From: Negaprion brevirostris | Lineage: Eukaryota | DNA: 64,000 nucleotides | Direction of reading: 5' to 3' | Assembly: GCA_030324005.1 (NCBI GenBank) | Contig: JARDVH010000149.1 | Location: 15,116,294-15,180,293 of the forward strand | Shown here: in pieces, positions 1 through 64,000 of the stretch | How the letters are laid out: every line of letters begins with the position of its first letter | How positions within the stretch are numbered: the first letter of the stretch is position 1 | The notes under the pieces: model-generated | What the model saw: only the letters and a program-made list of their open reading frames with translations | The model's database searches: none | Told to the model about the DNA's origin: nothing | Program-made: the position numbers and the translations under genes

Positions 1-112
1 ACCCCCCCAGATGTTCTCCCTTTCTCCCCACAGTGTTCTCCCTCTTCACAGTGTTCTCCCCACAGCATTCTCCCTCCTCCCTCCCAGCCCACAGTGTTCT
101 CTGTCCTCCCTC
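1..112 (+). repeat. Pyrimidine-rich degenerate minisatellite (core CACAGTGTTCTCCC)
   Basis: About 4-5 imperfect copies of cacagtgttctccc / cacagcattctccc. Confidence 0.7.
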
Positions 113-188
113 CCAATACAGCCTCGCCAGGATATCGCTTTCAGCTTCACGTTGACACAATGCACCCCTTTTCTGTTTTGTTTTCAAG

Positions 189-260
189 TACGTCGGGAGT
201 CTGGATGTACAAAGGCCAAACAGCCGTGTGGAGATAGTGGCGGCTATGCGGAGGATACGG
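189..260 (+). CDS. NOS1AP: Internal coding exon (72 bp, phase 0-0) of NOS1AP/CAPON, N-terminal part of the PTB domain (equivalent to human exon 2)
   Basis: Polypyrimidine tract plus AG acceptor (ttttctgttttgttttcaag, ends 188) and GTGAGT donor at 261. Translation [24 protein letters not shown] matches vertebrate NOS1[26 protein letters not shown] at 23/24 as I recall it. A paralog cannot be excluded from one exon. Confidence 0.93.
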
Positions 261-1139
261 GTGAGTGGGAATCATCCCTGAAGTTCTGTCTGCCTGACCC
301 AACATGTAAAGTCACCATAATGGAGATGGAGGGGGGCTGATGGGGAGAAGTATAGTCAGGGTACTGGTGTGTGAGGGAATGTTCCTGTCACTACAGTACA
401 GAGCAGCAGGTGTGTGGTCACTTGGAGGTGAAGCCTCTATATTAATCCCTGTCACAAGATGGTCAAAAACACTGTTGGGTTGTGTGGGGAGCTGGTGGCA
501 GATGTAGTGAAATACTTGTCTTTGCGTATAACATCGATGCAAATAAATCAACGTATTTAAAAATAATCACTTAAACATTGTTTCAATTATATATTCAATT
601 TAAGCAGTAGTTACCAACAATGTTTGTATGTTTACTTCCTCCCACCCCCTGGTTAGCTTAGAGATGCATCACTTCAAACANNNNNNNNNNNNNNNNNNNN
701 NNNNNATAACATGCCACAGCTATCTGACTAGAGTCATTAAATTCATTATAGGCTCACTAGAACTGGGCCACCTTGGACTAGCTCAACATTGTACTAAGTG
801 GTGTCATTACTTCTCAAGTTATTGAGGAAGCTTCTGTTTTTTAAATAGGCAGAGCCCTGTTGCCAATGTGCATAAGTTATAACAGCTACACAGGACTTCC
901 TGCAGTAATGAACATTATGGACAAGTAGGATAGAATGATACAAAAGACTTCAATCTATTTATGTGGTTCAGAATCAAACAGTAAAGTGGCCATAACTTCC
1001 CTGTTGAATAAGCTGGAGCTTCTTCCAACTGTACATGAGGGAGAACAAAGCCTTAGTCTTCAGCTCCCACCAGAAACTCTGTGCCCTTGCNNNNNNNNNN
1101 CCTAAAATGTTGAACTGGATTGCTTATAGCTCTGGCAAC

Positions 1140-1288
1140 CTGTTTAATCCCAAGCTGAGTTTCCGACTAGACATCATCTTCTTCACAAAGACCACTTACT
1201 TCAGTCTCCACAACCTTGCTCATCTCTGCCCCTCAGCCAATCCCCTGCTGAAGCCGTCATCTATGACTCTGTCACCACTAAACTAGAT
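1140..1288 (+). mobile_element. Decayed L2-clade LINE fragment (RT C-terminal region)
   Basis: Translation TKTTYFSLHNLAHLCP resembles the L2 motif TKTAYFHLRNIARLRP; interrupted by the SINE at 1290. Confidence 0.55.
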
Positions 1289-1289
1289 T

Positions 1290-1629
1290 TAAAGTTTATT
1301 TATTAGTGTCACAAGTAGGCTTACATCGACACTGCAATGAAGTTACTGTGAAAATCTCCTAGTTGCCACACTCCGCGCCTGTTCGGGTACACTGAAGGAG
1401 AATTTAGCATGGCCAATGCACCTAATCAGCACGTCTTTCNNNNNNNNNNNNNNNNNNNNNNNNNNNNNNNNNNNNNNNNNNNNNNNNNNNNNNNNNNNNN
1501 NNNNNNNNNNNNNNNNNNNNNNNNNNNNNNNNNNNNNNNACACTGAAGGAGAATTTAGCATGGCCAATGCACCTAATCAGCACGTCTTTCGGACTGTGGG
1601 AGGAAACCAGAACACCCAGAGGAAACCCA
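1290..1629 (-). mobile_element. V-type SINE with Rex1-like tail (type B), tRNA head missing, spans a gap
   Basis: Body gcatggccaatgcacctaa...ggactgtgggaggaaacc is shared with HE1 copies; tail reads ...cctacttgtgacactaataaataaacttt on the minus strand. Confidence 0.85.
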
Positions 1630-1699
1630 TTTGATCCAACACAGTTCCAGTTGGCTATTCATCTTCTACCATTTCATTCAAATCTACTCAATAACAGCA

Positions 1700-1925
1700 A
1701 GATTTGCATATGTAGCTCTTTTACTGTGATAAGATGTCTCTAGGAGTTTCAGAGGAGTTATAAAAAATACCAGTGAGCCACATAAGTTGATGGTAAGGTA
1801 GTTGACCAAAGGCTGGGCCAAAGAGATGGAATTTAAGGGGCTTCTTAAAGAAGGAGAGAGAGATGTGAAGATGTTTAGGGAATTTCAGAGCTTGGGGCCA
1901 AAGCAGTTGAAGGCTTGGCTTCTAT
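1700..1925 (-). mobile_element. L2-like LINE 3' end
   Basis: gagccacataag...gaccaaaggct...aaagag...gtttagggaatttcagagc...gcagttgaaggc pattern, repeated at 29780-30100 and 54470-54685. Confidence 0.6.
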
Positions 1926-2607
1926 GAAGCATTTATATTGCAGTAGTTATGAACAATGCCCCCAATCAGTATGTTTACTTCTTCCTACCTCTTTCCTGGT
2001 TAATTTGGAAATGCATCGTCTCCAGCATCCCCCACATATTGCTCCTACCCCAGATAGGATGGCTGGCACTGGCCTAAGTTTGCCACCTAAATTACTTTTT
2101 TGGATGGTTCCCAGTGCAGGGCAAATACCCATTGGAATTCTGAAGTTCCTGAGCAATTGCTATTTAATGCTTACCTTTGGCAAGTGCTCCCCACTAATCT
2201 TTGGGTATCCCTCAGATACACTGCTCTGGAGTTATAGCCCTCTGGCTTTGGTTTTCCCAATATTCAGCTGGAAGAAATTTCTGCTGATCCAAGCAGTCTG
2301 ACAATTTAGAGACAGTGAACAGCTGAGCTAGTGGGGAGATAGAGCTAGGTATTGTCTGTGTACACATGGAAACTGACATGTTTTTGCATGATGTTGTCAT
2401 GGGGCAGCATGTCAATAAGAAATAGGAAATCCCACTTAACCATCTCTTTCATTCTTGCTCATCAACATAGGATCTATAAATATCAATTCCCCATCTTTGT
2501 ATTTCTGCTCTTCCAAGGACTGATCCTTTGTTGTTTCTGTAATCTCCTACAATTCCTTCACAAAATTCTCCATGCCTGTAAGTCCGGCCTTTTGTTTATC
2601 CTCACAG

Positions 2608-3312
2608 TGTCAGTCATGGCTCAGTTTGTAGCACTTTCACCTCTGCATCACAAGATTCTGGATTCAATCTGTCTCCTGGACTTGAGCATGAAAATCAAGA
2701 CTGACACCTAGGGAACATTGCACTGTATTGTGGATGAGACGTTAAATCAAGGCCTCATCTACCTGATCAGATGGATGTAAAAGATCCCATGGCACTATTT
2801 TGAAGATGTACAGAAACTTATCCCTGATACTCTGGCCAATCAATATCATAAAAATACATATTTTCTGGTGATTACACATGTGCGAGTTTGCGCGAGTTTA
2901 CTGTGTGCAAATTGGCTGGTACATTTCAAAATCATGAGGAGTCTGGACAGAGTAAGGAGGGAGAAACTCATGAAAGAATTGGGAACAAGAGGGGACAAGA
3001 TTTAAAATAATTAGTAGGATATGTGGTGGTTAAGATCTAGGATGCAATGCCTGAGAGTCTGGTGGGGGCAGGTTCAATGGAGGCACTCAAAAGGGAATGA
3101 GACTGTTATCTGGAAAGGAACAATGTGCAGGGAGTTGGGAGAATGGCATTAGATGAGTCACATATTTGGAGCAGACATAATGGGCCAAGTGGCTGCCTTC
3201 TGTGCTGTAACAATTCCGTGATTCAGATTCCTATATTACAAAAATGACTACGCTTCCAAAGAACTTCATTGGATGCATTACGGAATGTACTATGAAAATA
3301 CAAGTCTTTCTT
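2608..3312 (+). mobile_element. DeuSINE (SacSINE1/AmnSINE1-like), interrupted by CR1
   Basis: tRNA-like head gtcagtcatggctcagtt; Deu-like gatgagacgttaaa...gatgtaaaagatcccatggcactattttgaaga; tail ...caagtctttctt. Confidence 0.75.
2925..3223 (+). mobile_element. CR1 LINE 3' fragment nested in the DeuSINE
   Basis: ttcaaaatcatgaggagtctggacagag... ending gggccaagtggctgccttctgtgctgtaacaattccgtgattc. Confidence 0.75.
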
Positions 3313-3334
3313 CCACCCTGCCATTGGTTTTCAG

Positions 3335-3508
3335 GATATGGAGATGCTGGTGTTGGACTGGGGTAAAAACACAAAGAAGTCTCACAACACCAGCTTAAAG
3401 TCCAACAGGTTTGTTTGTAGCAAACGCCACAAGCTTTTGGAACAGGCCTATTTGCTCCAAATAAACCTGTTGGACTTCAAGCTGATGTTGTGAAACTTCT
3501 TTCTATTG
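3335..3508. mobile_element. Penelope-like terminal fragment (family P1) in fold-back arrangement
   Basis: Inverted arms ~3373-3424 and ~3451-3502; same family as 11795, 14670, 21471 and 42808. Confidence 0.75.
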
Positions 3509-3989
3509 NNNNNNNNNNNNNNNNNNNNNCTTTGGATTTGCTTTCCAACCCTCTCTGGCTCTCAACATCCCTCCACTCCTTTAAGACAGTCCTCAGCAAC
3601 AAGCTTTATCAGTTAGCTTTTGGTCATATCTCCTGATTGCTTATTCTTTGGTTTCATGCCCTTTTTCTTCATGTCTCTGCAAAGCATTTTAAGGCATTTT
3701 TCTGTGTTAAAGGTACTGTCTAAATACATGTTGCCGTGTAGTCTATTCATTTATAACTGTGGAGAATGTAATATCCATTGACTGAACATTACACTTTAAA
3801 AAATAAATGTGCATATCTGCAGTCGGGGGAATCCTCATGCGAGAAATACTTGTCAAGAGAACTAAAACTAGCAGAGCTGCAATCGTATACAAACTGTTTT
3901 TCCACCTTTGGCTTTTAAATAGAATTGTTTTATGGGAGGGCTGTATTTCATGACAGTTGCCTAATGTGACATGCATAATGTCTATGATT

Positions 3990-4086
3990 AAAACCAAAAA
4001 GTGCTGGAAATACTCTGCAGTGCTGGCAGCACCTGTGGAGAGAGAAACAGTGTTAACCTTTCAGGTCCATGACCCTTCATCAGAAG
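3990..4086 (-). mobile_element. Penelope-like terminal fragment (family P2) with hammerhead-like motif
   Basis: Minus strand reads ttCTGATGAagggtcatggacctGAAAggttaacactgtttctctctccacagg. Confidence 0.7.
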
Positions 4087-6155
4087 GGTTGTAAAGCCGA
4101 CTGCAGATGACATCAGTAGCACCGAGAAACAATTAAACTAATTTCCTCCCCTTCACTCAAGAAATGTTTTTGAACAGTGTAAAAATATTTGTACTGTGCT
4201 CTAGTAAGAAATTGAAGTAATTCCAGTTGACTTTAAAGTCAGATTGTGCCAAGACCCATCACAGCCTATTCTCATCTACCATAGTTTTGGAATTTCTCTC
4301 CACTTTTCTCCTTAAACCTTCAGTAATATGAACTCATGAACTGAAGCTGAGAGTATTGCCAATTTGTGTTGCACAGACAGATAAGAGCATGTTGAAACAG
4401 TATTCATTGCAGGATGTCACCCGATAGGTATGCATTATCTACTACCGTACTTTGTCTACTCTCAGTGTAAGGTGTATAGTGCATGGCAGTTAATTACTGA
4501 TGGGAATATTTATGAAGATGAGATTTGTTCACAGCCAAGTGCATTTGCTCATTGTGACAATCAAATAAAAAGAACATTTTGCCACCTTGAATGTTTATGC
4601 TTTATTCCGCAGTCTGTGTTGAGTGACTGATTTCAACCAGGACAGCAGTGTGGATGGCACAATTATTTTCAATATCTCAGGGTAGGGAGAGAAAAATTAG
4701 CTAGGATTGTCACTTCTGACCGTTATCTCGCAATAAGCCACCCTCGTCCCCTAGAAAAACTGAATGTAGGTGGTAAGTGAGGATTGACTCAGCTAAGGCT
4801 GGAATTTTCTGGCTATTCCTGCGGTGGGATCTTTTGGTCCCACCAGTAGTGACCCACCGCATTGCCTGGTAACCGACTAAGGGGGATGCAAACAACATGA
4901 AACCCTGTTGACAGTGGTGGGGTCATAAGATCCTGTGACCGGCCAATGGGAGGCCACCTCTGTCATCATGAAACACACCACGGGGCACACAGAAAATTTC
5001 ACACATAATGCCCCAAGAAGTTTGCTGAATTTCACCAGCAAAATAATATTGTTCGCCTGTGACTTTGGGAAAGAGCTGACTACAAAAATCGAGTGAACTC
5101 TGGTGCACCGCTCTTTCCTGGTGTTAGTTTGTTTTTGGCATCAAGTCAAAGGCATCTTGCATTGTCGAGCAGTGGTGATGTCATTAAACAAGTTAAGGAG
5201 CCAATCACTTTGAAGTATTCTCGCCAACACCAAGCCCGGAAGTAAAAAATCTCTTATTTACTGTTAAAAATGTTTACATGTGATGAAATAATTGATTGAG
5301 ATGTGCACATGATGTTAAGCTAGAAGTTGCATCATTTTTTGAAAACCTTATATTTAAAATACATGGAATATCATGATAATGGGGAAATTTGATATTCAAC
5401 AAATATAAAATCACAATTTCAGAGCCGATGGGAGTGGTTAGCAGTAATTATGAACTTAGTACATTGTTAAAAACCCAGTTACCTCTCATTCAACTAGCTG
5501 TAACCTTAGGGGGTTTTACAGTGAGACTAAGATAGAATCTTTTGCTCTTGCTGAAGGCAAGCTTGGAGGTGNNNNNNNNNNNNNNNNNNNNNNNNNNNNN
5601 NNNNNNNNNNNNNNNNNNNNNNNNNNNNNNNNNNNNNNNNNNNNNNNNNNNNNNNNNNNNNNNNNNNNNNNTGGGAAGGGCATGTAATTAGGCATTATGA
5701 TGATGTACTGGAATCTCACTGCCTTCCTACTTGGATCAGAATTAAGTTCTCAGTGGGATGGCCCATGGCTGACCTTCCCGGCCTGCCATCATTTGAGACC
5801 CTTAAGTGGTCAATTAGTGATCACAAGTGCCTCATCCTGTCATCACTGGTACCCAGCTGAAGGTGGCATTATGCATGGTGGCTAAAACTATTTAGCCAGC
5901 TTTTGAACTCTGCGGAGGCAGGTCGGGAGGGTGCCGTCAGGGTAGTCCCTAAATCAAAGGCACCCAATCTGAGGGCACCCCAACATTACACCCTCTGGAG
6001 AAACATTTCTATGTTTAACTGTGCACATGCAAACTCTGGAAGTCACTGGCAGTTTTGCTATTGTTATCACTGCAAAATTCAAGCCAACGTTCCACCTAAA
6101 ACTATAGCAGCAGAAGACAGGAGAGATGGTGAGAAAGCGACAACATTCTCTAAAA

Positions 6156-6623
6156 CAGCGGTGGGCAACCTGCGGCCCAGGGACCACATGTGGCCCAAAT
6201 GGGTTCTCAGCGTGGCCTACCAGATGTTTTGTTGACAATTGCCCATACATAGCATTACCATATTCCACTGGTTTCCATCTGCAGAATTTTTTTCCCATCA
6301 GTATGACTAAAGTAAAATGCATGTAAAGCAAAAGCAGATGAGGTGAGGTGTGTTCTAATTGCACACAACATTGACTGAGAGCTGTATGCTCCCTCTGCAC
6401 CCACAATGTAAATATTTATTTTAGTTTTACCATTTGAAGTTCTATTAATAAATGATTAAGCATTTTCTATAACTTGTTATGAAGCTTTTGGTTGGGATTA
6501 AACATATTTAATCTTATTCTTGGGATCATGGATAGTGAACGAGCTTGATTTCAGTTTTGTGACCCACTGAGATGAATGAGGGTCACTTGTGGCCCACTCA
6601 CTATTCTAGGTTGCCTATTGCTG
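6156..6623. mobile_element. Non-autonomous hAT (Charlie-type) DNA transposon / MITE
   Basis: TIRs cagcggtgggcaacct / aggttgcctattgctg; exact 8-bp TSD CTCTAAAA at 6148-6155 and 6624-6631. Confidence 0.9.
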
Positions 6624-7755
6624 CTCTAAAAGGACCATTCTGCTTTTTACGGTCTTTTTATGTCTTGCATAGTCACACTAGCCTAACTTTTGGATATTGT
6701 GAAATATTACACAATATTTATCTCAGCAAAAGTGTTGCAAAATCTACTAGTTGCTGCATAACAAAGACAGTGCAGAGAGTGTCTTGTGGAATTGTAATGC
6801 TGTGAGTGGTGTGAAAAGGTAAAGTATTATGGTCCTCTGCCTAATCCTTTCTTGATGTTGAGATGAACCAGTTGTTGAATGACAGCATCACATCAAAGTG
6901 TGTTGCATTTTTGGAGATTATCCACACCCGAGACTCTTTTTGTCTTTGGTTATTTCAGAAGGAGAATGCCAATGAGCATGTCACCATTTTGAAAGTGCAG
7001 GTAACAATGGTCTGTGTGATCATGCTTGCCACTGCACTAGTTTCCACTCGTAAAACCTATTGCAATATGGCACCACTTTAAAAATTGTTGCCTTTGAAAC
7101 AGCACAATTTCATCTGACCATTTGACAGCCTCACCTGATGGTGCTGTGGGTACTTTCCACCTTAAGGAATGGTGGGGTGAAGCTGGCTGCTGTCTGTTAC
7201 AGCCACTTTGTAACAAGTTCAAGAAGTCCTGGAAAAGCAAGCCGTGGACAGAAATAAATTTGCAATATTTTTAAAGATGCTTGCCTTTCTGAAAGCAAGT
7301 AACTTGTGCTAACTAACTGTGTGAGTTTGATTGAGTAAAAAATGGATTTTCCCAACACTTATTTCATAGATCCCACTTCATTGCGGCATAAATCATCTTG
7401 AGGTTCAAATTCTCTGACACTTTTCTTGTCACCCTTCACTGTCACAACTATTCATTCAGAAAACCACAGACTATGGCTGCAATTTCACTGCAACGCCTGC
7501 CCTGGAATTGGGGCGGGCACGGCTGGTCGAACGGAATTCTCCATTGGCCTCGGGCGAGATTTTACGAGCCTCGCCTAAGCCTATACCAGCCTATATCTTC
7601 ACTAGCACAAAGTCTTGGACTCTGCTCATCCATCCTTGTCAAGATCTAACAGATTTTGAGCCAACAGATCCTCATATTTTCCTTTGCATCACTTCATGCA
7701 CTTATTCTGACGTGTTTCAACAATATACCCCAGCTGTCCATCCACTTTAAAAGAT

Positions 7756-8003
7756 ACATGTAGGCCAGACCACGTATGGATGACAGATTTCCTTCCCCAA
7801 AGAACATTAGTGAACCATATGGGTTTTTCCAACAATTGACAATGGTTTCATGGTCAGTAGCCTCTTCATTCCAGATTTGACAAAAAATTGAATTCAAATT
7901 CCACCATTTGTTGTGGCGGGATTCAAACCCAGATCCCAGAACATTAGCTGAGTTTTCTGGATTAATACTTCTAGCGATAATACCACTAGGCCAATGCCTC
8001 CCC
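7756..8003 (-). mobile_element. tRNA-headed SINE (type C), 3' end missing
   Basis: Minus strand ggggaggcattggcctagtggtattatcgctag (A box)...gggtttgaatcccgccac (B box); core ggttcactaatgttctttggggaaggaaatctg; homologous to 39106, 40879 and 44539. Confidence 0.8.
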
Positions 8004-8004
8004 A

Positions 8005-8510
8005 GTTGAAACACATAAGTTCCTGAGGGATCTTGACAAAGGTCCATGTGGACACTATGATGTTTTGTCTTGTGGGAGAATTTAGAACTTGGGGTCAGTG
8101 CTAAAAATGTGTTAGTTTATTTAAGGCAATTGAGGATTTTTTTTTCTCTCAGAGAGGGTAGTGAGTGAGCCTTTCGAATGCTGTTCCTCAAAAGACAGTG
8201 GAAGTTGAGCCTTTGAATATTCTTATGGCAGAGCTAGGTAGATCCTTGTTTAACAAGGTGGTGAAATGTTATTGGGGAAGGCAGGAATATGGGGTTCAGG
8301 TTAAAATCAAATCAGCCATGGGCTGGAATCTTATCATCGATCATGCTGGCAGGATTTTCGCATCCTGCCATAATGAACAGAGATTTGGCTGGCTGCCAAA
8401 TTTTCCAACTTTGCTGCAGTGGGAACGTGGCGTGAATGCTCAGTGAGATTGCACCCATGATCTTATTAAATAGCAGAGTTCGAGGGGGACATGTGGCCTA
8501 CTCTGCCTAA
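8005..8510 (+). mobile_element. CR1 LINE 3' end, interrupted by the MITE at 8320
   Basis: gaaacacataagttcctgaggggatcttgac...atcagccat[MITE]atgatcttattaaat...tggcctactc. Confidence 0.75.
8320..8456. mobile_element. Short GGG...CCC MITE with 2-bp TSD (AT)
   Basis: Ends gggctggaatctta / tgagattgcaccc; removing the element and one AT restores the CR1 tail motif atcagccatgatctt. Confidence 0.7.
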
Positions 8511-10817
8511 CTACCTTTAAATGTGCTGCGTCTTCATTATTTTGGTCCAACAAGCTGTCCCTTATTTTTTCTGGTAACTCTTATTCTAAAATGTTGAAAC
8601 TATACCAAAAAGATGATTCTCTCTCTTATTCAGATTGGCTGCAAAGTTACATCTTCAAAGGGATCATTGTACATGGGTAAATTGGCATTCGGTTGCACTG
8701 GCCAATATTTTAGCATTAAGAATCCACTTATAATTGTTTTTGTTTCTTCCCAATGCAGTAGTCAAGCTATTTCACTATGGAGAAGGTATATTGTACACAC
8801 TTGTAGATTTCTTACTGGGATTTCTGTCAAGTTTAACTCTATGGCTGGGATTTTCCAGCACCGTTGTGGTAGTGTCTGCCACAGGGGGGTGTGGCGGGCC
8901 AGCCAAAAGTCCATTGATGTTGGTGAAACCAGAAGACCCCAGTGACAGATGGGCCTGAAAAATGCAGGCTTATAGCTCAGGTTTAATCTTTCCAGAATTG
9001 GCTTTGTCAGGAGAGACATTAAACTATGCACTTCTCGGGTGAATTGCTTATATGTGTATTATTTGTGATGATTGTGGTTCAGTCAACCTGAGACATTGAA
9101 TTAAAAGCTTTGCCTAAGTGAACTATGCAAGATTGCACTTCCTTTAGAATATTGATACAAATATCCAAATGATTGTAACAGCATTGAAGCATAAAGATGA
9201 TAGCTTTTATGCAGCTATTTTATATTGTAATACGCAAATGCAAAAATGTTTTCTTTGACCTTCTTAAGAAGCTTTGACAGTTCTTATGCATTTTAATATA
9301 AATATGACAATTTATTATAGTAAGCATAGAACATATGCCTTTTTCTTGACTAAAGAAAATAGTATACCATTGATATTCCTATTGAATTTGTATTGCAAAT
9401 GAAACTGAGAGTAAGTGGTTCAATATTACTTTTGTAGTTTTCAGGGTAAAGTGGAGGATCAAAGGCATTGCTGATTCATCCAGTCTGTGTTGCTGTGTAT
9501 ATTGTGTCAATGAAATGATTTTCCGGGTGCTTTCACGGCACAGGACTGGAACATTTTGTTAAACTGAGGAACTTTTCATTCTTCTGTGAGAAGAATTTAT
9601 AGCAGTCGACTATCAGAGTTTAGTCAGTGAAATAAGCAGCGCATGCAGACGGAATGTCTGTAAAAACACCTAAATATAGTACCTATTGTAATTTGTTAAC
9701 CTGTGTTCAATAATTATTTAAAGCTGCAATCATACAAACAGAAAATGAACAGTTCTGTAACTTGGTTTTTTAAGTAGATGCTGTTTGTTTTCTAAAATGA
9801 GGGAAAATGCAACAGTTGCATGCTTTGAAACATTTAGTCAGTCTCGCAGGAAGCCTAAAGCAGTGAATTGGTTTTCCGAGGACAGCTGTCGATGCAGTGT
9901 CCCAATATATCATTTCCCATTAATATTATTATTTGCTTATTAAATGGAAGTGCAATGTCCCTTCGTTTTTATTCCTTGTTCCTGTGCAGCATTTTCCTGC
10001 TGTAGAGGCTGGAGGCTCCCCTGATATTTATGCTACATTATTCAAGGAACCTGGGATAAAGCTTTTGCCTCAACCTTGCCCCAAGTTGGATTTGGAAATG
10101 AATTGCTATAGCAGAGCAGGAGCTGATTCTTTTTCTGTTGTTTTTCTGCCCTCCCCTCCTTCCCAATTGAAGACTGACTCCTTAGCTATCTTGGATTTCT
10201 TTCGCTGCTTTGTTAGTGGTCTCCAGCAATTACTGTCTGTGTCTGAAACTTGTCAGTGATGTTGGTCGCGTTGGAGTTATTTTCAGGCGCCATTAGAGAA
10301 AATATTTTGTGTTGCTTTCTGAGGGAAGAAATAATGTTCCATAAGGCATTAAAACAGATTACCCAAAGACTCAGTGTAGCATGGAGTGCCTGAAGTGGGT
10401 TAGCTAATCTCAATTGAAGTAGTGGTGGGGACTTTATGTTTGACCTCAGTCATCATGGGAGGGGATGGAGAAACCTGACTAGGTTCCTACTGAGGTTGCT
10501 CTGCCGTGAGATGTGTGTATACAGCGGGGAAGGGAATGTTGCGGATGAGAATTACGGGAAAATACCCACCAGTTCAGATCATCCATCATGTGGAAGCTGA
10601 TTATTTTTTTTTGGAGGTCACAATTCTCTGTTCCAGGACATTGCTGCAGTAGTTTCTCAGGGTAGTGTGCCAGGTGCAACCACCTTCGACTACTTCATCA
10701 GTGATCTATTCCCCCACAGAGGTGATGATTATGCAGTGTTTAGGTCCAGTCACAATTTCCCAGATAATGGAACAGTCAGTGCTTGTATGCAGCAAGACCC
10801 TGCCACCTTTCAGGCTT

Positions 10818-11394
10818 TTTGATTTGATTTATTATTGTCACATGTATTGGGATACAGTGAAAAGCATTGTTTCTTGCACGCTAAATAGACAAAGCATTCC
10901 ATATATACAGAAGGAAAAGAGAGAGTGCAGAATGTAGTGTTACAATCATAGCTAGGTGAAGAGATGGATCAGCTTAACATGAGGTAGGTCCATTCAAAAG
11001 TCTGATGGCAATAGGCAAGAAGCTGTTCTTGAGTCATCTGGCTCGTGTTCTCAGACTTTCATATCTTTTCTCAACGGAAGAAGGTGGAAGAGAGTGTGCC
11101 TGGGATGCATGGAGCCATTAATTATATTAGCTGCTTTTCTGAGGCCGTGGGAAGTGTAGACAGAGTCAATGGATGGGAGGTAGGTTTGCGTGATGGACTG
11201 AGCTTCGTTCATGACCCTTTGTAGTTTTTTGCAGTCTTGGACAGAACAGGTGCCATACCAAGCTGCTATATAACCAGGAAGAATGCTTTCTATGGTGCAT
11301 CTGAAAAGTTGATGAGAGTCGCAGTGGACATGCCAAATTTCCTTAGCTTCCTGAGAAAATAAAGATGTTGGTGGGCTTTCTTAACTATAGCATT
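10818..11394 (-). mobile_element. Rex1/Babar non-LTR retrotransposon, 5'-truncated
   Basis: Homologous to 51265-51785; tail tttgatttgatttattattgtcacatg; possible GGCTT TSD at 10813-10817 and 11395-11399. Confidence 0.8.
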
Positions 11395-11699
11395 GGCTTA
11401 AACTGATTGATGACAAGTAATATTCATGCCATACCAGTGTCAGGTAATAACAACCTCTAACATGAGAGAATCCAATAATCTCCCCAGTGACACTCAGTGG
11501 CATTACCATTGCTGAATCCCTGACCATCAACATCCTGGAATGGGGGTTAGAGTTAACATTGATCAGAAACTTTACTCAACCAGCCATATAAATGTGTGCC
11601 TACTAGAACAGATCAGAGCTGCAGATTTTACGGCAAGCAACTCACTTTCTGACTCTCCAAAGCTTGTCCCCCATGTACAAGGCATAAGTCAGGAGTGTA

Positions 11700-11951
11700 C
11701 CATAAAACCACAGAATCCCTACAGTTNNNNNNNNNNNNNNNNNNNNNNNNNNNNNNNNNNNNNNNNNNNNNNNNNNNNNNNNNNNNNNNNNNNNCGGTTG
11801 GACTAAAACCTGGTGTTGTCAGACTTTTTACTGTGTTTACCCCAGTCCAACACCGGCATACCCACATCATAAACCCACGCAGACATGGGGAGAATGTGTA
11901 AACTCCACACAATCAGTCACCCAAGGCTGGAATCAAACCCGGGTCCCTGGC
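11700..11951 (-). mobile_element. HE1-type SINE containing a Penelope P1 end (11795-11868) and a gap
   Basis: Tail cacagaatccctacag; head side aaacccacgcagacatggggagaatgtg...aacccgggtccctggc. Confidence 0.75.
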
Positions 11952-12409
11952 TTGGATGACTATAGCTTCAACAATCAAGAAGCTCCCCATCATCCAAGAC
12001 AAAGCAGTTTGCTTATTCCGCATTTCCAACCTCCATCTTAATGTTCCTTTCCACCATTACCAGTGCAGCAGTGTGTACCATCTACAAGATGCACTGCAGC
12101 AACTCACCAAGGCTCTGTTACATAGGAAAGCAAGGGCAGCAGGTGTATGGGTTCAGAACACCTGCAAGTTCTCCTCCAAGCCACATACTGTTGTGACTAA
12201 ATCACTGCTTCGTCACTGTGGCATGGGTCAAAATCCTGAAACTCACTTCCTAACCACACTGTGGGTGTTAGCTACACCACATTGACTGCTGCGGTTTAAG
12301 AAGGTGGCTCACCACCATCATCTCAAGAACAATTAAGGCTTGCACTAAATGCTAACCTAGCCAGAACATTCAGATCGCAAGAATGAATTGTTAACAATCT
12401 GAACGTGAA

Positions 12410-12502
12410 TCAAAAAATGCTGGAAGTGCTCAGCAGAAGCGGCAGCGTCTATAGTGAGAAACAGAGTTAGTGTTTTAGGTCAACAATCCTTCGTCTGAAC
12501 TC
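12410..12502 (-). mobile_element. Degenerate Penelope P2 fragment
   Basis: aaaatgctggaagtgctcagcag...gagaaacagagttagtgttttaggtc...ccttcgtctgaact. Confidence 0.55.
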
Positions 12503-13304
12503 CTATAAAAGATTGTATATTGTCAATAAAGAATATGGCTTCATTGTGAACTCTGAGCAATCACCAGCCGATAATCAGAAAAATAGAATAAATACAGTTC
12601 TGATTAAGGACATTTGGCCCAGTGTGACTGTGTTGGGTCTTTGATGAGGCTATCCAAATGGTTGCTCTCATCTACTCTTTCCCCATAGCCCTGTAAATAT
12701 TTCCAATTCCCCTTTAAAAGTGATTATTAAATCCGTTTCCACCACCTTGTCAGACAGTGCACTCTGGATCAAAATTACATTGTAGCTTAATAAAATTTGT
12801 TCTTACCTCATCTTGGGATCTTTTGCCAATTACGTTAAATCTGTGCCCTCAGTTTATCAACCCTTTTGCCAGCTCAGTTAGTAATCGTCTAGCTTGCACA
12901 TGGAGAGTTGCCAGTTGGACCAAGTATTGCATCTCAAGTTGTGCTGCTGCTTTCAGTAGAGAGAAGGGAAAAGGAGGAAGAGTGGAGAAGAAAATACATT
13001 GTACATAGTTTATTGGCGAATATTGCCTAAGGTCTAAATTATATTTAAAAGAACTCTCCAAAGGGAGGTATATTTTGAGAGGAAACACGTGCAAGTTGTC
13101 AGCATTCAGCTCATTAGTGAAGAAAACGTTTCATCAAATCATTTGTTACAGGTAGTCCTGACAACACTGCAGTAATCTGAGGGCAATTGGTACTTCACAG
13201 AACCACTGGAATATAATAACTGTACTACTTATCAGGCAATTTAACTCAGTTCGGGTGCACCTGGGGGAGATAAATAACACTGACAAATTTAACTTCCATC
13301 TGGA

Positions 13305-13602
13305 AGAACAGAACAAAGAACAAGGAAAATTACAGCACAGGAACAGGTCCTAAAAGCTGCACTGCCCATGCTGTCCAACTGAACTAAAACCCTCTACTCT
13401 TTCAGGGACCATATCCCTCTATCCCCATCTATTCATGTACTTGTCAAGGTGCTCCTTAAAAGTCACTGTTGTACCTGCTTCCACTACCTCCCCCAGCAAC
13501 GAGTTCCAGGTGCCCACTACCCTCTGTGTTTAAAAAAAACTTGCCCCTCTCACCTTAAACCGATGTCTCCTAGTAATTGACTCTTCCACCCCGGGAAAAA
13601 GC
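13305..13602 (-). mobile_element. CR1 LINE 3' end
   Basis: gaacaaagaacaaggaaaattacagcacaggaacagg tail; gagttccaggtgcccactaccctctgtg. Confidence 0.75.
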
Positions 13603-14280
13603 TTTGTTGCTGTAATGCCTGGATTATTAAGTTTAACATTACCCCTCTTTGGATGCTTGTTCATGATAGAATTCGGGTCTTTTTGGGACCCAGGCCAGTT
13701 CGATATTTCTTTGATGATGCCCAGATTGATGGTGCTGGGATCCTTAACAGCAGAATCCTCAACTCCATTGAGTAGCTTGGCCTTTTTCATTTTGTTCTTG
13801 GGGATTGAGCTGGTAAGATTTCTGACATTAAGAGCTAGCCACATTTTTTGGCACACAAGTCAGGTAACAGATGTTCCTCATCTTCCCTGATATTCCTGAT
13901 TCAGTTCACTGTTTACAACAATTTTGGCAGATTTCCTGGCCACTATTTTTCTGATACTGAACAACAAATGACAAGATTTATTAACATGACTCAGGATTCT
14001 GTGTCACCAGTCCAAAATCATAAAGAATACATCACTAATACAACACTATGCCACCAAACCCTGTTTGGAAGAGTATGTTTCTGATTATAAATACAGCTTT
14101 CCCAACAAAGATAGGGTTTGTGACATTATTGTTAAAACTCTGTGGTGCATTGCCTTAGATGTTTTTTGTGCACATATGGAGTGTTTTGTGCATTTGTTGT
14201 AGTAGGTTGATCAGTCTGTCCAACTTGTACAAATGTTGAACTAATTAGGAAAGGAAACATTAAAGCAAAGCCTATTTAAA

Positions 14281-15150
14281 AGAACATAAGTACATGTGTG
14301 GACAATTCACCTCCTCGAGCCTCCTCCACCATCCAATCCGATCATGGCTGATCTCTTCTCTACCTTTCTGCCCGTTTCCCTTGATCCTTTATCCTGCTCC
14401 TCATTAAAAACCTTTCTATCTCCTCAAATTTGTGTAGTGTTCCAGCGTCCACTGCATTCTGGGGTAGAAAATTCCACAGATTCCTGACCCTTGGAGTGAA
14501 GTAATTCCTTCTTATTTCTGTTTTAAATCTGCCGCCCCTTAGCCTAAAACTACAGCTCTTGTTCTAGAATGTCTGACAAGGGAAACGTCTGCCCTATGTC
14601 ATCCCTGCCAATACCCTTTAGCAGCTTGTATGCCTCAATCAGATCTCCCATTTTTCTAAACTACAAAGAGAAGCCTCACAACACCAAGTTAAAGTCCAAC
14701 AGATTTATTTGGAATCATGAGCTTTTGGAGTGCTGCTCCTTCATTAGGTGAGGAAGGTAGGTTCNNNNNNNNNNNNNNNNNNNNNNNNNNNNNNNNNNNN
14801 NNNNNNNNNNNNNNNNNNNNNNNNNNNNNNNNNNNNNNNNNNNNNNNNNNNNNNNNNNNNNNNNNNNNNNNNNNNNNNNNNNNNNNNNNNNNNNNNNNNN
14901 NNNNNNNTTGAATTGATTCTGATGCATTTATAACTTTCATCAAGTAAGGGGACCAAAACTGTGCACAGCACTCCAGATACGGTCTCACCAATGTCCTGTA
15001 CAGTTGCAATAGCACTTCCCTATTTATACCCTATTCCATTAGCAATGAATGCCAAAATTCCATTTGCCTTCCTTATTACCTGCTGCATTTGTATACTAGC
15101 TTTCTGCGATTCATGCACGAGGACATCCAGATCCTTTTGCACCAAAGCAG
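14281..15150 (-). mobile_element. CR1 LINE RT C-terminus and 3' UTR, interrupted by Penelope P1 (14670-14764) and a gap
   Basis: Minus-strand peptides DLDVLVHESQKASIQMQQVIRKANGILAFIA and LLQLYRTLVRPYLECCAQFWSPYL. Confidence 0.9.
14670..14764 (-). mobile_element. Penelope P1 terminus with decayed hammerhead motif
   Basis: Minus strand 14751-14715: tcac-CTAATGA-aggagcagcactcc-AAA-agct-c-atga. Confidence 0.75.
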
Positions 15151-15169
15151 AAGCTGCATTCTCTACTCC

Positions 15170-16092
15170 CTCAGTGAGCTGATTATATCTGCATGAAATA
15201 ATGCAACCCACACTAGAATTGCCAAAGAAATTGGGAACAGGGTTGAGGGGGGGTGCCTGAGGCCCCGGCACTGCCCAAGGGCAAAGTGACGATGCCCAAG
15301 AGGACACCTTGGCACTGCCCACCAGGCATTGGGCAGTGACAAAGGGGTGTGGCCCAAGGGTAGGCCTAATGGGGGCAGGGTTTCAGGGGATGATCAGTGA
15401 TGGTGGGGGGGGGGAATCCCACTGCCACTCTACACTGGGATCAATGAGAGAGAGGGGAGGGGTGCAGCGTTTGGGGCTGTGCATTAGGGTGGGGACTGGG
15501 ACTGCTGTTGGGAGGGGTCAGGAGATCAGGACGGCTGGGGGAGAGATCAAGATGGGCCAGAAGGGNNNNNNNNNNNNNNNNNNNNNNNNNNNNNNNNNNN
15601 NNNNNNNNNNNNNNNNNNNNNNNNNNNNNNNNNNNNNNNNNNNNNNNNNNNNNNNNNNNNNNNNNGGGGAGAGATCAAGATGGGCCAGAAGGGGAATGAG
15701 AAGGGTTGAGGCTGGCCCGGACACGTCTTGTGGGGGGAGGTTGGGGAGGGGGGGCAGCGATCGGGCTGTCGTGGGGTTGTACATCCAGCGATGTGGTGTC
15801 GCGGAGCTGGCCAGCAAACGGGAGGCTGGCAGTGCGGGGCTACTGTACATGCACCGATCTCGGCGCTGACAGATGGGAGTGTGCGCAATGGCTTGCTCAG
15901 CGTTATGCCGCTGGCCTCTCCAGTGGGAATAGGCCCTGCTCCCTGATTTTTCATATGAATCCTGCTAGGGCACTACACAATGCACAGAGTGTGGGAGATT
16001 CATTGTGAAGCTCTCGCTGAATAAACCAGTGGGATTTATTCCAGTTGTTATTCAAATTCAGCACTTAAAGTTTTTTTTGGAAGAATTGCCCC
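15170..16092. mobile_element. GC-rich non-autonomous DNA-transposon-like element
   Basis: Internal blocks homologous to 27977-28850 (ggcagtgcggggctactgtacatgcaccgatc vs gcagtgcggggctactacgcatgcaccaatc); ends gaattgcccc. Confidence 0.6.
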
Positions 16093-16699
16093 CACAGTGT
16101 AGTTTGGTGATAAATCGAAGCATGAAATAATTCAGGGAATCCGATGTAGCCATGACGTACCTGAACCATCATCCCTTCCTTCCTTATAAAATTCCCTTCC
16201 TCCTCCTGAAATGACCATTTACCTTGTATCCTTAATGTGTATCTGTTTAAGACCCAGGGTTCAAACAAATACGGAAGAAAAGAATGCTGAAGAACTAAGC
16301 TGCTCCATAAACAGTTCCAAGTGGTGGTCAATGAGAAGTTGCTGTCCTATGATCTTTTCCACTATACTTTATTTCTTGAAGTATTTAAATGGTGTGATGA
16401 CCAGAACCTATCTCTCTCCTAAAAATTGAAAAGCCACTTAATAGAAAATATGTAAATAGAATTGGGATGACAAAGTCTTGCATGTTGCAGCTCCTGCTGG
16501 ATGTCTAATGTTACTTGAATATATTTTGAAGTGTTGCTAGAATTCTTTTTAATAAAACAGGTTATTGGGAGAGGAGTTCATTGTTTCAGTCGGGAAAATC
16601 CTTCAGGGAAGGTGAGGAACACCTGTTAACTGACTTTAGTGTCACAAAATGGGATATAATCAGTTGATATAATCAATACAATGAAACAAAGGTTGTCTC

Positions 16700-17053
16700 T
16701 TTATATATTTTATAAATATATAAAAAGGAAGAGGCTGGCTAGGGTGAACGTTGGACCCTTAGAGGATGAGAGGGGGAACCTAGNNNNNNNNNNNNNNNNN
16801 NNNNNNNNNNNNNNNNNNNNNNNNNNNNNNNNNNNNNNNNNNNNNNNNNNNNNNNNNNNNNNNNNNNNNNNNNNNNNNNNNNNAAGACGCGGGTAGATAG
16901 GTTTTTGATAGGCGAGGGGATTAAGGGTTATGGGGAGAGGGCAGGAGTGTGGAACTGAGCGACGACAGATCAGCCATGATCTTTTTGAATGGCGGGGCAG
17001 GCTTGAAGGGCTGGATGGCCTACTCCTGCTCCTATTTCTTATGTTCTTATGTT
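16700..17053 (+). mobile_element. Young CR1 LINE, collapsed at a gap
   Basis: FYKYIKRKRLARVNVGPLEDERG (CR1 ORF2) before the gap; tail ...tggcctactcctgctcctatttcttatgttcttatg. Confidence 0.85.
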
Positions 17054-17675
17054 TAATTATGAGAACAATTTGGTCAGAGATGCTCTTTCAGGGTGAGATA
17101 CAGTGGGCTTGGGGATAATAGATTGTATTGGAGCTGCCATGTCTGTAATTCATTGAGAGGCGAGTGGCAATGTAGTGCATTGCTGATTACAGGAACAGTG
17201 CTGGCTGTTTACCATGGGGTGGCATGGAGTTGGATGGAAAGGGTGGTGTAGATCCATTGTTTTCTGCAGAAAATAGGACTTGAAGCTCAGGGTTAGTTCA
17301 CTGAACAACAGGATTTTGCTTGCAGTTAATACAGCCCTGCAAAAAAATAATGATATTTGCTGTCTAGCAGGCTGGATGTCCCCAATAGGAGCACCCTGTA
17401 TCAGGATGACTGAACAAGTTTGTGTACATGAGGAAGCCATATCAGTGGGAAGCATCAATGGAGGACTTCCATTGTGCTGACAAACAACTGTATGTCTGTA
17501 TTTGCTGCAGTCTGAGCAGCTCCTTTGTTTGTGCCACTATGTACCATCAGTACTCTGGATTACAAAGACCTGGGTATGGCTCCAAAAAGCTCAATAAAGA
17601 GCTGCCTGTGACTTGGATAGTTAATAGAAGCGGTATAGTCTGCAAGAGTTTTTAAGGGAAGTTGCCTAGCACCCT

Positions 17676-18770
17676 TGTCAGCCGTGGCTTGGTGGGAGAA
17701 CTCTCATCTCTAAGCCAGCAGCAAATTCTGAGCTCAAGCCTCACTAGCACATCATTGCAGCCCAAAGGAGTGCTACATTTTTGGAGTGCTGTCCTTTGAG
17801 TAAGATGTTAAATCAAAATCCTGTCTGCTCATTACATTGGGTGTCAAGAATCCCAAGACGAAGAACAACAGATCTGTTCAATATTCATTCCTCAACCAAC
17901 AAGGTATCTTCTTGTATGAATCAGAGAAAACTAGTATGCAGGTACAGCAGGTAATTAGGAAGACTAATTGAATCTTAGCATTTATTGCCCAAGGAATAGA
18001 ATATATAAGTAGTGAAGTATTGTGCAAAGCATCAGTGAGACTGCACTTAGAATACCATGCACAGTTTTGATCTCCTTCTTTGAGGAGGCATTGGAGGCGA
18101 TTCGGAGAAGGTTCACTCGATTGATTCCAGAGATGAAGGGTTTGTTTTACGAAGAAGGATTGGACAGCTTAGGCCTATACTCCCTGGAGTTTAGCAGAAT
18201 AAGAAGTGATCTAATTGAAGTGATACGGAATGATAAGAAAAATTGACAAAGTCAACATGGAGAGGATGTTTCCTCTTGTAGGAACAACCTAGAACAAAAG
18301 ATCATAGATTTGGGAGAAGGAATGGCAGATTTAAAACAGAGCTGAGGAGAAATTACTTCTCTCAAAGGCTTGCGAGTCAGTAGAGTTCACTACCTCAGAG
18401 CGTGGTAGATGATAGGACATTAAGTAAATTTAAGGAAAGAGGTGGACGGATTTTTATTTAGCATAGGCTTGAAGGGCTATGGTCAGCAAAGTGGAGCTGA
18501 GGCCAAGATGAGGTTAGCTATGATTGTACTAAATGGTGGAGCCAGCTCGCGGGGCTGAATTGCCTACTCCTGCTCCTAGTTCTTATGTAATACCATTAAA
18601 GCAGGTTATCTAATTATTTAACTTATTGTTTGTGGACCTTGCTGTGCACGTTATCGGTTGTTGCATTTACCTACGTTAGAATAGTGACTACATTTTAAAA
18701 GTACTTAATTGGCCATAAAGTATTTTGGAATGCTCTGAGTATGTGAAATGTGTTATATAAGCTCTTTCTC
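17676..18770 (+). mobile_element. DeuSINE-like copy split by CR1
   Basis: Head tgtcagccgtggcttggtgg; Deu-like agatgttaaatcaaaatcctgtctgc; resumes after CR1 as ...gtgactacattttaaaagtacttaattggc. Confidence 0.65.
17905..18588 (+). mobile_element. CR1 LINE RT C-terminus and 3' UTR
   Basis: ALEAIRRRFTRLIPEMKGLFYEEGLDSLGLYSLEFSRIRSDLIEV; tail gcctactcctgctcctagttcttatg. Confidence 0.9.
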
Positions 18771-19139
18771 TGTCCTATCTGACCTTGGGCCCAGCAATTG
18801 TTCCTTAACTGACTTTCTTTCTCAAATGCATAAAGCTTGTATGTCAATGAGTTTTGCTACCTATTATTGTAACAATTATGAATAATTAAAATTAACAATT
18901 AGATTGAAGTGTGTTATGAAAGACTGTTTTGGATTCTGAGTTAGATACTATTCTTTCAGCTGTGCAATCTGCATTTGAATGCCTGGACTGTTTTTGATAA
19001 AAGCTTTATTTCTAAGTGTTCTATGTGAGATGACTTTGGACAAAGTCTTTTCAATTGTTCATGGATTGCATGCAGATTATAAACTGTCTCTAATTCATCA
19101 TTATTTATACTACATGAGTTATCTGTTACAAATTGATCT

Positions 19140-19620
19140 ATAAGCACAAGTCAGGCTCTCCACATGTCTGGATGAGAGCAGCTCCAGCTACATTTGAGAA
19201 GCTTGACATCATCCAGGACAAAGCAATCCTGCTTGATTGGCAGTCCACTGAAAAGCATTTGCTCCCTCACTGTCCACAGAGAATGATAGCTTTGTGTACC
19301 ATCTACAAGTTGCACTGCAGCAACTCATCAAGTCTCCTTTGACAGCACCTTCCAAACTCGTGAACACTATCACCAAGAAGGACAAGGGCAGTAGATGCAT
19401 GGGAACAACAAACTTCCCTGACTTGAACTATATCACTGTTTCTTCACTGTCACTTAGTCAAAATCCTGGAACTGTCTTCCTAATGGCAACATGGATGTAT
19501 CTGCACCAAGTGGATTTTAACAGCTCAAGAATGTAGCTCACCCGTATCTTCTCAAGTGCAATTAAGAATAGGCAATAAATGGTGGCCTAACCAGTGATTC
19601 CACATCCTGTGAAAGAATAG
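19140..19620 (+). mobile_element. LINE family D 3' end
   Basis: WMRAAPATFEKLDIIQDKA; tail aggcaataaatggtggcctaaccagtgattccacatcctgtgaaagaa. Confidence 0.7.
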
Positions 19621-20951
19621 TTTGAAAAGTTGACCAATAGGGTAGCTGCAGCAAAAGATGCCTTTTTGGGGGAGAGGGTGGAATCGGGAGATCAGGACTG
19701 TTGGGGAGGGGAACTCCATGGAGGGACCTTGACTCTAAGAATTAAGTTCCAAGATACTTTGTATGCTTTTGCGAATGACACTTTTTACTATTTGTGTACA
19801 ATCAGAAAATATTCTCTTGCTCTTTTGGGCTGGCACTATTGTGTATTCATGTTATTTCTAATGTTTCCTCACCGGCAGCTTTGCAGTAGAACAGGGCACT
19901 TTAAGAGACTGATCACACGATATCACTGATGACGTTATTGGGCAAATGAGCAGTATATCTTAGCAGCCTGTAGTGTTAACATTGTTTCAATAAAGCTCTT
20001 TTTTAGTTTAAACCTTTGAGGCCTGCAGCCTATCCTTTAAAACCACTACATAGAAACTGGTGACGAGGTGGTCAAACCACACTTGCAGCCACTCCGAAAG
20101 ACAACACTTAAGCCCAGAGTATTCAATTTCCAGCTTTGATAACTTGTGCACAAGTGAGAACACAAGCAAGCAAAGTATTGCCAATGTTCCATTGATTCAT
20201 ACAGAAAATCTAGCAGTTATAGTTAATTACAGCAAATGAAAAATGAACAATTTTTTTAATCCTTCATTTGTATACATATCCACCAATTATAGCATAGCCT
20301 TTTGTCCTTTCTCATCCAATACAAAACTGTCTCCTGCCAATCCTTCATTAACATGTCCCCATATCTTGCAACTTGTTAATTGACGTGGTAACTTGTTCTT
20401 TGTTTTTATCCTGTGCCCTAGTATTGGAATATGGTGTTTATGGAACAATGTTTTTGGATTTAGTCACTTACCTTGAATGTGTAACCGTTGGCCTTGCCGA
20501 TGGCATTACTGAAGGCCTTGTTTGGTTAATAATCATTTTCCATTACTTGACAGAGTTTTTTTGCCAATTATGGAACTGTAATTTTCACAATTGTTAGTAA
20601 CGTAACTTCTACACCCCCCAACCCAAAAAGGCTCAATTTCATATGTTCTTAAAGAGTAAGAACCTTTTAGAAACCCTCAGGAGCAACAGCTTCTACTGGA
20701 TGCTTTCGCAGTTGCACTCCAGAAACTGAAACTCCAAAATGCGAGGGTGGAGGCTGGAGACTTAGCTGCAGCAAAGTCGAAGAGCTCCAACACCCACAGC
20801 ACACCAGCTCACCCTATTCTGGCTAAGATCTATCCTGTGTGTGCCACGCTCAGCGGTGCAAATGAAAATTTGCAATGGCATGAACTGCAAGGAAGATACA
20901 ACCAGGAAGTGGAGAAGAAAAAGAGGCTAACCACTGGAGTGGAAAATCTGA

Positions 20952-21207
20952 AAAAGTTTATTAGTGTCACAAAGTAGGCTTACATTAACACAGTAATGAA
21001 GTTATTGTGAAAATCCTCTCGTCACTACACTCCGGCACCTGTTGAGGTACACTGACGGAGACTTTAACATGGCCAATGCATCTAACCAGCATGTCTTTAA
21101 GAGGAAACCCAGGCAGATATGAGGAGAACATGCAGAGACTGATCCAAGCCTGGAATCGAACCCGGGTCCCTGGCACTGTGAGGCAGCAGTGCTAACCACT
21201 GTGCCAC
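20952..21207 (-). mobile_element. V-type SINE type B (Rex1-like tail) with tRNA head
   Basis: ggaatcgaacccgggtccctggcactgtgaggcagcagtgctaaccactgtgccac head plus aagtttattagtgtcaca tail. Confidence 0.85.
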
Positions 21208-21470
21208 AGGGGTTTGTATCAGGCAATACAACAAGAGAACAAAACAAAACCACATTTTTCATCAAAAAGATCTGGCAAGGAACTATACCACCAGTGAAAA
21301 TGGATACCTGCTATATCTTAGGGCAGACAGGTCTCCTACACTGTACAAACATGAGACAGTGTAATATGGGNNNNNNNNNNNNNNNNNNNNNNNNNNNNNN
21401 NNNNNNNNNNNNNNNNNNNNNNNNNNNNNNNNNNNNNNNNNNNNNNNNNNNNNNNNNNNNNNNNNNNNNN

Positions 21471-21606
21471 CTCTCCATTCACCTGACAAAGAGGGAAACC
21501 TCGAAAGCTTGTGAGTTTACTATCAAATAAATCGGTTGGACTTAAACTTTGTGTTGTCAGACTTCTTACTGTGTTTACTCCAGTCCAACGCTGGCATCTC
21601 CACATC
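21471..21606 (+). mobile_element. Penelope P1 terminus
   Basis: ...aaataaatcggttggacttaaactttgtgttgtcagacttcttactgtgtttactccagtccaacgctggcatctccacatc, preceded by a gap. Confidence 0.8.
21479..21514 (+). ncRNA. Minimal type-I hammerhead ribozyme-like motif (G8>A variant, probably inactive)
   Basis: tcac-CTGACAA-a-GAGG-gaaa-CCTC-GAA-AGCT-T-gtga: stem I tcac/gtga, perfect stem II with GAAA loop, palindromic AGCT stem III. Confidence 0.65.
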
Positions 21607-21654
21607 AGAGATAGAACTGACAGAGAGTTCAAATCAACCTTCCAGAGAAACTAA

Positions 21655-21975
21655 GGACAGAACGGTGACACAGTGGTTAGCGCTTGCTGCCTCACAGCAC
21701 CAGAGACCCGAGTTCAATTCTGGCCTTGGGGTCACTGTGTGGAGTTTGCACATTCTCCCCGTGTCTGCATGGGTCCCCTCCGAGTGGTCTGGTTTCCTCC
21801 CACAGCGCAAAGATGATGTGCAAGTTAGGTTAATTGGCCATGCCAAATTAGTCCCAGTATCAAGGGGATTAGCAGGGTACATATCAGGGGTTGCAGGAGT
21901 AGGGCCTGGATGGGATTGTGGTCGGTGCAGATTCGATGGGCTGAATGGCCTCCTTCTGCACTGTGGGGATTCTAT
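21655..21975 (+). mobile_element. HE1-type V-SINE (type A, CR1 tail), full length
   Basis: acggtgacacagtggttagc A box, gagttcaattc B box, V-domain, tail ggcctccttctgcactgtggggattctat. Confidence 0.9.
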
Positions 21976-24452
21976 AACACAATGTGAATCAATTGGGGAA
22001 GTTGAGAACACTTCCGCACTGGGCCAACCTCAGAATACTACGTCGATTCTGGTTACGATGACCATGGATGACATCCAAACCAAACCAAAGTCACCAGAGG
22101 TTGCAGTAAACACTAAAAAGCAGTAGCTTGAGGTTAGCTGACAACCACAGAGAATGTCAGCCTCCGGAACTTCTGGCCTATTGACTGTTAATGTTACACT
22201 GTATTGGTGTCCAGAATTTTTGATTTAAAGGGGGAAGGAATAGTGTTGTGTATTCATGTTATTTCGAGTGTTTGCTCACTAGCAGCTTTACAGTGGAACA
22301 GGGGCACTTTAAGAGACCGATCACGGGACATCACTCATGATGTCATTGACCATTTGTCTGGGCAAATGAGAGGTCTATCTTAGCAGCCAGTAGTGTTAAC
22401 ATCTTTTCAATAAAGCTCTTTATTTGTTTAAACCTTCGAGGTCTGCAACCTATCTTTTGAACCCACCCTANNNNNNNNNNNNNNNNNNNNNNNNNNNNNN
22501 NNNNNNNNNNNNNNNNNNNNNNNNNNNNNNNNNNNNNNNNNNNNNNNNNNNNNNNNNNNNNNNNNNNNNNACTGTTTCTAAAAAGCGAGCACAAGGGGTC
22601 CTCAGACCTGTGCCCGTATTTGTCAGTGGTCCATTAATTGTGAACAGATGATGCTGCCAGATGAATGCAGCAGAGGCAATGTTTTCAGGGTTGACTGTTA
22701 GCATTTTCAGACAGACCTCTGCAGCGCACATAGCACTTTAATGAATCACACTATTATAGTGCAGGTTATTTATACTACTCAATAAGTCTTGTCTGTAAGG
22801 TTCCCATATAGACTGTAGCCACAATAACTTGGCATAACCTACTGTGGCTTATGGATTGGTTATTCATCCATTTTACTTAGGATTTTATGAAGGAAAAATA
22901 TAAATAGGAAAAGTATATATATGCGCAGGCCATATTGAGCTGATATCTTGTCACCAAAGAAGTATCATCCGTTTTGAATATGTTTGCTAAGCTTTGTCGA
23001 GTTTTTAATTAGCTTTGGTGTGGTATTTATAGTTTGATTCATGTTGCTTTCTCCATGATTTGTAGATGTAACTCGCAAAATACATACATGCTGCTTTTGA
23101 GAGTAAAAACAACAGAAAATAAGTCATCATAAAAGACACAGTGCATTGCATGAAACTGCATTTACTTTTTAAGAAATTAATCCGTTTTAGTAGCATTAAT
23201 CCCAGCTGATTTATGTGCAGTCAGTATTCAGCAAGTCCCTTTTAGAATGGAAACGGCTTTGCTTGCGGTTGCTTAAAACAAAGCTTTCCAGTTAAATATT
23301 TCTAGAAAATAAACTAAGTTCAACCAGAAGTGGAAGAATTTGGATTTTAAATTAATTACTGTTGCTGGCTGTGCATAATTCATTTCATTTTGTTTATGCT
23401 TCTTGTGTCTTCATCGACCTCCAACTGTTCCTATATAATGTACGCAGTGGAGGCTGCTGGTTTAATTTTCTATAACCTGGGACACTTTCCACATTCCCCC
23501 ACCACCATCAGGTTTCAGACGAAAGATTGTAGTTAAGTTTTGCTTGATATACTGCTTCTGACATTAATAAATCTTGTTGGTTCAGTNNNNNNNNNNNNNN
23601 NNNNNNNNNNNNNNNNNNNNNNNNNNNNNNNNNGAGGAGAGACAACTTGGAGGGGGATGGGGGAGACAACTTTCCAAAGTGGCTGTCACAGTGTGTGATC
23701 TCACCCAAGCTATCACTCAATGGGACACTTGATGCCAACCATACATAATTACCAATGTTCTTGGGCAGGAGTGTGTTCAGTACATACAGGCTTATTGATA
23801 AAAATGGGCTAAAAGTGTTTGAATCCTGTAAAGACGCTTTTGCATTAAAAAAAACTGAAAGTTCTCAATTTTCCATCGTCAGTTTTGTTCTTCGGTCCCC
23901 GATATTCGTAGGTTTAACAGAGCCTAATCTTCATGCTGAAGGAGGATGGTATGATTGGCCTGACACATACATTGTGGTGGAGATGAACAGTGAACATATA
24001 TTTGGCAGACCTGAAGACCTTTTCTGGGAATTGAAAAGAAAGTCCTTTGATCAGAGATGAAAATGTGTGTCAGCAAGGATTTGTTGCTGCTAATTAGCTG
24101 GCAAATGTGGTTATTCCATTGCAGCCCCTTTTGAAGGGGTTATCTCAAAAAGGCAACAGAATTTTAATCCAGAAAAATTGTTATTTTATCATCTGTTAAT
24201 GGGAAGAGTTTGTAGACTCCCTTTAGTTAATGTTATTAAACAAAGTAATGCAGTGTTCTAGTTTAACCAGATAAACACGTTGGATTGTTTCTTATTCCAT
24301 ATTAATTTTGGTCAATAGTGTCTTTTCCTCCATACTCCAGATACTTTAAGCCTCAGAATGTGAGTGTGTATGTGATAAACTCCAGAATATGATTACACGT
24401 CTTTTGTTCTAAGCCTCAAATGTGAGATTCGAAATTTCAGCTATGTTATCCT

Positions 24453-24729
24453 GGCAGCACGGTGACACAGTGGTTAACACTGCTGCCTCACAGTGCTCGG
24501 GACCCAAGTGTGGATCTTGCACATCCTCTCGGTGACTGCGTGGGTTTCTTCCTAGCGCTCCGGTCTCCTCTCTCACTCCAAAGATGTGTGGATTAGGTTG
24601 ATTGGCCATAATAAATTGTCCCTTAGTATCAGGGGGACTAAGTGGAAAATTAGTGGGATTATGGGGACTGTAGTTAGTGTAGACTCAATGGGCCAAATGA
24701 CCTCCTTCTGCACTGTAGGGATCCTATGA
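24453..24729 (+). mobile_element. HE1-type V-SINE
   Basis: ggcagcacggtgacacagtggttaacactgctgcctcacag ... cctccttctgcactgtagggatcctatga. Confidence 0.9.
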
Positions 24730-26195
24730 CTAAAGTTTGGAGTTTCTTTGTCATGTTATGGCTCCTGTACTGATCTGAAGAATCAGCAAGGCACAGGAAA
24801 TGCTTTTCCCATAGTCCATGCTTCCTCTAAGGAATGATTTTGGGAATTATCAGTGAAAGAATGACCTTATATCTTGGATATAGCTTGTATTACCAGTTGC
24901 TGCTATAAAATGCTGGGATTTGGCCATTGCTTTTCACTGGGAATGGTACCTTCCCTTGTCCTGATTCGTGGCTTGAGATATCATTTAGTTTTGCTATTTA
25001 CAGATTTTAAGGCCTCAACACTGAACACTTATTTCACAAACACTAAAATGTTGATAAGTGAAAAATTCAGGATGATAAAAGATAGGGATTTATGGATTTT
25101 TATTGTAGCAATATCTTAATTTATATCTAGCATATGAAGATTAAACTAAGAATTAAACTAAACTGTGGGGCCTGTCGATTGAATCTAAACAGAAACTGAG
25201 TTTAAAACTGCAACATTTTAATTTAGTTGTGTTAATGAAGCAGTTATTTCAAGATGTTTTCCCCGCAACACCCAAGCAGTAGGGAGTTGTGAATAATTCA
25301 CAACAGAAAATGATAATTAACTAACTGTAGCCAACTCAGCCATGTGTAATTGACCTGGCCAATCCAAGCCCAGCCAGGCAAGTGTGGCTAACCTGACGTG
25401 TTATCTTCCTTAGGAACCTTCCATTGTTGCTATTATTAATTTAAAAGAACTCTGAAAGATGTTCCAAAACTATATTTTAAGCAGAGACTGCAATTAATCT
25501 GCTTTTCCAAAATAATTTTATTAAAGAGTTGCTGATCTCCGAATTTTCACCCTTGAGGTAACCTACCAGAATGGATGCATAACAAGGAGCAAGTTAGTTT
25601 TGACCATTACAGTCATGTCACTGAAGGACATTTAGTTATAATTACAGTTGGGTAGTTACAGCTCCTTACATTACGCAAAACACATTGTTAAAAGACTGTA
25701 TAATTTTACATTCTCTTCATTGTTTATTCAGTCGATTGGAGCTCTCATTTTCTGCTGACGTTTTCCGAAATCTAACTGACATCTTGTGAAATTTGATTCC
25801 CAAATTAATGAGGTTGTGTGTGACCAAGAGAGAAGAAAGTACCATTTGGACGAATGAAATGAACAAGCAGAGAGCATCAACACAATAGGATTTGGAAAGC
25901 ATCTGTTGTTAATTTATTTGTTCCTGGGATGTGAGGATTATTGGTATATTCTCCACACCTAATTGCTCTTGAACAGGTGGCGGTGAGCTACCTTCTAGAA
26001 TCGCTGAATGGGTGTGGTGAGGGCCCACCCACAGTGCAGTTAGGGAGGGTGTTCCAGAATTTCAACCCAGCAACAATGAAGAAGTGGTGATAAATCTTCA
26101 AGCGAGGGTGGTGGTGATCTTGGAGACAGTGGTGTTCTCATGCACCTGCTGTCATTGCCCTTCCACTCAGTGGAAATCATGAATTTTGTGGTGAT

Positions 26196-27321
26196 TGTTA
26201 CAAACACGGCAGATGTTAATTGCTGAGTAAATCAAATCCCCCACACTTGAATAAAACAAAAAGATCCACAAGTAAACACCTTCTAAGTAAAAACTCCCTT
26301 ATAAATGTTTAACTATATTAATCCTGTAATATTAGCCAAGGCAAAGCTTCTGTGCTTTAGTAAAGCTGTACCATACAACCTCTCAAACTCACTTCCAGCC
26401 TGCTGTGGAAATCCAAAGCATCTTTATAAACAAGACTGCTTTTTGCAGCCCCAGACTTTTCTGAAATGGCTGATGGCTGATTCAGACTGTACCTTCTCCC
26501 AGCCTGGAGCCATTTTCAGGAGATCTTCTACACATAGTCAAACACCTTGGTTCTCCAGAGTAACTTTGAAATACTGTCCCCACCCCTCTTTTCATCTTCG
26601 GTTCCATTGTTATCACAGCTCTTTCAGACTTAAATCTTTTCAAATATAATTCTTCTATTATTTCTATTTTGTCTCTGGGTGTCAATAAAATGTAATCTGT
26701 TTACCCATGGAATACCTGTGAGATGCTTGTCATCTCTGACTTTCCTTTTTGATTGTAAAGCAAACTCACAACAGCAAAATATATAGGTATAATCATTGAA
26801 TTCCTACACTGTAGAAGGAGGCCATTCAGCCCATCAAGTCTGCACCAACAACAATCCCACGCAGGCCATACTCCTAAACCCATCGCATTTACCCTACGTA
26901 GGCCCCTTGACACCAAGGGGCAATTTATCACGGCCAATCCACCTAATCTGCGCTTTGCTGGACTGTGGGAGGAAACTGGAGCATTGGAGAAAACCCACGC
27001 AGACATGAAAAGAATGTGCAGACTCCACACAGACAGTGACCCAAGCTAGGAATCAGATCTGGGTCCCTGGCACTGTGAGCTAACCACAGTGCCACCGTGC
27101 TACCCAATCCAAGCCATTTACTTTTACCTCAAACCCATCATAATATCTCATTACAAATGCACAAACCTAACACATTTGTCCTTTCATGTCTTAAGCCCCT
27201 CAGGCAACCTGTCTCTAGTAACCTTTCCCCAGCTTAATTAAATCCTTTATACACAGACACACAGCCTTCTTCACAGAATAGCACAACATTGCTCAAAAAT
27301 ATAAAAAGATCCATTTGTGCA
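26196..27321. mobile_element. Solo-LTR-like insertion (contains an HE1 SINE)
   Basis: TGTTACAAA...TTTGTGCA termini; 5-bp TSD GTGAT at 26191-26195 and 27322-27326. Confidence 0.7.
26789..27105 (-). mobile_element. HE1-type V-SINE
   Basis: cctacactgtagaaggaggccattcagcccatc ... ctaaccacagtgccaccgtgctaccc. Confidence 0.9.
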
Positions 27322-27706
27322 GTGATGTTGAAGGAGTCTTGGTGAGTTGCTGCTGTGTATTGTGTAGATGGTACACACTGTTGCCAGTGTGTACTGGTGA
27401 TAGAGAGGGCGATTGTTGAAGGTGGTGGATAGTGTGTGTACCAGTCAAGCAGGCTGGACGATCTCCATTTGTTCAGACAAATAGAGAGTATTCTGTCATG
27501 TTCCAGACTTGAGCTTTGTAAATGGTTCTGGGGAGCCAGGTGGTGAATTACTTGCCACAGAACACTAACTCTCCAACCTGCTTTTGTACTATTTATTGCA
27601 GTATTTAAATTCTCGGTCTAGTTCTAGTTTCTGCCCAATGGTAACACTCAGGATGTTGTTAATGGGGAATTCAGCCATGGGAATGTCATTGAATGTCAAG
27701 GAGAGG

Positions 27707-27956
27707 TGGTGTCGAAATTTGCTGATGACACCAAGATTGGTGGAACGGCAAATTGCGCGGAGGGTGTGGAGAGTCTGCAGAAGNNNNNNNNNNNNNNNNN
27801 NNNNNNNNNNNNNNNNNNNNNNNNNNNNNNNNNNNNNNNNNNNNNNNNNNNNNNNNNNNNNNNNNNNNNNNNNNNNNNNNNNNTTGAATGGCGGGGCAGG
27901 CTCGAAGGGCTAGATGGCCTACTCCTGCTCCTATTTCTTATGTTCTTATGTTCTTA
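27707..27956 (+). mobile_element. Young CR1 LINE, collapsed at a gap
   Basis: RT catalytic motif SKFADDTKIGG before the gap; CR1 tail after it. Confidence 0.9.
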
Positions 27957-27976
27957 AACTCTCTTGTCATAGACTG

Positions 27977-28850
27977 TGGCCATGATTCTCCCATCCCGCT
28001 GCACTAATTTTTTAGCGCAGCGGGCCGAGAGAATCACACGGTGGCCGATTGGCGGGGATTGCATGAGTGTTCTGTGCCCTGCTTGCGTCTCTCAGCACCG
28101 GATTTCCGAAGGCACCTGTTCTGTGCTAGATATTGGCGGGAGGCTGCACAGACTATTTAAATGGTCATTTCAACATTACTTGAATATGATTAGTGGGCCC
28201 GGGACTGAAGTCTCGGGGCACGCTAGTGTCTCCCACCCTGCCAAAATGTTTTTCTCCAGTGGGGCTTACAGTAGCTCCCCACTTTTGGAATACTAGTGGC
28301 CTGACCCTGCTGGAATGAAGCGGGGAGCAAATGGGGGCCCCCAGAGGGTTGGGAGGTGGAGAGGGTGCCCCTAGGCATTGGCACCTTGGCTGTGCCAGCC
28401 TGAGTTCCTGGCACTGCTCAAGGGGCAAAGTGCCCAGGGGGCACCATGGCACTGCCCATCATGCGCGGGACGGCAAGAGGGCAAAACGTTGGGGGTGGGG
28501 CCGGAGGTGGGCGGGGCCTCAGGGGCAATCTGTGGAGGTGGGGGAAGGAGGGAAGCCAACGGTCTGGGCGGGCTGGAGGGATGGTCGGGGCTGCGGGGGA
28601 ATGAGGTAGGGTAGTAGCAACCGGGCATGGAAGGGTGGAGAGCTGGCATGGTGGGGATTACTCAGCTGGCCAGCGATCGGGAGGCCAGCAGTGCGGGGCT
28701 ACTACGCATGCACCAATCCCAGCAGCGACAGGTTGGCACACGCGCAGTGGCCCGCTCAGTACACTGATTTCAGCCTATCCAGCAAATAGGCCCTGTCCCC
28801 TAAAATGTCATCTTAGTCACGCTGGTGGCCTCTGCACTGCACAGAGTGTN
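27977..28850. mobile_element. GC-rich non-autonomous DNA-transposon-like element
   Basis: Starts ggccatgattctccc; homologous to 15170-16092; CpG-rich. Confidence 0.6.
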
Positions 28851-29779
28851 NNNNNNNNNNNNNNNNNNNTGAGTGATACAGATGAGTAGAGGTTTATGAG
28901 AATGTAGCTCTGCATTGCAAAGTAACCCATCCTTAGGTACTAGATACATTCAAAGATATTGCTGCTAACATGGACAACTAAATTTTGTGTCAATGATCAG
29001 GTCTTATTGCACCGCAGAGTTGCCATATGTAATGTGTTGATTGTCTATCTTCAGTTTTAGTTAAAACCTTTTGTGTTTGGTTAATTTTTGATATTGCTTC
29101 CATGTAGAAATGCAAAAGAGAATACATTGTACTTGTTTTCAAGGCATATACTGTACCTCTGCCTCCAATAGCCTGTTGGAATGGCTATAAAAAAATCTGT
29201 GATTCCTACTCTGCTCAGCTTTTAGTGAAAATGAAATCTGTCTGATACTCACAGCAGGGCCTATGATATTCCTCAGATTCTCCTTAGTTACTGCAAAGAT
29301 GCAATGCCAATTTGCAAATGTGTTTTTCAGGCACAGTCATTAAAACGCCATCCAGCAATTGCATGAACAGCAGAATTTAGATTCGTAAATCTGCTTTTCC
29401 CACAATGTTTATTACTAAATTCTGAAGTAATTACTTTAATGTAACTTTTCTCTTTAAAGGTGAAACCAAGTTTCCTCCAGTCTCCATTCCCTGTTCAATA
29501 AGGTCCCCCTACCCAATTTAGATCTCTCCTAGGCTTGCTGACTATCAGGCAACCCAGCTGTTCCCAGTATTCTGCCAATTCCACTCTTCAGTCATCAACT
29601 AGATGTGGAGAGGTGTTGCATTTGATGTTTGCTCATCTATTCTGTGAAGACAAGTTGGCTGATATTCAAAACTTGCTCCGTGATGAGCATTTTTTAAAAT
29701 TCGCCCCCTTTAATTTTATTCCCTTTCTCCGCTACCTCACTTGTGATTCCAGACATTATGTGTTGGTCAACAATTCAAC

Positions 29780-30100
29780 TCTAAAGTGCCGCAACTTGTG
29801 CTGTAAAACATCCCAAGATGCTTAGCAAGTGGGTTCTGAAACAGAATGTTATACTGAGCCACATAAAGAGATTTAACTTGGTCAAAGAATTAGGCTTTGG
29901 GATTCTTCTTGAGGATAGAGAGATGGCGAAGTTTAGGAAAAAAATGCCAGAGTTTCGAACTATGGCAGCTTAAGATCCATTTCTAAAACTGGCGATGGAA
30001 TCAGAATTTAGATTAGGCATGGAGTGCATGGAGGGCTGTGAGGACTCAAGAAGATAGCAGAGTTGGGGGAGGTTCAAGGCTGTGGAGAGATGAACATTTT
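29780..30100 (-). mobile_element. L2-like LINE 3' end
   Basis: aaaacatcccaagatgctt...actgagccacataaagag...cttggtcaaaga pattern. Confidence 0.6.
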
Positions 30101-32095
30101 AAAACTGTTTTACAACTTGATTTTGTTTTCATCTGATGTTCAGCTCATGCTCATTTCAGCTGTGAAGTGATTAATTAATGATCAGGAGTGGGAACTGTCA
30201 CTTCATTTTTTTTCATTCATAAGATAAGCAGAATTTGCAAGGTCAGTTGTAGTTCATCTGCTGGCCCCATGACTGAGTTCAGTTTAACTCAGCACAATTA
30301 TAGACCAAACTGAGACCCTTTGTTTGCAAAGGTTGACCTTTTTGCATATTGCACTTTTACCATTTGGAATTTGGAAGGTTTTTGTGGCAGACCCTAGCAG
30401 TGTGCTCTGTCACTCACATTCATTCAATGCAGGACCAATAGCAGCAGAGCCATCAGAAGCAAAATCAGACACATCGGATGTAAGCACGCCCCTCATAAAA
30501 TATCAGTCAAGCATTCCTTGTCAGGAATACGTCAAAATCAAATTTCTCAAATCACTAAGCAAATACAAGAGACCATTCAACTCAGTTCAGCTCAGTCTTC
30601 TCGAAAGACCTGGACATTCTACTCCACCCCAATCCCATGGCATCCAACACAACCATCTCTCCAATAACATCAAGTGATCAAACCTCCAGGAATGTCTCCT
30701 CCAACCAGAGTTGGCCATTCCACTCCGTCAGTATGACCAACTAATGGGCTCTTATTCATTGTTTAGCACTTACTAACAGCTTCAGCACATGGAAAGAGGG
30801 AGTCCCAGGCAGCAGCCCAATGGACATTGTTTCCCCCCAGTTTGGTAGATCACCTACACGCACTTGCTTTACAACAGTGATTTGTTTGCGCAGGCTGCCG
30901 CAAGAGCAAATCCCAGTACCTGGAACACTCCTCCCTCAGTGGAAAAGAACCTCAAGATGGCAATGAACTTGGATACTCAACAAACAGAACATGAACTCAA
31001 ATCTTAACCTGGGCTCTGAAATTAGGCACAATCTAAACGAGGGTTGAGAAAAGGAGTGTGCCAAAGGATAAAGCTTATCTTTAGATATTTGGCTGCTCCA
31101 ATACAATGACCATTTTGAAAGTAAGGAAACCTAAATAAAAAGGCTACCTGATGCAAACCTCTTAAGTTTCCCTATATCCAGGTCTTCCTATCTACCTTTG
31201 TTCTTTTTGACATCAAAAGCCTGACTGGGTTTGTGAGGAATGCTGTAGAGACAGTGTTGATGAGACAAACCTAATGCTTGTTAAATCTGCTGGGTACTCC
31301 AGGCAGAGTCTGTGATATTCTGCAGATCCTAAAAAAAGTCAGTGTCAATTTGTGAAAGCATCTTTCAAGGGGAACCTTTAAAATTCCACCCTTCAAATGG
31401 TCTAACAGTATCTATTCACCTCTGAGGTTTTTGGCCTCAATTTGTTACACACTCTCCACAAAAATTATCAACACAACCAAATTTGTATACTTAATTCTCC
31501 AATTGAGTCCCACAGCAGTGTCATTTGATCATTTACCTGGTGCCATTAAGTGGGTTTGGAGCAGTTAAATCCTGCGAAGTGAAGAACTAACTCACGAAGT
31601 AACGTCAGATTGAATTAGGATTTCTGTGAAGTGCAGGTAAAAATGCTGAATTTACAAATAGTAGTGCTGCAGCCCACTTAATAATTAGTTTGCTGCAGAA
31701 TGTATACCTGTCAGGACAATAGAGTGTCTGTCAGCGCTGGTGAAGGAAGTTTGGAAACTTTTTGCACCCCAACACATATAATTAAACAATATCAACACAA
31801 AAGGCTTTTCCAAAAACATGTTTCTGTGAATATAATTCAATATCAAAAGCCAGTGATCACTAATTGAACCCATGCAGCATATGCGAATAACTGGATAGAA
31901 TATGACAACAGCAGCAGAAATGATGCATAGGATCCGGCCTTAATGCCAAGAGGCAATAAATATGTTTCCTTTTAATTTGAACAGCAGGTAAAATTTATAA
32001 TAATGTACATGTTCGCTGAGTCGTAGGAGGATCGTGTAGTTAAGTGGGAGCCCACCTTTGATGCAGGAGAACTGGATAGTGACCTTAGAATCTTT

Positions 32096-32783
32096 GGGTG
32101 GAATTCCCCCATTTTGAGACTAAGTGCCGTTGCGGGGGCAGGAACGTGGGATGTTTCCGGCAGCTGGCGGGAAATTACAACAAATCTGATCCTGACATTA
32201 GTTAAGAAACTGGGTGCTTCATGCCTTATTTGGTGGTGGAGCTGGTCGGGATGCCATCTAGACTGCGACTGTGTCCGGGTGCAATATTGAAAACACGTCC
32301 ACTATCATGACCCAGCATTGATAAGAGAAGGTGGACCTCCTGAGAATGAAGTTGGATCTCCAAGAACATGCTGAGGCTGGAAGATGCACCCCCTTCAGGA
32401 CACCAAATCTAGAAGGTCCACCTGCAGATGCACCCCTGACCCACTGCTGTGGTGTTCCAGGGTTGCGGTTGGCCTTCATCCCAAACTCGAGAGACAGTCT
32501 CAAGCATTGTTCAGATGAGTCAGGACATCTACACGCCATGTTGTTCCAAATGCTTTTCATTGAACATGTTTTCTCACCAGTATCGTGGAGAATCTGTTGT
32601 GGCGGGCAGGTTGGGGGGCAGNNNNNNNNNNNNNNNNNNNNNNNNNNNNNNNNNNNNNNNNNNNNNNNNNNNNNNNNNNNAATTCAATGCCAGTGTGTGA
32701 AACCGGTATTTGGCCCTCCTGCCATATTCTTCCACCATGCCTGCCATCAAACACGCCAGTGGGGACCTGGGAGAATTCTGCCC
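32096..32783. mobile_element. GGG...CCC MITE-like element with TIRs
   Basis: gggtggaattccccc / gggagaattctgccc, flanked by TT on both sides. Confidence 0.65.
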
Positions 32784-34154
32784 TTTTTGGACCACCTTGC
32801 ATTCTGTGAGACAGCATCCTGGAGCTCCGTTGGAGAGGGATTGGTGTCTTTGCACCAGTATCATGAGCAGACTAGTTTGCTGTTGTCCAAGAGGATTAAG
32901 TTGTGAGACAGGATACCGAGGACAAGTGTTTTTTGCTGGATATATGACTGGAACAGTTTAATGTGGAGGTGATGGAGGTATGTATAAAACTTCCAAGAGT
33001 TGAGGTGCTGCAGCTGAAGTACAGATGGGTAATGTTGAAAAGTGAAGTAAATATCTCTGAACATAGAATAAATATAGAATTTAAAGTTCAGCTCAAGATT
33101 GAGGCTGGGAATGCGGCTAGGGAGGTTGATAGAATCAGCGGCAAAGCATTGTTTCTTGTGGCAGCCTGAACCAGAAACAGTTATACCTAACTGAGGAGCT
33201 GATGTTGAAAAAGCAAAGACTGAGAGCAGTGGTGAACAAATAGAGTTAGTTATCATCAACTACATGTGAAAACTGACATATACCTGTGGGCAGTGAAAGA
33301 CGAACAGGGATCCACTCTTCTGCAAACCCTGCATTCGGGTTAGAGTTAATGGTGACAAATGTGTCTCAGGTTCCTGACTTATCTTTGGCTGCTGCAAATC
33401 CTTTGATTTGAATGGTCTAACCCAGAGAAAGCCCTTTGGGGAATCTGACAACAAGTATAAGGTTCTGCAATTAGGCAATACATTATGGATTTTGTAAGCT
33501 GGGTAGTACGCCTTCAGTGGCTGCTTCTGGTTCCACCTTAGGATTCAATGTCCTCATGAACTTTGCCTCTGTCACCTGAGATATCTATGTTGATTGGACA
33601 GTTTTTGATAATGATGACTCATCTGTGGAGACAAAAGGAAAATTTTCCATTAATTTCCTTGGGCTAAATATTCATTTGAGATACAAGCGGAAAGCTGCAA
33701 GTATCGGAAAGGCACTGACAAAGATTTGCAGTTCAAGTCTGGCGGACACAAGTACGGATCGTGATAATGGCCTCACACCCGACTTTACCACGTTTTTGCA
33801 CCCGAAAACGGCTGTGAGGTAATAGTAAAATAGGGCCCATTGAGTTCCTACTGTGCAAAATGAGCTGAACATTGAGCAAGACGCCTAGGAATTAAAGATA
33901 TGGGAAGGGGTGAGGTCAGGATGGTAAATGACTGTAAAAGGATAGTTTAGGAAGAGTTTTGAAGGCTGGAAGATTTGTCAGGACAGTTAGCTTTCAGAAG
34001 TGAATTTCAGAGAGCAGAAGTATTTCAGTGGTTGATTTTGGACAAGCAATAACCTGGTCAGAGAAATTCAGAGTTTAGGTAGAAATGTATGGTTGCAGAA
34101 AATACATGAGGCCACAAAGGCATATGGAAATAAAGTAGGCATCATGGCCTGTCC

Positions 34155-34480
34155 TCTCCCTAAATCTGTAGCCTCCTACAGCTCTCCAAGATAAGTGTGC
34201 CCCACCAATTCTGGCCTCAGGAATACTCCGAATTTTAATTGCTTCAACATTGGCAGACTAGCTTTCAGCTGCATAGATCCTTGGCTCTGGAATTCTCTTC
34301 CTGAACCTCTTTGCCTTTCTAAAATTCTTTCCTTCTTTTAAGTTGCTCCTTCTTCTTTGACCAAGCTTTCGGTCACCTTTCCAAATATCTCCCTATGTGG
34401 CTGACTTGTCAAACTCTGTCTGATAACAGTTTTGTGAACCCCGGGGAATGTTTTACTGTGTTAAAAGTGCAATATCAGTG
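34155..34480 (+). mobile_element. L2-like LINE 3' end
   Basis: gctttcagctgc...ctctggaattctcttcctgaacctct...tctttgaccaagctttcggtcacc...gttaaaagtgcaatat. Confidence 0.65.
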
Positions 34481-35444
34481 CTGGTTTCAGGTATAAAGTT
34501 CAACTTGAACATGAACTGCATTGTGAAACAACTAAGCTGTTAATAATTTGGTTCACTGAAAAGCCAATCAAATGCTTAGATAAACTCAAATGATATACAG
34601 CTATTGTTTATTTTTCCATTTTGAATTCTTTACAATGGTTAACAAAGTAGAAAACGTATCGCTATCACCTAGCAATATAGAAATAGATGAGGCAGGGTAT
34701 GGAGGGGACAGGGTATAGAGAATACACGTTATTGTTATAGCATGTGTGCAATGCATAGTTTCATAAAATCTCTTGTGTGAGGAGATTGCATGTTATTCAT
34801 GGAAATCACACTTTAAATCTACTGCATGAAATTGTGATGGTGTTAATGTGATTCTGTTGGAAAATATATTTGGAAGTCTAGCAAGGGAACAAAGGGGGGA
34901 AAAATAAATTGCAAATGCTAGAAATTCAAGATGAAAAGGTGCAGGAATTTTACAGCAAGTCGGTTGACCTTCCTATGGCACTTCTGTCTAAAAATACTCT
35001 TGATTTCCATGATAGGCGCTGGTGCAGAAGCAAAACGTCGACACAGTTACCTTTGGGAAAACTTCACTTGACACTGAAGTTTGTTGAATTATATTTCGGG
35101 TGGCAGATATCAAGGCTAAACGTAGTGAACACAACTGCTTTTACCTGCAGCTCTAGTCGGGATTAAAAACTGATGATCAGTTAGTTCAAACCTTGCAGTG
35201 CATAAATACAAAAAAATGCATTAAATTGAAAGGAGCCTGTTATGATTTAGTTGACCAAGAATTCTTTATGAGATTGCTGCTCTCTCAAAATCTAGTGTTG
35301 GTTATTTGGCGAGGTTGTGTGACAATGTGTTTGGTTTTGGAAGTTGCTTTAACACTTACTGCGGTAACTTTATGAAAATAGGTTTCAGTTCAGGGGTTTT
35401 AACATTTTTGGGGCCGCTTAAGATGCAAAATGAGAAGTTGGTTC

Positions 35445-35777
35445 AAAGTTAAAGTTTATTTATTAGTCACAAGTAAGGCTTGCATTAACACTGCAATGAA
35501 GTTACTGTGAAAATCCCATAGTCATCACATTCCAGGACCTGTTCAGGTACACTGACGGAGAATTTAACATGGCCAGTGCATCCTAACCAGCAATAAAGTA
35601 AAAAGTAAAAGAATAACATGAGTAAAAGTAAATCTGTAAATAGGCAGTGACTGAACTTGTATAATTTGAAGAGGAACTGGTTTCAAATGTAAGGTTCAGC
35701 TTTGAACATGTAGAAAATGTTTAAGTTTAAAAATAGTTTATTAGTCACAAGTAGGCTTACATTAACACTGCAATGAA
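35445..35777 (-). mobile_element. Two type B SINE tail fragments (35445-35591; 35722 to gap)
   Basis: aagtttatttattagtcacaagtaaggcttgcattaacactgcaatgaagttactgtgaaaatccc. Confidence 0.8.
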
Positions 35778-36369
35778 NNNNNNNNNNNNNNNNNNNNNNN
35801 NNNNNNNNNNNNNNNNNNNNNNNNNNNNNNNNNNNNNNNNNNNNNNNNNNNNNNNNNNNNNNNNNNNNNNNNNNNNNCACCCCCACCCAGACACAGACTC
35901 AGAGTCCCCCACACCCCTCAAGGACACAGAAGCCCCCTCCCCCACCACAAGATCATGGAACCCATCCTTCCCCACACAGTCATGGAATCCATTCCCATGG
36001 ACACAGAACCGTCTCATTGCCTGTAAACCCTCTCCTCCCCCCTCCACTCCATGGAACTTCCTCCATTAGCCTTCCTGCCTGGGCACCACCCCTTTGAACT
36101 GCCCCCATCAATGCCCATGCAATGCCAAGGATCACCGTCTGGATCCTGCTCTGGGCATGAACATATCCCTCCTGTGGGCTGTACTCATCTGTGTGCCCTC
36201 AGGATGGGTTCTGTTTGCCAGATTCCCAATTTTGAAAAGCAGTTCTAATCCATACTGATGTGATGACACACTGTTGGACAGTGGGCGGTTGAGTGGTGGA
36301 GGTGAGCGGTAGGGGGTCTGTGGGTGGGGAGGCTCCTGTTTTGTGTGGATTTTAGAAGTAGATTTTAGA

Positions 36370-36660
36370 CATCAGGACCAGATGAGATGTATCCAAGAAC
36401 TCTGAGGGGTGTCTGAGTGGAAACTACAGAGGGACTGGCCATCATTTCCCAATCTTCTGGGGCCACATGGGTAGTGCCAAAGGACAAGAAGATTGCAAAT
36501 GCTACAGCAATTTTCAGGGAAGGGTATAAAGATGAGACCAGCAATAATACGCCAGTCAGTTTAACTGTGGTGATGGGGAAGCTTTTAAAAACAATGATTT
36601 GAGGTAAAATTCATAGTCAGTTGGGCAAATGCAGGATTATTAAGGAAAGTCAAATGGGTC
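36370..36660 (+). mobile_element. CR1 RT N-terminal fragment
   Basis: LAIISQSS...VPKDKKIANATAIFREG...NNTPVSLTVVMGKLLK. Confidence 0.8.
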
Positions 36661-36764
36661 AGGTCTGTCCTGCCAGTGGAACAGGACATACCCAGGGATG
36701 GAGATGGTTCGACCTGGGATGTTACCTGTAAGGTGTGATTCTGATCATGTTGCACTGAGGATGT

Positions 36765-36920
36765 TGCTGGTGGTGATTTAACCTCAGAATCACCAAACCT
36801 CAGGCATGGGGCAAGGTTGAGAAGGTGGGGGCTTTCATGAATAATCCCAGCCAGCATGGGATTTGAACTCATCCTCTGCATCACTAATCAGCCATCCAGC
36901 CAACTGAGCTAATCGACCCC
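36765..36920 (-). mobile_element. Additional tRNA-headed SINE fragment
   Basis: Minus strand gggtcgattagctcagttggctggatggctg...gagttcaaatccc (A/B boxes); similar head at 62930-63045. Confidence 0.65.
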
Positions 36921-36934
36921 TGACTTTTCCATAA

Positions 36935-37125
36935 TCTGCCACGGAGGCCGATACAACCATACCATTCAAAAGGGAACTGGACCATTAACTGAAAAGAAAA
37001 AATGTTCAGGGCTGTGGGGAATAACTAAGTGAGTGGCACTAGGCAAATTGTTCTTACAGAGAATCAATATAGACATGATAGGCTAATAGCCTCCTGTAGA
37101 AACCATTCTATGATTCTATGGTTCT
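36935..37125 (+). mobile_element. CR1 3' end
   Basis: cattcaaaagggaactggac...gcctcctgtagaaaccattctatgattctatg. Confidence 0.7.
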
Positions 37126-37611
37126 AATAGTCAATGAATAAGCAGTGACCAATACCTAAGTTTATTAATGAAGTTTACTATAAAAATTCCAGTCTATGAA
37201 ACCTCACCATTTGTTCTACTACGTGTAGGAATAAATAGATCAGCCTTCATGTTGAAGACCAGTAGCATTGACCTGATACTAGGCTGCAGCCAAAATCTCC
37301 ATCCAGTATTCCCAGGGTTATATCCCCCAGTTTTCCCTCTCACTCTTGCTCCCTACAGAAAGTTTCGAATCAGTGTGTGTTTCTCAGGTTTAGGCGGCTG
37401 AGATCAGGAACTCAGTAGTGTGTAAGATCATTGGCTCTTTACATGCAGCTTCTCATCAGTGCAGTGCTTCAACCTGATCCAACACTGCACTACACTGGAC
37501 ATTCCTTCAGATGTATTGAGAACGAAGGAATAAAACTTTAACTCACCTATCTCCTACTTTCACTTTCAGACTTTATCAAAAGTACCACACACCAGATTCT
37601 CAATTTCAAGT

Positions 37612-37725
37612 TAATAGAGCTCTGACGAAGGGTCATCTAGATTTGAAGTGCTGACTCTACTCTCTCTCCACAGATGCTGTCAGACCTGCTGGGACTTTCC
37701 TGCATTTTTATGTTTCTCTTTTGCT
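37612..37725 (+). mobile_element. Penelope P2 terminus with decayed hammerhead motif
   Basis: gagctCTGACGAagggtcatctagatttGAAgtgctgactctactctctctccacagatgctgtcagacctgctg. Confidence 0.65.
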
Positions 37726-39105
37726 TTTAACAATAGAGGCTTCTCCAGCGGTGGAGAAGGGGAAGGGATGGGTGGTGTCTGAGATAAGATCTTCGAAGCT
37801 ACCATTACATGTCTCATTGCTAGGCATTTCAGAGTGATATTTGAGGAGGAATTAAGGTATCGTCATCATATGTGTTAGCAGAAAGCTAAATTTACTACTT
37901 TTAGACATGTGCATTGGTAGTGGCAGCTCCTGCTCTGCTGTGGCAGTTTGGACTGCAGCAGGCTGCTAGGGTGAATGTAAGCTGAATTAAGTCGAACCAC
38001 TCTGCCTTGGGGCAATCCATAAGGAAGAGGTTGTCGGACCAAAGGTCCTTTTTGGACACAGCCAAGCCTTTCCCGCGTGGACCACTCTGCTGAAGGTACA
38101 ATCAGTTGAAGAAGTGAACAGTTGGAAAGTTCCATTCGGAGAAAAGCTGTCCAATTAGAAACAGATGGATGGACAATGGCAGCATGTGAGAGACAGAGAT
38201 AGACAAAAGGGACAGACAGAGAGAAGGGCACAGACAATAAGAGACCTTCCTATTGGCTATCGCTGCCCCATGATTTACAATAGGAGGCAAACTGGAGCAG
38301 TCTGGAGCAAATCTCCTTTTGAGCTTGTCTTCCCATTGGGAAATGCTCTCCCTTTGTACAGTGTAACCACACGACTGAGATCAGATACTCAACACTTGGG
38401 GATTCGCAGGATTGAAAATGCATTCTGTCTCTCCATAGCACATCGCAAACCCAATCTGTCAGCCTTTGAATTCAACGCGTGAACCAGGGCAACAGTCTTG
38501 TTTTATTTACGTCGAGTTCCAGATTTGTTACTAGTAAAATGGCAAGTAGCTGTAATGTCCTTTAAGGTAGCCTGCTCCTTTAATTGGAGCAATTGGATAC
38601 GGGAATGAATTGCTTGCCCCAGGGATTTACCCAGTATAAAAAAATCTTAATTCATACACAATGCTTTGCAGCAGATTAAAGCAAAATAATTAAATTATAA
38701 ACTATTGGATTCTGTGGCATATCGAGCCCACAGTCAATAATGTTTTAACAAACCTGTAGAGGCTGATTATCCTGACGGGGGTCATTTATTTCATAAAGCA
38801 TTTCTTGCAGAGTTGCTATATTTAACACTCACAGTCACAGGGTTCTTGCTAATGTCTTTTTTTAGACCTACTCATGCCACAGCTGCTGATCCCAAGTGAA
38901 TTTAAACAACTAGCCAACTGGGAATTGGGAATTAGACTGGGCACTTGCTTGACCTCCAGGACGCGGGCTCCCACTGAGCTGCGACTGATAGGATTAAAGC
39001 CTGCTCTTGTTTTTAGTTACAAAGATTATTACGTGCAGTGAGTTTGGGGGCCCTCCCACTGCAGAAAGACTTGCATTTATATAGTGCCTTTAACCACAGA
39101 ATATG

Positions 39106-39441
39106 TATTTGTTATTCATGGGTGGCGCTGGCTGGTCACCATTCAGTGCCAATCCTTCGTTACCCTTGGAGGGCAGTTGAGGGTTAATCACATTGCTGTG
39201 GGTCTGGAGTCACATGTAGGCCAGACTAGGTGAGGAGGACAGATTTCCTTTCCTAAACGACATTAGTGAAACAGATGGGCTTCACAGTCATCAGCAGATT
39301 CTTAATTCCAGATATATTTTATTGAATTCAAATTCCACCATCCATCTGCTATGGTGGGATTGGAACCTGGGTGCCAGAAACATTAGATGACTTTCTGGAT
39401 TAATAGTTCAGCAATAGTACCACTAGTCCATCACCTTCCCC
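39106..39441 (-). mobile_element. tRNA-headed SINE type C
   Basis: Homologous to 7756-8003 and 44539-44766. Confidence 0.8.
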
Positions 39442-39489
39442 AAAGGAAAGAAGTGCTTTCGAGTCATTCAAGAAGGTTTGGAGTGTAGT

Positions 39490-39818
39490 CATAGAATCAT
39501 AGAATCCTACACTACAGAAGGAGGCCATTCAGCCCATCAAGGCTGCACTGACCACAATCCCACCAGGCCCTATCCCCATAACCCCATGCATTTACCCTAA
39601 CTAATCCACCTGACACTAAGGGGCAATTTATCATGACCAATCCACTTAACTCACATATCTTTGGACTGTGGCAGGAAACTGGAGCATCCAGAAGAAACTC
39701 GCGCAGACATGGGGAGGATGTGCAGACTCCATACAGGCAGTGATCCAAGGCTGGAATCAAACCCAGGTCTCTGGCACTGTAAGGCAGCAGTGCTAACCAT
39801 TGTGCCACTGTGCCTCCC
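39490..39818 (-). mobile_element. HE1-type V-SINE, full length
   Basis: catagaatcatagaatcc tail ... gcagcagtgctaaccattgtgccactgtgcc head; gtcat on both flanks. Confidence 0.9.
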
Positions 39819-40346
39819 TCGTCATGTTGTAATGTTGGAAATGCAGCAGCCAATTTGAACACAGCATCATTTGTTTCTGTGAAGTTGTTTTGGGAGATAA
39901 ATATTAGCCAGGAGAGCAGGCTCAACTCCCCCCCTGCTCTTCTTTACTTCCTCTTTGTCCACCTGTGAGGGTTGATGCAGACTCAATTTAACACCTCATC
40001 CAGAAGACATCACCTCTGGCAGTGTGGCACTCTCTCAGTACTGTACTGGAGTGTCAATCTTGATTTTTCTGCTCAAATCCTGGAATGGAACTTAAAGCCT
40101 CAACTTTCTGACATTGAGGTGAGTGTGCTATCGACTGTGCCATAGCTGAGGCAAGACCAGGGGGCATGGATCCCCAGAATGAAATTACCCTCAATCAAGG
40201 GAACAGCAGATTTATCCTCAATAATTTGTTAAATAAGTGTCTTCAATTGATACCAGTAAGCAGTTTGGCAAGTGCACCAAAATAAAAACAAGTTGCCACC
40301 AAAAAGTGCTATGTTTTATTCTGAAGAAATTTTTCCTTTAGACCTT

Positions 40347-40477
40347 GGGCAGAATTTTACAGCCTCGCTGGTTCCAAAACTGTAAAATCTGTGCCCGAGG
40401 TCAATGGACCTTTCCATGGTCCACCTCCCACCCACTCCGATTCCTGCGGTGAGCAGTGGAGGGCAAAATTCCAGCCC
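40347..40477. mobile_element. Short GGG...CCC MITE
   Basis: gggcagaattttac / gcaaaattccagccc, with TT on both flanks. Confidence 0.7.
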
Positions 40478-40878
40478 TTGAATTTCAGCTCACTGTCCAG
40501 AAAATAGCATTCAACAAAGATAGTAAGCTAGATTCAAGCTGAAATCGGATGTGAGACACTTTCAGAAGTCTTTTCAGTGTGTCTGATGACCATACAATTC
40601 AGAACTGATAGGGACATGTGCTATGGACAAACATAGCACTGAGAAGTTGCCCATCCAACAAAGCTCTTGCCTAATGTTACAGTCCATCTTTTGTGAAATA
40701 AGGTCTTTGAGATCATACAAACAAGCTGCCTCTTGACTTGGTTAGGCCATTCTTCAGAACAAATAATAATCTGTACGGTGTATCCTTTTATGACTGACAC
40801 ATGCGATGTCTACCTGAGATGGTCTTTCTGAGATCATTGCAATGAAACCTGCATTACAATCCAATCCTTGTTTATGTT

Positions 40879-41240
40879 GGGGAGATGGTGGCATAGTGGG
40901 ATTGCCACTGAACTTCTAATCCAGAAACCCAGGGTAATGTTCTGGGGACTTGAGTTCAAATCCAACCACAGCAGATGGTGAAATGTGAATTCAGTAGAAC
41001 TGTGGAAAGTCTAATGATGACTGCGACTGATGTGGAGATGCTGGCGTTGGGCTGGGGTGGGCACTGTGAGACTTCTTATGACGCCTATGAAAGCATTGTC
41101 GATCGATCTGAAAGCCCACCTGATTCACTAATGTCCTTTAGGGAAGTTACCTGGTCTGACCTACAAGTGATTCTTAAATGGCCTCTCAATCAAAGGCAAT
41201 GAGGGATGGGCAATAAATGCCAGCCCACATCTTATGAATT
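40879..41240 (+). mobile_element. SINE type C carrying a short Penelope P1 fragment (~41029-41086)
   Basis: ggggagatggtggcatagtgg head; tail gggatgggcaataaatgccagcccacatc; insert gatgtggagatgctggcgttgggctggggtg. Confidence 0.75.
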
Positions 41241-41539
41241 AATTAAATCCAACCTGTTAAAGAAATGCTGCTTGAACGCAGATGCTTTATTGAGGATTTC
41301 CAAACAATGAAGCACAGGGCAGAAGCAGCAGGAGTGTTTCCTGCAGGCCTCATCATCATTGTTCTTCTGTCAATATTAAAAAAGACCATCTTCATTTGCC
41401 ATCCAGGCCTTTTGAAGACGCAAATGTAGCTGATGAGTCCTGTTGCAGCTCAGAAAGTTTGAGTAAAATGAGGACGGGGCAGTGGGGCTGACAGGAAGTT
41501 GGCGGCACTGGACTCATGTTTTTTATGTGCCTTGCACTT

Positions 41540-43170
41540 GTTTTGGGCTGACACTATCTGTGACTGTTCGTACACTGATACACCTTTGGCAAATACACAC
41601 CTCCAGGCTGAGCATTCCTGGGCAAGGGTCTTCCATGTTGCAGTGTCAATTTTACAGTCCTTGAGGGAGGCTTTTCAAGATTTCTTCTAGCTGTCAGGGC
41701 AGTGTGCTCCATTCTGCAGGTCAATGTAGAAGATTCACTCAGAGAGCCAGTTGTGAGGCATTCTCGTGGCATGCTGGAGCAGTTTTTGACATAAGGTTGT
41801 AAAGATGCTGACCATGCCAGTTCTCCTGAGGACCTCTGTACCTGGGACTTTGTCTTGCCACTTGATATTGACGAGCCTGCATACGCAGCAAAGGTGGAAG
41901 CGATTGACTTTCTTTGCATGTTGCTGATAGACAGTCCAGGTCTCACTCGCATAGAGTGCAGAGGACAACTGCTCTGAAGACTTGAGCTTGGTTTTCAGGT
42001 CCACCTCTCTTTGTTCCCAAACTGAATCGCAAAGTCTTCCAAAGGACACGCTGATCCTGGTCCCACCATCAACATGAGCACTGCTTAGGTCGGTGTACTT
42101 GTCCACAGGGGTCAGCTTCTGGTTGTTTATTCTTACTGTTGGCTCTTAATAGAGCTTTCCTGGAGCAGGATGGAACATGACTTCAATCTTTGTGCTGATG
42201 GTGAGACCAAATTTGTAACAGGTTCATAATGTGCTGCACATCCACCTCACTCCCAATGTTTATCTTCAGCAAAAAGAAAGTCACACTGTGTATCAGCAAG
42301 GACCTTGGTCTTGGCCTGGAGGTGTCGCAGGTTGAACAGCTTGCTGTCTATTTGGTAGTTGGTGACTATGCCTGTGTCATCACCCTAGAAGAGGTCAGTC
42401 AATATGGTTGAGAACATGGTACTAAAGAGGGCCAGCACCAGTTTACAGTCCTGTTTCGCTGCATTGGTAACAGGAAAGGGGCTGAAGTCTCATTGCCATC
42501 AGGGATGTGAACCTACATACCATCATGGAACTCTCAAACCATCTGAATGAATTTGTCAAGGCACCCAAGCTTGCTGATAATCTTCCAAAGCCCTTTACGG
42601 CTGACACCATCAAAGGCTTTGGATAGGTCAATAAATGTGTTTCGGTCAGCATTTAGTTCCTGGCACTTCTCCTGCAGCTGGCCAGCAAAAAGAACCATGT
42701 TGATGATTCCCAACCTTTTCTAAAACCACACAGACTCTCCAGTAGTGGACCTTGCTCAAGATGTAATAAGAGACACTTTAGAAGAATTCTGACAAGGATT
42801 TTTCCAGTAAGAAGTCTCACAACACCAGGTTAAAGTTCAACAGATTTATTTGGTGGCAAACACGTTTGCTACCAAATAAACCTGTTGGAGTTTAACCTGG
42901 CGTTGTAAGACTTCTTACTGTGTTTACCCCAGTCCAATGCTGGCATCTCCACATCAAGGATTTTTCCAGCAATGGACAGGAGAAATATCCTCTGTGATTG
43001 TCACAAGCTGGTGGTTGCCTTCGCATTTGTAGATGTGAACAGTGAAGCTGTCTTTGAAGTCTTGTAGAAGGACCTCTTTGTCCCACATGGATTGGAAGAG
43101 CTGGGCTGAGCTTTCAGTAGCTGAGATCCAACATATTTATCAATCTCCACTGGAATCTGATCAGCTCCAT
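41540..43170 (-). mobile_element. Decayed RTE-clade (BovB-like) LINE, RT and C-terminal region
   Basis: Peptides SFGRLCDSVWEQREVDLKTKLK...LYASETWTVYQQHAKKVNRFHLCC...IKWQDKVP and CDNHRG; multiple frameshifts. Confidence 0.85.
42808..42955. mobile_element. 148-bp fold-back Penelope P1 mini-insertion
   Basis: 14-bp TSD AAGGATTTTTCCAG at 42794-42807 and 42956-42969; inverted arms 42805-42861 and 42864-42920. Confidence 0.85.
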
Positions 43171-43196
43171 GCACTTTGTCATTTGATCATTGCTCT

Positions 43197-43522
43197 GAGC
43201 GGCACGGTGCCACAGTGGTTAGCACTGCTGCCTCACAGAGCCAGAGACCAGGTTCAATTCCAGACTCGGGTCACTGTCTATGTGGAGTTTGCACGTTCTC
43301 CCCATGTCTGTATGGGTTACCTTCAGGTGTTCTGGTTTCCTCCCACACTCCAAAGATGTTCTGGTTAGGTTGATTGGCCATACTGAATTAACCCTAGTGT
43401 CAAGGGGATTAACAGGGTAAATATATTGGGTTTCGGGAATAGGCTTTGGATGGGAATGTGGTCAGTACAAACCTGATGGGCTGAAAGGCCTCCATCTGTA
43501 CTGTAGGGATTCTATGATTCTA
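43197..43522 (+). mobile_element. HE1-type V-SINE
   Basis: gcggcacggtgccacagtggttagcactgctgcctcacag ... ctgtagggattctatgattcta. Confidence 0.9.
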
Positions 43523-43885
43523 CAGTTTTCTCTGTTTCCCTGCAGTGTGGGTGGAGTGCCTAGAGCAGAGTTGATGTCGACCTATTTATAACATTATCAT
43601 TGATGTGAAATGGTCTGTTTGAGGAAGTTATTGAAATGCTCAACCCTCCAACTATGTCCCCCGACAACCCCAATAGGCCTACACGCTCTCTCCAGTTGTT
43701 GTATTCCTTGCCTGACAAGTTTCTCTTCTGTCAATCAGATAGGTTGCACACAGAAAACCAAAGGCAAACATTTAAAGAGAATTTGCTGTTAAGAACCCCA
43801 CGTTCCGGGATTTTCCAACCACAGAAAGTTCCCATCCTGCTCAGAACACATTTCCAAACTAAAATGCAGACATTAAGTTTTGTTC

Positions 43886-44178
43886 CATAGAATCCCTACA
43901 GTACAGAAGGAAGCCATTTGGCTCATCGAGTCTGTACCCACACAGGCCCTATTCACGTAAACCCACACATTTACCCAGCTAATCCCCCTGATACTAGGGC
44001 CAATTAAGCATGGCCAATCAACCTAACCCACACATCTTTGGACTGTGGGCGGAAACCGGAGCACCTGGACGAAACCCACGCAGTCACAGGGAGAATATGC
44101 AAACTCCACACAGTCACCCGAGATCGGAATTGATCCTGAGTTCTTGGCACTGTGAGGCAGCAGTGCTAACCACGCTGC
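43886..44178 (-). mobile_element. HE1-type V-SINE
   Basis: catagaatccctacagtacagaagg ... gaggcagcagtgctaaccac. Confidence 0.9.
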
Positions 44179-44538
44179 CAGGGCCCATGTCGTTGGTTTC
44201 CAATCAGCAATCAAAACAAGGCTAACAGAACACAAAGGGTGTCTAAGCATTGCCAAGCATGTTCACCTTTTTCTTCACCCAAAAGAACATCAAAAGGTCT
44301 CTAATACTGAATTTCCCTTTGACAGAATTACAAACCATGTTTGGCATAAAGATTAGCTCCATTGCAATCTGGGCCACAGTCTTGCCAAAGATCACAGCCA
44401 AGATTGGACACAGCTTCAGCTTGCATTAAGGATGATTAATGAATATTTGGTACCATCTGAAGCTACAGCACCGAAGAGAGATGACAGATTAGCCCTATTG
44501 CCAAAAACATTTGTGTGGCCCACAATACATTTATACTA

Positions 44539-44766
44539 CTTTTTTTTATCCATTCACAGGACATGGACGTTTCTGGCTAGCCGGCATTTATTGCCTATCC
44601 CTAGTTGCCTGAGGGTAATTGAGAGTCAACCACATTACTGTGGCTCTGGAGTAGCATTTGGGCCAGTCAGGGTAAGCACAGTAGATTTCTTTCCCTAAAG
44701 GACATTAGTGAACTAGGTATTCTTTTCCAAAAATCAACACTGGTTTTCATGATCATCAGGAGATCC
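44539..44766 (-). mobile_element. SINE type C 3' half
   Basis: ggctagccggcatttattgcctatccctagttgcc...ccctaaaggacattagtgaac. Confidence 0.8.
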
Positions 44767-44771
44767 TTCAG

Positions 44772-45032
44772 AGAAATCATAGAAACCTTACAGTGCAGAA
44801 AGAGGCCATTCGGCCCATTGAGTCTGCACCGACCACATTTCCACCCAGGCCCTACCCCCATATCCCACATTTACTTGCTAATCCCTCTAACCCACACATC
44901 TCAAGACACTAAGGAACATTTTTTAGCATGGCCAATCAACCTAACCCGCATATTTTTGGACTACGGGAGGAAACTGGGGGACTTGGAGGAAACCCTCGCA
45001 GACACAAGGAGAATGTGCAAACTCCACACAGA
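44772..45032 (-). mobile_element. HE1-type V-SINE lacking head
   Basis: gaaatcatagaaaccttacagtgcagaaagaggccattcggccc ... gtgcaaactccacacagaca. Confidence 0.85.
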
Positions 45033-45495
45033 CAGGAACTTTGTTAGAGATATGAATATATCTGTTGATAGAGGTACAGTGATAGAGGGTGCAGTGTCAT
45101 GTCTGAAGTACACTTGCATGGACTTTAGAAAGAGTGTGGGCTAATTCAGATAATTTACTTACATTCCTTGCTTAATCATTGAACTACAGAATTCTTACAT
45201 TGCAGGAGCAGGCCATTTGACCCATTGTGTCTGTGCTGGCTCACCAAATGACCAATTCCCATAGTAACCATGCACATTCTTCCTTTTCAGATAATCTAAT
45301 TCCATTTGTTGAACCTGTTCCCACCATTCTCTCATGTAGTGCATTCCAGACCATAATCACTGCTGAGAAAGATTTTCTTAACTTGCGTTCATATCTTTTT
45401 GTATTACTTTAAAATTTGTGCTCTCTTGTTCTCAATCTGTCCCTCTCTGTTGACTCTTGTCTGTCTATCAATTTCTTTGTCTCTATCTCTCTCTG

Positions 45496-45802
45496 GGTGG
45501 TACAGTGGTTCCCACTGCTGCCTCACAGCACCAGGGAGCCGGGTTCAATTTCCCACTTGGGTCACTGTCTCTGTGGAGTCTGCGTGTTCTCCCTGTGTCT
45601 GTGTGGGTTTCCTCCAGGTACTCCAGTTTCCTCCCACAATCCAAAAATGTGCGGATTAGGTGGATTAGCCATGCTAAATTGTCCCTTAGTTGCTCAAGAG
45701 AACTAGCTAGGATAAATGCAAGGGATTATGGGGAAAGGGCCTGGGTCAGTGCAAACTCGATGGGCCGAGTGGACTGCTTCTGCACTGTAGGATTCTATGA
45801 TT
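45496..45802 (+). mobile_element. HE1-type V-SINE within CT-rich low-complexity sequence
   Basis: ggtggtacagtggttcccactgctgcctcacagc ... tgcactgtaggattctatgatt. Confidence 0.9.
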
Positions 45803-46137
45803 CTCTTGCTACCGCTCTCTCACCATCTCACTCTATGTCTGCCTGACTGTCACTATCTCTTTGTTTCTATTTCTCTACCTGTTTATTTCTTGTCTCTCTC
45901 TCTCTCTATCTCCCTGTCTATCTATCCATCTAACTGTCTCTCTATCTCTTTATCTCTCCTATGTCTTTCTGTGTGATTGTCTGTCCGTCCATGTATTCCA
46001 TCCTAACTGTGGATGTATACTACACCACATGGTCTGTAGTGGTGTAAGAAGGTGACTTAGCACCACCTTCACGGGGACAATTAGGGACGGGCAATAAATG
46101 CTGGTCTAGCCGGTAACACCCACACCCCATGAACACC

Positions 46138-46300
46138 TAACTCGCACACCTTTGGACTGAGAGAGGAAACCGGAGCATCCAGAGGAAACCCACGCAGACA
46201 CGGGGAGAGCGCGCAAGCTCCGCACAGACAGTGGCCCAAGCCGGGAATCGAACCCAGGTCCCTGGTGCTATGAGGCAGCAGTGCTAACCATTATGCCACC
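46138..46300 (-). mobile_element. V-SINE head half, abutting a family D LINE tail (46005-46135, +)
   Basis: ggaaacccacgcagacacggggagag...gggaatcgaacccaggtccctggtgctatgaggcagcagtgctaacca. Confidence 0.85.
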
Positions 46301-47044
46301 AACTTATCATTGCAGTCTATATTTAGATAATTGAAGTCCCCCATTATAACTGCTCTATAATTTTGCACCCCTCCAATTGTTCAGTTCTATGAATTATATT
46401 AGCTTTCACACTGACTTGTCGAAACACAAGATATTTCTTGCCATTAAGATAGAACAGGTTTTCATTCACTATTTCCAGCAGAATACTGGAAATAAGCCAT
46501 AGAGGAGCAGCATTTAATTGAAGGTTGCCTTACAAGAGTGTGTAGAGGCAATAGCTACTGTCGACCAAAAAACATTGCGACAGACTCTGACTTGCTCAAC
46601 TTGTTCCGTTAGTAGCTTCTGACAGCATTGTGTTGTTCCCTTGTGTAACTGAGGTTGACAACCACGGTACTATGACAATCATGTGGGTGCTAATTAAAGC
46701 CATTGTTACTTACGTTAATAAAAAAGACACAGGTTAAATTCATATTTTCAGGTGCTATATTGCTCCTACTTCATGTTTCTGTTGCACAATATTGTGTCCC
46801 ACTGGATTTCTGCCGGTGCCTGTAATTTTTACTGTCACAGAGAGCCCTTTTGCCTCTAGTGTGATTTTTCAACAACTTCAGTGTTTCAGCAAAACCGATT
46901 CCATTTCAGTGCAGTGCTAAAGTTGATGTCTAAGCAGACATCCACCAAAGCTGTGTCATTCCGGATCACACTGGGAAAGGCTAAAGTCAAACCTCTGGCA
47001 GTTGGGAGGTTTGTGCCTCTACACAACCCAGACTTTTGCATAGA

Positions 47045-47199
47045 TGGCAGTTTCTACAATTCAGATCCAAATTATAGAGTTGTGGTTGGAAGTTTACACT
47101 TCCCATTATAAACATATAAAATATAAAAATGGGGCTGTATTGGCAATTTCAACAATTCAGATCCAAATTATAGAGTTGTAGTTGGAAGTTAACACTTCC
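47045..47199. repeat. 59-bp direct repeat, two copies, 96-bp period
   Basis: 47045-47103 vs 47141-47199, four mismatches. Confidence 0.85.
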
Positions 47200-49454
47200 T
47201 TTCATAATCGTACAAGAAGCTTTATTATCAAGCAACATGCAATCTTGTAATGGCAAACATGTAATGGCAAAGCAGCAATCTTGTTTGAATGATGCAACCT
47301 GTTACATTGAAACATGTTATTTGCTTGTGGCCTCCAGCATTGAGTTGGCTAGACTGTGCTGAATCAATGGAAGGGCACCCTGTACGCGCAGGTTCTGCAG
47401 GTGCCCACACTGTGACAGGTGCTCACTAGCTCACACAGCTGGTTTTGAGAGTTTGGGTTGGAACAAGAGGGTGCGTGAAGAGCCATTTGTCACACATCAG
47501 GGTTATGATCCATTTCCTGGCCTTGCTTCTACACTCTAGGCTGGAGTTGCAGCAGGAGTGCACCAGAAGGCCTGTGCGTTGCAGCTACAATGGCAATACG
47601 GACATCACAAGGCTTACTGCTGGTTTCAACATTTGGACATTAATATTGGATTTGAAACAGCTGAAGTAAATCAGCTTTTCAGGATCCAAAGAACAGTGAA
47701 GGAATTCACTGCTTGATTAAATGTAAATGCATCATAGCTGTAGATAAAATCATTATCAATTTTTCACTCATGTTCAAAAGTTCACATCTATTATTGCCAA
47801 TTAGCTTCTCAATGTAGGCCAGGGGAAGAATATTACGGAGGGGTGGAACCTCCACCCCCCTCACTTGCCAGAAGCAAAGTTGACATGGAGTGGGCTTGCT
47901 CCATGCCAGCTGCAGCCCCTCACTGGGGAGCACGTCTGGCTCTAGGGACTGACCTCCAGTCAGTTCGCCCTGCAGCTCCGTCAGTCCTGCTATCACCAGG
48001 GGCACATTGGGAGCGCTGCCAGGACTGCAAGCAGGAGGAGAAGGATGCACAATGGATCCTGGACACAGTTAAGTCCAAGGTCTTGGGCAGGGAGGGTTTG
48101 GGCAGGTTGGGGAGGGGCATGGGTTGGGAGTGGGGGATTTAATGCAGCAAGCTGGTAGGAAGAAAGGGCTGGGGGGGGGAGGGTCTATGTTGGGAATGCT
48201 AGCTCCTGATCTGCAAAGGGAAGCCCTGCCAAAGATAATACACTTATTTAAAATGAGGCTACCCTCTCTTGCCAGATTGCCCACAATTCATGTTATGGGC
48301 AGTGTATTATTAAGGTCATTTGACTTGGTAACAAGTCCAATTGATCCTTGATTGGGTGGGCTGCCAATTTTGGTGCCTGCCCTCCCACCATATTATTGGA
48401 ATGAGCTCAGGGGTGGACTAGGAGGTGGTGGGATGGGTATCATTCTATTTTTTGTGCCCCCCCCACTCACCCCACCAAAAGTAGCCCCGGATTTTACCTA
48501 CTATAAGGGATTGACACAAGTGTGAAGATAGATTTTGACCTCCTTCAATAGAAAACCTTTCAGTATGCAGTAAGGTTTGGTTCTAACTCCAGTAACGATT
48601 CTATAGCAGCCAAAAGAAATACAAAAATGTAGTCAGGTGGAGAACTATTGGGATTCAAATAGTGAATGAACATGCACCATTTCTTGCTATATAGCTTTAA
48701 ATGCTGGACTATTGTTCATAATGTCTTTTTATATTTTTTTTCATTGCCACCATTCCCATTGCAGATTTTGGCATTAGGAGTTGGGTTAATACATGAGCAG
48801 TAGTCTGCTCTGCATATTTTTTAACGTTGATGAGATGCTAGTTTTTTGCAACGGGGCCTGGTGTTACAGATCCAGTTTGTCACACCTCTTGCCAGCTAAT
48901 CATTCCTGGGAATTAAACAACATGGAATAAGACTAATAATCTTATCTGCGTTTGTAACTTGAAATGCTGATGGGTTTTGAAGAGCCCAATATCAATGTTT
49001 GGACACCTGAGCTGTTTGTCTTGCTGACTCACTTCTGACACGTGAATCCTCGTTGGTGTGAGCAAGTTCCCACATGGAACGTCGGCCACTCTGGAATGAA
49101 AAACTGCCATATGTTCATTAAACTCCTTCAGTGTCTGAAGGTTAAACATGATGTATAATTAGTATCAGCAGAGATTGGCTGAGACCGTCACGTTGCCATC
49201 ATTGCCGTAGTATTCGAGTCCTTATTTTTATTAAAGTTTCTGCACACAGGCATTGTCCTGGATTTTTACTTCGCTGAAAGCTGAGGACACCTCATGTTGG
49301 ATGGGAGATCGGAGGCCTCATGGGGAGTGTCGTGGGTGGAGTGCCCAGTGGCAGAGGTTGCCAGTCAGGCAAGGCAGATCCAGGAAGTAGGTGTAAAGGC
49401 AGTTGCCTCTTGAATTTGATAAGTATTGATCAGGATGTAGCTCCTGCAGAGGTT

Positions 49455-49630
49455 CGGTAGATTGGCCATTCTAAATTGCCCCTAGTATCCTAAGATTTGT
49501 AGGTTAGGGGGATTAGTGGGGAAAACATGTAAGGTTACGGGGATAGGGGATGCTCTGTTGGAGAGTCAGTGCAGATTTGATGGGCCGAATGGTCTCCTTC
49601 TGCACTGTAGGCATTCTGTGATTCTATTCT
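49455..49630 (+). mobile_element. HE1-type SINE 3' half
   Basis: attggccattctaaattgcccctag ... tctccttctgcactgtaggcattctgtgattctat. Confidence 0.8.
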
Positions 49631-50397
49631 CTGATTCCCTGAAGTTCAGGAAATCCAACCAACAACAGTTACAGTCAAAAAGCTGAATGGTGTGAGGCTC
49701 GCAGCCTGATTATCTCACATAAAGTATCAGTCCATCTCCTTGGAGTGGGCAGATCACTTGTCCATCTTTCAGCTTCAGTAAAAGTCAGAAATGGGCGAGT
49801 TTCAGACAGGTTGGCTTTGGTATTCTGATCTTTAAGATTTTAATCCATCACATGACTCAAACCTGTCTGTTTTGCTTGGTTAAAATTCCCTCCATTACCC
49901 CAATGGTGACTTACCTTTAAGATCTCCCAACCTGAAATGTTGATGAAGGTAATGTTTGTTATATCTTGCACTAAAATTATTTAACACCTTGAGCAAATGA
50001 AGATCCCACATTATTGTGCAGCATAACTTTTACTGCAGTAAAATAATATTTGTTGCTAGCTTCGCTTGGCATGTAACTTGAATTTATGATGAAATGACTA
50101 TGAGTTTGTAGTGACAATCTGATCCCCACTGGGCTTTGTTTAACTCAAAGGGGCTCATGGATCTGTCTCAAAGGTGAATGGCAGCAGGAACTTCCAATGA
50201 TAAACTGCACTGCTGACACTGATTGATTAGTGTAATTATACTTTCATAAAAAAGGAAATGTAATATGATCATTCTTATCCCTTTTCTGGAATGCACAGTA
50301 AATACTCTCTCCTGCCGATCATGTTCCTGCTCAAAAATGGGAGAATAAAACTTCATTCAGCTCTTTGGATTGAGACCTTCTTAAATTTTCTCTGGGG

Positions 50398-50725
50398 TAC
50401 ATAGAAACAAAGAGCAGGACTGGCCATTCAGCTCCTTGACACTGCCCTGCTATTTAACAAGCTCATGGTTGACCTGATAGCAACCTCAAACCTGCATCCT
50501 GCCTACCCCAAATAACCTATCATCCCCTTGCTTAACAAGAATCAATCCGCCTCTGCCTTAAAAATATTCAAAGACTGCTTCCACTGCCTTTTCAGGAAGA
50601 GAGCTCCAAAGACTAACGACCTACTGAGACAAACTTCCACCTCAGCTTCATTTTAAATGGGCGACACATTCTTTTTAAACAGTGACCCCTAGTTCTAGAT
50701 TCTCCCACAAGAGGAATCATCTTCA
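50398..50725 (-). mobile_element. CR1 3' end
   Basis: Minus-strand PLVGESRTRGHCLK; tail catagaaacaaagagcaggactggccattcagc. Confidence 0.8.
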
Positions 50726-51264
50726 CCAGACCATGCAAGATATTAGCAACCCAGAGGGAAAGGTTAATAGCCTCAAAAAGAAGTCTGTACCTCCATTCCA
50801 CAAACCCACCACTTGTGCGGAGCCCATGTCCCACTTGGACCTCTACCTAGGGCCTCTGGAGTCTTCATCCACCCCCTTCCAGTAAATGATGTGGTATCCT
50901 TTTGACCCCCATTTTTGTGAACTTTTAATGCAACCTTGACAGGCTCCAGCTTCCCTCCCCTGGGTCTTTCCGCTTCTTTCCATTTTTCATCTTCATCTAT
51001 CTCCTTGCTCCTCTGCCTGCCTTCTTCAGCCCTTGCCTTACCTACTGAACTTCTTGCATTGCCCTCTCTGTGTTCATTAGGCCATCATCCTCATCCCTGG
51101 CATGGAAATGGAGGGCAGGAACCAGTGTGTCCTGGCAGAGTGGTGAACAGGGCGTCAGCAGCCCTGCAGCACAATGGCAGAAAGCTTTGCTCCATCCACC
51201 TCAAAATCTCTAGCGAACTGTCTTGTCTTGTGCATAGCACTCATTAACAATCAAGTTTTTTAAA

Positions 51265-51785
51265 TTTGATTTATTATTGTCACATGTATTAATATACAGT
51301 GAAAAGTATTGTTTCTTGCACAATACAGACAAAGCATACCGTACATAAAGAAGGAAAGGAGAGAGTGCAGAATGTAGTGTTACAGTCATAGATAGTGTGT
51401 GGAGAAAGATCAACTTAACGTGATGTAGGTCCATTCAAAAGTCTGTTGGCAGCAGGGAAGTAGCTGTTCTTGAGTTGGGTGGTACTTGATCTCAGACTTT
51501 TGACTCTTTCTCCCAATGGAAGAAGCTGGAAAAGAGAATGGGCTGCGTGGACTCCTTGATTATGCTGCTGCTTTTCCAAGGCAGTGGGAAGTGTAGACAG
51601 AGTCGATGAATGGGAGGCTGGTTTGCATGATGAATTGGGGACCCTTTGTAGTTTCTTGAGGTCTTGTTCAGAGCAGGATCCATGCCAAGCTGTGACACAT
51701 CCAGAATGGAAGCATTCTATGGTGCGTCTGTAAAAGTTGGCGAGAGTCGTAGCTGACATGCTGAATTTCCTTAGTCTTCTGAGAG
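51265..51785 (-). mobile_element. Rex1/Babar non-LTR retrotransposon, 5'-truncated
   Basis: TLANFYRRTIECFHSGCVTAWHGSCSEQDLKKLQRV...HSLFQLLPLGERVKSLRS..LKNSYFPAANRLLN, typical Rex1 ORF C-terminus. Confidence 0.9.
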
Positions 51786-53618
51786 GTTTGATGCTGACAT
51801 GATTTCCTGCTGGGTGTGAAGCAAGATTGGGAGGCCTGATGGGACACTGGCTGGCAGCTGTTTAAATAAACGTTCATGAGATGCGGATGAATGCAAATAG
51901 TGTTCTCCCCACCTGCCAACAGGATGACTGATCCATCATTAAGAGAATTGCAATGTAATTTTACATGGGCGGATTTTCAATTTTTTGGTGCACACTAAAT
52001 TCTCACTTCCTGTCTGCCGCTACCTGCCATGGACAGTTTGGGAGAACACTGCCTGATGTGTGGCTTGGAGGGGAACTTTCAGTTGGAGGTGTTCCCATGC
52101 ATCTATTGCCCTTATCCTTCTGGATGGTAGAAGTCATGGTTTGGAAGGTGCTGTTGAAGGAGCCTTGGTGATTTGCTGCAGTGCATCTTCTAAATGGGAC
52201 ACACTGCTGTCAGTGAGCATTTGTGCAGGAGAGAGTGTACATTGAAGGTGGTAGATCGGGTGTTGAACCTCTTGAATTTTGGAGCTGTACTCAGGCAAGT
52301 GGACAGTATCCACTACTGACATATGCCCCATAGATTGTGGACAGGCTTTGGGGAGTCAAGAGTTGAGTTACCAACTGTAGAATTTCCAGTCTCTGACATG
52401 CTCTTGCAGTCACAGAATTTAATTGACTAACCCACTTAAGGTTCTAAACCCCAGGATGTCGNNNNNNNNNNNNNNNNNNNNNNNNNNNNNNNNNNNNNNN
52501 NNNNNNNNNNNNNNNNNNNNNNNNNNNNNNNNNNNNNNNNNNNNNNNNNNNNNNNNNNNNNGTTGAGTTACCAACTGTAGAATTTCCAGTCTCTGACCTG
52601 CTCTTGCAGTCACAGAATTTAATTGACTAACCCACTTCAGGTTCTAAACCCCAGGATGTCGATAGATTGGAAGTCTCTGGATGGGGTGGGGAAGTTGGGT
52701 GGAGCTTGGAAGGGTAAGGATGGGAGAAGAGGGTGTATGCTGCAGGGAATCAAACAATTTCAGGGACGAAGTGAGATCAAACTGTGATAGAGAGCGTATT
52801 CAAGCAGTAAGTCGCAGAGAAGACTGGGTGACACAGGTAGCCACAGTTTCAGAAGGCTAAAACATAATGTTTTTTTTTAAAAATCACAGATTGCTTCCCT
52901 TCTTGGACAGATAACAGAGGTTGAACTTTCCTCAAGGACAGTGGGGATCACTGCTTTCTCTGAGCAAGACTGAGAAAGATTGCATTTGGGAGGCTGGGAC
53001 TTTGTTATTGGGATTAATTGATTATTTCACATCTATTGCTTAGACAAAGGAATAGATTTTGCCTTGTCAGTTGCAAGTGACAATGATGCAGATTCTACCA
53101 AGGCAGTTTTATACTCAAAGCATTCTTATCCAGCAATTCTCTATTGTTGACTCTCCAACTGACTTTCAGGACAATGTTTCCTATGAGTGTACAATGTTTG
53201 ATTCAGCTGAAAGTTTGATGCTGACATGATTTCCTGCTGGTGTGACGTAAGATTGGAAGGGCCTGACAGGACACTGGCGGGCAGCTGTTTTAATGAACAT
53301 TCATAAGATGCAGTTGAATGCAAATGGTTTTCTCGTCACCTGCCAATAGGATGACTGACCTGCCATTGAGAGAATTGCAATGTAGTTATACGTGGGCAGG
53401 TTTTTGACTTTTTGGTTCTTGCAAATTCTCCCTTCCTGTCCACTGTCACCTGCCATTGGCAGGTTGGGAGATGGCTGCCTGATGGGTGGCTTGGAGGAGA
53501 ACTTGCAGTTGGAGGTATTCCCATGCAGCTACACCCCCTTATTCTTCTAGATAGCAGAAGTCATGGTTTGGAAGGTGCTGTTGAAGGAGTTGCTTGGCAA
53601 GTTGTTGCAGTGCACCTT
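51786..53618. repeat. Old local duplication: 51786-52190 and 53213-53618
   Basis: Both start gtttgatgctgacatgatttcctgctgg and remain colinear for ~400 bp. Confidence 0.85.
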
Positions 53619-54469
53619 CTATTTTTATCTTTTTTTATAAACGTGGCTGTCAAATCATGTCATTATCATTTGGCATGTGTAAGAGAATGCAAGTTGCTTT
53701 CTCAACGTTTTCTCAAGGAATGTGATTCTGACCTTGCCCAACTCCCTGTTGTGGATCATTACCAGGGAGGACACAATGGACCGTACATGCATCGCGCATA
53801 TATCGATCATTGACTAGCTTGGTCATCTGAGTGCATTTCACTTTGATCTACTAAACTCGTTAATCTTTAATCAGTTTTTTTTCCTCTTAAGAGATTTCCT
53901 GTTTGCTATCCATCTGTTTGATTGTTGTCTAGTGTACAAAGCACACGGGCCATCCGACTAGCTTCATTAGTGTACTTAGGCTTCATCAATGTACTGATCA
54001 AACTGTTACTTGGTGAAACCCACAACAGAGCCCAACAGTACAAATCCGAAAAGAGCCTGTTGCAAACCATTTATAATACATGCGAGAGTTCACAGAATGT
54101 TCAGAGCCCTGTCCTTAAGCCACTATAAGGAGTAAATTTGGACCAGCTAATGGCTGGTCTTCATTTATTGGGATGCACTGCCTATGACACTTGTGCATTT
54201 GCTGCGTCTGAACATTTAGTCACTGCCGACTAAAGCTAAGAACAATTTAAATTCTACAGCAGTTGTGTCACAACAAATTCATTCGGCACAAATTGCTGTT
54301 GCCTCTGACCACTCATTGTGTTTGCAGTGAATAAAGTAGTATCATTCAATGTTGGGGCAATTAACAATGAGTTAACTATTGAGGCTATATTGACCCTGTC
54401 ATCGCTTAACCCAATCTCTTTCGGTTCTTTGAAGTGGACATTGTTAAAGAAATTGTGATTCTTTACCAA

Positions 54470-54685
54470 CAATGTGGTTATAAAAATCCCGAGATGCTTC
54501 ACAGGGTATTTATCAAACAAAATATGAAGCTGAGATACACAAAGAAATGTTAAAACTGTGGCTAACAGCTTGCTCGAATGGTCGGTTTTAAGGCGCAACT
54601 TAGAGTAGACAGAAAAAGAGGTTTAGGGAGGGAATTCCAGAACTGTGCACCCAGGCAGCTGATGGCTTGGTCACCAATGGTCATG
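54470..54685 (-). mobile_element. L2-like 3' end
   Basis: aaatcccgagatgcttcacagg...ggtttagggagggaattccagaac...ggcagctgatggc. Confidence 0.65.
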
Positions 54686-54939
54686 AATAATATATAAACA
54701 GGGCTTAGTGCAAAACAGGAAAATGCAATTCAATCTAACAAGCCAATCTGAAAGAAAAATCCTTTCCCTATGTGTAGTTAGGAGTGAAATTCCTATATTA
54801 ATGAAAAACGTGACGATGCACAGCTTTCACCTTAATAGCAGCCTTAAGTCATGGGACTTGAATGACTTCCAAAGAAGTGGTTCAACAGTTTTTAGAGAGG
54901 CACCGGTGTTCCCAGTGCCTGGCAGGCTAAGTTTGCTTT

Positions 54940-55330
54940 TAGAACAAAGAACAAAGATCGACCCGGCACGGGAAACAGGCCCTTCGGCCCAACGAGCCCA
55001 CGCCACCACCTCAAAGCATTTTCCTACACCTACCTTGCCCCATGTGTATGCGAATGGTACCCCTACTGTAGCCAGATTCAGGGGAGAATNNNNNNNNNNN
55101 NNNNNNNNNNNNNNNNNNNNNNNNNNNNNNNNNNNNNNNNNNNNNNNNNNNNNNNNNNNNNNNNNNNNNNNNNNNNNNNNNNNNNNNNNTGCGGCACACC
55201 ACTGGTGACTGACCTCCAGCCAGAAAAGGACCCTTCCACTACTACTCTCTGCCTCCTATTGCCCAGGCAGTTTTCGATCCATCTAGCTACCTGTCCCCAT
55301 GTGCCTTAACTTTTTCTACCAGCCTACCAA
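54940..55330 (-). mobile_element. CR1 fragments around a gap
   Basis: agaacaaagaacaaag...ggaaacaggcccttcggccca tail; gcggcacaccactggtgac (SGVPQ region). Confidence 0.7.
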
Positions 55331-56569
55331 CCTTTTCAGTTGCTCTTAATAAATCCAGCAAGTCTAGATTGGGAGAAATATAATTGACTATGCTCTTGAG
55401 ATCCCAAAGCAGCTGTGAATTATGATGAAAAGTGATTTTTTTTTAGCCAAAAGAGGCATTTTACCCAACTTGTCTTTTCAGTGGCTGAGGATTCCCTTGT
55501 CTCTTTAATTTAATGTTAAATGAGCTTCCATGTTTTAAGAGTCCTTCAACCGAAGATTTATTTGAAATAAAATGATTGTCTTAACGATAAAGGACATAGA
55601 AGGCTAAAGGGAAAAACTGCCATCATTTTAAAAGTTTGTATACTTGTGATCTGCTTTAAGAGATCTTCCATTGTATGTTCAAAATATTAAAAACATTGGA
55701 GAGTTTTTAAACTTCGTCCCTTTCAGTTTTGTCGGTTCTTCACAGCTGCGGAAGGTGAGCCTTCACGTGATGTTGCAGTATTTCCTTCAAGTTTATTTAC
55801 AAAGTTTTCTGCTCCAAAACCTCTTTGTCTGTTCACTCTTGGTAATGGTTGCAATGCCATTGGCACAAATCCACTGGGGATTAGGAAAATAAGACGATAA
55901 GATATAGGAGCAGAAGCAGGTTGTTCGGCCCATCAAGTCAATAGGATTTGCTATTATTTTCTATAATTCTATACCCAATCTTACTTCATCCAATGAGACA
56001 CTTAGAAGGGCCATTTATATTAATTAAATAAGACATCAAAATGATCTTGCCACTTTCATTTGAGATGAGAATGCAGAATCGTGTCCATTTGAACATTGGG
56101 GGCCATTTGGTATTTCATTGGTTCTTAGGCGTTTCACACATCTGACTCTAGCTGGCGCTACCTTGGATTTGAAATTGTGATCATGGTCCAGTGTGATATG
56201 ATAATCCTCAACTCCTTTTTTTCACCTTAACCCCTTAGCCCTTGATTCCTATTCAATATCCATGCACGAAAGCCAGTGGCAAATCGGTGCGTTTCCCGCT
56301 GGCAGCGCTACTCACCTCTATCTAAAAGATTAAAAATCCCAGTACATCTAATCTTGAAACTTGGCAGAATTAACAAAAATAGTGTAAAGAAAGACAATGT
56401 TAATAGGAAGTTTATGAAATCAATGAGAAGCTTTGCAGGCAAGAAGAGAAAACAATGGAAAAGAAGCATTTTTTCTGCTTTCTTGGAAGGGTCAGAGTCT
56501 TGATTTAAGAAATGCAATGTTAAAAGACTGGGACAAGACAGAACGGGTATTGTGAAAAGAGAAATCACT

Positions 56570-56890
56570 TCAGATTTAATGGCGCACGAACTGATTGTAT
56601 CACAATGAACGCTTTAATCTGCCCTGGAGCTGTCAGTCAAAAAAGCTCTTAGCCGCTAATGGACCATCAGCTGTTTGAGTAAACGAACCTTGTCTAATCT
56701 CCTCTTTGATGTACTGTGGAGCTGTCAGTCAAAGCAGTTCAAAGAGGTCAGATAGCAGCTGGGCTCATGCAAGCTAGAAAAGGGTTTCTCCCTCGTGAAA
56801 TTGAATGCTCCTGTCAATCAAGGCACTTCGTACAAGTCTGGTGATACTTGCAGTTTCTGAAATCAGCCAAGTGTAATCCCCACGGGAGAA
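56570..56890. promoter_or_regulatory. Candidate conserved intronic enhancer with TALE (PBX-MEIS/PREP) and TCF/LEF motif cluster
   Basis: CTGTCA(G/A)TCA (=TGANTGACAG) at 56630, 56722 and 56811; CTTTGAT at 56704; TTCAAAG at 56738; no recognisable repeat. Confidence 0.55.
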
Positions 56891-58279
56891 TGCAGTGCTG
56901 TTGTGATTTTGAAAGCTTCTAGATGTTCAAGGGGCATAAATTTTAATGAATCTAGGCCATTTGAAAGTTTTTATAGAACACAGACAATAATAAAGAATTT
57001 TACCAGAAAGATGCCTGAAATCAAAATCCAAAGAGTAATGTGCACATTTTCCAAGGAAACAAGGAGAAATCTGGCCCATGAGACCCCCATCCCGGGGAGA
57101 ACAACTCATTCAACTGAGCCCCCCCCCAGCCCCCCAGCACAACCTCCAGATCCCTCGAGGGATCCCCCCTTCTCTGCAGTCTGACAGTGACAGCTAGGCA
57201 CTGTTGGAGGCAGTGCATATCTCCTTGCAGCCCCCTCCACTTCAGAGTCAATAGTTCCTCATCCCCGCCTGTCGGGACAAGTAAAGATTGATGCCCGTGG
57301 GGCTTCCACGGGGTGGGGGCAGGGGAGAGCATACTGGGCATCCGGAGCATCCGGACTCAAAACCTAGTAATTATATTTAAATGAATTCTGATCATGTTCC
57401 TGGTCCCTTTGGGCAGTGGGCCGGGAGACTCGTAATGGACGTGACGCCCGGCGAGAATCTCGATTCAGTGAACCATCAGGACTTATGGCTGGGGCTAGTG
57501 GCCCCCCCAGAGATTCATCCCATACAACAGCCACAAATACACTTAAAGCCCCAGCCTCTACAGCCTTTTGTGGTAAAGAATCTCACAGATTCACTACCCC
57601 CTGAGAGAAGAAATTTGCCCTTATGTCTGTCTCAAATGGGCGACCCCTTGCCATGAGATTATGTTCTCTGATACTAGACTCTCCCACAAGGGGAAGCATC
57701 CTCATGGAAACTGGAGTCATTCAGGTTCAGTTTTTAATTGCTCATCTCCAGCGTTTGTCAACTTTGACAACCAATTGGGCAAAATGTTCTCTTTGCCTCC
57801 TCCCCACAATCAGACTACAATTCAGTGTATCTCTTTTAACTGTGCCACGATGACTAATCTATGGCGCACAGACTAATATAATCAGAAAATCAACACACTC
57901 AGGCTATGGGGGAGAGTAAATTAGGAAGTATTGGCACAAAGGATATTGTGTGCAGTACTCTTCTGGCAGAATTAATTGCAGAAAGATTTTGAGACATGTT
58001 TTGATGCGGTGCAATTGGAGCTGGCTAGGTTAGGTTCACACCTAAAACAGCAATTGGGTAAACTTGTGATTCATATTGAGTTAAACAGAAGTGGAATTAA
58101 GATACTCTTTGCGTGAAAACATGTGGGTGGGATTATCCAGCCATGCTGTCCATAAAACTGGAAAATCCTGCTCTGGTTCAACGTACCTGTCCATGATTCC
58201 AGCCCCCCCCCCCCCCCCACCCGNNNNNNNNNNAACCCAACAGGAAAATTGTCCCCAGTATGTCCAAATATGTCAGTTC

Positions 58280-58495
58280 TGAAAAGCTCATATCATTGAA
58301 AGTCTGGCGGCAGCTGTGGAGAGAGAAACACAGCTAACCTTCTAGTCCAATATGACTCTTCGGAACTGAAAGGAGGTCGAAACATGATGGGCCCAACAGC
58401 AGAAAATCCACAGATACTCAGACCTGTTGTGTTTCTCCAGCACTTTCTGCTTGTATTTCAGATTGCCAGTACCCAGAGTGGTTTGCTTTTATTTA
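58280..58495. mobile_element. Penelope P2 fragments in inverted arrangement
   Basis: gtctggcggcagctgtggagagagaaacacagctaacc... followed by the reverse-oriented ccacagatactcagacctg...ctccagcactttctg. Confidence 0.6.
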
Positions 58496-58849
58496 TTCCA
58501 CATTCGTTGAAGACCATTTGCTATTCAGTCCTTTTTATTCGTTGTTAACTGTTATTCAGAGGATGAGATGGCCTTGTACTTGTGCTATACACCTGATCTA
58601 ACCAATTTATCATGTGTGTTAAAGGATGATGCAGGAGATTTACTTCACACCGCTTCTCTGCAAATGATTTTGCTTCATGCGGTTTAGTCTCCATTGATTC
58701 CTGAAAATGAACAGCCTGAACTATCGACTGCTCGGTGCTGTTTATCAGTCTGTTTGAAGCTTGGTGTATTAATATGCCTGCATCCTGCAGCACACCAGAT
58801 CACTCACACATCAAACCTAGTACGTTGTTACAGTTATGAGGCTTATAAG

Positions 58850-59050
58850 ATCCGGCCAACATTGTCTACCTAATACGCTGCAGAAAAAGATGTCCAGAAG
58901 CATAGTACGTTGGGCAGACCATGCAGACACTATAACAATGGATGAATGAACATTGTTCGACAATCACAGGCAAGACTGTTCCCTTCCTGTTGGCAAACAC
59001 TTCCGCGGTCACAGGCATTTGGTCTCTGATCTTTGGGTAAGCGTTTTCCA
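58850..59050 (+). pseudogene. Penelope-like element GIY-YIG endonuclease remnant
   Basis: From 58855: ANIVYLIRCRKRCPEA*YVGQTMQTL*QWMNEH, then a frameshift to QDCSLPVGKHFRGHRH; VY...YVG...H pattern of the PLE GIY-YIG domain. Confidence 0.85.
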
Positions 59051-59308
59051 NNNNNNNNNNNNNNNNNNNNNNNNNNNNNNNNNNNNNNNNNNNNNNNNNN
59101 NNNNNNNNNNNNNNNNNNNNNNNNNNNNNNNNNNNNNNNNNNNNNNNNNNNNNNNNNNNNNNNNNNNNNNNNNNNNNNNNNNNNNNNNNNNNNNNNNNNN
59201 NNNNNNNNNNNNNNNNNNNNNNNNNNNNNNNNNNNNNNNNNNNNNNNNNNNNNNNNNNNNNNNNNNNNNNNNNNNNNNNNNNNNNNNNNNNNNNNNNNNN
59301 NNNNNNNN

Positions 59309-59369
59309 GGCGGGGCAGGCTCGAAGGGCTAGATGGCCTACTCCTGCTCCTATTTCTTATGTTCTTATG
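59309..59369 (+). mobile_element. Young CR1 3' tail after a gap
   Basis: Identical to the tail at 27890-27950. Confidence 0.85.
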
Positions 59370-59371
59370 AG

Positions 59372-59895
59372 CAGTTACTGTTGACCACTGCTTGATTGCA
59401 CTGTCAACAACACTTTCCACCATTATTCTGATGATTGAGGTCAGGCTTATGGGGCTGTAATTGACTGGATTGGATATGTCCGACTTTGATTTATCCAGTC
59501 TTTTGTGGACAAGGCATATCTGGGCAATTTTGTACATTGATTGGGTCGATGCCAGTGTTGTAGCTTGGCTAGGGACACAGCTAGGTCTGGAACACGAGAC
59601 ATCTGTACTATTGTTGAAATATTATCAAGGCCCACAGCATTTGCAGCGTCTTGATATCATGTAGAGTGAATCTAATTGGCTGGAGACTGGCATCTGTGAT
59701 ATTGAGGATCTCAGGAGGAGGCCGAGATGGATCATCCACTTGGCACTTCTGGCTGAAGAGGGTTGCAAATGTTTCAGCCTAGTTTGTTTGCAGTGATGTT
59801 CTGGGCTCCCCATTATTGAGGATGGAGATATTTGTGGAGCTCCTCCTGCAGTGAGTTGTTTAACTGCCCACCACCATTCAAGACTGAATGTTGTG
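59372..59895 (-). mobile_element. CR1/L2-clade LINE RT N-terminal fragment (probably family D)
   Basis: KIAQICLVHK...SNPVNYSPISLTSIIRIMVESVV. Confidence 0.75.
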
Positions 59896-60409
59896 AATAT
59901 TAAAGGTGTTAGATAAATGCAAGTTGTTGCTATTGTAATGTCTAGCCTTAAGGAATCTTAAGTTAGCCTAATTAATTGGTGTGACTTCTGATTTTCTTTG
60001 TGCTATGAATTCAGTGAGGTTCTGAATAGCAGTTGGCATCCTAATTATTTGTGTTTACTTCTAATGTACTTGGAAGAAACCAACTCTTAATAAACTCCAG
60101 TGAAATGTAGAAGACAAGAAGATGGTACTGTTTGCCTTGATAAGCTGGTGAAATTCTCACACTCTGTAATGAAATAACATTGACTAAAACCATTCATCTC
60201 AAACCCTCATGTGAGGTTTTATTAATTACAGTCAACATTCTCCTGTCTTCTTCATCAAACTAATAATTTCGGGTCCAAAGTTTGATTTTACTCCTGAGTA
60301 TTTTGGTTGTACATGCAAAGTGAAATGTTGCAGAGTGAAATACTGCAGAGCTTAGAAGTTTGAAAGTGAGAATAGATAAACCTCGATCTTCTCAGCACGC
60401 ACCAAGAGA

Positions 60410-60590
60410 GAAGAGAAAAATACCACAGATGCTGGAAATCCGAAATACAAATAGAAAAGGCTGGAAACGGGAAACAGACAGTGGGGTCAGACAGCATCCA
60501 TGAAGAGAAAGCGAGTTAACATTTCTGGGCACGATGACCCTTCGCCAAACTCTGCCGAGTGTTTCTAGCCTTTTCTGGTTTTGTTTCTGT
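60410..60590. mobile_element. Penelope P2 fragment with partial fold-back
   Basis: cagatgctggaaatccgaaatacaaatagaaaaggctggaaac...gagttaacatttctgggcacgatgacccttcgcc...gtttctagccttttctg. Confidence 0.65.
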
Positions 60591-61420
60591 TGAGAAGCAG
60601 TAATCCTGTTCCTCACTCTTGCTGTGAGAAAAACCTGCCTGGCAAGATCCTGAAGCAGGCACTGGGAATGCAGATAAAGCCCTGTATATTTAGAGGGCAG
60701 CACAAAGTCCTTCAATTAGACAATGAATGGTTCTCCACTGATACTCAGCTACAGTATCCCTCGAGTTTAGTGGACAGTTTCAGGCTGTATGGCTCCTTGG
60801 AAGAAGTGTCACCTTCTACAAAGAACTTTGCACAGGGAGCAGCTACTTCCTGGCTGGATCATGTCCAGACAGCCACACTGGATCTTTGCTGACCTTTGAT
60901 CCATAATCAAAGGAAAGGCACTTCTGAATGGCTGTGCTGAGCTGTCGCCCAGCAACTGGGAATTTATTATTTTCGACTATGGGAGTGTTTCTGGGTCTGT
61001 TGGGACTGTATTTTCTGATGCAATCGATTATCAATTAGCAAACCACATCCGACTAAAGTTTATGAAGAGGACCAAATGGACAAAAATGAAGCTGGACTTT
61101 CTTATTGTGTGCTCCCAGCATATCAAGTGGGACTTTCGAGCAGCTCACTGAACTGATGTGATATATAAATAACTCTGAGAAGAGGGGCAGGATACTACAG
61201 AATGGCAGTGAAAGACATGCTACTGTGGTCATTTAGCTGAAGCAACCAATCAGGGGACTCTCCTAATAATATTCAAGTAGTATCTAGATGATTCAGCGTT
61301 CCCTTAACGTTGTTTCCTCAAGCGCTGGTTAGTGAGCGTTTGTCTGTGCTGTGCTTTGCCAGCCAGTGTCTGTTGTTTTAACAAAGATCAATTTCTTACT
61401 CCTTTTGAACTGTATGTAAA

Positions 61421-61562
61421 TTGAATTGAATTGAATTGATTTATTATTGTCACATGGATTGGGACACAGTGAAAAGTATTGTTTCTTGCACTCTGTTACA
61501 GACAAAACATACTGTTCATAGAGTGCATAGGAGAGAAGGAAAGGATAGGATGCAGAATGTTA
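61421..61562 (-). mobile_element. Rex1 3' tail with (TTGAA)n
   Basis: ttgaattgaattgaattgatttattattgtcacatggattgggacacagtgaaaagtattg. Confidence 0.8.
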
Positions 61563-62929
61563 ATATATATAGTAGAATGCAACATTTTGTTTATCCAGCA
61601 TGGCCCATCTTACCGTTCACAGCAGAGTTCCTGCTAAACAGTGTTTTTTTGCCCCTGGCCTTGTTCCCCGATGCTCTCTCGCTCTCGCTGCACATTGGAG
61701 TATTTGATCTCGCTTGTGTTATTCTGTAAATATTTAAGTTAGAGATTAGTAAAGCTGCTGGAATGTGTCATTATTCTAAGCACTTGTTCAGACAGGTAAC
61801 ACCAGTAATATAAAGGAATAGGATGCAGCTCATGGTTTAGAAGTATCTTATCAGAACTACTTTAGCATGTACCTGGCAGAGATGCAGCAAAGGCTTCAGG
61901 CCACTACAGATCATATTGAAGGCACCTCTGATGAGGCTGGCAGACAGTACGTGCTCCATTCAAAGCGAAAGAATAATGCCATTAAAGTAACACCACCTCA
62001 AATGAATTTATTCATATTGACCAGGACATTTAATAAATTAATTTTATTTCTTAATGAGTCAGTTGAAGTTTAAGAAAAGATAGGTTTTTTTTACCTGAGG
62101 TCTCGTATGCAGACCTCAGTCCAGACCTTGGATAACTCACCGATGGGTACATTCCTCAGACTGGAGCTGTTTGCCTTTTACACAAGTGCAGTTGTTCATG
62201 TTTACAAATGGAGAAGGAAGTGTTGATGAAAGAGTGATTCCCATTGATGCTACTTTATTTCACAGGATCACTCCCAAGTGTTTCATTACACGCAGCCTGA
62301 ATCCAGTAATTGTTCACAAAATTATTCAATGAAGAGGATTGATTGAAAAATATTGAAGTTCTGCTGGAGTCTGTTGCCGACAAATTACATGGGGGCTGCG
62401 CTGTGTAAACTAATGAACAACTAGCTTGCCTTCTGAGGGCAGTGTGCCAAGCTGTGTATCTGCCTGCAGTCTGAGTGTGGTATGCAGTGCAATGACTGCA
62501 GTTTGATCGCAGTGGGATGTTGCAGTAACTGCAGTCTGAATGTAGTATGCTGTACAATAATTGACTGGATACCTCCAGATTTGATTGTTCAAATCCATTT
62601 GTGATCTCCAGTCTAACAAAGTCTAACATTTGAGTATTATTGCCTCAACCTACAATGCTCTCAACATTACTAATGAAGCAACATTGACTCGAGAGCTTTG
62701 ACCACAGCTCATTACATTTTAATAGGGCGGCTACTAAATTAGTGATGAAACACAGAAGGGATTTAATGGATGCTTCTACCTTCTCTTAACTGGGCGTTCC
62801 TTCTTCCGTCTTGTGAGCTTTGTCCAAAGGCAGGTCCCTGACTCACTGTCTGCTGATGCTTTAACCTGAGCTGTTTTTCTTGGCAGATTTTGTCAGTGTG
62901 GTTTGCCATTGCTTTTCACTCCCAGGGAC

Positions 62930-63045
62930 AGGGCAAGGAGTCAGTGTCCAAATCTACTTCAGCCCGAGCTGGAATTGAACCGGCACCATCGGTACTAATC
63001 TGAGGCACGTGCTGACCGTTTGGTCAACTGAGTTAACCTGCCGCT
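62930..63045 (-). mobile_element. tRNA-derived SINE head
   Basis: Minus strand ggttaactcagttgacc...ggttcaattccagctcgggctg. Confidence 0.55.
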
Positions 63046-64000
63046 CCAGATTGGTTTTAGGTCTGCAGCTGTGTAATATTCATGATGTTTTTCCATATTT
63101 CGGCAAAGTAATCAGTGTCCGCAAATAAAGGTTGGAATTTTGCCATCTTTTGGCAAAGGGTCACCTTGGGTGTTGGTGGGCAGGGCGGTTGTTGGTGTTT
63201 GAGGAAAGAGCAGCCCACTGGCTGTGTTGCCAGGTTTTCCTGCTGTGCTTTCAAAGACTTTGCCAATAAACGTTGTAAGAGCTGGGCCCCATAATGTCAT
63301 GTTGGCAGAGCCTGTCCCACCAGCAACTTAGCCCCCCAGCCTCAGACAACCCCTACCCCCAGCCCCCACACCCACCACCAACCCACTGGGGCGTGTGCTC
63401 ACCAGTGCACCTCCGGCGGGTTCTCCTCGCCAGGTACACATCATGGGGGGATGTATTGTGATTCACATCAGCGTGCCCTCATATCGACTGGAATGGACAA
63501 TTTAACATAGGGGGTTATCAGGTGTAAAGTTCTGTTGATGATAATTAAATTGATGCAAATTGGAATCTTGACTTTAAAATCCACCAATAATAGGGGGCAG
63601 GGACAATCGAGCATGGAAATCCCACCAGTGTCGAAGCCGTTTTGNNNNNNNNNNNNNNNNNNNNNNNNNNNNNNNNNNNNNNNNNNNNNNNNNNNNNNNN
63701 NNNNNNNNNNNNNNNNNNNNNNNNNNNNNNNNNNNNNNNNNNCACCACAAACAGGAGTGGAAAGTTCATCCCATAATCACTCAAACTCTGTTATTGGGCT
63801 GGGTAAGAGTGTAGGAGCATTAGCCTGAACATATAAGCTACTGTGGCACAATGATACATGTCCAACCAATCAGCAGAGATAGTTAAGTGAGTAATTGTTG
63901 TTTGACCAGTTTCCTCCATTTGCTATATTTGGAAAATAGGAACTTCATTAAATTTGAATTTAAATCTTTTTTTTAGTCATTTTTATCCTCTTCAAAGTGA

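Follow-up and report, generated by a model that had tools for sequence, protein, structure and literature searches.

According to the literature, the terminal repeats of Penelope-like elements (PLEs) carry minimal hammerhead ribozymes (Cervera and De la Peña 2014, PMC4209133), and the published hosts of such motifs are fish, lamprey, coelacanth, frog and reptiles. The family described here, from the shark Negaprion brevirostris, is a further case of these already described ribozymes: it shares with them the core consensus, the extra base after position 9, the G10.1–C11.1 pair, the palindromic 15.2–16.2 segment, the short stem I, the location in a terminal repeat and the occurrence of many sequence families per genome (PMC4209133). 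Among the motifs in Fig. S3 of that paper, the one from turtle shares its palindrome and U17 with the shark copy and the one from lamprey its stem I, while no shark entry is present in its supplement file 2. Stem II length, with an entry of 4–5 bp, stands among the differences from the motifs of PMC4209133, as does the G8>A change carried by the copy analyzed here. The literature search returned no paper on shark PLE hammerheads; subscription papers, Repbase and the supplements of a 2026 preprint may list the family.

The DNA analyzed (the window, 64,000 nucleotides in full) contains one copy of this motif in sense orientation in a host intron. With a probability of roughly 0.88, this copy is read as a dispersed tail-end copy of a likely Neptune-type PLE, the hammerhead of which was likely once under selection and is likely inactive through G8>A.

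The hammerhead motif and its host intron

A minimal type-I hammerhead at 21479–21514 had been claimed in the initial annotation, and all of its parts were found in place. The features of the motif and of its host are as follows:

189..260, plus strand, host exon weakly assigned to a PTB domain (translation and exon reading); the motif lies in the following intron of ~90 kb
21479..21514, plus strand, minimal type-I hammerhead motif carrying G8>A (21488), predicted to be cut after U17 at 21510 (layout, folding, descriptor scan)
21479–21482 paired with 21511–21514, plus strand, stem I (sequence layout)
21483–21489, plus strand, core positions 3–9, with A for G at position 8 (21488)
21490, plus strand, single extra A after position 9 (sequence layout)
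21491..21502, plus strand, stem II and loop II, of the GAGG/CCUC type of the youngest subfamily (family pattern search, tree)
21491–21494 and 21499–21502, plus strand, arms of stem II enclosing a 4-nt loop (sequence layout)
21503..21510, plus strand, G12–A14, 4-nt palindromic stem III and U17 (layout as in Fig. S3 of PMC4209133)
21503–21505, plus strand, G12–A14
21506–21509, plus strand, 4-nt palindrome

The minimal type-I descriptor, with G8A allowed, matched the window solely at 21479–21514, and gave no match in 200 random (Markov-1) sequences that equal the window in length and dinucleotide make-up. RNA folding recovered stems I and II (−9.7 kcal/mol; z, −2.13), with 7 of 200 shuffles equally good, and supported no stable stem-loop 3′ of the ribozyme (z about 0). 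The 4-nt palindromic stem III is predicted to lead to pairing between two units. G8>A was confirmed as the sole core defect, the other core positions being intact; the wording "near-intact", on the other hand, understates a change that breaks the C3–G8 pair. The Rfam hammerhead models, named in the same annotation as a check, gave nothing in the window, where no hammerhead family was found among 15 matches at E ≤ 10. Weak microRNA-like matches at 42810–42915 (mir-3015 and HIV_POL-1_SL) were rejected because a fold-back insertion of two inverted termini of the same repeat family lies there.

Measured from the window start, the next host exons lie at ~90.5, 98.1 and 99.6 kb and share the strand of the exon at 189–260; because these exons flank it, the motif is intronic and in sense orientation. 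The best E-value for PTB identity of the exon at 189–260 was 0.022 in one search, and PID clusters appeared at 0.87 in another. The host gene is presumably NOS1AP, judging by peptide motifs. Of the earlier statement that the motif is sense to the NOS1AP pre-mRNA, the intronic position and the orientation thus stand, while the name is presumptive and the PTB domain weakly supported.

The carrier element and the shape of its copies

An upstream walk from the terminus led through a UTR of ~210 nt into a GIY-YIG-type frame (loci L043 and L032). The layout of the element is a terminal repeat, an ORF (RT, zinc-finger linker, GIY-YIG) and another terminal repeat. From the stop codon to the hammerhead there are ~210 nt, and from the hammerhead to the next start codon 97 nt. 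In loci L138, L130, L147 and L127 the ATG of the ORF follows directly on the terminus, a partial tandem as in PLEs, and in four public runs contig ends at 21607 extend in the same way into the start codon; contigs of four public runs presumed to be RNA, from other organisms and possibly of DNA, span all 30 bins of L130, which is not taken to show transcription or cleavage. The relative protein P0005, which covers amino acids 1–641 in locus L110, matches RVT_1 (E-value, 5e-9). GIY-YIG-type motifs were read directly in L043, although the Pfam scan of its endonuclease alone matched no family, and the protein shows a DKG motif; the CX4CxxC linker and CCHH residues were read in L043 and P0005. The closest named relatives of the protein come from Mustelus, Scyliorhinus, Heptranchias and Chiloscyllium, the longer of them carrying RT. 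The endonuclease search gave 28,425 candidates; among the loci examined, no unbroken full-length element was found and all coding copies are broken. Pieces of the endonuclease also occur inside annotated shark isoforms (NOXP20-like, septin 5a, XRCC5, PPP1R12A-like, IQCK and USP8), by exonisation or annotation error.

The linker and CCHH definitions of Craig et al. exclude Penelope and Poseidon for this protein (PMC8557442), and vertebrate PLEs are, according to the preprint of Li et al., Neptune and Poseidon only (bioRxiv 10.64898/2026.07.22.740005); on both grounds, the carrier is likely a Neptune-type PLE. Like elements of the Neptune clade (Craig et al. 2021, PMC8557442), it has a single ORF with DKG, RT, a CX2-5CxxC linker and, at its C terminus, a GIY-YIG domain with CCHH, as well as partial tandems, an inverted 5′-truncated partner and a tail of 30–40 nt. 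As had been proposed, the family is therefore a ribozyme-bearing PLE family, its terminus being tied to an ORF with RT and GIY-YIG in the longer copies.

The following segments of the window belong to the family:

21471..21607, plus strand, 3′ pseudo-LTR terminus of a likely Neptune-type PLE, the 3′ end being the A of the start codon in tandem copies
21474..21479, plus strand, initiator-like hexamer with a putative transcription start near 21477 (from the ends of relatives and the TATA-like motif)
21572..21607, plus strand, optional tail, approximately bounded, spanning the interval from one preferred 3′ end of the family to the other (end mapping)
14669..14765, minus strand, sister terminus of an older subfamily with a hammerhead at 14715–14751 (repeat comparison, family covariance model)
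42805..42956, no strand assigned, fold-back insertion of two inverted termini, both truncated 3′ of the hammerhead (repeat comparison)
3335..3504, no strand assigned, fold-back insertion with a partial hammerhead (repeat comparison)
11795..11869, plus strand, terminus in which the hammerhead part reads N (repeat comparison)

The sister copy at 14715–14751 (minus strand) does have the different stem II (GGAG/CUCC) noted for it earlier; three defects had gone unlisted, namely G5>A, G12>A and, on the 3′ side of stem I, a G>A change, and only stem II forms in RNA folding. The covariance model built from the family gave 11 matches at E ≤ 0.1 in the window and the 200 kb downstream. An older-subfamily copy with the whole core and the UTR, and with one stem I pair changed, is located ~208 kb from the window start (L207:4217-4291, plus strand), and an endonuclease-region fragment of the same element at 58849–59048 (plus strand) runs into an N stretch. 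Dispersed repeats of other kinds, SINE-like by look, occupy 21660–21980, 39500–39810 and 43250–46300, and one SINE-like repeat begins about 55 nt after the insertion at 21471–21607.

Compared with the genome, the 136-nt terminus gave 1,873 first-look candidates, the best of them 93–96% identical. A pattern with stem I and core fixed and stem II free, run genome-wide with the reversed pattern as a control, returned 17,707 core-intact matches versus 0, so that the relatives with an intact core expected earlier do exist; for comparison, a different search gave ~4,000 matches in coelacanth and ~9,000 in Xenopus (PMC4209133). The block 3′ of the ribozyme has 17,952 genome matches, and, as 17 of 90 core-pattern rows recur among these in a shared contig stretch (hand count), the family total is estimated, roughly, to be near 10^5 termini.

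Family copies share the 3′ end, have 5′-truncated bodies and frequently an inverted partial copy upstream, an inverted terminus being found there in 28 of 90 core-pattern copies and 12 of 30 young copies. The 3′ ends lie 50–66 nt after the cut site in 58 of 107 copies and 89–104 nt after it in 36 of 107; these two preferred ends are ~37 nt apart, and the longer one coincides with the start codon. The 5′ ends were mapped in the first 82 matches to the post-ribozyme block, chosen regardless of the ribozyme, the end-mapping samples coming from one contig. Thirteen copies run into Ns, five of them after passing the ribozyme. Among the 69 readable ends, 9 lie 3′ of the cut, 1 is at the cut and 22 are internal to the motif; another 25 precede stem I by no more than 15 nt, and 12 are farther upstream. 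A stretch of 11 nt around the point where stem I starts holds 27 of the ends. With one end of 69 at the cut, copy 5′ ends as marks of the cut site were ruled out. Of 62 long copies, 51 have a TATA-like motif that starts 28–38 nt upstream of stem I (in 46 of them at 32–33) and ~30 nt ahead of an initiator-like A. In the window copy this motif would fall inside the N run directly upstream of 21471, which hides the 5′ end of this copy; 16 of 30 young copies are likewise bordered by Ns immediately upstream. Inverted partners probably interrupt the assembly, so that the counts of long and fold-back copies are too low.

Covariation of stem II and decay at CpG sites

In 63 rows chosen regardless of the motif (one row duplicated), CUGANGA and GAAA are the commonest core state. 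Both this core and the pairing of stem II, the loss of which from the family consensus had been named as grounds for dismissing the ribozyme, are thus present in the family alignment. The non-CpG core positions are unchanged in 60–63 of 63 rows, and the variable positions are 7, stem and loop II, and 17. The flanks outside the ribozyme are conserved to about the same degree, which makes the conservation of the core weak evidence when taken by itself.

The first covariation set comprised 90 of the first 100 core-pattern copies and was compared with 5,000 shuffles. Watson–Crick counts at pairs 10.2, 10.3 and 10.4 exceeded all of the shuffles; pair 10.1 fell short, owing to C>T decay that yields G–U (G–C in 49 and G–U in 32 of 90 copies). 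The extra base after position 9 is A in 85 and G in 5 of the 90, and position 17 is T in 43, A in 25, C in 18 and G in 4. The second set consisted of 62 copies picked by endonuclease or UTR, together with the window copy. Pairing of stem II holds here in 94.8% of cells, the value falling in slid controls, and 47 stem II cells are changed on both sides versus 18.0 in shuffles, none of 500 being as high; the number of pairs with double changes shows no excess over shuffles (183/500). Stems I and III hardly covary in this set; the palindromic 15.1–16.1 segment has A–U in 59 and G–C in 57 of 62 copies. The first pair of stem I is U–G or C–G in about half of the copies.

As the copies are kin, and kinship inflates cell counts, a tree was built from the flanks with stem II excluded (61 rows, one dropped for Ns; low support on several branches). 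The tree has the form of a ladder, along which stem II went through at least four distinct compensatory steps, with G–U intermediates at pair 10.3: A–U to G–C at 10.3, G–C to A–U at 10.4, both back, and then G–C to A–U at 10.2. The stem II type of the window copy marks the youngest group. The covariation suspected earlier from two copies is borne out by compensatory changes above shuffles and by these steps, and the hammerhead of the family has likely been selected in the active lineage. On the opposite strand of 21477–21485 and of its relatives, the 5′ arm of stem I and the first core bases resemble, in older subfamilies, the consensus of a 5′ splice site, which could matter for antisense intronic copies.

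A core-free pattern with the GAGG/CCUC stem II collected 487 copies, of which the first 100 were counted by hand. Positions 7–8 read CG in 49, TG in 12, CA in 11, TA in 1, AG in 26 and GG in 1, and positions 11.1–12 read CG in 67, TG in 18 and CA in 15. All core positions are intact in 73 of these 100 young copies, and U17, found in 65, is the family state. In the 30 young copies fetched, positions 7–8 are CG in 14, AG in 7, TG in 6, CA in 2 and TA in 1. The A7 sub-lineage (26 of the first 100, mostly with A17) has lost the CpG at 7–8 and is free of G8>A decay. Among these 100 copies, G8>A is found only in the CpG lineage and is about as frequent as the harmless C7>U. Since damaging and harmless CpG changes are equal in frequency and G8>A is absent from the A7 lineage, decay after insertion appears neutral, and the symmetric TG and CA counts agree with the earlier view of G8>A as CpG decay. 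Set against the most frequent letters among 27 near relatives, the window copy deviates at 5 columns.

In the active hammerhead fold, C3 and G8 pair, and they covary as U3–A8 (PMC3088659). The window copy has C3 with A8, neither C3–G8 nor the compensated U3–A8. In the Poseidon element of anole, G8C abolishes cleavage (PMC11167929). The literature search found no paper with a measured rate for uncompensated G8A. An uncompensated G8A is expected to cost hammerhead activity. Because its C3–G8 pair is broken and G8C abolishes cleavage in anole, the window copy is, by analogy, likely a catalytically inactive, decayed member of the PLE minimal hammerheads, as foreseen in the initial annotation, where it was called probably dead.

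Proposed transcript head, alternatives and significance

The terminal repeat may act as a TATA–initiator promoter, the RNA of which would begin at the ribozyme, since 5′ ends cluster at stem I ~30 nt after the TATA-like motif. Reverse transcription would be started by the element's protein internally, near the start codon, and would often run to the RNA 5′ end, giving copies of ~100–140 nt, often with an inverted partner. Short copies would then be cDNAs of the leader of uncleaved RNA, an arrangement of ends that suggests an uncleaved, ribozyme-headed RNA as the insertion template. Cutting would not be needed for insertion, after which copies would decay neutrally at CpG sites. Dimer cleavage of PLE hammerheads was reportedly described by Lünse et al. 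in 2017. The shark ribozyme may, by analogy, cut only as a dimer via the palindrome or with the element's protein, probably in the processing of tandem read-through RNA, a step borrowed from PMC4209133 and PMC11167929; 8 of 9 Xenopus dimer elements failed to cleave in vitro (bioRxiv 10.64898/2026.07.22.740005). A more specific form of the proposal is tentative, and its odds are put somewhat below even: the hammerhead would form the first ~35 nt of the shark Neptune transcript, a TATA box 30 nt upstream setting the RNA start at stem I; reverse transcription starting at or ~37 nt before the start codon would copy uncleaved RNA to the cap; and cleavage, by taking off the capped leader or dividing tandem RNA, would be a protein-gated switch between messenger and template.

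Parts of this arrangement have counterparts in other PLEs. In Poseidon of Anolis carolinensis (Frangieh et al. 2024, PMC11167929), two internal starts of reverse transcription downstream of the hammerhead likewise give a tail, the end is AC-rich, and copies are not bounded by the cut site. The anole element belongs to a different clade, and its ORF starts inside the hammerhead with reverse transcription starting 111–118 nt into the ORF, whereas in the shark element 97 nt separate the cut site from the start codon, with which the long 3′ end coincides. The Penelope pLTR of Adineta vaga resembles the shark terminus in its putative TATA box, initiator-like sequence, tail and inverted pLTR (PMC3846280). 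Penelope of Drosophila virilis differs in its TATA-less internal promoter with a 75-bp intron (PMC2377424), an intron at the cut site being without support in the shark family. The cut site was considered as the splice donor of a 5′ UTR intron of ~73 nt, the acceptor-like end of which is conserved (71 of 77 end in AG); this gained no support, as a strong donor is confined to the young subfamily, and junctions of the spliced type were absent from the fetched loci and, with 0 matches, genome-wide.

That the hammerhead layout is a relic with another job, such as a promoter or initiator or an RNA structure for the protein, its stem II covariation arising from hairpin-templated DNA repair, is considered unlikely. 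Such a relic would fit the overlap of the motif with the putative transcription start, flanks as conserved as the core, and a cut site that holds a single readable 5′ end and neither 3′-end peak; in the experiments described in PMC11167929, insertion of the anole Poseidon element in vitro could do without the ribozyme, and the cut site was not the end of any RNA reads. It does not fit the confinement of variation to hammerhead-tolerant positions with a nearly constant non-CpG core, the rarity of G at position 17, the G–U intermediates at pair 10.3, or the cleavage of related schistosome and anole motifs (PMC4209133, PMC11167929). A non-autonomous retrozyme, with short tandem hammerhead units spreading via circular RNA, is highly improbable. 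Short dispersed units do dominate the family, and non-LTR retrozymes, which also carry a type-I hammerhead, are described in one chondrichthyan genome with a mean consensus of 363 bp (Li, Clavereau and Pollet 2026, preprint); however, the sequence upstream grades into the UTR and endonuclease of the element, the ends miss the cut site, and the 272 fetched loci scanned contain no retrozyme-type head-to-tail array. Among the 193 loci with the motif, 16 hold two, 12 pairs in opposite and 4 in the same orientation at a spacing of 0.5–1.5 kb. The label "retrozyme-like" therefore had to be dropped for what is the terminus of a coding element.

Recruitment of the window copy by the host in the presumed NOS1AP intron, as a domesticated ribozyme or as a substrate cut in trans by intact family RNA, is scarcely credible. 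The copy is intronic and in sense orientation, conserved intronic hammerheads are known in amniotes (PMC6155905), and, in the dimer model, in which each core would cut the other unit, a G8A unit might still be cut by an intact partner. Trans pairing would depend, however, on two 4-bp helices, and, wherever the intron is readable, the descriptor and the family covariance model turned up no intact partner on the same strand. The 3′ flank of the insertion is covered in the public contig set X18, a contig of which overlaps the element by 26 letters (bridge threshold, 31), and next to uncovered in X19 and X20, the runs of two other organisms, although contigs cannot prove absence. The RECK-type hammerheads of amniotes, also type-I and intronic, differ from the window copy, in which the core is not intact and neither recognizable tertiary loops nor a sign of orthologous conservation were seen (PMC6155905). 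No evidence supporting domestication at this intron was found; as a member of the youngest subfamily, only 5 columns off its nearest copies, with a core broken by symmetric CpG decay, the copy is likely not domesticated and probably does nothing to the host pre-mRNA. The reading as a decayed tail-end copy of a likely Neptune-type PLE is thus retained.

The single locus is of little weight, being one decayed copy among roughly a hundred thousand. The family adds sharks, with many copies, to the range of PLE minimal hammerheads and is relevant to the role of these ribozymes in the element. The ends of its copies lend support from the genome to the finding, made in vitro, of an uncleaved RNA template, and its natural intact and CpG-decayed copies are matched positive and negative controls for a cleavage assay. 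If the hammerhead does form the head of the transcript, the ~10^5 insertions would be an in vivo map of the starts and stops of reverse transcription, and the compensatory ladder of stem II would be a test series for the purpose of the PLE ribozyme.
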